This document shows, piece by piece, positions 1 to 64,000 of a stretch of 64,000 nt of DNA. The DNA comes from Octopus vulgaris (Eukaryota). The notes beneath the pieces are model-generated. The model was not told the DNA's origin. It was given only the letters and a program-made list of their open reading frames with translations, and did no database searches. Both the position numbers and the translations under genes were made by a program. The first letter of the stretch is position 1, and every line of letters begins with the position of its first letter. The DNA lies in NCBI GenBank assembly GCA_951406725.2, contig OX597818.1, forward strand, positions 134,292,001 through 134,356,000, in the 5' to 3' direction.

Positions 1-189
1 GACCTGCAGTTTGGAAATACAATAATTATAAATATGAATGTGATAGGACATGCGCCACTGGGGCTTATACAGTTACTCAGGATGGTAATATTTCAACTCT
101 TACAATCAAAAACGTATCTTGGGAATTCTCAAAGTGGTCTTTTAGCGATGATGAGTTACGAGTTGCACACCTTAAACTTGACATAAAAG
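1..189 (+). CDS. Host gene exon (starts upstream of window): V/I-like immunoglobulin domain
   Basis: Open frame from nt 3: PAVWKYNNYKYECDRTCATGAYTVTQDGNISTLTIKNVSWEFSKWSFSDDELRVAHLKLDIK. Ig-type Trp and STLTIKNV E-strand motif. Donor AAG|GTAAG at 189/190, phase 1. Confidence 0.8.
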
Positions 190-206
190 GTAAGGAAATA
201 TTTCTA

Positions 207-400
207 TTCTTTTACTCTTTTACTTGTTTCAGTCATTGACTGTGGCCATGCTGGAGCACCGCCTTTAGCAGAGCAAATCGACCCCAGGACTTATTCTTTG
301 TAAGTCTTGTACTCATTCTATCAGTCTCTTTTGCCGAACCACTAAATTACGGGGATGTAAACACACCAGCATTGGTTGTCAAGCAATGTTGGGGGGACAA

Positions 401-437
<37 letters not shown>

Positions 438-592
438 CATATATAGGACAGGCTTCTTTCAGTTTCCATCTACCAAATCTACTCACAAGGCTTTTGTTGG
501 CCCAAGTAGAAGACACTTGCCCAAGGTGCCACACTGTGGGACTGAACCCGGAACCATGTGGTTGGTAAGCAAGCTACTTACCACACAGCCAC
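207..592 (-). mobile_element. tRNA-derived SINE, family B (internal CA/TA microsatellite, GTAAAAGA tail)
   Basis: Near-identical to copies at 6667-7074, 30250-30660, 45530-45930, 49615-50008, 51646-52010. Head GGCTGTGTGGTAAG...GGTTCAGTCCC gives A/B boxes on the minus strand. Confidence 0.85.
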
Positions 593-975
593 GATGATAA
601 TAATTATCAAACAAATGTTTTATAATGTTTATGAATTTGCTTTGCAAATTTTTTATAAAAGAGAGCTAATTATAATATTAAATCAAAATCAAAGATTTTG
701 ACTTCACTATTTCAAAGTTCTTTTTTGTACAAGTGATTTCTTTTCCTTGTAATATCTCTTGTGGGATAGTTAACCAAATGGTCTAGTTAGTTTAACCGTT
801 ATTTCATCCCTATAATAAATGCCATACAAACTATTGATATTTTCTGGTATTTTATTTTTAAAGGAAGAATTGGAATAAAAAAAATATCAAAAGCAAAAAG
901 TGGAAGCACTGCTGCCTTTGTGTAACAAAATATAACATTGGATTCTGTCCCTTTAATAACACACACGCATAGGTA

Positions 976-1011
<36 letters not shown>

Positions 1012-1142
1012 CAGGGTGTCCCAAAAAAATGTATACACACCTTAAATAATTGTAAATTTGTTATTCTTTGTAAGCCTAGTACTTATTCTATTGCTCTCTT
1101 TTGCCGAACAACTATGTGTATACATTTTTTTGGGACACCCTG
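1012..1142. mobile_element. Tc1/mariner-type MITE
   Basis: ~27-bp TIRs CAGGGTGTCCCAAAAAAATGTATACACA, flanked by TA on both sides. Interior contains a SINE-B fragment. Confidence 0.8.
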
Positions 1143-2089
1143 TATATATATATATATATATATATATATGATTTGATTTTGATTTGATTTTTCCAGTTTC
1201 AGCTATATATATATCATGTGTTATGTGAATTTATGGATTTTTCCAGTTTCAGATATATATATATCATGTGTTATGTGAATTTATGGAAAGGTATCCCATA
1301 AAACTCAACAAATTTGTTAAAAATAGAGAAGAGAAATGTTGAAATTTAAGAGAATTTTAATTCATGTATACAATCATTTCAAACAACGATATTACAATCA
1401 TGCAAATTCATAGTTGAATAAGAAATATTAAATTAATTTAATTTAATTAAATTAATTATATATCATTTTTCTCCTCAGTGCAAGAAGTATAAACAAAAAA
1501 TTATTACAAATGACTTAATGAAGGGAATAGCAGAGAATGATCTTGGACATTCATATTTATCCTTATATGAAATACAAGCATCATAATAATGAGTGTGAGT
1601 CCTGTTAGGTATAAACAAAAACTAAGGCAACTAATGATAATTTGAAAATATAAGTGAAAAAGATTTTGTGAGACGTTCCCTCTATAGAAGATAAAGGAGA
1701 TAAGTGATTCTAACTCCAAACTGGACTTGGAAGCACTCCGTCGGTTCCGACGACGAGGGTTCCTGTTGATCTGAATCAACGGAACAGCCTGCTCGTGAAA
1801 TTAAGTCCCGGGGTCGATTTGCTCGACTAAAGGCGGTGCTCCAGCATGGCCGCAGTCAAATGACTGAAACAAGTAAAAGAGTAAAAGAGAATGCTAAAAT
1901 CGTAAATACAGAAAAAATGGTAACGAAACTAAAATCCGTTATAAGGGTTAAGTTGCCCAAGGAGATGTACGGTGATACTGTGAAAGCGATTTTAATCAAC
2001 AAAGAAAAATATAGCAAGTTGAAGGAAACGTGTAATGTTGAACCACCGGGATTCATGGTGGAGTTTGATGAACTACCACCAGTAGTGGA

Positions 2090-2473
2090 TGGAAGCACTC
2101 TGTCGGTTACGACAACGAGGGTTCTGGTTGATCTGAATCAACGGAACAGCCTGCTCGTGAAATTAACGTGTAAGTGGCTGAGCACTCCACAGACACGTGT
2201 ACCCTTAACGTAGTTCTCGGGGATATTCAGCGTGACACAGAGAGTGACAAGGCCGGCCCTTTGAAATACAGGTACAACAGAAACAGGAAGTAAGAGTGAG
2301 AGAAAGTTGTGGTGAAAGAGTACAGCAGGGATCACTACCACCCTCTGCCGGAGCCTAGTGGAGCTTTAGGTGTTTTCGCTCAATAAACACTCACAACGCC
2401 CGGTCTGGGAATCGAAACCGCGATCCTACGACCGCAAGTCCGCTGCCCTAACCACTGGGCCATTGCGCCTCCA
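2090..2473 (-). mobile_element. tRNA(Arg)-like SINE, family A (probably octopus OR-type)
   Basis: Head GGAGGCGCAATGGCCCAGTGGTTAGGGCAGCGGAC...GGTTTCGATTCC. About 380 bp, more than 9 copies in the window. Confidence 0.85.
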
Positions 2474-2787
2474 CTAACTCCAAATAAGTCATGTGTGTAA
2501 AGGAAGTTTAATAGAGATGTCCAATGGAAAAGCATAGTTATGTTTGAATTAGGATATGACCTGACAGTTATAAACAATACTAGGTGTTGTGTATATTTAA
2601 AAAAGATTTTTATATGAGGATGAAGTTAAACTAGAGTATGTAGTATATGGATGGCTGCTGGAATGTAATGTAAACATGTATTAAGGGGTGGAAATGCTTA
2701 AAGCGCTATGTAAAATGGAGTTGTGTTAGTGTAAGAACTAATATTCATTTGTATGTATTAAATATAAGGTAAAAAATTAATAAGCAC

Positions 2788-3224
<437 letters not shown>

Positions 3225-5612
3225 GGAGTATCAAAATAACAAACTCGGCATCTGAACAACTTTGGACCCCCATAACAACTGAAGAGGTCACCCAGGCACT
3301 GCAAAGACTAAGTAACTGGAAGGCACCTGGGCATGACAAGATCCCCAACTTCTGGTTGAAATATCTAACAGGAATGCACAAAAAGCTGGCTGAAAACTTT
3401 AACAACATACTAGCAGAGCCAGAGCCAATGCCTGAATGGCTCACGAAGGGGAAAACCATCTTAATTCCCAAATCAAATGAGACAGCAAATGTTCAAGGCA
3501 TTTACTGCAGTGATATCGCAAAGGTTGAACAAGCACCTGGACGAAAACAAACTGTTCCCAGAAGAGCAGAAAGGATGCCGCAAAGGCTCATATGGCTGTA
3601 AAGATCAACTAATGATTAATAAAGCCATAACTGAAGACAGCCACAGAAAGAAGAAAGGCCTCAGTATGGCCTGGATTGACTACAAAAAGGCGTTTGTTAG
3701 CATCCCCCACACATGGATCCTCGAAACACTAGCCATTAACAAAGTAGCACCAACAATCATAAAATTCATAGAGCACTCTATGAATAAATGGCAAACAGTC
3801 CTACACCTCCAAACAAAAGAGAGACTCATGAAAACCAAAGACATCCCCATTAGAAGAGGAATATTCCAGGGAGACACGCTCTCTCCACTCCTTTTCTGCT
3901 TGGCACTATCACCTCTATCTGATATACTAAATAGAACTGGATGCGGATATAAATGTTATGGCAAAATGATCAGCCACCTTTTATATACGCTGCAAATGAC
4001 AAACAGCTGGAAACACAATTAAAGACAGTTCATGGATTTACCAAAGAAATAGATATGAAATTTGGATTAGAAAAATGCGCCAAAGTAACCATGAAAAGAG
4101 GAAAACTAGTAAGAGTAGCAACATCACACTAGATAAAACCAATGAAATAAAAGAATTAGACCAAAGCCAAACTTACAAATACTTAGGAATCCATGAACTA
4201 GATAAGACACAACACACACAAATGAAAGAGAAAATAAAAAAAGAATATTATAGATGAGTTAGATCAATACTAAAAACAGAGCTCAATGCTAAAAACAAGA
4301 TAATAGGTATTAACACTTTAGCTGTCCCAGTTATAAGTTACAGCTACAATATCCTTAACTGGACACGAAATGAACTGACCAAAATAGATAGGAAAACAAG
4401 AAAAATAATGACAGGATCTAGGATGCATCACCCAAAATCTGACATAGGAAGACTATATATACAATGTATAGAAGGTGGTAGAGGCCTTATACAACTGGAA
4501 AACTACTATAAAATAACCACCATAGGACTGCAAAAATATCTACTTCAGAAGGAAGGAAAACTGATACAAATAGCGGCAAAACACGAGCAAAACAAAAAAC
4601 TGTTCTCAGTATTTAAGGAAGCTGACAAATACAAACAAGAAATCATACCACCTAATAAATATGAAGAAGAAGAAGAAACAACAAAAGCTATAAAACAAAT
4701 GAAATCCAAACTAAAAATAGAACAGCAACGAACCATGATAAAACGATGGCAAGAAAAGCCCCTTCATGGCAAATACTGGACAAAACTAAACGCAAAAGAA
4801 ATAGACAAAGAAAAATCCCAGCAATGGTTGAGAAGCTCAGGACTCAAAGCAGAAACAGAGGGATTTTTAATTGCAGCACAAGACCAAAGTCTCCCCACCA
4901 GAAATTACCAAAAACATGTAATGAAAAGAAATATAACAAGTAACTGCAGAATATGTGGAGATGGACAAGAAACAATAAATCATATTATCTCTAGCTGCCC
5001 AGTCCTGGCTAAGAAGGAATATATTCACAGACATGACAGAGTTGGAACCTACATACATTGGAAGCTATGCCAACATTATGGAATAACAGCAGAAAAAAGA
5101 TGGTATAGGCACACACCAGAAAAGGTCACAGAAAACGAGAAAGCAACCATACTCTGGGATATGCCAATACACACAGATAGAGAAATTAAGGCCAACAGGC
5201 CAGATATAGTTGTCAGAGATCATGAAGAAAAAAAATGCTTTCTAATTGATGTATCAATACCGGCAGATGACAACGTGTCTCTAAAAGAAATGGAGAAACT
5301 CTCAAAATACAAAGACCTGGAAATAGAGGTAACCAGAATGTGGAATCTGAAAACAGAAACAATTCCTATCATAGTAGGTGCATTAGGCATGATAAAAAAA
5401 TATTCAGACAAATACATAACAAAAACACCAGGACTTACAAACACATATAACATACAGAAAATTGCACTACTAGGCACTGCACACATCCTACGCAGAACAC
5501 TTTCCATACAATAACCATCAGAGCATCACAACAAATCACAGCACCTACCCAAGGCACACAGAGCTGCGCTCGGTAGTGAAGTGAAAGCACGCTATAAAAA
5601 TAAAACTACTGA
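3225..5612 (+). mobile_element. 5'-truncated Dong/R4-clade non-LTR retrotransposon (RT plus restriction-like endonuclease), frameshifted
   Basis: RT motifs WIDYKKAF and RGIFQGDTLSP. CCHC knuckle CRICGDGQETINHIISSC. RHD, RPDIVV...IDVSIP, EKLSKY. Embedded in (AAT)n on both sides. Confidence 0.92.
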
Positions 5613-5624
5613 ATAATAATAATA

Positions 5625-5672
<48 letters not shown>

Positions 5673-5682
5673 GTAATAATAA

Positions 5683-6240
5683 ATGCCCTGATGCAGTACC
5701 AGGCAGTGGCTCTCATGGCTTCTGATCTTAACTGATTGGAAGTGTTATCATGTACATTGTTTTGTCTTGGTATAAAAGATGGGCTACAGCAAATATTCTG
5801 CTCAATACCACAGATTTGCTTGTCAGTTGTTTGACCTTAACCAGTTGAGCATGTCCCTTAGTGGCTGACGATATGTGCATCTCTGATCACGAGCAGAAGT
5901 AGTGGGGGAGCATCATAGCCATGTGTTGAGAAGGATTCTTTGGGGTTTGAATAATTCACCTCTGGAAACATGGGTGTTTCGTTCAACGTCCTTAAACAAC
6001 CCTTATTCAGGGACCTTTTGAGCGGGATGGGCTACTCGATCTGAAGAAAATTCTAACTGGGCTCCATCTACAAGGTCATGTGCTGTTTATCTTGATATGA
6101 GATCACCATGTCGTGCACATATGGTTGTGATGCATGTGCCTGGTGTACCCTTATCAGACGGGTAGTCATGATGGGTATACTGGGCTTCGTATATTTTACC
6201 CCAGTGTCACTTTGATGGCATGCTCTGCTCGCTCACTCAA
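5683..6240. mobile_element. Unclassified ~560-bp non-coding insertion within (AAT)n
   Basis: Higher-GC complex sequence bounded on both sides by AAT repeats, no credible ORF. Confidence 0.5.
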
Positions 6241-6251
6241 TAGTAATAATA

Positions 6252-6306
<55 letters not shown>

Positions 6307-6666
6307 TAATAATAATAATAATGATAATAATAATAATAATGATAATAATAATAATAATAATAATAGTAATAATAATAATAATAAGAAGAAGAAGAGAAGG
6401 CGGCTGGACGTGATAGAAGCTGGACGTGTTTTTCGCTGCTCTGACCAACCCAGCGTGACAACGGAAAAACTGGAAGATCTACTGTTTTCTGTGAGTAATT
6501 TGAATTTCCCTCAAAATAAGCTAAGGAACTTACATATCTACAGCTTTGCACATACAAGCGAACACCTAACGACTTTTATTTATACACTATAGAAAATAAA
6601 GAAGACAAAAGTCTCAGTAACTGAGAGGAGGGAAATATTTGGTATCATTGATTGTAAAGACTCCTA

Positions 6667-7074
6667 TACTCTTTTACTCTTTTACTTGTTTCAGTCATTT
6701 GACTGCGGCCATGCTGGAGTCGAGCAAATTGACCCCTGGGACTTATTCTTTGTAAGCCCAGTACTTATTCTATCGGCCTCTTTTTGCCGAACCGCTAAGT
6801 GATGGGGATTTAAACACACCAGCATCGGTTGTCAAGCAAAGCCAGGGGGACAAACACAGACACACAAACATATACACACACACTTATATATATATATACA
6901 TATATATATACGACAGGCTTCTTTCAGTTTCCGTCTACCAAATCCACTCACAAGGCATTGGTCGGCCCAGGGCTATAGCAGAAGACACTTGCCCAAGATG
7001 CCATGCAGTGGGACTGAACCCGGAACCATGTGGTTGGTTAGCAAGCTACTTACCACACAGCCACTCCTGCGCCT
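6667..7074 (-). mobile_element. SINE family B, full length
   Basis: Matches other family B copies head to tail. Confidence 0.88.
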
Positions 7075-7084
7075 ATATGTAAGA

Positions 7085-8015
7085 AAATAAAAAATAATGA
7101 AAATACACACTAGGGTCAATGGAAGTGTACTACCACTAAGGCTATAAAAGCAGATGTATCCCCAAAAGATTGATAAAAATACTCGAAAACCAACAAATCT
7201 CAGTAGGTAACATACTACTTTATGGGCAATGAATGGCACCAGGATACCATAATATAGTTTGGTAGTCCTTAGCATAAAGCACAAAAATTCCAGCACCATA
7301 CAAGCCCAATTTTTTTATGTGTGACAATGATGTAACAACATTAGGCCTAAAACTTTGTAGAAAGTTGGGCTTGGTGCAAATCAGCTATAGTATAACACCA
7401 TCAGATATAAGAAAACAACTGTGAAGCATAGAAGACTTTGCAAGTGAGAATCTTGAAGTATTTAAAGGCATTGGGAATTTTCCAAGAGAATCAAAAAATA
7501 CACATTGTTGAAAATATAACACTAGTGGTTCAACCTCCAAGAAAATATTCAGTGCACTTGAAAGATGAATTAAAAAAAAAGAATGAAATGAAATGGATGG
7601 TATTTGTGTGATCACAAAAGTAAACGAACCAATAGACTGGGTGAATGCAATCACATGTAGCAGGAAAAAATGGTGAGTTATAGATATGTTTAGATCCAAA
7701 ACCATTGAATAAATGCATTAAAAGAACTTATCACAAAGTCCCAACCCTTGAGGAAGTTTCCAACAAACTAGCAGGTACCAAATATTTCACAAAATTAGAT
7801 GCAGAATATGGGTTGTGGACAATAACATTTTGATAGAGAATCATGTCTTTCTACATGTTTCAATACACTGTTTGGACAGTACAGATATTTAAGGTATCCA
7901 TTTTTGTGCAAGGTGTTTCAGGACATTTTTCAGCAAAAAATGGACCAAATACTAGAAAACTGCACAAGAACCAATGGTATATCTGATGGTAATTGCATTT
8001 TTGGCAAAAGAATTG
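7085..8015 (+). pseudogene. Degenerate Gypsy/Ty3-type pol (RT) fragment
   Basis: Broken frames give CLDPKPLNKCIKRTYHKVPTLEEVSNKLAGTKYFTKLDA, FNTLFGQYRYLRYPF and QDIFQQKMDQILE. Confidence 0.8.
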
Positions 8016-8034
8016 AAGATCAGGATTTCCTGTA

Positions 8035-9965
8035 ACTGAAAGAGACAATATTCTCTTTAGAATACGAGCTGTACCCAACAATGCTGTCTTCTGGATCATC
8101 TCGAGCCTGACAGCAGCTCCAATATTCTTAATATGTTTTTCAAAGCCCTTGGAAACTGCTCTTAATGCCCCAATTACCACCAGTATCACCATTACTTTCC
8201 TTATGCCCCATAACTCACCTAATTCGTCCTGCAGTAGCTGGTATTTCTCAGTCTTTTCTGTTTCCTTACATTTCACCCTTGAATCACCTGGTATTGCAAC
8301 ATCTATTATCTTTACTTCTTTTTTATCTTTATGTATGAGCATATCTGGTTGTCTCGCTTCTATGACTTGGTCGCACTGCATGTTAAAATCCCACTGTGTT
8401 TTGTAATGTTTATTTTCCATTACTCTCTCTGGCTTTGTGTTCATACCATTGTTCAGCTCTCTCAAGGTTTGCTTTACTGCGCAACAGCCAGTAGATATAT
8501 CTGGCCACATTGTCATGACGCCTTTTATAATTCACACTGTGCAAGCTTACAGCACTCACTAACAATATGGCTTATACGTTCTCCCTTCAGAGCACATCCT
8601 ACACCGTAGTGAATCAGTGCTTTTATCAATGTGATATTTGAAGTAGTTTGTTTTGAGAGCTTGTTCTTGAGTGCTGCACACAAATGCCTCAGTGGCCCCT
8701 TTTAAGTCTCCTTTCTGCAGCCATTGCTAGGTTCTATTCAAATCAGTCTCTTCCTTATTCTTCAAGTATTGACTGTGCATTTTCTTGTCCTACCAAATTT
8801 TCTTCCCCTGCTCTCTCTCTTTCTGGTCTTTCTTAACTTGTGTTGGATCTACAGCTTTGTTCACTTTTAAGGTTCCCTACATTTTCACTGATTCAATCAT
8901 TTCTTCTTTACTCCCCTTGACATACCAAGCCAGGCTATTCTCCTCTTCCCTCACACAACCTTCACAACACACTAATCCCCCTCCTCCCTCCCTCCCTCTC
9001 TCCTTTATATACAATCTTGACACATCACTCTTGGGGTGTAGTTCTTTGTTTATTGTCATCATTGTCATTAATTTACATGTTCTCTCTCTTGTAATTCATG
9101 TTTCTTCCACGATGATTCCTGCTCCATATCTCATCAAAGCAACTGCCCACATGTAAATTGCTCTAATCTTATAGCGGCCTTTTAGCTTCAACTGGAGCAC
9201 AAGCCGAGTTCTCTTCAAATACTCTTTCCTGTACATTTCTTGTGTTCATTCATCTTCTCTCTTTCAATGATACCCAGCTATTTATATCCTTCCTCTCTGA
9301 CTTCCTTTATAGTTTCACCACTTCCCAGCTTGATCCCATAGCTTTTACGGATTTTCTCCCTTTTGAGAATCATTACACCACATTTCTCGATCCCAAATTC
9401 CATGCCAATATTTTTGCTAATCATCTGCACAAGTTGCCATCAAACTCCCAATTTCTTTCTCAGTCTTAGTGAATATCTTTAGGTCATCTATAAACCACAT
9501 GTTGTTTACTTTCACCATGCCTAGCATGTACACCACACACATCTTTCTTAAAATGCTTGTTAGTAGCAGTATACAACCAACAAATAGGAGAGGTGACATA
9601 CTGTCTCCTAAAAAGACTCCTCTTTTAATATTTACCTATCCCAGCTTATCTCCCCATGCTGTAAGTTCAATTCGCCACATTGTCATTGAGTTTTGTATTA
9701 CCTTCAGGATATTGTGTGAGACCTTAAGTAGTTTAAGGCATTCAATAATCCATGGGTGTAGGACCGTGTCATATGCTTTCCTGTAGTCCACCCATGCCAT
9801 CGCCAAATTTTTGTGTCCCTTCTTGCAATCTGCCAGGATAATCTTATCAATTAGTAATTGATCCTTCGTTCCTCTGCTCTTACATCTACACCCTTTTTAT
9901 TTCACTGGTAGTAGCTCACTCTCATCTAAGTACTTACAGATGCTGTTTGATATGATGCCCGTCAT
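8035..9965 (-). mobile_element. Second, more decayed Dong/R4-like LINE
   Basis: Fragments FIDDLK, LHPKSDVSRLY, WDF..QCDQVIEARQPD..IIDVAIPGD, IQKTALLGTARILK. Confidence 0.85.
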
Positions 9966-10062
9966 CTAGTGTGCCAAAATATTGTTCAACCAATTTCACA
10001 TGATATGGCACTCTTTTATTCATTTGTGTATAACTTCTGGATGAGTTACCTCGGTCCTATGT

Positions 10063-10127
<65 letters not shown>

Positions 10128-10133
10128 CATTGA

Positions 10134-10578
10134 TAAGGTAGTGAGCTAGCAGAATTGTTAGAACACTGGACAAAATGCTTAGTGGTATTTTGCCTATCAC
10201 TTTGTTCTGAGTTCAAATTCTGCCAAGGTGACTTTGCCTTTCATCCTTTCAGGGTCAATAAAATAAGTACCAGTTACACACTGGGGTCGATGTAATCGAC
10301 TAGCCCCTTCCACCAAAATTTTCAAGGCCTTGTACCTAGAGTAAAAATAACTATTATTATTATCATTATTTAGCAAGCAAAATTGTTAGCACACTGGACA
10401 AAGTGCTTCGTGATATTTTGTCTATCACTACGTTCTGAGTTCAAATTCCGCTGAGACTGACTTTGCCTTTCATCTTTTCAGGGTCAATAAATTAAATACC
10501 AGTTGAGTACTTGGGTCGATGTAATTGACTAGTCCCCTCCCCACAAACTTCAGGCCTTGCGCCTATCGTAGAAAAGAC
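10134..10578 (+). mobile_element. Two tandem diverged copies of SINE family D (Meta/MESC-like central domain)
   Basis: GACTTTGCCTTTCATCCTTTC-GGGGTCGATAAA..AAGTACCAG block shared with 23973-24100, 46483-46700, 50217-50449 and 61213-61432. Confidence 0.75.
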
Positions 10579-10725
10579 TTTAATTATTATTGATATTATT
10601 ATTTTTAAAATAAAGGAAGGAACACATATCATCATGGTGGAAAGTTAAGTCATTGAATTTATATGTGCCACACTACTTGTAATAATATCTTGGTTCTTTC
10701 CAGTCATCATTTTAAGTGCAGCAGT

Positions 10726-11105
10726 GGAGTCGCAATGGCAGAGTGGTTAGGGCAGCGGACTCGCGGTCGTAGGATCGTGGTTTCGATTCCCAGACCGGGC
10801 GTTGTGAGTGTTTATTGAGCGAAAACACCTAAACCTTCACGAGGCTCTGGCAGGGATGGTGGGGATCCCTGCTGTCCTCTTTCACCACAACTTTCTCTCA
10901 CTCTTACTTCCTGTTTCTGTTGTACCTGTATTTCAAAGGGCCGGCCTTGTCACTCTCTGTGTCACGCTGAATATCCCCGAGAACTACGTTAAGGGTACAC
11001 GTGTCTGTGGAGTGCTCAGCCACTTACGCGTTAATTTCACGAGCAGGCTGTTCCGTTGATCGGATCAACCGGAACCCTCGTCGTCGTAACCGACGGAGTG
11101 CTTCC
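10726..11105 (+). mobile_element. SINE family A, full length
   Basis: tRNA head. Flanking direct repeat TTAAGTGCAGC. Confidence 0.9.
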
Positions 11106-11233
11106 CCCCCCCCCCCATTAAGTGCAGCTCTGACCTCATAATCTAAAGACAAATTTTCTACCATATTATGAAGAAGACTTTATAAGTTGCCTGTACTCAC
11201 AGATGGTAATAATATTTGTGACATATTTTACAG

Positions 11234-11334
11234 TGAAACCAACGATTGAGATCGTGAATGAAACAGATTGTAAATACAATGTAACAGCAAAATGTTCTTT
11301 ACCTGTGACACGTATAGAATGTTACCTTGGAAAG
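11234..11334 (+). CDS. Host gene exon: first half of second (C-like) Ig domain
   Basis: Acceptor ttttacag|, phase-1 start matches previous exon. (V)KPTIEIVNETDCKYNVTAKCSLPVTRIECYLGK. Donor AAG|GTAAGT, phase 0. Confidence 0.85.
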
Positions 11335-12777
11335 GTAAGTAAGCAGAATTCTTTTTATCTGTGTTCATCTTTCTACCATTAAGCTACTCAACTCTGGACT
11401 AAGGATTGGAATGTTTTATATTATTCAAACTATCTGGAACAAGCATAGGGACTTTAGTAAGATTTGAACCTATGACTATGTGGTCACTAGTCTAGCAGCC
11501 ACTTAACTACACAGTCATTATTTTTTATTTCACAGGGTTGTTTTTTCTTCTTCTATGTTTTAATTTTGGATTAGATTTCAAGTTAATAAAACTGTAAGGA
11601 TTTGCATGCAGGTGGAGTTTTAGCTTTCCTGTTGCCACGTGTTATTTTAAACAAATGGAAATTTCTGTTAGACTTACAAAAATTTTAGATTCATCTTTAC
11701 TATGTGAATTATTTTAGCTACAAAAACTAATAATTTGCCACATAATTTTTGGCCTGTATTATTATTATACGTATCAAAATTTTTTATCTACACAAAACCT
11801 AATAATTCTCTTTCCGTACTTCTGATTCTTACTGTGACAACAACAATGCATAAGCTGTACTTTGTTATTTCATTTTAATTTCCCCTTTAGTAGCCTGACA
11901 TTAACCTTTTTCTAACCTGAGTAGAGTAAATTTTGCAAGTTCAGATACTCATATGCTTACCAGATTTACTTTGCATTGACACATCTGCTGTGAAATCAAA
12001 AATTTCTGGTATTTGTAGAAACTACAATGAGAGGTTCTAAGAGACAGTATAACCTAAAATTCGTAGAGAATGTGCAAAAGCTTAATTGTGTGTTGTTTAG
12101 GAATGGTAAGGATGTTGTGTGTGTTTCCTTGATTCGTGTCATATTTGTTTTTCAGTATAGTGGAATAAAACTAAAATGTCAAACTCAAATTTCAGAATAT
12201 CTCCAAGTCCTTTTAGTTAATGAAAGATATACTTTGACAAAGTCAACAAATTTTGTGTGATGACACTTAATTGCAGAAGAAGATGTTTCTGGAATAAAAG
12301 TGTCATATGTTTAGAACTGTATTTGATGCCTGTTCTATCAACTTCAGACTGCATGTCTATGCCCTTCCCTTAGACTATATTATTCTTTTATTCTTTTATT
12401 TGTTTCAGTCATTTGAATGTGGCCATGCTGAAGCATCGCCTTTAGTCGAACAAATTGACTCCAGGACTTATTCTTTGTAAGCCTGGTACTTATTCTGTCG
12501 GTCTCTTTCGCTGAACCATTAAGTTATGGGGACGTAAACACACCAACACCAGTTGTCACTCGAGTAAGTCATCCATGTAGGCCTTTCATGTGCCATAATG
12601 AGTTCTTGTCAGAGTATCTTTATATTGTATCAATTATGTTAACAAGTCAAGTAATTTTATTAGAAATGAATTGAGAAATAAATATGGTAAAATAAATGCA
12701 CTCCATAATGCTTTATAATGAAGATTTTAAAAATCATTCTCTCTCCTTCACTCTCTTTCTCTCTCTCTCTCTTTTAG

Positions 12778-12931
12778 GCTCTACAACCATTTATTTCAAA
12801 CAAAACAGAAACTTGTCCGGATGGAAAAACTTACACATCCAGTGCTACATTAGAACCTCCTTCTGGGAATCTGAAATGCAGCTTTACTATCGACAGCATA
12901 TTCAGTGCTGAACGAACTACAGAAGTTAATT
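12778..12931 (+). CDS. Host gene exon: second half of C-like Ig domain
   Basis: Long pyrimidine tract ending ttttag|. ALQPFISNKTETCPDGKTYTSSATLEPPSGNLKCSFTIDSIFSAERTTEVN with the DGxTYTxxSxL-type constant-domain motif. Donor T|GTGAG, phase 1. Confidence 0.85.
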
Positions 12932-13055
12932 GTGAGGGAATAATTTCATAAATTTTATAAATTCTATTGAAAATTGTTTAAAAATGTTCTTTATCTAAAT
13001 ATTTAATCTCTTTTTAAAAATTTTTTTTGGTTATATCCAACTTACTTCAAGTGTT

Positions 13056-13123
<68 letters not shown>

Positions 13124-14685
13124 TGTGTGTGTCTGTGTGTGTGTGTGTGTGTGTATTAATTCATAATTAACATGTTGTCCTAAATTGGGTGCTTCTGCAA
13201 TTTGTGTCAACTCCTTAAAATCTTCCTTAAAACAAACCAAAGTGGTCCCATTGTATCATAGCCTTCTATAGCCCTCTGTCTCATTATCCAGCCACCCATA
13301 GTTGGATTTATAGAGGGGCAGAAGGGGAAATTGTCTCAAACATCGACAATATTTCAGCCCCCACCCTTGCAACATGTGATGAGTCTTCTGTACAGACAGG
13401 CCCCCATCATTTCCAAATAACCTTGCATGAACAGGGCCTCCTCCAATATGTAAACATATATCCACTTCTTAAGAATAACAATGTTTCTCCACTTTAGCAA
13501 CAACAGTTTACTCAATTAAAATACAAGCTTATTTACCCAGTCCAGGCCACTAATTTTCAACTATCTCTGTTAAACATTAGTTGTTATTCCTAGTTGTAAA
13601 TTGGTAAATTTTAAAAATTGGAAAAATGTCAAAACAAAAAAAAAAAATAATAAGTTCAAGGATCATCAATAACAAACAACAACATGCCTTAATTGTGATC
13701 CAAAATATTCTCAGAAAGAAGTGAAAAAAATGCTACTGTATTGGCAAAGACAAACTGCCCTACAGAATTTTTCTTTGCTTTGAAGAAGGAAAACTTGGAA
13801 GCTGATGAAAAATCAGAAACAATAAATATAATTGAATTTAATATATATATTAATATATATATATGGCCCAGTGGTTAGGGCAGCGGACTTGCGGTCGGAG
13901 GATCGCGGTTTCGATTCCCAGACCGGGCGTTGTGTGTGTTTATTGAGCGAAAACACCTAAAAGCTCCACGAGGCTCCGGCAGGGGATGGTGGTGATCCCT
14001 GCTGTACTCTTTCACCACTCTAAAGGCGGTGCTCCAGCATGGCCGCAGTCAAATGACTGAAACAAGTACAAAAAAAAAAAAAAAAAAAATATGCCTTCCC
14101 ATATAGACGTAATAAACACATATATCCCATACACACATACTCACACAAGCATAAATGCATATACACACATATTCATATACATGCATGAATATGCAAAACT
14201 GACACTTTCATACTACACCATATCATACTCATCATCGTCTTAGTATGAATGCTTGTTTTCCCAAGCTCTTAGGTAGGATGGTGATTATTAACCCTCTAAG
14301 CATGAAATGATGACCAATAAAAGAGTGTGTATATTGCTAAGCAATCAACTAGGAGTCATAATCAGCAGCAGCAGCAGCATTTACCATCCACACTCTTATG
14401 CTTGCATGAGTTAGATGTAGGATATTTGAGGCAGATTTTCTACAGCCAAATGCCTTTCTTGTCACCATTCACAATTGTTTCCAGGCAAGGTAATTATTGC
14501 CCTAAGAATATTGGAAATGAATGATGATGCTTGCATGACAGTGTCAATCATTGACCATTACCACATGATTTTAAGGTCAAGGAGACTTTTGAGAAAGTTA
14601 CTGCACTCCCAAATACATCTGCAGAAATTAGGAGTAATATATCAGCTCAAAATATTGATGATGAAGTATCATTGCCTCCTACATG

Positions 14686-15070
14686 TGGAGGCGCAATGGC
14701 CCAGTGGTTAGGGCAGCGGACTCGCGGTCATAGGATCGCGGTTTCGATTCCCAGACCAGGCGTTGTGAGTGTTTATTGAGCGAAAACACCTAAAAGCTCC
14801 ACGAGGCTCCGGCAGGCGATGGTGGTGATCCCTGCTGTACTCTTTCACCACAACTTTCTCTCACTCTTACTTCCTGTTCCTGTTGTACCTGTATTTCAAA
14901 GGGCCGGCCTTGTCACTCTCTGTGTCACGCTGAATATCCCCGAGAACTTCGTTAAGGGTACACGTGTCTGTGGAGTGCTCAGCCACTTACATGTTAATTT
15001 CACGAGCAGGCTGTTCCGTTGATTCGGATCAACCGGAACCCTCATCGTCGTAACCGACGGAGTGCTTCCA
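14686..15070 (+). mobile_element. SINE family A, full length
   Basis: TSD CATTGCCTCCTACA on both sides. Confidence 0.92.
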
Positions 15071-16289
15071 TCCATTGCCTCCTACAGACATAGCTAGTGA
15101 AGAGCTATTTTGAGATCAAGATCCAGCCATGTGGCTTTCTGTTCATGAAAAAAAAAATGAACAGCATTTGAGAAAGTGGCTCCTGTACAACCCATGAAGC
15201 AATGCATTTTATTGCTTTTACTGTACACTGATATCAAGCAGATGTAACTGTTTTTGTAGCAGGGATAGATTTAATGACTGGAAAAAAAGGAGAGGAGAAG
15301 ATAGAAACACACAAACAAAGCTGAGGTGCTGTTGTGGCTGTGTCAGTTTTTCTAGGCAAGAAATTTTCTAGCTCTAATTCTGCCCATTCTATCATTCTAT
15401 CTCTCTCTGTAATTACTACTACTAAACAATGAAGAGGACACATACACAAACTTTACTTTGCATGCTTTTGGATGTATCAAAACCTGCCCATTAAGGCAAG
15501 GTATTTGTAACATAACGGTGAATAAATACTTTCTTAAAAGTTTATACATTGTGCATCTTTCACATCTTACAACTTGCCATCCTACAGTATGCAATCATAA
15601 TAACAACAAACTCTTATTGTTACAAAACATTATTGTTACAGCTGCTGAAACTGACCGACATTATCATAATATTGTTTACTAATCAATCAAAACCGTTACA
15701 ATTGGTGACCCCATAAAAATAGAATCGCTGCCTTCTGAAACAGCATTACCAGCAGTCACAACAGGCGACCTCGAGCAAAAGAATCGATGCCTTTGAAGCT
15801 GCATTACCAACAACTTGGTGAACCCATGTAAAGAGAATTACTACTTTTCGATGCTACATACCGCTGCATGAATGACAACCTCAGTCACCACCAAGATGCA
15901 CCCTCCTTCGACCTGCTACAAAGAGCACTATACTGCAATGCAATCTACAATGCACTTCACAACAATGCAACACAGCCAATGCACAAGGGATTCGCCTACA
16001 TGCCCAGAAACTAACTGGAAGAAAATGAGGAGGCCCACACATGCAACCTTTTTGGCACACACACACACTTTTCGTCTTGTCCTGACGTACAAACCCGGCA
16101 TTGTCTATGAACTTTTACACATACATATAGAATTTCAACAACTCTTTTTCTTTGCATGCACATCTTTTTACTTTCAGCAGTAGACTTTTAACAAAGGACA
16201 TTATTTTCATATAAGTTCGTTATTTTTGCTTATTTTATTGTTCTATTTGCCCTGCACACTTTCATTTGTTTATGAGTCACACATTCTGT

Positions 16290-16686
16290 GATACACACAT
16301 ATTCCACAATGCACACATTCCGCAATGCACACATTCCGCGATGCACACATTCCGCGATGCATATATTCCACGAAGCACACATTCCGCGATGCACACATTC
16401 CATGAAGCACACATTCCACGAAGCACACATTCTGCAATGCACACATTCGGTGATGCATACATTCCACGAAGCACACATTCCGTGATGCATATATTCCATG
16501 AAGCACACATTCCACGATGCACACATTCCATGAAGCATACATTCCGCAATGCACACATTCAGCGATGCATACATTCCACGAAGCACACATTCCGCGATGC
16601 ATACATTCCGTGATGCACACATTCCGCGATGCACACATTCCACGAAGCACATATTCTGCGATGCACACATTCCACGATGCACAAAT
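16290..16686. repeat. 16-bp minisatellite (ATGCACACATTCCGCG)n, about 25 copies
   Basis: Direct inspection. Explains the Cys/His-rich ORFs in all frames. Confidence 0.92.
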
Positions 16687-17716
16687 TCTACGACGACTCG
16701 TTTCACTAAAGCAGCTAAATTCATGTGCATATCTTTTTGAATGTTCTTTATTATTATTATTCATATTTTGCATGTACTTTTTATCGTTCACTTTGAAAAT
16801 ACTTGTATTGTTGCATACATACACACATGCACCTTTCCTCACAGCCTGGCCTTGCACACGCATCTGCATACTTTGTTCATACACACACATGCTATCTCTG
16901 TCGCATTCATGCACCACACATGCCTTTCTCGCTTGCTTTCCATACTCAATGCGCCCTTGTAGACATAACTCATCTCTGTAAAACCCTAGGTCGGTCACAC
17001 ACACATAGAGAAGCCTTTTTGTCTCTTATGATGCGCCAGCATGTCACCCTTTCACTCCTGCACGATCGAGGCATATAATACCTCATGCACCAGCTGGCGG
17101 CCTCAGCCTTACTGCATTAATCAATGGCATATTCAATGCTGTACACTGTATTTGTAATCAATGCATTAGCCTCAGCCTTGCAACCTCTATTGCACTCATG
17201 CACATGCAACTCTATTATGCATCTACTGCCTTATTTTGCAACACGTCTGCTTCAGCTCAATTCTTCTCCCGACTCGAAGCATGTCGGATGATCACATGCT
17301 CTGCGCTCATGTTTAGACATAATTTCCCCCTGTTAGGCCCCCGTTTGGTCACATAATTAACAGAGAAAATTATCTGTCTCACACGTCACTCCAGCATGCT
17401 CTACTGTCGCCCTTACTAACTCAGCAATTAACTATGACAACAGCACCAGATGCATTTCACCTTCAAGGCATTTCAAACACTGCAACCCTGCAGAAAGATC
17501 TTTCATATCACGGATTGAGAATGCACTCACTCGCTCATCTCAGCTTATTTTACAGTCTATTTTGAAACGTGCACCTGCACTCTTGCATATGCCCTCACAT
17601 GCACACATGCACTCATTTGTCACTGACTGCACACATTTTGGCATGCAAAGCGACACCGCTATTCGAACTAATCCGAATAGAAAACTGTCCCATATACACT
17701 TCAACGATCCTCTCTC

Positions 17717-17980
17717 ATCATCATCATCATCATCATTTAACGTCTGTTTTCTGCGCTAGCACGGGTTGGACGGTTCGACCGGAGTCTGGGAAGCCAGGGG
17801 CTGCACCAGGCTCCAGTCTGATCTGGCAGAGTTTCTACAGCTGGATGCCCTTCCGAATGCCAACCACTCCGCGAGTGTAGTGGGTGCTTTTTACGTGCCA
17901 CCTGCACAGGTGCCAGGGGGGTCCGGCATCGACCACGATCGGTTGGAGCTTTTAACGTGCCACCGGCACGGAAACCAGCC
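17717..17980 (-). mobile_element. RTE LINE 3'-end derivative (family C, GAT tail)
   Basis: Matches the 3' end of the RTE at 20620-21897. Further copies at 18849-19046, 27253-27575, 31868-32030, 35808-35965. Confidence 0.8.
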
Positions 17981-18247
17981 AGCCAAATTTAAATTAACAC
18001 TGCTACAGAACTTTTCCCACATTGTGCATCTTTCACATCTTACAACTTGCCATCCTTCAGTATGCAATTATAATAACAACAAACACTTATCGTTACAAAA
18101 CATTATCGTTACAACTGCTGAAACTGACATTATCATAATATTGTGTTGCTAATCAATTAAAACCGTTACACAGAGATAAGAACTAAAGCTAAGAAACTCA
18201 TCACCATTTCTCTCTGATTTTAATAATGTGTATATAGATAAAATTGT

Positions 18248-18552
18248 GGAGGTGCAATGGCCTAGTGGTTAGGGCAGCGGACTCGCAGTCGCAGGATCAT
18301 GGTTTCGATTCCCAGACCGTGCGCTGTGTGTGTTTATTGAGCGAAAACACCTAAAAGCTCCATGAGGCTCCGGCTGGGGGTGGTGATCCCTGCTGTACTC
18401 TTTCACCACTCTTTCTCTCACTCTTTCTTCTGTTGACCTGCTCGCTTAGCCAGCGGGGTGGCATCGTTCGAAGGCTAAAACAATGCGAACGCATTGTGAC
18501 CAGCGATGTGTAGCAACATCTGATGGTCTGGTCAGTCATGTGATCACGTGAT
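18248..18552 (+). mobile_element. SINE family A' (A head, different 3' tail)
   Basis: TSD ATATAGATAAAATT. Second copy at 59010-59231 on the minus strand. Confidence 0.85.
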
Positions 18553-18599
18553 ATAGATAAAATTATAACTTGCAGCCTTATAATTTGTAAGCTCATGTC

Positions 18600-19095
18600 C
18601 TGTTTCACTCTGTCTCAACTGGAACCTTTAATTCATGATGAAAAGCTTGCTGAAAACTTTCCAAGTGTTGATGTAGCTCTTGGAATATATTTGATTTTGA
18701 TGGTCACTAGTTGTTCAGGAAAGAGGTTATTCAGTAAATTGGGGCTGATTAAGAATTCTTAATCGTCCAACTGAGAACCACAATAACACATGAAAGACTA
18801 AAGGCCCTGTACCTTTTGGATGCAGAGTGCAATGTTCTAAAATGATACATCATCATCATCATCATCATCGTTTAACGTCCGTTCTCCATGCTAGCATGGG
18901 TTGGACGGTTCGACCGGGGTCTGGGAAGCCAGGGGCTGCACCAGGCTCCAGTCTGATCTGGCAGAGTTTCTACGGCTGGATGCCCTTCCTAACGCCAACC
19001 ACTCCGCGAGTGTAGTGGGTGCTTTTTACGTGCCACCTGCACAGGTGTTTAAGGAAATCATTAAAGATTTTCCAGATGCAAAGTGTTGAAAGAAA
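18600..19095 (+). pseudogene. hAT transposase C-terminal dimerisation-domain remnant, interrupted by a family C insertion
   Basis: ENFPSVDVALGIYLILMVTSCSGKRLFSKLGLIKN resembles the hAT ...S/T.SAERSFS.L.LIK motif. Resumes as EIIKDF after 19046. Confidence 0.7.
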
Positions 19096-19810
19096 GACTT
19101 TTGCAGGTATTGTAGCAGTATGTAGTGGTAAAATAGTAAAACTGTACTTAGTTTAGATGATAAATTTTGCATTGACAGATACATTTAAACTTTTAATATG
19201 CCAACTAGACAATTTCATTTGCACACAATTGATGGGTGTTGAGATGTAAGTTTGGTGATTTGTCATAGATTTTTATTGTTGTGTATGAGGATCCTACCAA
19301 ACTTGAAGTAACCTGGGACCCTGCTAGGTTTAAATTTAGGCCTGCATCTACCCACTGTAGTCTACTGTAGTTCCTTACCACTTTACCTTTCCACAGCTCT
19401 CTGCTTCATTAGTTTTCTAACCACTGTTAACGTTGCATTAGATCCTCACTATAATACCTTTCTACAACCTTTTACCCCATTTACCAACAACTGACTGTTA
19501 GCCTACCATAGTTCATATCCACAATACTTTTTCACATCATTAGTCTATTTCGGTCATCCTCTTCAAACCATCCACCACAGACTTCTAATACCACTGCAAT
19601 AGTACCTACCCCTTTTAACTTGTTGTGTACTAGCTACTCTTAATTAAACTACTCACTTGTCCCTTGTCTTCCTTTTGACTTTATATACTATATTCAGCAC
19701 ATTACCCAATCATTTCTCTCATAAATGCAACAATCTGGTATCCTACGTTTCCATATTTTCCACTCAAAGCTTATAATACAAAGTTTTTCATTTCATTGGT
19801 TTCTTTGCAG

Positions 19811-20076
19811 GTAACATTCCATCTGCTACAACATCAGATTTCTACACATCTGTGTACATTGAAAGTTCATCAATTAATGATAATGTCAATACAACTGAAA
19901 TTAATGATAATGTCAATACAACAAAATCTTTTGTAGGTCGCCTTTCACAGTCAACAATATCACAATCAACACCAACCACTACAAAAGAATCTTCAGCAGA
20001 TGGTAACACTAAACAAATAAATTGCATCAGTATTATCATTGCGGTTCTTATTATTATTGGTGTCGTGGACACCTAA
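19811..20076 (+). CDS. Host gene last coding exon: Ser/Thr stalk plus C-terminal hydrophobic (probable GPI) signal
   Basis: Acceptor tttctttgcag|, phase 1. (C)NIPSATTSDFYTSVYIESSSINDNVNTTEINDNVNTTKSF...KESSADGNTKQINCISIIIAVLIIIGVVDT, TAA at 20074-20076. Candidate 3'UTR donor AAG|GTATTT at 20099/20100. Confidence 0.85.
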
Positions 20077-20136
20077 AAATATTCCCACGTGCAAAAAAGG
20101 TATTTTGTGATTTCTTAAAATTTCATTTTGAGTCTG

Positions 20137-20479
20137 GAAGGTGTTTATAAGCCATTTAAGAAACACACAAAAGCCGTTCGATTCACTTCAACATTTAAGT
20201 TTAATTTGTCAAAATATTTTCGTCGCTTTAAGACCGCGACCTGTTCACTGAGAAAAATCCGTGCTGCATCACGGATGCAGCACGGATTTTTGTCAGTGAA
20301 CAGGTCGTGGATTTTAGCGACGAAAATATTTTGACAAATTAAACTTAAATGTTGAAGTGAATCGAACGGCTTTTGTGTGTTTCTTAAATGGCTTATAAAC
20401 ACCTTCCTCGCTGCAATTGTTTTCGTTTCAGCACACGATCTCAGATCAAATTACTTGCTATGCGAGTACATCTCCGTAA
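20137..20479. mobile_element. Fold-back (PLE-type) non-autonomous insertion with two hammerhead motifs
   Basis: ~135-bp near-perfect inverted arms (20136-20270 / 20274-20407) plus a unique tail. 13-bp TSD CATTTTGAGTCTG at 20124-20136 and 20480-20492. Confidence 0.9.
20289..20338 (+). ncRNA. Type I hammerhead ribozyme, G3:C8 core variant
   Basis: UUUGUCA-GUGAACA-G-GUCGU(loop)GCGAC-GAAA-AUAUUU/UGACAAA: 7-bp helix I, 5-bp helix II, palindromic AAUAUU at helix III. Mirror copy at 20205-20255 (-). Confidence 0.7.
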
Positions 20480-20619
20480 CATTTTGAGTCTGTTAAGTGC
20501 AATTGTAGATTTTGCTATATCCTTTGAGTTAGCATAACTGGCTTTAGTGTAACTTGTCCCAGTGTTTTATATGTGTGGATATGTATTTTCTGAAATATTG
20601 TTCTCTGTAAGATGTACCA

Positions 20620-21897
20620 AGTGTAAGCTATGGACACATAAGAGGTGCAGTAATATCAAAGGAAGGCTAACCGGGAAGATAGTTTCTGTATGTGGCTGAT
20701 GCTCGGGAGCAATGAACACTGAAAACTTCTGCCACATTCCGGGGAGAAAAACTAGAAGTAGTTGATAGCTTCCGTTACCTAGGTGACCAAGTCAGTAGCG
20801 GGGGAGGGTGCGCTGAAAGTGTAGCTGCTAGAATAAGAATAGCCTGGGCAAAGTTCAGAGAGCTCTTACCTCTGCTGGTGACAAAGGGCCTCTCGCTCAG
20901 AGTAAAAGGTAGACTGTATGACGCGTGTGTACAAACAGCCATGGTACATGGCAGTGAAACATGGGCTGTGACTACCGAGGACATGCATAAGCTTGCAAGG
21001 AATGAAGCCAGTATGATCCAATGGATGTGTAATGTCAGTGTGTAAGTACCTTGAGAGAAAAGTTGGACCTAAGAAGCATAAGATGTGGTGTGCAAGAGAG
21101 AAGACTGCGCTGGTATCGTCATGTGGCGAGAATGGATAAGGATAGCTGTGTGAAAAAGTGCTACACCCTAGCAGTTGAGGGAACCTGTGGAAGAAGTAGA
21201 CCCAGGAAGACCAGGGATGAAGTGGTGAAGTACGACCTTCAAACTTTAGGCCTCACCAAGGAAATGACTAGTGACCAAGACTTTTGGAAATATGCTGTGC
21301 TTGAGAAGACCCGGCAAGCCAAATGAGACCATAACCTTGTGGCCTATGCCAGGAGCATAACTAGCTCACTTATACATACCTTTTCTTTCTTTGGTCACTA
21401 AACTCTGCTTGCGAAGACCTGTTGAGGCAAGTGAAATCAAAATCAAATTCGATGACTGGCATCCGTGCTAGCGGGGTGCAAAGAGCACCATACGAGTGTG
21501 ATCATTGATAGAGTAGCTAACCAGCTTCCATGCCAGAAGCACATAAAAGGCACTAATCGAGTGTGATCGTTACCACCATCGCCTTACTGGCACTTGTGTC
21601 CATGCTAGTAGGGTGCCAAGAGCACCATCCGAGCGGGATCGTTGCCAGAGCGACTAACAGGCTTCCGTGCTGGTGGCACGTAAAAGGCATCTTTCGAGTG
21701 TGATCGTTACCAGTGTCTCCTTACTGGCACCTGTGCAGGTGGCATGTGTAAAAAAGATTCGAGCGAGGTCGTTGCCAGTACCGCCTGACTGGCCCCCATG
21801 CCGGTGGCATGTAAAAGGCACCCACTACACTCTCGGAGTGGTTGGCGTTAGGAAGGGCATCCAGCTGTAGAAACTCTGCCAGATCAAGATTGGAGCT
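20620..21897 (+). mobile_element. RTE-clade LINE, RT C-terminus and 3' UTR
   Basis: LEVVDSFRYLGDQVSSGGG...RIRIAWAKFRELLPLL...HGSETWA and RRLRWYRHVARM. 3' UTR carries internal repeats. Confidence 0.88.
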
Positions 21898-22800
21898 TTA
21901 TCCTTCGACAATGACAAGTCTCTAACTAAATCATTTAACTCTCCTTGAGAAAATTGCTGTGGTACATCTTCATTTTCAATCGTGAAATCTGCATCCTCTT
22001 CGGTGTCTTCCACAGCAGTTGTTTTTTATTCAAGAAATTCATCTTTGTCAGACATCTGAAGGCCATTTTCTGGTGATATTGGAATAAGATGATCATCGTC
22101 GTTGTGTGGTACTGGTCTTCTTGCTGATTCCAAGTTGGGATACACAATCTTATGCTTGATCTTTACAGTAAATCCACATACATTAATGTTGCAAAAATAA
22201 CAGTCCATGAAATGATCCTTTGGCTCTCTCCATATCATAGGTATTGCAAACGGCATTGCTCTCATCCTCTTATTTAGCCAATCCCTTAGTCCATTTGAAT
22301 AAGCTGAGCAGATGATGTGTGGGGCCCATCTCTTATCTTGATCCCTGAGAGAGCAGCCAAAGTATAACTGGTAGATCTTTTTGATTTCACTTGTGATGAC
22401 ACGTTGCTGAGCTTTGGTGGTAAATGAACCACAGACATGACAAAATACATCAGGACTGTTCTTGCAATGCCTTGACATCCTGAGTAGATGATGATGATGA
22501 TTTGGTACCTTAAACAGGAAGTAAAATTTATGGAAAGAAAAGATTATGAAAACATAAAATTACAAAATGAATACAAATAGTTATAAAACAAAAGTCAGAA
22601 TTTACCTGTATAAGGTTAGGGTTAGGGTTACGTGTAGCGATACTGCTGATGGGAGTTATATACCTCTCTTATCTCATCAGAAAAACTGTGCCTGATAGAA
22701 GGAAACTGATTACATTTTTGAAATCTGCAGACAAAACTACATATAATATCCCTGATGAAAATTGGCTGTTGCCAAATTATAAGGTCATTCTTACTCAGTT
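21898..22800 (-). mobile_element. 5' portion of a DNA transposon, probably Chapaev3/CMC-type
   Basis: Cys-rich N-terminus FCHVCG...WAPHIIC...WREPKDHFMDCYFC...YPNLESARRPVPH, then FSQGELNDLVRDLSLSK after a frameshift. Superfamily assignment is from memory of the motif. Confidence 0.65.
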
Positions 22801-25300
22801 ATACTGAGGTCATGCTCATGTTAACAATAGAGATGGAAATTTCTGTTCAGTATTTTATTTGTCTGGTTCTAATTGATATATTAATGTGTTTTCATAAAAT
22901 AAAACTGAATGGTGGAGAAATGAATTGAGAATTTTTAAAACTGAAATTTAATTTCAAAATTTAACTCAAATTTCAATGAAAGTCTAAAAATTTTTAATTC
23001 AATTTTTACATCCTATTTAAGATAAAATTTTAATTTCAGAAAATTTACTCTGTATTTTAGATATGAAAGCCTCTCATTCATTTGAAATTTCAAATTAATA
23101 AACCTTCACTCTCCACTCCACCCCAGCAACAACCCACCACCTCAATAATACATGAATATGGGTGAAATAAGTAAAAAATGTTCTAGATGAACATTTCCTT
23201 ATCAGGATTCTGCAAGATATCATAAGAGGTTCTGCATGAAACTGATAAATAGACTAATTATATGAAAATATATTTTTTAATTATTCCGGTATATAATTTT
23301 ATAAAAATGACCTCTTAAAGGGGAATTGTCAACAAATGTGGTTTTAAACAAGCTTAAGACAAAATTTCTTAAACTTTGTCTAATGGATTTGCTAAACCCT
23401 TCAAAAACATTTATGATTAGTTCAATCTCTTTTATGTTCTTAGCTGCTGAGTGTTAAAAGATTATGTAAGTGGGTCTCTCTGAATCAAAAAATTTCTTTT
23501 GCTTTCTTTATCAATGAAGCATTTTTTGTTAAAATTTTTTTTAAATAATCTACTCTACAAGGTATTTATATTATGCATCATGAAACTGTTAAAAAGACTA
23601 ATTGAAATTATAAAAACAGAAAATATAAACATGTACAACAATTTTTGCTTAGAATCTCATGTGGATGTGAAGGATAGTTATTTCTTTAAACATGTTTTGT
23701 ATTTTCAGAAATCATTAAATACTTTGGATTCTGCACCATCTGCATTTGTCTAAGATTTAACCATGAATTAAGTATTTGTATACCAAATGACAAGCACAGG
23801 TTTCTCATTTAACTTTTCTCTTTTATTTTTCAGTTGCTTCAGTCGTTACACTGAAATGCCTTGAAAAAATTTCATTCAAACCAATTTCTTTTGGATTTTT
23901 AAAGTAGATTCAGTTCTCTATCTCGGTTTCTTTTCTATTAATATTGTGTTCAATAACCTAATACTTCATTCTGGCGAGCTGGCAGTAATATTAGCACACT
24001 GTCTTTACGTTCTGAGTTCAAATTCCGCTGAGATTGCTTTGCCTTTCATCCTTTCGGGGTTGATAAATTAAGTACCATTTATATATGGGAGTCGATCTAA
24101 TCAAAATGTATGTTTTTGACTATATAAAAAAAGTAAATCATTTTAATGAGAACTTTGTGCCCGGTGACAATGGTAGATTTTCTTGATTCAAAAAGACAAT
24201 TTTGTTAGCTTCAGCCATGTTTCGTAATTTCAAGTCAGCTTCTCTTAGCTCAAAAGAAATCTTCAGCAGCATGAAACTAATCACATGGCTACTAAGCAAT
24301 ATTATCATCCACACAAACATGTCTGCATCTGTGTAAACTAATAAATATTTCATACAAATCACACATGTATGTTATCATCATTATCATTTAAAGCATCTAT
24401 CTGTCTATCTGTCTGTCTATGTACCTATCTGTCTGTCTATCCTTCTATCTATCTGTGTGTGTGTGTGGGTTGTCTGTTTTGGCATGGTTTTTATGGACTT
24501 AGTGTTGTTTATGTGGCACCAACACTGGTGAGATCATCTTTGGCATGGTTTTTACTGCTGGATGTCCTTCCAAACACCAACCACTTTACAGTGTGGACTG
24601 GATGCTTTTTAAGTGGCACCAGCACTGGCAGGGTCACCCAGTAACTTGCAAAACAAAGATCCTTTGAGAGGGAAGGGGGTGTTGAAGGAGGTGATCTTGT
24701 GCCAGGTGATGAGATGTTATAGTGTGACAGAGAGACAGAAACAAGTGGACCATCTAATTATCTCTCCTCATACATTAGGCTTGTCTATCTATCTACTTCT
24801 ACAGCATACCCAAACACATCATCCCTCTTCTCTCATAAACTCTTGGAAACACCACCCACCCATCAACTACTACTCCTTCTACCTCATCAGATATCACCAA
24901 TTCATTCTCACTTTCTTTCTCCTAAATGTAACCAGCCATGTAACACTCCTACAAAAAGGACCTGCCCTACCGCAACCTCTTCTCTCACACCTCAACTCCC
25001 ATCTAACATAAGGTCTCAGCACCCCATACTTCCTCAAGTTTGTAAACTTGCAAACTACAAGGTGACCTCAATAGTGCCAATGAGTTGCAAAAAAGAAACA
25101 ACCAGTTTATGCTGTAAAGTGGCTGGTGTTAGAAGGGCATCCAGCCATAGCAGACACTGGTACATGATGCAGTCCTTGAACTCATCAGATACATGTTAAA
25201 CCATCCAACACATGCCAACATGGAACATGAATGTTAAATGATGAGGATGAAGACGATGATGATGATGATGATGATGATGATATGTATATGTGTGTGTATA

Positions 25301-25545
25301 TCTATATATATAAAATTGAGAATGCTTGTCTGTGTGTCTTTATGTGCACATCACTAAAACTCAAGAACTACCCAACGGATTTCATTCAAATTTTACACAT
25401 GCCTTACTTAGGGTCTATGCAGTGTCATGGGTCAAAAATATTTTCAACTTCTTGCTTAATGTGAGCCTTGAGTAATCCCTTATCTCTTATACTATTTCAG
25501 TATTACATGTCAAAAGTGAAACAATAACTTCTCTATTTATCAGAT
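25301..25545 (+). mobile_element. Non-autonomous Helitron 5' fragment
   Basis: TCTATATATA start, homologous to the inverted copy at 26283-26755. Confidence 0.65.
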
Positions 25546-25775
25546 TTGTATCAGATTTATTAGTGAAACTATTAATACTTTCATTATGTATACATATATA
25601 TATATATATATATCTTGAGAAAATATTAATAGGTTGTTCATCAATTTTTAGACATTATATTATGTTATCTTATTTATTTACTAAACTGATAATTACAATA
25701 ATAAGCATACAAATATATAACATATTATGCTTTAATAATAATAAAACATTGTGTACAGTGCTTTCTTTCTCCTAT

Positions 25776-25810
25776 GTTTCCGACGAAGAGCTCCGCTCGA
25801 AACGTTAAAC
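25776..25810 (+). ncRNA. Minimal hammerhead motif with core mutation (CCGACGA)
   Basis: Inverted twin of 26119-26153 with a U4C change. Confidence 0.55.
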
Positions 25811-25982
25811 CCTCCTTCTTCCCTTCTTTCCTGAGCATCCAATAATACTTTATTTGTTCCAATATAATACTTTATTTGTGGAACAAATATAATACACTCG
25901 CATATGTATGCACATGCATAGATGCATAGATGTATATGCACACATATGTATATGTGTGTGTGCATATATGTATGTATACATG

Positions 25983-26028
<46 letters not shown>

Positions 26029-26118
26029 ATCCAAACAAGAAAACAAAAAGACAACAACGCAAGGATGTGGAACAAATAAAGTATTATTGGATGCTCAGGA
26101 AAGAAGGGAAGAAGGAGG

Positions 26119-26153
26119 GTTTAACGTTTCGAGTGGAGCTCTTCGTCAGAAAC
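26119..26153 (-). ncRNA. Minimal type I hammerhead ribozyme
   Basis: GUUU-CUGACGA-A-GAG(cucca)CUC-GAAACGUU/AAAC, with ACGU palindrome in place of helix III. Confidence 0.72.
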
Positions 26154-26282
26154 ATAGGAGAAGGGAAGACAGAGGGAAAAAAATCGCTGGCGGTACTCAC
26201 GAGGTCCACTTCTATTACTTTCACTATGATATATTTATGTATGTATATGTATATACCCAAGTACCTCATTTTCATATACCTA

Positions 26283-26755
26283 CTAGCAGAGATACTCAGC
26301 ATTGCCCAAGTTACATACAATTGAAGAATTAGACTTTTCTGTTATATTTTTTGTAATGAACTGGAATACCTATGTTTCGAATTTCATCAAAATTTCAGAT
26401 GAGGGTTATTTCCCTCTTTACACATGTAGTATAATTACAAAAAAATTGTAATCATGCTACTTTAATAGTTTCAGTATTTAACTGAAACTATTAAAGTGAA
26501 AGCATCTTACATTACAATAGAAAGATATTGTTTCACTTTTGACACATAATACTGAAATAGTAGAAAAGATATGATATTGCTGTGGGCTCACACTAGACAA
26601 AAAGTTAGTTTTTTTTTGCCCATGACACTACATGGACCCTAAGTAAGGCATGTGTAAAATTTGAATGAGATTGGTTGTAGTTCTCAAGTTTTAGGGATTC
26701 ACACAGACAGACAGACACACACACACACATACATTCTCATCTTTATATATATAGA
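26283..26755 (-). mobile_element. Non-autonomous Helitron
   Basis: 5' TC and 3' CTAG on the minus strand, inserted between A and T, no TSD. Confidence 0.75.
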
Positions 26756-27809
26756 TTACTTCACTCCGCTTGAGTAATAAAGGTAGAATGAGGTATTTTT
26801 ATCTATTGACTGAAACTGCTGTATGTTATTTTCCCAATTTATATTCATGTTTGTTATTTTATGATAGTTATTGGTATCCCTATATATTACTATATTTTAT
26901 ATCTTATATCTTATATGTAAAGCATAATATGTTATATATTTGTATGCTTATTATTGTAATTATCAGTTTAGTAAATAAATAAATAAGATAACATAATAAA
27001 AGTTGATGAACAACCTATTAATATTTTCTCAAGACTTTTCCTTTTAAACTGTTTTAACATTTTTCTTATTATTATCAAAGAATGTATATATGTATTGTAA
27101 TATTTTGTGCCAACCAGTATTTAACACAACAAAGTTTTTACAAAGCTTTTACATTTTACTTTTGACAATCTTTTTCTAAAAAAGTGAAACCGGTCAAATG
27201 AATAAACACCTTTGAAAATTGCATTTTTAACCTTCTTTCATATATATATATATGGCCTCCGTGCTGTGGGCACGTAACAAACACCATCCGATCATGGCCG
27301 TTCGCCAGCCTCGTCTGGCACCTGTGTTGGTGGCACATAAAAAACACCATCCGAGCGTGGCCGTTCGCCAGCCTCGTCTGGCACCTGTGTCGGTGGCACA
27401 TAAAATCACCCACTACACTCTCGGAGTGGTTGGCGTTAGGAAGGGCATCCAGCTGTAGAAACACTGCCAGATCTGACTGGCCTGGTGCAGCCTTCGGGCT
27501 TCCCAGACCCCAGTTGAACCGTCCAACCCATGCTAGCATGGAAAGCGGACGTTAAACGATGATGATGATGATGGTGATATAGTTAATCCAAACATGAAAA
27601 CACAAAGAGAAAACACAACAACATGAGGGCGTTGAACAAGTATAGTATTATTGGATGCTCAGGAAAGAAGGAAAGAAGGATGTCTTAACGTTTCGAGCGG
27701 AGCTCTTTGGCAGAAACATAGGAAAAGGAAAGATCCAAAGAAGGGAAGACAGAGGAAAAAAAATTGCCAACGGTACATACGTGGTCACATTTTGAAATGT
27801 ATATATATA

Positions 27810-28295
27810 ATCACACACAACACACAAAATCCAAAATATGAAACCAGCTGTTCATGCAGGGATAAAAATTTGTGCCTGCTAAATGGAGCTTGCATGTCCG
27901 AGACCATCACTTACGAAGTCACTGTGGACTCTAAACCCACTAAAGACACGGTTTCGACAAAGAAATACGTGGGCCTTACAGAGGGTAATTTCAAGGCCAG
28001 GTTCAATAATCACACCTTGAGCTTTAGGCATTGGGATAAAAGGAAAACGACCAAATTATCCAGTCATATATGGTCATTAAAAGATAAAGGCGTCAGTTAC
28101 AACATTCATTGGAAGATCTTAGCCAAGTGTAGGCTTTACACCAACGGCAGTGGAAAGTGCGGTCTATGTGATATGGAAAGACGGCTCATCTGGAAAAGCA
28201 GCTTAGACCCCACAGCATGTCTGAATTCAAGAACTGAACTTTTCGGATCATGCCCATATGTGGCCAAATATTTGTTACATTTTTGGTCCCCCTGA
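27810..28295 (+). mobile_element. Penelope-like element GIY-YIG endonuclease region
   Basis: CSCRDKNLCLLNGAC..ITYEVTV..KYVGLTEGNFKARFNNH..LSSHIW..CGLCDMER..LNSRTE. An inverted, decayed hammerhead-bearing terminal repeat lies immediately upstream (27580-27792). Confidence 0.88.
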
Positions 28296-28820
28296 GACTA
28301 CAGATAGAACTTGCTTTCTGTATTGTGTCCACGCACAAGCTTTTTATCTCTTTATACCTTTTACTTATATTTCTCTTATATATTTTTATTTATATTTTTT
28401 ATAAAAGGAGTAAATTTTTCAAATATTAATTATAATAAAGGGTAAAAGTCATCAATAATTTTAATGAGGGCTCATCATGGAAATAAAAACCTTATAGGTA
28501 AATTTCACAAATATTTTAATAATTATATACATAATTATAACAAGGGTTTGGCTATAAGTCTCTCCACACACTGTTTCTTACTTGTGAATCTAGCAGAAGC
28601 TCCTGGGGCCTTCACAAAGTACTGAAATGCTACATGTGCATTGAAGTCAGAGGTTTCTACTCTAAAGGAAATTAGAAATTGTATTTCTTTGAAACAAATG
28701 AATGTCTCCCATGTAAAAGTGTCAAATCTTCTGAAATGCATCTTGTAATATGTATACCATCCAACATAGTGGTTACTGCCAAGAATTGAATCAGCAATGT
28801 TGTCAACATCTAGAAGCACT

Positions 28821-29202
28821 AGAAGCACTCCGTCGGTTACGACGACGAGGGTTCCGGTTGATCCGATCAACGGAACAGCCTGCTCGTGAAATTAACGTGT
28901 AAGTGGCTGAGCACTCCACAGACACGTGTACCCTCAATGTAGTTCTCGGGGATATTCAGCGTGACACAGAGAGTGACAAGGCCGGCCCCTTGAAATACAG
29001 GTACAACAGAAACAGGAAGTAAGAGTGAGAGAAAGTTGTGGTGAAAGAGTACAGCAGGGATCACTACCACCCCCTGCCAGAGCCTCGTGGTGCTTTAGGT
29101 GTTTTCGCTCAATAAACACTCACAACGCCCGGTCTGGGAATCGAAACCGTGATCCTATGACTGCGAGTCCGCTGCCCTAACCACTGGGCCATTGCACCTC
29201 CA
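28821..29202 (-). mobile_element. SINE family A, full length
   Basis: TSD TGTTGTCAACAT. Confidence 0.9.
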
Positions 29203-29427
29203 CTGTTGTCAACATACAGAACTGAATACTCCTATCACCGAAAAACAACAAAAATTAAAAGATTTTGGTGTTGCACTTGTTTGTGCAAATGATTTGATCT
29301 GGTACTTTGTATTGAAACTAAAACAATTACATTATATGTCATGTTAGCTACTTAAACACACACACACACACACATGTTTAACAACTGTATTTACCTTTGC
29401 TTTATTTTGTGATAGAATTATATATTA

Positions 29428-29808
29428 CTAGCAGTATCGCCCGGCGTTGCTCGGGTTTGTAAGGGAAATAACTATAAAGCATTTTTAGAGAGTTATAGCC
29501 AAAAAGTAGAAAAAAATGGAAAAAAAATTATGGTAAATTTTTTGAGAGTTAAAAAGGTGGAGTTGCGTCCCCTAGACAGTCTGTGGTTTGTGTTTCTGAT
29601 TCTCGACCCCATGTCGAATTTATCGATTTTTTTCAGAACTGGGGGAACTTTTCAAAATTTTCGCTGCGTTAGTTTTGAATTATGACATTGGGCTATGTGT
29701 GTGTCAAGTGTCATCAGAATCGGTTGAAAGCCGTGGTCAGGGTGAGGGTACAACCTAACAGACACACAGACACACAGACAGACAAACTGCTGTTTATATA
29801 GAGAGAGA
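29428..29808 (-). mobile_element. Non-autonomous Helitron
   Basis: TC...CCCGAGCAACGCCGGGCGATACTGCTAG with a subterminal hairpin and A|T target. Truncated sister copy at 30982-31240. Confidence 0.82.
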
Positions 29809-30174
29809 TAAAATGTCAAAAGGGTATCTTTCCAGCCTTATCATTTAAGGTCTAAGGAAGGATAACTCTTCTACCTTTTTTTTACCATTTACTTTTTATT
29901 TGTGACATTTTAGTTTCTATTTTTTGTTTTCTGTCTTTCGTTTTATGTTGTTTACTGTCTGCGTTTTCTATGTGTTGCCTTCTCAGTTTTTTGGGTTTTT
30001 TTGCATTTCTTCTTTTATTCAGTTTATTTAGTTCATTATGATATGTGGTTTGTGCCTGAAGAATATGTTTGAGTTCTCTCAACATATGAAACTATTAGTA
30101 ATGCTTTAATACATGTATTGTGACCTTTAAATAAATAATATACATATATATGTATATGTATATATATGTATATA

Positions 30175-30249
<75 letters not shown>

Positions 30250-30251
<2 letters not shown>

Positions 30252-30660
30252 CGCGGGAGTGGCTGTGTGGTAAGTAGCTTGCTAACCAACCACATGGTTC
30301 CGGGTTCAGTCCCACTGCGTGGCATCTTGGGCAAGTGTCTTCTGCTATAGCCTCGGGCCGACCAATGCCTTGTGAGTGGATTTGGTAGATGGAAACTGAA
30401 AGAAGCCTGTCGTATATATGTGTATATATATATGTGTGTGTCTGTGTGTTTGTGTGTCTGTGTTTGTCCCCCTAGCATTGCTTGACAACCGATGCTGGTG
30501 TGTTTCTGTCCCCGTTACTTAGCGGTTCGGCAAAAGAGACCGATATAATAAGTACTGGGCTTACAAAAGAATAAGTCCTGGGGTCGAGTTGCTCGATTAA
30601 AGGCGGTGCTCCAGCATGTCCACAGTCAAATGACTGAAACAAGTAAAAGAGTAAAAGAGT
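30250..30660 (+). mobile_element. SINE family B in (TA)n
   Basis: Full head to tail, flanked by long TA runs. Confidence 0.88.
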
Positions 30661-30694
30661 ATACGTATATATATATATATATACATATATATAC

Positions 30695-30781
<87 letters not shown>

Positions 30782-30787
30782 TATACA

Positions 30788-30877
<90 letters not shown>

Positions 30878-32099
30878 GTTATATATTTAAATAATATAAA
30901 TATAATAATCTTATGTATTGGCTTAAGTTTTTCATTGTATGATTTGCCTAATAGTGGTTTTGTCTCTAATTTAATATAATACTAGCAGTATCGCCCGGCG
31001 TTGCTCAGGGTTTGTAAGGGAAATAACTATAAAGCACTTTTAGAGAGTTATAGCCAAAAAATAGCAAAAAAAATGGGAAAAAATGATGGTAAATTTTTTT
31101 TGATAGTTAAAAAGGCCGAGTTGCGTCCCCTAGACCATCTGCGGTTTGTGTTTCTGATTGTCGACCCCATGTCGAATTTATCGATCTTTTTCTGAACTGG
31201 GGGAACTTTTCAAAATTTTCGCTGCGTTAGTTTTGAATTATATATATATATATGTATACATGTATGACATGTATGTATGTATGTACTATATGCATACAAT
31301 ACCTAATGTGTTTTAAATTTCATCATGTATGTACGTACGTACATATGTATGTATATTATATATGCATACAATACCTAATGTGTTTTAAATTTCATCATGA
31401 GTCACACTGTAAAATTTAGCATGAAATGGATTAGTGTATGTTTTGGCTTATTAAACACACTCTTTTCTGGACAAATATGTACCACAAAATCACTCAATAT
31501 CTGATCACTAAAAGGTAATTTTGTATTGTGGTGTTTGGCAGATGGATTTAGTTTTCATTAGAACCCCATGCATGTAATATACATCAAAAGTATATCCCAG
31601 TACTAAAGTTACGATATTTATTAGTTTTGTAATGCACTGATTAATTACTAAGAAGTTTACAAGGATTTATTGACACCAATAAGTGATCAGTCATTCGCTT
31701 TGTTTGGTGTATAGTGTATCATCAATGATATAACATCTTAGACACACACTATTTGTGAGCTGGTAGAAGTACCATCAAAGTAAAAGCCATCCGTTATGTC
31801 TATGTTTAGTTATTCAGATGAGAATACCTATTTATGACACTATACACTGGTTACGATTAAAAGACATGTTGGCATTAGGAAGGGCATCCAGCTATAGAAA
31901 CTTTGCCAGATCAGATTGGAGCCTGGTGCAGCCTTCTGGCTTGCCAGCTCTCAGACAAACCGTCCAACCCATGCCAGCATGGAAAGCAGACGTTAAACGA
32001 TGATGATGATGATAATGATGATGATGATGATGGGAAACAGATGATTGTCAGATGGGGCCAAATCAGAATAGGGAGAATGATTAACTAGTTCAAAGCCAC

Positions 32100-33200
32100 A
32101 GTCATACATAGCAACCATTGAAACCCAAAACTTACATGCTGGAACTTTCTCCTAGTGAAACAAGACCCCTTCCATCAGATTTCCTGGCCGTTCGGTTTTG
32201 ATAGCCTATCATAACTACTTCAGCAAGTTGGTGTAGCACTCTCCATTGATGTTGTAGTCTTTTTTAAGATTGTCAATGAACACAATACTTTTTTGCATCC
32301 CCAAAAACTGAGACCTACAGATAAAACAATCTTGGCCTTCTTTGAAGAAAGTGAGGAGGGATGTTTCCATTATATGGATTGCCTCTTTCTCTCTGTTTCA
32401 AAGTGATCAACCCAACACTCATCATTGGTTGGGAAATTTTCAAGGAAACCTGTTAGATTTGCCAGAAACAACGCTAAATTTTCCTCTGGTGCACGTTTGA
32501 TCAGGTGTCAGAAGATGTGGCACCCACTGAGCAGAACCATTCATCATACCAAGTTCATTGTGCAGAATATTCTCAACTCCCACATGGGATATACTAATAG
32601 CATTGGAGGTGCAATGGCCCAGTGGTTAGGGCAGTGGACTCGCGGTCATAGGATCGCGGTTTCGATTCCCAGACCGGGCGTTGTGAGTGTTTATTGAGCA
32701 AAAACACCTAAAGCTCCACGAGGCTCCGGCAGGGATGGTGGTGATCCCTGCTGTACTCTTTCACCACAACTTTCTCTCACTCTTACTTCCTGTTTCTGTT
32801 GTACCTGTATTTCAAAGGGCCGGCCTTGTCACTCTCTGTGTCACGCTGAATATCCCCGAGAACTACGTTAAGGGTACACGTGTCTGTGGAGTGCTCAGCC
32901 ACTTACACGTTAATTTCACGAGCAGGCTGTTCCGTTGATTTGGATCAACCGGAACTCTCATCGTCGTAACCGACGGAGTGCTTCTACTAATAGCATTGGC
33001 TATCTGATTTATAGCCAATCGTCTGTCACCCATCATCATATGGTGAATACAATCACTGTTTTCCTCAATGGCGGAAGTTGCAAGATGTCCAGATCTTGAG
33101 TCATCTTCATGACTCTCTCTTCCTCTCCTAAATCCAGCTACCTACTTTTGCACTGTTGACAAAGTTGGACGATTATATCGTAGATAACGATATCTTTTCC
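32100..33200 (-). mobile_element. Decayed mariner transposase remnant interrupted by SINE A (32605-32984)
   Basis: Homologous to the mariner remnants at 35026-35530 and 56505-57480. SINE TSD TACTAATAGCATTGG. Confidence 0.6.
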
Positions 33201-33582
33201 AGTTTTACACAAGATGTGTCTAAGAGAGGTAACTGTGTAGTGCCGATAACGTTATTTACTGTTGAAAAGATATAACTAGAAACATAGAACTAAAAGTGTA
33301 AGTAGGATTTTTATCCGTCGAAACTTGGTATAATTCTAATATCTGGTCAAAGGAGGTAACTATGCAGTACGGATAGATGTGATCTCTGATGAAGGGAGCT
33401 AACAATGTAGTGTAGAGAATGTTAACAGTTGAAGGAATGTAAGGGAGGTAACTAACGTAGTTTAAGTTGGTCTACGACCAGAGCTTATTTCTGCACACAA
33501 TATTACTAGATTTGAACCCAATTCTGCATGCTGACAAAAATATGTAAATAGGATAACGTTAATGAAATAAAAATATAAACAA

Positions 33583-33964
33583 CTAGCAGTATAGCCCGGC
33601 GTTGCTCGGGTTTGTAAAGGAAATAACTATATAAGCATTTTCAGAGAGTTATAGCAAAAAAATGCATTAGAAATGGGAAAAAAATGACGGTAAATTTTTT
33701 TTTAAATCGTTGACTCATCGTAGACATTTTTAGACATTTTTCCCTTATATAATAGCGAAAAAATGCATTAAAATGGAAAAAAATGATGGTAAATTTTTTT
33801 TTAAATCGTAGACTCATCGTAGACTCATCGTAGACGTGCGCTAATACCCAGAAGGGCTCGATATGAATCACGACTATAAGATAAACTGCACCGCAAAATG
33901 TGGGAGTAGTTAGGAATCTAAATCGTAGGAGACAGACACACAACCTTTCTTTTATATATAAAGA
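33583..33964 (-). mobile_element. Non-autonomous Helitron
   Basis: Same hairpin plus CTAG 3' end. Sister copy at 54320-54711 (+). Confidence 0.82.
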
Positions 33965-34633
33965 TTTCAACAGCAACTAAAAGCATTCATCAGCGATGCA
34001 ATGTTTCTTTTTATACTATCACCTAAATATGTTTTAACAATAATACACCTTGATGAAGTGGGCAATTCAATACGTAATTTCGTCACAGTTTACAATTTAG
34101 ATGTTTGTTTTTTTATCCGTCAGTATTATTGGTATTTGCATATCGGTATTTTCGCAGCAGCAGATGTTTTGTTAGTCTCTAACATGCAGCCAAATTACGT
34201 ACATTTAAAAAAAAAAATTTCACTGAACGATGTACTGCGTTTATGAAGCTACCGGGAGACGATCCTAAACGAATGAGACCAATATTGGTATTCGTTTGAT
34301 TAGAAAAAATGGACCGGGAGAAAGTTCCAGGAGTAATGTAAACGACAAGCATATTGTTTAGTAAACTACATGTAGAGGGGAAATGATAACCATCTATCTC
34401 CTGGCCTTTGAGTACCTTCAATGAAGTTTTTTTATTCATCTGAAAACATTCATATCAAGTCACTGATTCGAGGATATTATAATTTCCAAGTCGACAAATT
34501 ATATCATTGTTTTGATGAAAATTGTTCATTGCTTGAAAAATATTTCAAGTTTAACAAAATTTAATATGTACTCAATGCATGAAGTGTCATTGTTTGGCCC
34601 AAGACCTGCTGAAGAGCCTTCCACGGGAGCTAA

Positions 34634-34692
<59 letters not shown>

Positions 34693-35025
34693 ATATATGT
34701 ATATATGTATGTATGTATGTATGTATGTGTGTGTGTGTGTATGTATGTAAGTATGTATGTATGTATGTATGTATGTATGTGTGTATGTATGTATGTGTGT
34801 ATGTATGTATGTGTGTATGTATGTATGTATGTATGCATGCATGCATGCATGCATGCATGCATGTGTGTATGTATGTATGTATGTATGTATGTATGTATGC
34901 AGTGGCCCAGCAAGAAAATTTGCTGAGGGGGTGCAAACCCAGGTCCTAATTTTTTAATGAAAAATGTGGATTTTTCCAATGCTAACATTTAAAAAAATGC
35001 AGGTATAATAATAATTTTTATTATT

Positions 35026-35530
35026 ATGAGGGTCTGCTGAAATGTTCATAATCTGAGCAAGAAGACACTCTCAATGGAATGTGACCAAATGAAGTTCATT
35101 TTCTAACATAGTTCCTCTTACTGTCCACACACTTCCATTAGTAGTTGCAGTGCTTGGGTCGCACTGGTGAAGAAGCTTTCCTGTTGATCAAAATGGTCAT
35201 CAACAACGGATAAGATATTCTCATCATAGTGAACTGGTGCTCATCTGAGTGCTTTTCTATGTTGGGAAACAGATGATAACCAGAAGGAACCAAATCACTA
35301 ACATAGGGAGGATGATCAACCAGTTCAAAGCCAGTCACACACAGCAGCCATTGAAACCAAGGACTTGCATGCTGAAGCATTGTCCTAATGAAACAAGACC
35401 CCATTCATCAGTTTTTCGGGGTGTTTGGTCTTGATAGCCTTTCATAACTGCCTTAGGAAGTTGATATTGAAATTTTCCATTGATGGTGTGATCATTTTGA
35501 AGATAGCCAATAAACACAATATTTTTTGCA
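35026..35530 (-). mobile_element. Mariner 3' remnant
   Basis: ELVDHPPYVSDLVPSGYHLFPNIEK resembles the mariner YSPDLAPSDY motif. TA-TGAGGGTCTGCTGAAA end is TIR-like. Confidence 0.75.
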
Positions 35531-36509
35531 TTAATGCATGGTATATATAATAATGTGAAGTATATTTTGCATATTAAAATGTTTAATTTTGGAAATGTAT
35601 CAAGCAGAGCTAAAATAAGCAGTAAAAATACAAATTGCAAATATTTCAAAGTGTGGGACACTATATGACAAAAACTAACAAAAAAAGGAAGAAAATAATG
35701 GTGCTAGTGTTCCAAAGGTACAATGAGAAGGCTCAGAAGGATAGAGAGATGGGGTAGAGGGAAAAGTGAAAAGATAAACTGGGGATCTGAAATGAGTACG
35801 TAAAAATAGCACCCACTACCCTCTCAGAGTGGTTGGCGTTAGGAAGGGCATCCAGCTGTAGAAACACTGCCAGATCAGACTGGAGCCTGGTGCAGCCTCC
35901 TGGCTTCCCAGGCCCCAGTTGAGCCATTCAACCTATTCCAGCATGGAAAATGGACATTAAACAATGATATCTTACCTATGCACTGGTCAAGTAGAAAAAT
36001 GATGAGTGACAAAAAATTGGATTGTCGTTTGGTACCAAAAAAGTGAAGGAAGAGAGTAGAGAAGGTTAGGGAAGAGCAAGTAGGAAGAAAGAGAGAGTGC
36101 AGAGAAATAAGGGAATAAAGATAGACAGTAGGTAGTTGACAGAGATGGACAGAGGAAGAAATGGAAGGCAGTTAAGAGAGAAAAGCAGCAGATAGGTAGA
36201 GAGGTAGATAGAGGGGAGAGGAGAAAGACGGAGAAATAGATAGAAAAGAGAGACAGTCTTGCACCAAATATTGAACACTGCGTAGGGTACCACTGAGTGG
36301 GAACAGAAGTGAGTGTGTGACATTACATTGACTAACAGACCTAAAATACTGCACTGCAACTCAACACACACACATATATAATGATAAAGGAAATTGTTGT
36401 ATACAGTGCTCAGGTGCACTACAACTAAAAAGAAAAAAATGGCCATCAGGTGTACTGTTGTCGGACTTCAAGACATGGAAATTTTGAAGGATGTAGTGTA
36501 GCTTTCGAC

Positions 36510-37078
36510 CGAATTTCCAGGAAGTTAGGAAAATCTCGGAACTTTCCATGAAATCCACGGGATTTTCCAGGAAGTTTCCGACCAATTTTCCATGAAGTTG
36601 GGAAATCCTCAGGACTTTCCATGAAATCCTCAGAAATTTCCAGGAAGTTTCCGAACGATTTTCCAAAAAGCTGGGAAATCCTCGGAACTTTTCAGGAAGT
36701 TTCCTACCGACTTTCCAGAAAGTTGGGAATTCCCGGAACTTCCCACGAAGTTTCCGATCAATTTTCCAGGAAGTTTGGAAATCCCTGGAACTTTCAACGA
36801 AACCTCCGGAACTTTCCACGAAGTTTCCTATCAAATTTACTGGAAGATGGAAAATCCCCGGAACTTTCCAGGAAGTTTTCGATCAATATTCCAGGAAGTT
36901 GAGGAATTCCTGGAAATTTCCATGAAATCCCCGGGACTTTCCAGGAAGTTTCCGACCAATTTTACAGGAAGTTGTGGTAATCCCCGGAACTTTCCATGAA
37001 ATCCTTGGAATTTTCCAGGAAGTTTTCGACCAATTTTTCAGGAAGTTATAAAATCCTCGAAACTTTCGAGGAAGTTCC
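36510..37078. repeat. Degenerate complex satellite (GGAAATCCCCGGAACTTTCCAGGAAGTTTCCGACCAATTTTCCAGGAAGTT-like units)
   Basis: Recurrent TTCCAGGAAGTT and GAAATCC motifs, roughly 20-25-bp subunits. Confidence 0.85.
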
Positions 37079-37509
37079 CTTAAGGAAGTAATGATAGTAC
37101 TGCAGCCATTCTAGTGCACTGCCTTAATATATTTTCAATTAAGTTTTGTTGTTGCTTCTTGACTGGAAGTTGGTCTATGATTGCGTTTTCTAGCAGCTGT
37201 TCTCCTCTGATTGCATCCTCCTTGAATGGCTGACTTCTAAGGTATCGTTAAGAGTTCATCTAATGAGTTTTGGGAGGGTTTTTTTAATGTTTCAGTAGAA
37301 GTCTCTTTTATATTTCTTTTAATTTAGATAGGTAGTTGAACAGTTGAGGGAACTCTAAATGCTAGATTGTTACAATAGAGTATTTTTGCCCATGATTTCG
37401 AAGGTAGAATATTTGCAAGCTTAATGTATATAAATGTTCGTGCATTAAAACTCTCTCCAGTGCCGAAGTTTGGAACATGTCCCTCCACAGTTCTATATTT
37501 TAGAGATGA

Positions 37510-37780
37510 GGAATTATATACATTATTTATATTCGATGGATATTTGTCCTCATCTTGTTTGTTGTTAACACAACGTTTCGGCTGATATACCCTCCAGCCT
37601 TCTTCAGGTGACTTGAGAAATTTCGAACCTGTGTTCTCATTCCTAATGTATTTTTCGATGTTATTATTGTTGATGTTGTTATTGTTGTTGTTGTTGTTAG
37701 TGTTCAGGACACTGCTTTTAATCGAACTTGGAATCTTGGGGTTAGTAGCCCGCGCTCTTAACCACTACGCCATATGTCCC
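37510..37780 (-). mobile_element. tRNA-headed, hammerhead-containing PLE terminal-repeat element
   Basis: Minus strand: TGGCGTAGTGG (A box)...AGTTCGATT (B-box-like), then (AAC)n, hammerhead, and a tail homologous to 46255-46420. Confidence 0.75.
37569..37610 (-). ncRNA. Minimal type I hammerhead ribozyme
   Basis: CAC-CUGAAGA-A-GGCUG(loop)CAGCC-GAAACGUU/GUG. Confidence 0.75.
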
Positions 37781-37799
37781 CCAACAATTTTCCATATGA

Positions 37800-38912
37800 A
37801 TGTGATAGTATATATTTCTCTTGGGTGTCAAGAGACTCAGCGCTTCCAGACATTCTCGGTAAATAAGACTTTTAACTGAAGGTATTTTACCAGTGAACAT
37901 TCCGTGTAACCCTTCAATTTCTTCTATGAGACCGGATGAGTTAGAAGATTAAAATTGTAAGCAGTAATATAAACTGCTCAGAACTAGGGTTTTCCGTAAA
38001 AATAAAACTAACTACCGGTTCCCTTGTCATGAATGTTCGTAGGATGCAGCCTATGAGTTTGCTGCATTTAAAGGTTAGTTTGATAATATGGCTGATGGAA
38101 AATGTATCATTTGACATGATTACACCTAAGTCCTGTATGTCATTAGTGGTCTGAATCATTATGTTACCTTGTGTCAAATATTGCGATTTGGGTGAATTCG
38201 TTTGTAATGAAGAAGCTGAAATTTTGATGTACTAATTTTCGTATTTTTCTGGTTTAGCTCCTAGCCATCGATATTCTTGTATAATTCATTCCCTGATGAA
38301 TACGACGTATTACAGGTAACTTAGAGAGAAATCCATTTGCAGTAATTGGTTGACTCCTACTGTGTAGGGAGTTAAAGAACCATTCTCCGACTTTTCCTGT
38401 GATACCAAGATTTCTTAAATTATGACAGATGATTCAATGATCAGTCTTGTCAAACGCCTTAACAATATCAAGGTTTTAACAGTCAATGATCTTTCTCCTA
38501 AAGAGATTATTAGAGGTAGTGTTATGATGCTGTAAGAATTGTGACAGGCGACTTCGTTCAGTCCGAAACCTATACCGAGTGTCATCTAAGTTGTTTTCCT
38601 CCAGGTATGTTATTACTTTTTGTCTTCGGACAAGGCATTGGATAATTTTAGACGTGTAAGACGTGAGGGAAACAGGTCTGTAATTTTTAGCTTCAGCACT
38701 GCTAACACCTTTGTACCTATATAGGTTTTATTGTAGCTTCTTTCAATAGTCTCGGGAATATGGCAGTATCTGGCGAGTTTTGAAATAGTACCTTTAATGA
38801 TTTCATGAGGTGGTTTTTGCACGTTTTTTAGCAATATAACTGGAATACTATTTGGTACAGATGCTGAGTTTGGGTCTAAATCTTTAATAGCCGCAAGTAT
38901 ATCAACTCCCAT
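37800..38912 (-). pseudogene. Decayed CR1/L2-like LINE RT fragments
   Basis: AIKDLDPNSAS.PNSIPVILLK and IQDLGVIMSND..HIIKL..KCSKLIGCILRTF. Confidence 0.65.
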
Positions 38913-39109
38913 GATATTAATTTTAAGTTGTGTCTCTGCACTTGAGTTGTGGGATCAAAGAATTCACTTGGATTATGCACGAGGCTGCGATACGGATTAT
39001 GCATGGGGCTGCGATACGGACAGAGAATGCGGCCTTCCACCTGTTGAAACGAAAGTGTCGGGGATAGAGTTTGCGATCATGCCCATGCAGACCTCAATCC
39101 GGCGCAGGG

Positions 39110-40085
39110 GTGAAAATCTCTGCAAATGGTAGGTTTACATTTCCGTTGAAGATGTTGAAAGTCGGATGAGATTTCCCTGCATCCTCCGTCGTTTGAGTGA
39201 AAGCAATGCCAGCCATTGGATATGTTCCCCTTATGCAAACTTAGACAAGCCCGCCCCCATTTGGGTGGCCAAGTGCTGAACCCGTTCCAGGTGGTGAATG
39301 TCTTTCTGGATATATGGGTTTCAGGTATGCATGCAATATTCGAGGATGGGTCGAACTAGAGTGATATATACAGGCCAAAAGACGTCCATTGAAGGGTTGG
39401 CAAAGGATCGGTGGATGAGGAAAAGATTCCTTCTGGCTTTGTTCACTGTCTCGATACCCTGCCGTGGTAATTTGAAAGTAGTGTCGATCCTTATGCTGAG
39501 ATCCTTTTCTTCAGTGACCATCTTAAGATGTTGATGTTTGTGGCCAATATTCAAGGGAGAGTTTGGAGGTGAACCTATTGGCAAATGGCTGCATTTTAAG
39601 GCGTTAAAGTTCAGATTCCATTCTTCCGCCCAATTCCAAGCTCAGTTCAGCGACGATTGGAGTATGTCGTATTGATTCCTAGGTGAGACAAGTTTGACGT
39701 CGTCTGCAAATAGGAGAACTCTTCCATCAAGAAAATCTGGCAGGTCGTTGATATAGAGAAGGAAAAGTATTGGCCCCAGCACCGACCCCTGGGGAACGCC
39801 GCTGCATGCATTCATCTCCGCGGGGAGATCTCCATTTATCTGCACCCAAAATGTTCGATAGCTAAGGAAGGAAGAAATCCACAAAGTCACCAATGGATGA
39901 ATCTTGAATGCTCGAAGTTTGCGCAAGAGAAGTCAGTGATTAACGGAGTCAAACGCCTTTGCTAAGTCCAAAAATACCACGCCCACCAAGTCTTTTTCAT
40001 CCATGGTCCTTGTAATCCATTCTTCAAGAAGGAGAAGATTTGTTAAGCAAGATCTTCAGGGTAGAAATCCATGCTGCGAGTCGGA
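39110..40085 (-). mobile_element. CR1-like LINE RT fragment
   Basis: FLDLAKAFDSV, SGVPQGSVLGPILFLLYINDLP, LLFADDVKL, LVRPILEYC. Confidence 0.88.
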
Positions 40086-41307
40086 TATTTCTTGGTACCA
40101 TATTCAGATAATTGTATAATGCTTTGGTTGGAAATAGCTGTGGGAATGACCTGAACATTGTGAATAAAAACAAAGTCGAATATGTTATTTTCCCCTAATT
40201 GGACGGGTAATGATTTGTTGTATGAGAAAGTCTTTTTTTGTATCGAGAAAAGGGTTCATATCCCTCCACTTCAGTTGCTTAGTTCCAGGCTGGATATAAT
40301 CCTCGGACCAGCAAAGATTAGTAAGATTAAAGACCCCTGTTAAAAGTATAGTAGCTTGTGTGCTGGCCTCAGCTAGGGTTAGACTTATGAGCAAAAAATA
40401 GTACCTCTGAAGTGATCTTCGTGGTTAACCGCGTTAGGATGGCGGTAGGTAATGCTTTTAATATAATTTCCTTTTTATATAAATTAGTCCGAAATTGTCG
40501 AATACATTTCTTTGCAAATTAGGTAATTTCGGGGTTGGTCTGCAATCATTTATAGTTAAATGTTTCCTTTCAAAATCTTTTTTTTTATTAAGCTGGACTA
40601 GTATTTCGAATGAGCAATAAGTATCAAAGCATTTAACAAGGACCATTAAATATCAAAGATAAAAATAAATCATTTTGTTCCCTTTTCAAACTTTGGACCT
40701 AACAACCTAAATGAGAAAACCGATATGACTGAAAGAATTTTTAAAGGGTTTTTATTTTTAGGCTGAGGTCAAACAGTCGAATCCATTCAACCATGTCGTC
40801 AGTCTTTAGCAACGTCAACTACAAAGAACTTGAGAGGTGACAGACTGAGAGAGGACAAGAACCTTCACACATTTTCAGCATTGCAAGATTTTGGAGTTAT
40901 TTTTGTCAGAATAGAGCTGTCTTCAAGAATCCAAGTGATGCTATGTATTGAAGAGTAGCCGTAGACGCTGGTCATGTTGTTGTTTGCTGTTACTGTTGTT
41001 GTTGTCACATACTTTTTATTTTGATGCTACCTTGCTTCAGAAGTTGGTTAGTCATGAATTCCCTTGGGAATTTTAAGCCCAGATTCATCACTTTTATTTA
41101 TTTTTGTTTTTTGTTTTTGCTTTGAAAGGAAATCTAGCTTCAAGCATCTTATACAGATAATTTTTTAGACACTATTTTCTGAACTGGTAAAATTATGTAG
41201 GGGGTGCAAATTTTGATCTTGCACCACCTGAAAATTCCAAGGGGTGCAGGTGCACCCGCGGCACCCCCTGTTCCCGGGCCCTTGTATGTATGTATGTATG
41301 TATGCAT

Positions 41308-41936
41308 GGTCGGGCCGTCGGCGACTAAACTGGCAACCCCACCAACCTTCCTTAGTGAGGAGGGTGTTTATTGGATACCCTGCGGGATGAAAAACAAAAC
41401 CCGTCAATGGGCGGAGGAACTCTTGAGAGTCAACGGCCATCCAATAAATGTGTTTTTTTGTGTTTTTTTTCTGTTTTTCTCTTAAGGTTTAAGGCTGTAT
41501 CATGCGCGGGGACACAGATATAATCGGACTGAATACCCGATCGCGCGGTTAAACCATTAGAAGTGAAGGTCTCCTAGCCTTTGTTAGGGCATCCTTCTAG
41601 GAGAAGGTAACTCAGGTAACTGGGATAACTCCGATATAAAATCTGCGGCTCAGTGGTTACCGATGATGTTGACTTGTTCTTTTTTTCGGATTATGGCTGT
41701 TGTTGCTTAGTGAGTGGGATTGACTCAGTGCACAGCCTTTCCTCACTTTAAAAAAATCTTCTTGCTCAGGCATTGCACGATAACAACATTGATTATGATT
41801 GTTTATAGTGCTGTGAGTCTCAACTGAACGGCTGGCTGTAGCCTTAAAAAGCAAATAAAAGTCACATTCGATCACAGCACCAATAACAGTTAAGCTTCGT
41901 GCAATGGCCATACTCGATAACGAGGGGGCAGCCATC
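41308..41936 (+). mobile_element. Non-coding insertion in (TATG)n with an RTE-5'UTR-like motif
   Basis: Flanked by TATG arrays on both sides. Contains GGGCATCCTTCTAGGAGAAGGTAACTC, reminiscent of RTE leaders. Confidence 0.45.
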
Positions 41937-42018
41937 GTATGTATGTATGTATGTATGTATGTATGTATGTATGTATGTATGTATGTATGTATGTATGTAT
42001 GTATGTATGTATGTATGT

Positions 42019-42052
<34 letters not shown>

Positions 42053-42073
42053 GGATGGATGGATGGATGGATG

Positions 42074-42136
<63 letters not shown>

Positions 42137-42544
42137 GGATAGATATGGTAATGTAAAGAGGAAAAATAGAACTCGAAATATGAGTATATGTGTATTTTTA
42201 TTAATATCTTGCAGAAGCAACAGAGTGACTAAAGAACTGGGAGTTTGGTATGTTTTAGAGAAGTGTCATCGCATGAAACTCTTGGTTCTTACCTGGGAAT
42301 GAAATTTTTCTTTATATATTGGAAGAAAAAAGCAAAATATGTTGTATAGAAATTTGTTATTCTAAATTCAATTTATTCTCCAATCGGGATACAATCTATT
42401 CGTTAATTAAGAAATCAATTCTGTAGACATAATATAAAATAACAATGATGATGATGATGATGATGATGAAGATGACGACGACGACGACGACGGCGACGAT
42501 GAAGATGATGATGATGATGATGATGATGATGATCCACCTTAAAT

Positions 42545-43556
42545 TTTTCTGTCATTTCTTTCTCCATCTATTTATCCATTTCCAAAATCCCCAAGTACTT
42601 ATAGCCTGTCTCTTCTATCTACTTCATAACCTCCTCCGACGGTATCGTTAGCCCGTCCATACATTTGATTTTTGCCTCTCTTCAAGACTAACACACCACA
42701 CTCTCTCGGTCCGAATTCCATTCTGATAACAGCACTGAAGGTATACACTGTATCAACGAGGGAACTGATTTGGGCTTCATCTTCACCATAAAGTTTGAGG
42801 TCATCCATGAATAACAAATGGCTGACTTTTTGCTGGCGGCTTTTGAATACATACCCAGCTTTTGCTTTCCTCGGAATCAGTGTTAGTGGTATCAAGCACA
42901 GTACAAAGATCAGTGGGGACAGGCAGTCTCCTTGGAAGATGCCCCTCCTAATTTCTACTGTCCCTAAACTTCTTCCGTATGCTATCAGGCCCGTCCTCCA
43001 ATTCACCATACTTTTTCCAAGCAATCGCTCAACATTCAATGCAATACCAAATACGTTCATACACTCCATTATCCAAGAATGGGGGATCATATCGAACACC
43101 TTATGATAGTCGATCCATGACATGGCTAAGTTACTTTTCCTCCTCTTGCAGTCTCTAAATACTTGCTGCCTTGATCAAATTATTTGTTTCTGTGATGTTG
43201 TTTGTTCTGATGTATTTCAGAATTTCATTGACATTTTTCGTTTCTTGGTTCAATTTCCGTCGATCAACCTTTTGCACAGACTGAGACTGATCCTTAAGTC
43301 GAAATTAAACAGACAGAATAAGATCGAAGCTACCAACACCTGGGCGGTTTCACTCATTAGATATGGAGCAGGGGTAATCACATGGACAGTAGACGAGCTA
43401 AACAGCTTAGACAGAAAGACAAGGAAGTTGTTAACTAGATATGGGTCACTCCACCCAAAAAGTGACACAGTCAGACTGTATGTACCAAGAAAAAGAGGAG
43501 GAAGAGGACTTATTGGATGCGAACACAGCGTTAGAGCAGAAGGAAACAACATAGCA
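42545..43556. mobile_element. Rearranged Dong/R4-like LINE (RT on minus strand, adjoining downstream region on plus strand)
   Basis: Minus: WIDYHKVFD, RGIFQGDCLSP, LFMDDLKLY. Plus: RLRLILKSKLN...LHPKSDTVRLYVPRKRGGRGL. Confidence 0.85.
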
Positions 43557-44165
43557 CAGCCATTGATGATGGTAGCTTCTGTCACATTAGGTGGTAATGT
43601 CTTCACAATCAACTTTGTCCCATTGCATAATTTAGGAGGATCTAAATTTCTTAGAAGCATTATTGAGACTGTTACCTTCAGAAAAAAGTTTATATGGAGG
43701 AGTTCCAGGTGGCTCGAGAGAATTAAGGAACTCCGTTGGGTAATGGACAGCTTGATTTTCTCCAAGGACTGAACCAACTGATTTGTACTTCTTAATGACT
43801 GTTGGAATCTTATTCATTAATTCATGGTTAATCCTTGCTACTGTCTCGTTTTTTGGAGCAAGAATTGTCCTTTCACACAACCACTTATGTGAATTATAAT
43901 TATTACTTAAGTGTGGAAATACCGTTCTTCAATTCAGCTGGGGAATTCTCCATGATAGCAATGTGAGCCAAACTGATATCACCATTCCCATCAAATGGTA
44001 CTTTCCCATTTCCTAATTGGAGGAGCCAGGCTGAAAACTGTTTTGCACATTGGTCCCCATGTAATAAAGCTCGCACATTAGTATTGAAGGAGAATTTCAG
44101 TACTTTATTCCATAGGCGGGAAGACTCAATGCATGCTTTTATTTAATCAGATCTTGTTCGTCTCG
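43556..44165 (-). pseudogene. Helitron Rep/Hel PIF1-type helicase fragment
   Basis: ERTILAPKN..YPTEFLNSLEPPGTPP, IMLLRNLDPPKLCNGTKL. Confidence 0.88.
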
Positions 44166-45529
44166 GACACATAAATATTCCAAATTTCTTTTATGAGTTC
44201 TTTTTCCTGGTCTTCAGATAATACTACTTCCATCCTCCCCTCCTCATTCCAGCTGTCTTGCAATTCCGCCCCCCCCCCCAATCCTTTCAATCTTTTAAGC
44301 ACATCTTCAATCTCCCGTCTGACTGAACCCTATTTAATTTAATATTAAGCAAAAGAACTTAATTAAGCGTGAGAGTTGGGTCTCACAAATGTTTAAGTGC
44401 AAAAGCCGAGAACAATAGAAAAAGAACTGGCAGTAAAATGTAGATTCGGTTTCGAATCCTGGTTTAGAATCTAGGAAGTTATTTATTACACACACACACA
44501 CACACACACATACACGACGGGTTTCTTTCAGTTTCCGTCTACCAAATCCATTCACAAGGCTTTGGTCGGCCCGAGGCTATAGCTCAAGGTATCACACAGT
44601 GGGTCTGAACCAGGAACCATGTGGTTGCAAAGCAAACTTCTTACCACACAGTCACACGCCGACGCCTATATTTACTTGCAGTTCTACATTGAAATTTCCA
44701 GATATTGAACATACCAATAATTCTAAATTTCTTGGAAAACAGCGAAATTTAATAGGAAACTTAATACATCGAGACAAACAGTGACCTTATTTGAGAGAGT
44801 TTCTCGAGTGTTGTTCATTGTTTTCTATATTTTAAAAATACGAAATTAGATGACATTTCTAAGTCGGTCGCTTGTCTGGTCGCAGTTATGGTTCAACGAA
44901 ATTCGGCAACAGGGTTTGAGAAATAATTATTCTAGTCGTTTCCCAGAAATTCTCCAAATTTTATTTCACTTTCCTAATACCTTTTCGACAACAGTTGATG
45001 GTGTCCTCATTTCCCCCCCCCCAAACACCCACGCCATCTTCTCCCTCTCAGTACTTCACTACTTTTTCTCACCCACCTCCTCATCATCTATGTTATATAA
45101 TACTTGACATTTTCAAGCAAACAATAAAAGAGAGAGAGAGAGAAAAAAAAAGCAAGCAAAATAACGCGCTAACGTTATTTGACGTTATATAAGAGGCAAG
45201 CTAATTTACACATAGATACGCTACACATACTTCTACACAAGTTTACAATTCTATTATTAGTATCAGTAATTCCACTTTCCTTTTACCATTTATAGCCATT
45301 TATGAAAAAGGCTTTCTTTAACATCATAGTTAATGTATCTTGGGATGGAAGGAATGAGAGTTTACGATGTTCACCCACAAACTTCCTAAGGGCATTAAAG
45401 GAGTAAATGGGCGCAGGAATGATGATGTAGTTAAGAGGTTGACTTCGAAAATATGTGAGCCAGGGTTCGATTTCACTGCGCCGATAACTTTTTCGTTCTT
45501 CACTTGTTTATTATTTTCTTTTTTTTTTC

Positions 45530-45930
45530 TTTTTACTTGTTTCAGTCATTTGACTGCGGCCATGCTGGAGCACCGCCTCTAGTCGAGCAAATCGACCCCG
45601 GGACTTATTCTTTGTAAGCCCAGTACTTATTCTATCGGTCTCTTTTGCCGAACCGCTAAGTGACGGGGACGTAAACACACCAGCATCGGTTGTCAAGCAA
45701 TGCTAGGGGGACAAACACAGACACACAAACACACACACATACATAAACATAGATATACATATATACGACAGGCTTCTTTCAGTTTCCGTCTACCAAATCC
45801 ACTCACAAGGCATTGGTCGGCCCGGGGCTATAGCAGAAGACACTTGCCCAAGATGCCACGCAGTGGGACTGAACCCGGAACCATGTGGTTGGTTAGCAAG
45901 CTACTTACCACACAGCCACTCCTGCGCCTA
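45530..45930 (-). mobile_element. SINE family B, full length
   Basis: Close match to the other family B copies. Confidence 0.9.
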
Positions 45931-46024
45931 TAATTGTTCTTATTTTATGTCCATTGTTTGGAAATCTTTTGTCTTCAGCGAAATTTTTTGTCTTCAGAGC
46001 AGGAGGAGACACGCGGGATGGAAA

Positions 46025-46068
46025 GTCGCTGAAGAGGTCACAGGGCGTGTGACGAAGGATTTCCAGAC
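46025..46068 (+). ncRNA. Hammerhead-like motif (GAAG in place of GAAA) inside a fold-back
   Basis: CUGAAGA-G-GUCACA(gggcg)UGUGAC-GAAG-GAUUUC/CAGAC. A related copy at 48200-48245 retains GAAA. Confidence 0.55.
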
Positions 46069-46254
46069 AATGGACATAAAATAAGAACAATAATAAACAA
46101 GTGAATAACGAATATATAATGCGTGTGATTATTTGGCAAGAAAAAAAATTACCATCCCGAAATATAGCAACAACTGCTACAACATAAGATTTCATACACA
46201 TCAGGAATCTTGCAAAACGAATGCATAAACGTAAGTGTGTGTGTGTAACAACAG

Positions 46255-47930
46255 ATAGATACACATTATTTACAATGGGCGGATAGGTGTCCTCACATTG
46301 TTTGTTGTCACACAACGTTCCGGCTGGTGTACTCTCCAGCCTTCATCAGGTGTTCTGATGGAATTTCGAACCCAGAGGGCTAGTAGCCTACGCTCTTATC
46401 CACCATGCTATATGCCCGTAGGGAAGTATAGAGTGAATTTTGGGGCTTATAAACCTAATATTTTATCTTTTCTTAATACCTATTTCTTTATTACACACAA
46501 GGGGCTAAACATAGAGGGGACAAACAAGGACAGACAAACAGATTAAGTCGATTACATCGACCCCAGTGCGTAACTGGTACTTAATTTATCGACCCCGAAA
46601 GGATGAAAGGCAAAGTCGACCTCGGCGGAATTTGAACTCACAACGTAACGCAGACGAAATACCGCTAAGCATTTCGCCCGGCGTGCTAACGTTTCTGCCA
46701 TAATACCAGTTCCCATATTACATTCCTATCTGCACTAGGTCTGCTTAGGTTATTGTGTCCCAGCATATGTGCAGCCTCTTTTAATTTTCGTATTTTCCAG
46801 TGGTATTCCCTGTCTATTATCTTAACTTCATCCCACAGGAGGAGGAGGTCACCGTTTTTCCATACATGATCGGCTTTATTCAATTTTTCAATATCCTCTC
46901 GTATCACAGCTTTACGATGCTCCGCCACCTTTATTTTAAGGTAAGGAGGCAGCATGTTTCGCCGTTGTATAACCTACCGCAACTGCATAGAATGGAGTAC
47001 ACGCAGCTTTTGGTCATATTCTGTTCTATGGGTGGTTTTACTCGGAGGAGATATTTGCGAATTGTTGTATTACTTCTGAATACTGTCCTGATGTCATATG
47101 GGCCGCATATCTTTTGTATCTTTTCCGAGAGGCCTTTGACATAGGTTAGACAGCATCTCTCCTCTTTCTAATCAGAGTGGATAGTATGTTCTCTGGGTAG
47201 TTGTTGCCTAGTAGATTGTTTCTTAGCCTAATCATTTCTTCGTGGTGCGTACCAAGGTCGCTACTTACAGTCTTGTGTTTATTGAGCGAAAACACCTAAA
47301 AAGCTCCACGAGGCTCCGGCAGGGGATGGTGGTGATCCCTGCTGTACTCTTTCACCACAACTTTCTCTCACTCTTACTTCCTGTTTCTGTTGTACCTGTA
47401 ATTCAAAGGGGCCGGCCTTGTCACTCTCTGTGTCACGCTGAATATCCCCGAGAACTACGTTAAGGGTACACGTGTCTGTGGAGTGCTCAGCCACTTACAC
47501 GTTAATTTCACGAGCAGGCTGTTCCGTTGATTCGGATCAACCGGAACCCACGTCGTCGTAATCGACGGAGTGCTTCCACTTACAGTCTTTGCTCGATTTT
47601 TAGGCACTGAGCAATCCCTTTCTTTATACAGTATGGACGGTGGGAAATGAAGTCGAAGTATTGTCCAGTGAAGGTTGGATTGCAGTATACGATGTCCTGA
47701 ACCCATACTCAGTGTGTGTAATTAATACATCCAGGAATGTCAACTGATTGTCTTTTTCTTTTTCCATTGCGAACTGTATGGATGGCTTTATTGAGTTCAC
47801 ATGATCTAGCAGTATTTGGACAGCCTCTTGGTAGGTCCAGTATATAAAGGTGTCATCAATACATCGAAGCCATAGCGTTGACTTTAATGATGTTTTGTGA
47901 AAAAAAAAGTTTTCATCAGGTGAATACATG
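46255..47930 (-). mobile_element. Penelope-like element (RT, GIY-YIG, 3' terminal repeat), interrupted by SINEs
   Basis: LWLRCIDDTF...IQFAMEKEKDNQLTFLDVLI, CVYSILCSCGRLYNGET, WDEVKIIDRE..RKLKEA. Hammerhead motif at 46310-46353 (GGAA-mutated). SINE D at 46483-46700, SINE A at 47275-47578. Confidence 0.88.
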
Positions 47931-48034
47931 GATCAAAACATTCAAAAGCCAACCGTTTGTACCACTTCATGATCTTATGACCAGAGCCTTACCACTTAAA
48001 TGCCCGATTCACTCGAATCCTAATTTATCATATG

Positions 48035-48080
<46 letters not shown>

Positions 48081-48232
48081 CATATATATATATACATAGA
48101 TGTGTATATATATATATAGAGAGAGAGAGACAGAGACAGACAGACAGACAGACAGAGAATGGACTAAACAGAACAGGAGGATGTACGTGGGATGGAAGAG
48201 TTGTTAAAGAGGTTACAGATGTGTGGCGAAAG

Positions 48233-48743
<511 letters not shown>

Positions 48744-48750
48744 ATACATA

Positions 48751-48823
<73 letters not shown>

Positions 48824-48842
48824 ACGTGCATACATGCACATC

Positions 48843-48904
<62 letters not shown>

Positions 48905-49710
48905 TGTATGTATGTATGTATGTATGTATGTATGTATGTATGCGTTTATGACTGTGTTTGTCCTCCACCATCGCTTGACAACTGGTATCGGTGCGTTTAT
49001 GCGCCCGTAACTTAGCAGTTCGGCAAAAGGATAACGCTAGAATAACTACTCGGCTTTAAAAGCAAAATAAGTCTTGGCGTTGATTTGTTCGACTAAAACC
49101 CTTAAAGGCGTATGGATGGCACGCACTCTTTCTTCTCCCCTCTTTAATTCCTTCTTTCTCTCCCTACCCCCTTGTTGCCTTCGTCCCTCTTTCTCTCTCT
49201 CTCTTTGTTTCCTTTGCCCCCTTTCTTTTCTCTCTCTTCTGTCACGTGACCGCCGGTCAAAATCAGCCTTTTGGCCTCCGACCACTGCCGTGAGAACATC
49301 TGTTGTCTTCGTCTGCCGATAAAGGCATTTTTTCAAAATACGCCAGCTAAACTTTTTGTACTGTTTATTAGTCGTAAGACACCCGCTGTTTTTTTGTCCT
49401 GTTTTTACCATTATTGTTTTTTATGGCCGCAATAAGATGGCTGAAACAGGCAAAAGTTAAAAGATACAAGCATATAAAGCGTTATTTCAATGATATTTAC
49501 TTTGCTGCTCACAATTTCCAAGTCAGCCACAACACAATGGTGAGTCCAAAATGAATAGAAAAGTCAAAAACAAAGAATAAAAAAAAATTACAAATAGAAG
49601 AAAAAAAAATGTAGGTGGCATCTTGGGGAAGTGTCTTCTGCTATAGCCCCGGGCCGACCAATGCCTTGTGAGTGGATTTGGTAGACGGAAACTGAAAGAA
49701 GCCTGTCGTA

Positions 49711-49793
<83 letters not shown>

Positions 49794-50216
49794 TTGTGTT
49801 TGTCTACCTAGCATTGCTTGACAACCGATGCTTGTGTGTTTACATCCCCGTAACTTAGCGGTTCGGCAAAAGAGACCGATAGAATAAGTACTGGGCTTAC
49901 AAAAAGAATAAGTCCCGGGGTCGATTTGCTCGACTAAAGGCGGTGCTCCAGCATGGCCGCAGTCAAATGACTGAAACAAGTAAAAGAGTAAAGAGTAAAG
50001 AGTAAAGTAAGATTAGAAGGAACAATGCACCCAACCCTTACCTGACGAATATTAAAGACTTGATTAAAATCTTAAGAGGTACCTCAGAATTCTCGTCCAA
50101 GCGGATAAAACTGGATACCTATATAACAGTATCTATCTCCTCCACCCTATCTCTCTCTCTATCTCTCTTTCTGTGTATACACAGACGCGCGCACATACAC
50201 ATACATCATACACATA

Positions 50217-50449
50217 TATTTCTTTATTGCCCACAAGGGGCTAAACATAGAGGGGGACAAACAAGGACAGACAAACGGATCAAGTCAATTACACTGACCC
50301 CAGTGCGTAACTGGTACTTAATTTATCGACCCCGAAAGGATGAAAGGCAAAGTCGACCTCGGCGGAATTTGAACTCAGAACGTAATGGCAGACGAAATAC
50401 GGCTACGCATTTCGCCCGGCGTGCTAACGTTTCTGCCAGCTCGCCGCCT
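50217..50449 (-). mobile_element. SINE family D
   Basis: Matches 61213-61432 and 46483-46700. Confidence 0.85.
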
Positions 50450-50518
50450 TATTTAGATAGATATATCTTATAGATAGATATATACATGCATTTATACACA
50501 CATGCAAACATACGTTGT

Positions 50519-50896
50519 GCCACTCCGTCGGTTACGACGACGAGGGTTCCAGTTGATCCGAATCAACGGAACAGCCAGCTCGTGAAATTAACGTGTGAGT
50601 GGCTGAGTACTTCACAGACACGTGTACTCTAAACGTGGTTCTCGGGGATATTCAGCGTGACACAATGTGTGACAAGGCTGGCCCTTTGAAATACAGGTAC
50701 AACAGAAACAGGAAGAAAGAGTGAGAAAATTGTGGTGTAAGAGTACAGCAGGGTCCGCAATCACCCCCTGCCGTAGCTTCGTGGAGCTTTAGGTGTTTTC
50801 GCTCAGTCAACACTCACAACGCCTGGTCTGGGAATCGAAACCGCGATCCCACGACAGCGAGTCCGCTGCCCTAATCAATGAGCCATTGCACTTCCA
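50519..50896 (-). mobile_element. SINE family A, diverged copy
   Basis: Homology to family A throughout. Confidence 0.85.
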
Positions 50897-51153
50897 CAAT
50901 GCATACGTAAGTGTATGTATATACATATTTTATCCTTTACTTGTTTCAGCCATTTCACTGCGGCCATGTTGGAGCACCGCCTCGAAGGGTTTTGTAGTCC
51001 AACAAATCGACGCTACGACTTTTTTTTTTAGCCTAGTACTTCTATCAGTCCCTTCTGCCGAGCCTCTAAGTTACGGGGACATAAACAAATCAACACTGGT
51101 TGTGAAGCGAAGATGGGAGATAAACACAGGTACATACACTTACGCGCGCGCGC

Positions 51154-51214
<61 letters not shown>

Positions 51215-51419
51215 AACACGACGGGCTTCATTCATTTTCTATCTACCAAATCTACTCACAAGGCTTTGGGCGGCCCGAGGCTATAGCAGAAGGCGCTTGA
51301 TCAAGGTGCCACGCAGTGGGACTGAACCCCAAACCATATGGTTGGGAAGCAAATATATACGTATATATATACATATATACATATATATATGTGTGTATGT
51401 GTGTGTGTGTGTGTGTGTA

Positions 51420-52359
51420 TCAATAATAACAAAGGGTAAAATTAATTAATTAAGAAGTAATCAATAATTTCACCAAGTAGAATTCGGTGTGAAAAAGGAC
51501 CATTTCACGGTAAACTTAAGTAATACTTAATAAAAAGGGTTCAAAAAAGATTTGCTTTACCACATACCGAAGTTTAGAAATAGCAGCCAAAAAATCTTAG
51601 CTATTTCTTCTACTTTAAAAAGGGACTCCTAGAGAAACCAAAATAGGAGTGGCTGTGTGGTAAGTAGCTTGCTAACCAACCACACGGTTGCGGGTTCAGT
51701 CCCACTGCGTGGCATCTTGGGCAAGTGTCTTCTGCTATAGCCCCGGGCCGACCAATGCCTTGTGAGTGGATTTGGTAGACGGAAACTGAAAGAAGCCTGT
51801 CGTATATATGTATATATATATGTATGCGTGTGTTTGTGTGTCTGTGTTTGTCCCCCTAGCATTGCTTGACAACCGATGCTGGTGTGTTTAGGTCCCCGTC
51901 ACTTAGCGGTTCGGCAAAAAGAGACCGATAGAATAAGTACTAAAAGGTGGTGCTCCAGCATGGCCGCAGTCAAATGACTGAAACAAGTAAAAGACTAAAA
52001 GACTAAAAAGACTTGAAAATAATTCACACAGGCAGAGAGGAAAGCAACGAAAATCAATCAATATCTGGTCATCCATAGACGCGCGTTAGGAATGCCATGC
52101 TGATGAAGAAAATGGTTGGTAATGTATAATTTTATATTCTTTATGCAAACCTAATTCCGAAACGCGCGTCTATGGATGACCAGATATTGATTGATTTTCG
52201 TTGCTTTACTCTCTGCCTGTGTGAATTATTTTCAAGTATTTTGGTTTCTCTAGGAGTCCCTTTTTAAAGTAGAAGAAATAGCTAAGATTTTTGGCTGCTA
52301 TTTCTAAACTTCGGTATGTGGTAAAGCAAATCTTTGCTGAACCCTTGTTATAAAGTATA
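51420..52359. mobile_element. Fold-back PLE-type element with central hammerhead; left arm interrupted by SINE B
   Basis: ~200-bp inverted arms (about 51524-52087 minus the SINE, versus 52161-52359). Confidence 0.82.
52095..52175 (+). ncRNA. Type I hammerhead ribozyme with long helix II
   Basis: CCAUG-CUGAUGA-A-G...C-GAAAC(GCGC)GUC/UAUGG. Helix I CCAUG:UAUGG, palindromic ACGCGCGU, GUC cleavage triplet ending at 52170. Confidence 0.78.
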
Positions 52360-52377
52360 TATATATAAAGGAAGGTA

Positions 52378-52690
52378 TATGGCTCTTGGTTAGAGTGTCG
52401 AGCATACAATCATGAAGTAGTAAGTTTGATTCCCGGACCAGGCTGTGTGTTGTGTTCTTGAGCTTGGCACTTTATTTCACGTTGCTCCAGTCCATTCAGA
52501 AATTAGTTGCGACGTCACTGGTGCCAAGCTGTATCGGCCTTTGCTATTCCCTTGGATAACATCAGTGGCGTGGAGAGGAAAGGCTGATATGCATGGGCGA
52601 CTGCTGGTTTTCCATAAGCAACCCCTTGCCTAGACTTGTGCCTCAGAGGATAACTTTCTAGGTGCAATCCCATCGTCATTTATGACCGAT
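52378..52690 (+). mobile_element. Diverged tRNA-derived SINE, family E
   Basis: A box TGGCTCTTGGTTAGAG, B-box-like AGTTTGATTCCC, followed by TCTTGAGC..GGCACTT. Confidence 0.6.
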
Positions 52691-52921
52691 GAAAGAGGTG
52701 TGGAGTCTTTACCCTATACTCTTTTACTTGTTTCAGTCATTTGACTGCGGCCATGCTGGAGCACCGCCTTTAGTCGAGCAAATCGACCCCGGGACTTATT
52801 CTTTGTAAGCCCAGTACTTATTCTATCGGTCTTTTTTGCCGAACCGCTAAGTGACGGGGACGTAAACACACCAGCATCGGTTGTCAAGCAATGCTAGGGG
52901 GACAAACACATACACACACAT

Positions 52922-53002
<81 letters not shown>

Positions 53003-53006
<4 letters not shown>

Positions 53007-53478
53007 GTGAAATAGAAAGATGAATAATCTTGTAGTAGATTAATCAAAAGTTTAACCGATACCTTCGTAGCAAAAATCACAGCAGTAAACAGCACGGTTG
53101 GAGGTACAACCATATGGTGTTGCAACCGTGCGCTGGTGCGGATAATTGAAATTAAAACATTATTGGTGAATTGAAGAAATGGAGCTGAACGCAGATTGAA
53201 CAGAAATCGTTTTATTTCATTCTACACGTGTTTCGAAAGGCACAAATTACCAAAATCCGATTGAATAATGGGACCATATTGTGTCTTTCTCTTCAGGAAG
53301 AAAATAGGAAATCCGTTGGAAAAACAAAAACAGAACAGAGGCGGAGCAAAAACAAATCGAACTATGCTCCTAAGAGCCCATGGCGAAACTGTTTCCTTTC
53401 GAAACACGTGTAGAATGAAATAAAACGATTTCTGTTCAATCTGCGTTCAGCTCCATTTCTTCAATTCACCAATAATGT

Positions 53479-53479
<1 letters not shown>
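53003..53479. mobile_element. Fold-back PLE-type element inserted in the TA run of a SINE B
   Basis: 85-bp exact inverted arms (53156-53240 / 53395-53479). SINE B is split into 52716-52930 and 53500-53682. Confidence 0.85.
53213..53306 (-). ncRNA. Canonical type I hammerhead ribozyme
   Basis: UAUUUUCUUC-CUGAAGA-GAAAGACAC...GUGCCUUUC-GAAAC(ACGU)GUA/GAAUGAAAUA. All core nucleotides intact, three helices. Confidence 0.85.
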
Positions 53480-53516
<37 letters not shown>

Positions 53517-53681
53517 TACGACAGGCTTCTTTCAGTTTCCGTCTACCAAATCCACTCACAAGGCATTGGTCGGCCCGGGGCTATAGCAAAAGACACTTGC
53601 CCAAGATGCCACGCAGTGGGACTGAACCCGGAACCATGTGGTTGGTTAGCAAGCTACTTACCACACAGCCACTCCTGCGCC

Positions 53682-53866
<185 letters not shown>

Positions 53867-54070
53867 GTGTGTGTATTATAAAATTCGTGGGTAAGGCCGG
53901 AACAATGCGAAATAAATCCAAGGAATGTCACAAGAAAACAGGCGTATGAATTAATGGTAACTTAATGCCTGTTTTCTTGTGATTTGCTTTGGATTTATTT
54001 AGCATTGTTCGGACTTTACCCACGAATTTTATATAAAATATTCCACAAAATGCTTTATACTAACTATACC

Positions 54071-54129
<59 letters not shown>

Positions 54130-54319
54130 ATATATATATAAGGACACATAAAATGTGTCAAAGCCGACAGGAAGCGTTCGATGCTTCCTAGGGCTAAACA
54201 GCGATGAGTAATTCCCATACGGGACTGTCACGTTAAGTTGACAGTATACAACTACTCTATCGCTCCACCACCGCTCATGTCTCTTTGAAACATTTAGAAA
54301 TTTAATATATATATATATA

Positions 54320-54711
54320 TATATATAGTGAAGTTGTGTGTCTGTCTCCTACGATTTAGATTCCTAACTACTCCCACATTTTGCGGTGCAGTTTAACCAA
54401 AACCGGGTATCTTATAGTCGTCATTCATATCGAACTCTTCTGGGTATTAGCGCGCGTCTACGATAAGTCTACGATTAAAAAAAAATTTACCATCATTTAT
54501 TTCCATTTTAATGCATTTTTTTCGCTATTATATAAGGGAAGTAACTCTCTAGAAATGTCTACGATGAGTCAACGATTTAAAAAAAAATTTACCATAATTT
54601 TTTTTCTATTTTTAATGCATTTTTTTTGCTATTTTTTGGCTATAACTCTCTAAAAATGCTTATATAGTTATTTCCCTTACAAACCCAAGCAACGCCGGGC
54701 GATACTGCTAG
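54320..54711 (+). mobile_element. Non-autonomous Helitron
   Basis: Ends GCAACGCCGGGCGATACTGCTAG|T. Confidence 0.8.
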
Positions 54712-55204
54712 TATATATATATAAATTTCATTACTGTAAGTTTCAAATCTACAATCTACGATCGAAATTTGAGTCCGTTTGTAGAACGAAGGATTGTAAG
54801 CATAAAGTGGTAGGATAGAATTCCTGATACATGCCAATACACCCTGTTTCTCGGTTAAGTTCAAGCAAACATAGCTACCTTAGGCTGGCCATGTCAAAAG
54901 GATCGACTTTTGACTGCTAAAAGCAATTTTATAAGTCTAAGTTTGCAAATGGAAGCCGCAGCGTTTGTGTAACTTGTAAAAGCTTTGACGGTGCATACAA
55001 AGCAACCGTGAAGAAGAAGCAAGATTAGTCTAAAGTAGTGGTTCTCAACCAGGGTCCATATAAGATTTTGTGGAGCCTACACAGCAAAATAATAAATTGG
55101 GGATCCGCATTAGTATTTTAAGAGTCCCTGAAAATATTTTGGTTTAGATGTATGTATTGGTATGTATTGCAAGAAACAGCTAGGTTTCTTTCTCTAACAT
55201 TTAA

Positions 55205-55637
55205 CATACATTTGGAAAATGATAGAGCAAAAGGTGCCAAACTTTGGTATCAAAACCTACCACTCACTGCGCCACGGAAGACGCTGCCAGCTACCACTAA
55301 TCAACAAAAAGGCTGGCCAGGCAGCAAAAACCCTGCGAGAATCAAGTCTGTTGGTTCGAGGAGCACAACTATCCAACTCCATTCCGGTACATGTCAGAAA
55401 TCTATCAGGATGCAGTGTGGAATCATTCAAATTGCAGCTGAATAGATACTTAAGCACCATTAGAGATGAACCCCATCTCCCAGGATATACACAACGAGCA
55501 CAAACTGACTCAAACTCGCTCCTACACATGTCAAAATTAAACAGAGAATACAACCTGGCAACCACACCAGACTCTGAGGGTGGAGTCTTCGACTTGGCCT
55601 GAGCATGGACTCAAACTCAAATGAAATGAAATGAAAT
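55205..55637 (+). mobile_element. CR1/L2-like LINE 3' end inserted in a hAT-type MITE (55036-55760)
   Basis: RGAQLSNSIPVHVRN...FKLQLNRYLSTIRDEP, (AAATG)n tail. Host element starts TAGTGGTTCTCAACC. Confidence 0.7.
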
Positions 55638-56000
55638 AGTTCAACCTACATAAGTTAATGTGTGAAAAAAAAAAGAATGGGGGAACTTGAAAGAAGTTTC
55701 TATAAAGCTAGTTTTTAAGCATCGAATGGCTACAGGGATCCACCAGAATAAAATGAATACAAAATACGATCAGAAAAGTGCTAAGGGACTTTTCGAACAC
55801 CCTGTATTATTTATTCACATGTCTTATTTGCTAATAGGAATTACAAAGTTTTTGCATGCAAGATAGACATGTAGGACATTTCCTATTAGAGAAATACTTC
55901 AAATAGAAATTAAAATGACATTATTTAACTTTTCTGTCTGAAGAATTTCTAATAGGTGAATAAATAAATAATACCTATAAGTTTTCCAACTTCCTGTTTG

Positions 56001-56048
<48 letters not shown>

Positions 56049-56099
56049 GTGTGTGTGTGTGTGTGTTTATGTGTGTGTGTGTATGTGTGTGTGTGTGTA

Positions 56100-56130
<31 letters not shown>

Positions 56131-56173
56131 ATGTGTGTGTGTGTGTATATGTGTGTGTGTTTGTGTGTGTGTG

Positions 56174-56204
<31 letters not shown>

Positions 56205-56261
56205 TTGTGTGTGTATATATATGTGTGTGTGTGTATATGTGTGTGTGTTTGTGTGTGTGTG

Positions 56262-56330
<69 letters not shown>

Positions 56331-56430
56331 GTGTTTGTGTGTGTGTATATATATGTGTGTGTGTGCGTGTGTGTGTGTGTATATGTGTGTGTGTTTGTGT
56401 GTGTGTGTATATATATGTGTGTGTGTGTGT

Positions 56431-56461
<31 letters not shown>

Positions 56462-56464
56462 AGT

Positions 56465-56495
<31 letters not shown>

Positions 56496-56503
56496 AGTGT
56501 GTG
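56001..56503. repeat. Compound (GT)n/(AT)n microsatellite
   Basis: Direct inspection. Confidence 0.98.
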
Positions 56504-56504
56504 T

Positions 56505-57480
56505 TTTGTGATTGCTCCATTTTCAGAGATGATTGCTCTCTCTCCTTGTGCTTCCTCGTCGTCAACGACATTTCTGACTTTCTGTCCATGACCTCCCAGA
56601 TGTCTATCCAGGTTTGCTGCAGATGTGCATGGTTCGAGGCTTTGGTAACGAAAGTTCTAATTTGCTATGCGCTTCTAATTGATTAAGCCCACACATGTCA
56701 CCACTCTTCCATCGCCATAGAACTTTCAGCAGGTGGCATGAAAAATGAAGTCACCATAAAGAGACTTCTCCATGATTAGTACCTAGTGACAGACTGAAAC
56801 GTGGTAGCCAATGAAGTGGCACGTTTTACATCAATGTTCGTCTCCCAGAAGGATGCTGTGTCAACATCTAGGGCCCCTCACTCCCAGTGCTTTACTGCGC
56901 GCTCTAAAGATATTTCTGCGACCCCCTTAGATGGATTGTCATGTCATCTGCTCGTTAACTCATAGTTGAGACCCTGACAGGTGCTACTACTTCGGGTCAG
57001 AGTTAACCCGAAAGCAATACTGGCAAAGAAGTGGTCCCACACTCCTCAAAATTCTGAAATTCCCGAACCAAAGCCCCACTACTGGATGCAGTTTAAAGTC
57101 ATGTCCAAGACAGATATATATATATATCAAAGCCAGTCACGCAGAGAACGTACTGAAACCAAGGACTTGTGTGCTGGAACATCGTCCTGAGGAAACAAGA
57201 TCTTTCGTGAGTTTTCATGGCCATTTGGTCTTGACAGCCTTTCATAGTTACTTAAGTAAATAGGCTTAGTATCCTCCATTGGTGATGCGGCCCTTTGAAA
57301 ATTACTATCTAAACGCAATGCCTTTTGTATCCCCCAGAAACTGAGGTCGTTACCTTCTCTGCAGATGAAACGAATTTGGCCTTCTTTGGAGCAGGCGAAG
57401 AAGGGTGTTTACACTGCAGGGAAGTAGCGGTGATTGTCTGTCGCTGGCGATAGCTATGATGTGCTTTTATGCACCAAAAA
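56505..57480 (-). mobile_element. Decayed mariner transposase
   Basis: HPSSPAPKKAKFVSSAEKVTTSV and FPQDDVPAHKS resemble mariner HQDNAPAH. Confidence 0.7.
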
Positions 57481-57769
57481 ATTACTTGAGAGTTTTTCTC
57501 TCTTGGTAAATATGGCTGTATTTGTATGTTCCAAAACAACATCCAATGTTAAGTGGTAAATATCTTACCTTTCAATATTTTAAATTTTCCATTTGCAGAA
57601 ACCATATCCAAAAAGAGTTTAGGATTAGAAGCAGTAGAATTCTGGATAGACACAAACAATTCATGAGAGATTCCCATAAGACTTTATACTTGAAGGATTT
57701 CGGTTAGTACTGTAAAACAACTACTTTTTTGAATGCAAATATAAATTGAAAAACAAAATATCTCATCTA

Positions 57770-58015
57770 CTGCATGCCATGCCCACAATGCAACGAGAAT
57801 TACATTGCAAAAACAGAGACAAAACTAACCAGCCGTATAAGTGTGCACAAGCAGCAAATTAAAGATTTATTTCTTAGAAGTGTTCCATGCAGTAAACATC
57901 TAGACATTTGTGCAAACAGAAAATTTAAAATGTTCCCCTTTTACAAAATAGAGGATGAAACGAAAGGCAAAAGTAGAATACTTTATAAGAATTCTAAATC
58001 CGGAAATAGTCAATG
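57770..58015 (+). pseudogene. PLE GIY-YIG endonuclease remnant
   Basis: CPQCNENYIAKTETKLTSRISVHKQQI..SKHLDIC. Confidence 0.75.
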
Positions 58016-58509
58016 CCATTATTAAAAAGAACTTTCTCTACACGTGTGTTTGAAAAATTGAACAGCGAAAGTGCATACACACAAAATACACAAATTTCTT
58101 TAAATATTGTACTTATTTATTTTTTTATTAAAGTTTCGTTGCGTCTTGCTACCTGTTCAATAGTCGTTGACTCCGTCTGTTATCCGAGTTGTGTGTATTT
58201 TTTGTTTGTTTGTGCACATGTGTGTGGGTCAATGTGCGTACGCATACACATTTGTATGTATGTATGTATGTATGTATGTATGTATGTATGTATGTATGTA
58301 TGTATGTATGTATGTATGTATGTACGTACGTACGTATGTATGTATGCATGTATGTATGTATGTTTATGTATGCATATATGTGTGTGTATGTATATATATA
58401 TATATATGTATGCATGTGTGTACGTTTGTATATATATATTCTTCATATTCATGTGTTCGTGTGTGTGTATGTGTGTGTGTGTTTTGTTGTCGCCTGTTAC
58501 GTTCTTGTT

Positions 58510-58556
<47 letters not shown>

Positions 58557-58601
58557 GCGGCGTACGTACACTTTTTGGTCTCCTACACACACACACACAC
58601 G

Positions 58602-58692
<91 letters not shown>

Positions 58693-59229
58693 TTGTATGC
58701 ATATAAATAAATATTATTATTTCTAAATTTTTCTGAAAGAGATATGTTAGATTTCGTATGGTAACAGATGGCACTAAGACAAAAGGGTAGATTAAGTGCG
58801 TGGGAGGAATTATTCTTCATGTGTTGTATGTTTTGCAAGTGATTATTTCCCTGCCGCATAGTTTCGGTTTCAGTCCCACTGCGGGGCACCTTGGACAAGT
58901 GTCTTCTACTATAGCCTTGAGAGTAGATTTGGCAGACAGAAACTGAAAGAAGCCTGTCGTATATAACACTCACACAAACACAGCCGCACACACGCATATA
59001 TATATATCACCGTAATCACCGTGACACATCGCTGGTCACAATGCGCTTCGCATTGTTTTAGCCTTCAAATGACGTCACCCCGCTGGCTAAGCGAGCAAGC
59101 CAACAGAAGAAAGAGTGAGAGAAAGTTGTGGCGATCGCCCCACCCCTGCTGGAGTCTCAACATTCACAACGCCCGGTCTGGGAATCGAAACCGCGAGTCC
59201 GCTACCCTAACCACTGGGCCATTGTGCCT

Positions 59230-59340
<111 letters not shown>

Positions 59341-59898
59341 TTAATGTATGTATATATGTGTGTGTGTCTTTCTGTATGTGTTTGTCTCCCACTACCGCTT
59401 GACAACCGACGTTGGTTTGTTAACGTCCTCGTAACTTTGTGGTTCGGCAAAACAGACTGATAGAACAAGTACTAGGCTTTAAAAACATACGGACTGGAAT
59501 TTATTTATTCGACTAACCCCTTTATGGCGGTGCTCTAGTATGGCTGCAGTCCAATGATTGAAACAAGTTAAAGAGAAAAAATATTATCTGAGAGTATGTA
59601 CTGGAATGCGTGTGAACACTCAGACACATATTAATTGCATACCGTATACACATAACAAGTAATAAATTGTAGAGTTGCAGAGTGTACGTTTTAAAGTGGC
59701 TTAAAGATAATTGGCTGAATTAATGTTATACGCATTTTATATGAGAATTACATATTGGTAATTGTATATGGATAAATGGGTGTATAGTATTTGTATTGAG
59801 TTTATCAATTAAAATTCATATATATATATATATACATATATATTCATTTTCATTTTATCTAGTTTCAGCTCACGAGTTGTGGTCATGGTGAGGCACCG

Positions 59899-59999
<101 letters not shown>

Positions 60000-61504
60000 G
60001 TAGTGGATCTTGCAAGCATTGAAGTGGATTCGATCCACCATAGCCAAATTTAAATTAACACTGCAGCACAACCTTTTCCACGGTGGAACAATGGTTTTTC
60101 TATGGCAACAGTTTTACATTTTCCAGATGCCTTTAGAGAGGCCGAAATAATGTCTTCACCACTTGACCCTTTCTAACCTCTTATACTTTACCAAAAGCTA
60201 GAATAGAGATAACAAGACCACCAACTAAATCTATTGTTCTCAATGATATGTCTATCCTTCTGGATAGCTATAAAAGCAAGCATACCCCAAGCAAAAATCA
60301 GTTAGTCACCTCGGTGACGACTCAACGAGGTCTGGCTGACCAGCCTTGTCAGAAGGAGAAATGAAGTTTGCTGTCAACCAACGTCCCACACCCCACAACT
60401 TTCACTAGCTCTAATTCTGTTCTCTTACAACATCATTCTATCGCTATCTGTGAATTACTACTAACTATTCGTATACGCTAAACTATGCAAAGAAGCATTC
60501 TACCGCATCTAACTTTCTTTCGCATGCTTTTGGATTTATCACAACCTGCTCGCCGAGTCAATTCCCAACTGCGTGTTGTGTCCTTGAGCATTACGTCGCA
60601 CTCAACTAGAAAAAAAGGAGCTGTACCAGTAATTCAAAGGGCCAGCCTTGTCACATTCTGTGTCACGCGGAATCTCCGTTAACAGTACGCGTGTCTGCGG
60701 AGTACACAGCCACTAGCACGTTGATTTCACGAACAAGCTGTTCTCTTGGCTGGATCAATTGAAACACTCGTCGTCATATCCGACGGAGTGATAAGCACTT
60801 TTTAATAACTTTATATGATATTATATATAGCACATGCATATATATGAATACAATATTTATTCAGACACACGCTTGCACAGACACATAGATACACACACAC
60901 ACACACACACACATATATTGCAGGCATATGTGAGTGCGTGATTATGTAATATCATGACAACTATCCGAAAATGAATTTTAAGATAAGGTCCAGTGATAAT
61001 TATTTGCTCTAGTTCAAAGGTAACGGTAAATAAATACTTTCTTAAAGACTTTATCGTTACAAAGAATTATCGTTACATATATATTAGGTGTATGCCTAAA
61101 CGTGCATATATGCAAGATCATACAAATTTGATAGAATTTTTACCGGTGCCGTAGCGTCCTGCGCGGTTGGGCTCACCTGTTGCACAATTGGCTATTCGTT
61201 ATATATTTGTTTTTTATTGCCCACAAGGGGCTAAACATAGAGGGGACAAAGACAGATAGACGGATTAAGTCGATTACATCGACCCCAGTGCGTTACTGGT
61301 ACTTAATTTATCGACCCCGAAAGGATGAAAAGCAAAGTCGACCTCGGCGGAATTTGAACTCAGAACGTAACGGCAGACGAAATACGGCTACGCATTTCGC
61401 CCGGCGTGCTAACGTTTCTGCCTGCTCGCCTTAGTTATTTATTGTAACTTCAGCCTAGGCTAGTATGTACCCTTATCACCACCGCAGTAAATCAATAACA
61501 GTGT

Positions 61505-61888
61505 GGAGGCGCAATGGCCCAGTGGTTAGGGCAGCGGACTCGCGGTCATAGGATCGCGGTTTCGATTCCCAGACCGGGCGTTGTGAGTGTTTATTGAGCG
61601 AAAACACCTAAAAGCTCCACGTGGCCCCGGCAGGGGATGGTGGTGATCCCTGCTGTACTCTTTCGCCACAACTTTCTCTCACTCTTACTTCCTGTTTCTG
61701 TTGTACATGTATTTCAAAGGGCCGGCCTTGTCACTCTCTGTGTCACGCTGAATATCCCCGAGAACTACGTTAGGGGTACACGTGTCTGTGGAGCGCTCAG
61801 CCACTTACACGTTAATTTCACGAGCAGGCTGTTCCGTTGATTCGGATCAACCGGAACCCTCATCGTCGTAACCGACGGAGTGCTTCCA
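61505..61888 (+). mobile_element. SINE family A, full length
   Basis: TSD TAAATCAATAACA. Confidence 0.92.
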
Positions 61889-62469
61889 TAAATCAATAAC
61901 AACTACGTTACATGTATTTTACATATACTTTACATTTTGCAACTTAGATTATATTTTGCATCTTATATTATGTACAATTTGTTGAATTTTACATAATATA
62001 GCTTGAATACAAGTGCCCAAGCAAGGTCTCCCGCCTAGATGGTAATGTATTCTTTTTTTACACCTAGTCAAGATGACCGCGAAAATGGTCGTGGGCGCTG
62101 CTCTTTTTCTTCTGGTTAAATCATTATAAATGCAATCCACACTGAATTTTTAAAAACTCATTAGATATCACTATATACCAGAATAGGATTGCTTCGATAG
62201 ACTATCGACCAGCGTAGGATGGCTTGAATAAAGAGTGAATACTGAACTTTTCTTCTTAAACTATCAGTGAATTTCCCTCGAGATTTATAATTGCTTGCAG
62301 ACAGTTTTTCGAAATCAGTGACGAAAGTTACTGGAAAAACAATAGATAAGTATTTGCAAACGGTCTCCCTTTATCGAAAACCGGTGATTGCCGTACGCCG
62401 AAGACAGGCAAATACCTAGAAACTGCAGTCCGTGCGTATCACTTAGGTTGGCGAGAGAAGGGGTGACCT

Positions 62470-62930
62470 CCCTTTGCAAATACTATAAGAGCACAGAAAG
62501 TGTGCCTAAAGCCAGCTGGAGACGATGATCTCCTGGGGCTAAAAGCTACAGTAACACCCACCCTTTACAAATACCATAAGGGCACAGAAAGTGAGCCTAA
62601 AGCCAGCTGGAGACGATGATCTCCTGGGGCTAAAAGCTACAGTAACACCCACCCTTTACAAATACCATAAGGGCACAGAAAGTGAGCCTAAAGCCAGCTG
62701 GAGACGATTATCTCCTGGGGCTAAAAGCTACAGTAACACCCACCCTTTACAAATACCATAAGGGCACAGAAAGTGAGCCTAAAGCCAGCTGGAGACGATG
62801 ATCTCCTGGGGCTAAAAGCTACAGTAACACCCACCCTTTACAAATACCATAAGGGCACAGAAAGTGAGCCTAAAGCCAGCTGGAGACGATGATCTCCTGG
62901 GGCTAAAAAGCTACAGTAACACCCACCCTT
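62470..62930. repeat. Tandem array, 5 x 91 bp, near-identical
   Basis: Unit CCCTTTACAAATACCATAAGGGCACAGAAAGTGAGCCTAAAGCCAGCTGGAGACGATGATCTCCTGGGGCTAAAAGCTACAGTAACACCCA, starts at 62470, 62561, 62652, 62743, 62834. Confidence 0.97.
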
Positions 62931-63449
62931 AGTGGTTAGCCATATTGAGATGGCTAGTATACTTTACGTTGTCGTGCAGTTACTGTTTACATCTCGTTCA
63001 GAGATTTATTATTGCTATCAGTGAATTTATTGTAGGAAAAAAAATTACGGAAACCTGTCACTGGATGAGTAGAAAGAAGTTAATTCAATATAAGTGAAGA
63101 CCTAGAAGTCGGCATCGACTCATTGAGTGGGTAGCGACTCAGGGCGGGCCGAGAAGGAAACTAATTAAGTAATTAAAGAAAATAGAGCAGAGGATGATTA
63201 CATGAGAGAGACGGGGTCGGGGGGGGTGAGGATTAATGGGCTGAGAAGGAGTGATGGGGAGAGTCAAAGAAAAGGAAGAAATAGGAGAAAGTGTGAATTA
63301 TATGCTTGAGAAGTAACTTCAAATAAGTATGTTTCGCCTTATTTGCATCTTTATCGAAATCATCCCAATTATTACTTTCTGGTTATATCATCGCCATTTC
63401 CGGAGATGACTGTACATTTAATCTGAATTAAATGTGATATTTTTGTGCA

Positions 63450-63486
<37 letters not shown>

Positions 63487-63489
63487 GTG

Positions 63490-63571
<82 letters not shown>

Positions 63572-63711
63572 GTTCTCAAGCTATTTCTAAACATTTTATT
63601 TTGAATGAAATTTAAACAAAAGCTGTAATCGAATCGGAAAAACTTCAAGATTGAAATCCAGATACGAATCTAAATATAAATATAAATGGGCGAAATATTT
63701 ACAGAGAGAGA

Positions 63712-63786
63712 TGCCGAAGCCCGATAATGAACCAGAGACCTTTAGATTTTTTAAGTCTAGCGATCTCTCAAACGAGATGTTTTACC
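63712..63786 (-). pseudogene. Decayed tRNA-Phe-like pseudogene
   Basis: Minus strand ...GAGAGATCGCTAGACTTAAAAAATCTAAAGGTCTCTGGTTCATTATCGGGCTTCGGCA aligns by eye to metazoan tRNA-Phe (GAGAGCGTTAGACTGAAGATCTAAAGGTCCCTGGTTCGATCCCGGGTTTCGGCA). Anticodon loop and acceptor stem are broken. Confidence 0.7.
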
Positions 63787-64000
63787 CAGATAAGTTGTTA
63801 GATAGTTAGACACTGTCAACAATGCGTCACAACTAGTAACCCATCGACATCGACACATAATATCAACAGAATCAATTCTTTAGTTTTCGTCTAATATTTC
63901 CGCATAAGTTTTCTTTCTTGTGGAATTTCACACTGTCAATCGCCTACATAAACTCTCCAGCAGTTTCCGTTTCTCCACCTTTTCTCATTCCTACGGTCTA

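Follow-up and report, generated by a model that had tools for sequence, protein, structure and literature searches.

On contig OX597818.1 of Octopus vulgaris, a palindromic insertion lies just beyond a host exon that carries a stop codon, and each of its arms holds a motif resembling a minimal hammerhead ribozyme with an exchanged core pair, G3:C8. The locus raises the question of what the insertion derives from, whether the exchange is compensatory or a sign of decay, and whether the motif still cuts RNA. We analysed a stretch of 64,000 nucleotides (the window; contig positions 134,292,001 to 134,356,000), to which the coordinates below refer (Table 1).

Table 1. Features of the insertion and of the adjoining host exon, in window coordinates.
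Feature	Position	Strand	Remarks
Host exon, Ser/Thr-rich C-terminus with hydrophobic end	19811..20099	+	X1 and X5 contigs match 19811 to 20099
Left target-site duplication (TSD), 13 bp, CATTTTGAGTCTG	20124..20136	.	
Inverted short copy of PLE pLTR end	20137..20270	-	element positions 1-134
Minus-strand hammerhead motif	20205..20255	-	G3:C8 core; 9-nt loop II of another subfamily
Head-to-head junction, 3 nt, ACG	20271..20273	.	
Direct copy of PLE pLTR end	20274..20420	+	element positions 1-147
Type I minimal hammerhead motif	20289..20338	+	helix I 20289-20295 with 20332-20338
First 30 codons of PLE ORF	20388..20479	+	frame runs into long ORF in tandem copy L129
PLE tail	20421..20479	+	between two recurrent 3' ends (element ~147 and ~206); cf. 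PMC11167929
Right target-site duplication, 13 bp, CATTTTGAGTCTG	20480..20492	.	junction also bridged by run X18 contig

The architecture is the one described earlier in a sequence-only reading of this DNA, namely a 343-bp insert (20137-20479) within a 13-bp TSD, made of two inverted arms of about 134 nt around a 3-nt loop and followed by a tail. The arms (20136/7-20270 and 20274-20407) are 95.6% identical, and the whole insertion folds into a single hairpin (-239.6 kcal/mol, z = -27). What finds no support is the idea of a separate palindromic mini-retroelement, as a palindrome with a tail is a published product of Penelope-like element (PLE) insertion. The inserted DNA consists of two short copies, joined head to head, of the pLTR end that belongs to a young Penelope-like retrotransposon, and it is a by-product of an autonomous PLE, since this layout has been published and explained in vitro (PMC11167929). 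The inverted arm is 13 nt shorter than the usual short end (element position 147), and we infer that the direct copy starts at the 5' end of the RNA.

The motif in the direct arm differs from the canonical CUGANGA core with its C3:G8 pair in reading GUGAACA (20296-20302), with G3 at 20296 and C8 at 20301. The sequence-only reading had recognised this core correctly but overlooked an unpaired G that follows it (20303), between A9 and G10.1; its four-pair helix II (GUCG:CGAC) is in fact one of five pairs, GUCGU:GCGAC, including one wobble (20304-20308/20317-20321), in which G10.1:C11.1 corresponds to G20304:C20321. Further downstream are GAAA (20322-20325), the palindrome AATATT (20325-20330) and a U as N17 (20331), after which the cut is predicted. 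The notion of twin hammerheads is right in so far as both arms carry the G3:C8 motif, but the minus copy departs from the plus copy in its loop II and has lost one helix I pair through a change at 20252. As had been foreseen, a CUGANGA search is blind to this family, the insertion being devoid of any match to that pattern; an Rfam scan of 18000-23000 with E up to 10 recovered no hammerhead family, and its only hits were weak ones of miRNA type, due to the hairpin. Across 220 copies, a set selected in part on the core itself, U4, G5, A6, A9, G12, A13, A14, A15.1:U16.1 and H17 are each present in 96-100%. Elsewhere in the window, canonical minimal hammerhead motifs of other repeat families occur at 26149 (-) and 37607 (-).

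A genome-wide search with the 17-mer that contains the core gave 7,171 exact matches, against 0 for the control. Starting from a similar copy, an ORF with RT and GIY-YIG motifs was reached, about 1 kb upstream in long copies, and the connection to a PLE RT/GIY-YIG ORF that had been suggested as a check proved real: of 50 loci chosen or retrieved through an ORF match, 45 contain the pLTR end, and the core is GTGAACAG in 53 of the 55 printed rows of ORF-linked loci (two loci were fetched twice). Locus L129 is a pLTR-ORF-pLTR tandem: a direct repeat of 1,118 bp (98.4%) flanks the ORF region, and the frame from the ATG equivalent to 20388 continues beyond the tail. Locus L114 has a frame of 1,024 aa with DKSG, YVDD, a CxxxCxxC linker and YIGET, and its endonuclease is detected by Pfam (PF01541, 25.4 bits, cut-off 22.6); Pfam RVT_1 gave no hit in L114 and a weak one, below the cut-off, in P0001 (E 0.004). 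The linker, CQSNCAVC at residue 896, precedes the endonuclease and has the form CX2-5CxxC common to Neptune and Nematis (PMC8557442). The features of EN+ PLEs are found here, namely a single ORF with RT followed by GIY-YIG, partial tandem pLTRs that include the ORF start, and insertions with an inverted 5' copy, a tail at one end and a TSD. The G3:C8 family is young, given that many ORF copies score identically; among named homologues the nearest carries the label Octopus vulgaris, and part of its sequence is encoded at 100% in the genome. A non-LTR retrozyme, which would form tandem head-to-tail copies with no coding link, was considered and rejected, as the copies are dispersed, single or head-to-head, and linked to the PLE ORF.

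G3 and C8 are jointly conserved, as the sequence-only reading had predicted, GUGAACA being family-wide in the 7,171 exact matches, and its proposal of covariation rather than decay gains from the comparison with C3:G8 sister families. A canonical pattern that includes the extra nucleotide finds 30,569 matches in the genome, versus 2,200 for the control. In family C, the core is CTGAAGAG, with C3:G8, helix II GTCAC:GTGAC and unchanged spacing to the cut site, and a related ORF lies nearby in 4 of 30 loci. Family D is very young, with frames of up to 1,312 aa, the same helix II (GTCAC:GTGAC) and C3:G8. Both families share 41-56% amino-acid identity with the G3:C8 family, have an alignable, homologous hammerhead motif, and form its sister clade (SH-aLRT 99-100 in a quick tree of 30 proteins). 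N17 is C in family C and in L201 and U in both G3:C8 families; C17 to U17 as a third coordinated change is weak, family D, with C3:G8, also having U17.

The second G3:C8 family, the older family B, was found by DNA similarity alone, and has G3 in 21 of 21 copies, C8 in 12 and T8 in 7 (the query had T). Its N7 is changed to C, its loop II is rewritten (3 of 8 positions are the same), G:C replaces U:A at one helix I pair, and the AAUAUU of loop III (AATATT at this locus) is shortened to AAUU (AATT), still a palindrome. Because family B alters N7, loop II and loop III yet keeps the swap, we regard G3:C8 as compensatory. In an alignment of 40 sequences, hand-picked from three or four related families, pair 3:8 is G-C in 20, C-G in 17, G-U in 3 and unpaired in 0, and helix II pair 10.4 is G-C in 19 and A-U in 16, a pair count that excludes helix I, the 3' strand of which was shifted between families by the alignment. 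The covariation score of this alignment was reached in 0 of 500 shuffles, although, given the relatedness of the sequences, each pair stands for one evolutionary event, the 3:8 swap included. At this locus, the occurrence of the swap in both arms counts as a single inherited change rather than as two observations. No C3:G8 subfamily was found within the flanks of the G3:C8 family, the only such case among 28 double-change hits being a non-member; A3:U8, which makes up 9 of the 28, was not accepted as a second covariant and is taken as decay, both changes being transitions on mixed backgrounds. Judged from these alignments, the G3:C8 swap is an old, inherited compensatory change and not decay.

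As to whether the motif still cuts, we think it probable that it preserves a slow self-cleavage that is conditional or assisted by protein. On its own, the right arm folds with ribozyme helix probabilities of 0.63-0.91. In a PLE hammerhead that cuts only with protein, the C3G/G8C double mutant partly restores activity (PMC11167929), and a G8C change is likewise partly rescued by C3G (PMC8495972). Minimal PLE hammerheads are inactive as monomers (PMC4209133); when two monomers were cofolded, the dimeric ribozyme was not the lowest-energy form, and the palindromic duplex alone contributes -2.0 to -3.8 kcal/mol. Copies do not pile up with their 5' ends at the predicted cut: roughly 10 of the 100 rows listed (of 295) start exactly there, a number like those at neighbouring positions as judged by eye; this absence could be compatible with cleavage if the cleaved RNA is lost.

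The same absence (100 rows listed of 295) also favours a different explanation, which we regard as less likely but worth weighing: the motif would be a hammerhead homologue without a useful cutting rate, kept for its fold, in protein binding, RNA dimerisation or a promoter or translation role, and the swap would have arisen by drift through G3:G8. The retention of an uncut motif in thousands of copies points in this direction, as does the observation that ribozyme mutants still insert in vitro, unaffected (PMC11167929). It is further favoured by family D, the youngest sister, in which the core is CTGATGCG, with A9C, in 31 of 33 motifs (loci L254-L283, for instance L257:2925-2976 (+)), A9 followed by the extra G is found in 0 of 33, and many copies are identical despite A9C. 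G3:G8 copies are also in excess: among the 100 non-C8 rows listed position 8 is changed to G in 40, compared with 30 of 154 changes at neutral C/G sites (Fisher p = 0.0005), an indication that templates with a G3:G8 mismatch were copied. However, the 17 G3:G8 copies that were fetched and examined span several loop types and are not one subfamily, so that a single G3:G8 intermediate subfamily was rejected. Against a fold kept for other purposes also stands the pattern of conservation, in that U4, G5, A6, A9, GAAA and U16.1 are kept in both G3:C8 families, with N7 and the loops varying, and pair 3:8 is Watson-Crick in more than 90% of copies (7,171 versus 408 non-C8, counted with slightly different patterns). 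Two further observations concern these loci: L201, an older relative of family D, retains A9, and copies with the mismatched G3:G8 core (L284-L300), which come from several subfamilies, occur at roughly double the frequency expected from the neutral spectrum.

The ends of the copies bear on how such insertions form. Among 278 distinct hits in 193 loci, the 3' end falls at element position 140-155 in 117 and at 198-206 in 143, so that 260 finish at one of these two recurrent 3' ends. Of 81 head-to-head inverted pairs, 70 have one end of each kind, as in PMC11167929, and 27 have non-microsatellite duplications of 8-19 bp, most others lying in (TA)n. The same arrangement of a palindrome with a tail has been described for PLE insertions (PMC8557442, PMC3846280), and two internal RT start sites with extension on both strands were demonstrated in vitro (PMC11167929). 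At the other end, short copies start sharply just upstream of ATGCAG. AG precedes ATGCAG in 48 rows among the 100 of 699 matches listed, and by hand count 28 of these 48 have a G before the AG where the template has C or T; in a set of 30 loci, an untemplated G precedes AG in 11 of 17. Reverse transcription can copy a cap as an additional G, and we infer that the short copies reflect reverse transcription up to a capped RNA 5' end. The G may alternatively come from a very short spliced exon; a search for such an exon 1 found no shared sequence beyond G-A-G among the 100 of 699 matches listed. ORF-linked copies have a branch-point/acceptor-like motif just before the copy start, and a search for a spliceosomal intron in the pLTR found no donor and no spliced form. 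At L129:1196-1221, and in most of L084-L132, a conserved motif with branch point, pyrimidine tract and YAG-like end is located exactly where short copies begin, and could serve as an acceptor site, as an initiator, or in both roles.

The two arms of a palindrome carry different loop II subfamily marks in 5 of 39 cases, this locus included; at a second site the marks differ in 5 of 68, and at a third in 0 of 27. Arms with different marks come from two templates, either two RNAs or the two pLTRs of one RNA. We propose that the PLE mRNA is capped and that its first nucleotide is the A immediately preceding the equivalent of 20274, or a neighbour of that A. In AT-rich DNA, the two strands would be cut by the RT/GIY-YIG protein at points about 12-13 bp apart, priming would occur internally at ORF +33 and +92, and the RT would copy uncut RNA to its 5' end, after which the two cDNAs would join head to head to produce the palindrome, the tail and the TSD. 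The ribozyme would cut a minority of the RNAs, either as a dimer formed via the AAUAUU palindrome or together with the element's protein. It is highly improbable that the palindrome is instead a dedicated non-autonomous mini-element copied as a unit. The same combination of a short arm with a long loop and a tailed arm with a short loop does recur (L001, L012, L019, L062, L189), but L046 carries the reverse combination, the junctions vary by locus from 15-nt overlaps to gaps of more than 5 kb, many of them contain ORF sequence, and single-arm copies are common.

At the host gene, the stop codon is at 20074-20076 and the splice donor at 20099/20100, where contigs from X1 and X5 leave the genome and continue with other sequence; these two runs, guessed to be RNA, come from two studies with two organism codes and are represented by contigs only. 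The insertion had been placed about 40 nt after the donor, and its start is 37 nt inside the intron downstream of the exon with the stop codon. In run X18, of another organism code, a contig bridges the right junction, and the contig at the left junction extends into the insertion by only 26 letters. Masking of the ribozyme within a long hairpin, one of the two outcomes that had been envisaged, agrees with the folding, in which the pairing probability of the ribozyme helices falls to 0.00 when both arms are present (20100-20520), against 0.63-0.91 for the right arm alone. The other outcome, cleavage of the host pre-mRNA by the plus-strand hammerhead with an effect on host expression, deserves very little credence: the motif does have the same sense as the host transcript and is found 190-240 nt inside this intron, but the left arm is made before the right arm and pairs with it, contigs in two studies leave at the 20099 donor, and minimal PLE hammerheads are inactive as monomers (PMC4209133). 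At this locus the arms would pair, silencing the ribozyme fold and offering a substrate for A-to-I editing rather than cutting the host pre-mRNA. Across the family, A>G at 20386 accounts for 21% and 36% of depth in two RNA-type runs and for 0.1% in the other two, and T>C at 20177 and 20202 follows the same run pattern, which suggests A-to-I editing of the family's hairpins, as a signal that is not locus-specific and comes from runs of different animals. In itself, the locus is an ordinary intronic insertion.

Several other features were noted around it. The host exon contains a 27-bp in-frame tandem duplication (19872-19922), one unit of which is missing in a low-depth X19 contig. Two adjacent open frames at 20716-21326 (+) resemble the C-terminal part of an RTE-like LINE, and from about 20600 onwards the sequence has a high copy number in each of the four runs. 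A 177-aa open frame at 22026-22559 (-), with several Cys/His motifs, looks like a zinc-finger region derived from a transposon.

PLE hammerheads, palindromic PLE insertions and natural U3:A8 cores are already known (PMC4209133; PMC3088659). For a G3:C8 core, the literature searched gave engineered uses only (PMC3884650), and Lunse et al. 2017 could hold a precedent; no such core was found in the accessible text of PMC4209133, nor any match in the searchable supplements, and the words hammerhead and ribozyme do not occur in the accessible main text of the octopus repeat annotation (PMC13282606). The family is thus a natural, high-copy example of a swap known in that literature solely as a laboratory rescue mutant, and it illustrates how entire families, here with at least 7,171 matches, escape searches based on CUGANGA. 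As C3:G8, G3:C8, G3:G8 and A9C cores coexist in one genome, the need of PLEs for hammerhead cutting becomes directly testable. Genomic clues to how PLEs insert come from the sharply defined 5' start, with its untemplated G, and from the palindromes with mixed arms. A more ambitious synthesis, speculative and in our judgement rather improbable as a whole, would be that the G3:C8 hammerhead is still functional in an octopus PLE lineage, which would be the first natural family with such a core, and that the thousands of short copies of this lineage are strong-stop-like cDNAs of the 5' ends of capped, uncut mRNAs. If true, a cut in the downstream pLTR would give a terminal repeat for template transfer and the palindrome would pair two RNAs, explaining pLTR formation, the retention of upstream sequence, and palindromes with arms from templates of different subfamilies.

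Among known systems, the minimal hammerheads of metazoan PLEs (Cervera and De la Pena 2014, PMC4209133) likewise lie in the pLTR and share the unpaired nucleotide between 9 and 10.1, G10.1:C11.1 and the palindromic helix III region. Their copies are also mostly solo or truncated, and opposite-strand pairs 100-700 bp apart were already noted; their cores are C3:G8, with a natural U3:A8 in Schistosoma, whereas the octopus family has G3:C8. The Anolis element PAc (Poseidon; Frangieh et al. 2024, PMC11167929) has the same two internal RT starts within the ORF, defining the tail, and is alike in cutting and extension on both strands, in using uncut RNA as the main template and in the partial rescue by C3G/G8C, an engineered swap that in the octopus family is natural. 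The octopus tail, of about 59 nt, exceeds the usual 30-40, and the octopus ORF starts 56 nt after the cut site, in contrast to that of PAc, which starts inside the ribozyme (PMC11167929). With EN+ PLEs of the Neptune/Nematis type (Craig et al. 2021, PMC8557442; PMC3846280), to which it is likened by feature definitions alone, the octopus element shares an RT followed by a C-terminal GIY-YIG, CX2-5CxxC, a target bias for (TA)n, an inverted 5'-truncated copy, a tail at one end and a TSD. Finally, the natural U3:A8 hammerheads (Perreault et al. 2011, PMC3088659) represent a similar compensatory exchange at the tertiary pair 3:8, which there is a double transition and in the octopus G3:C8 family a double transversion.
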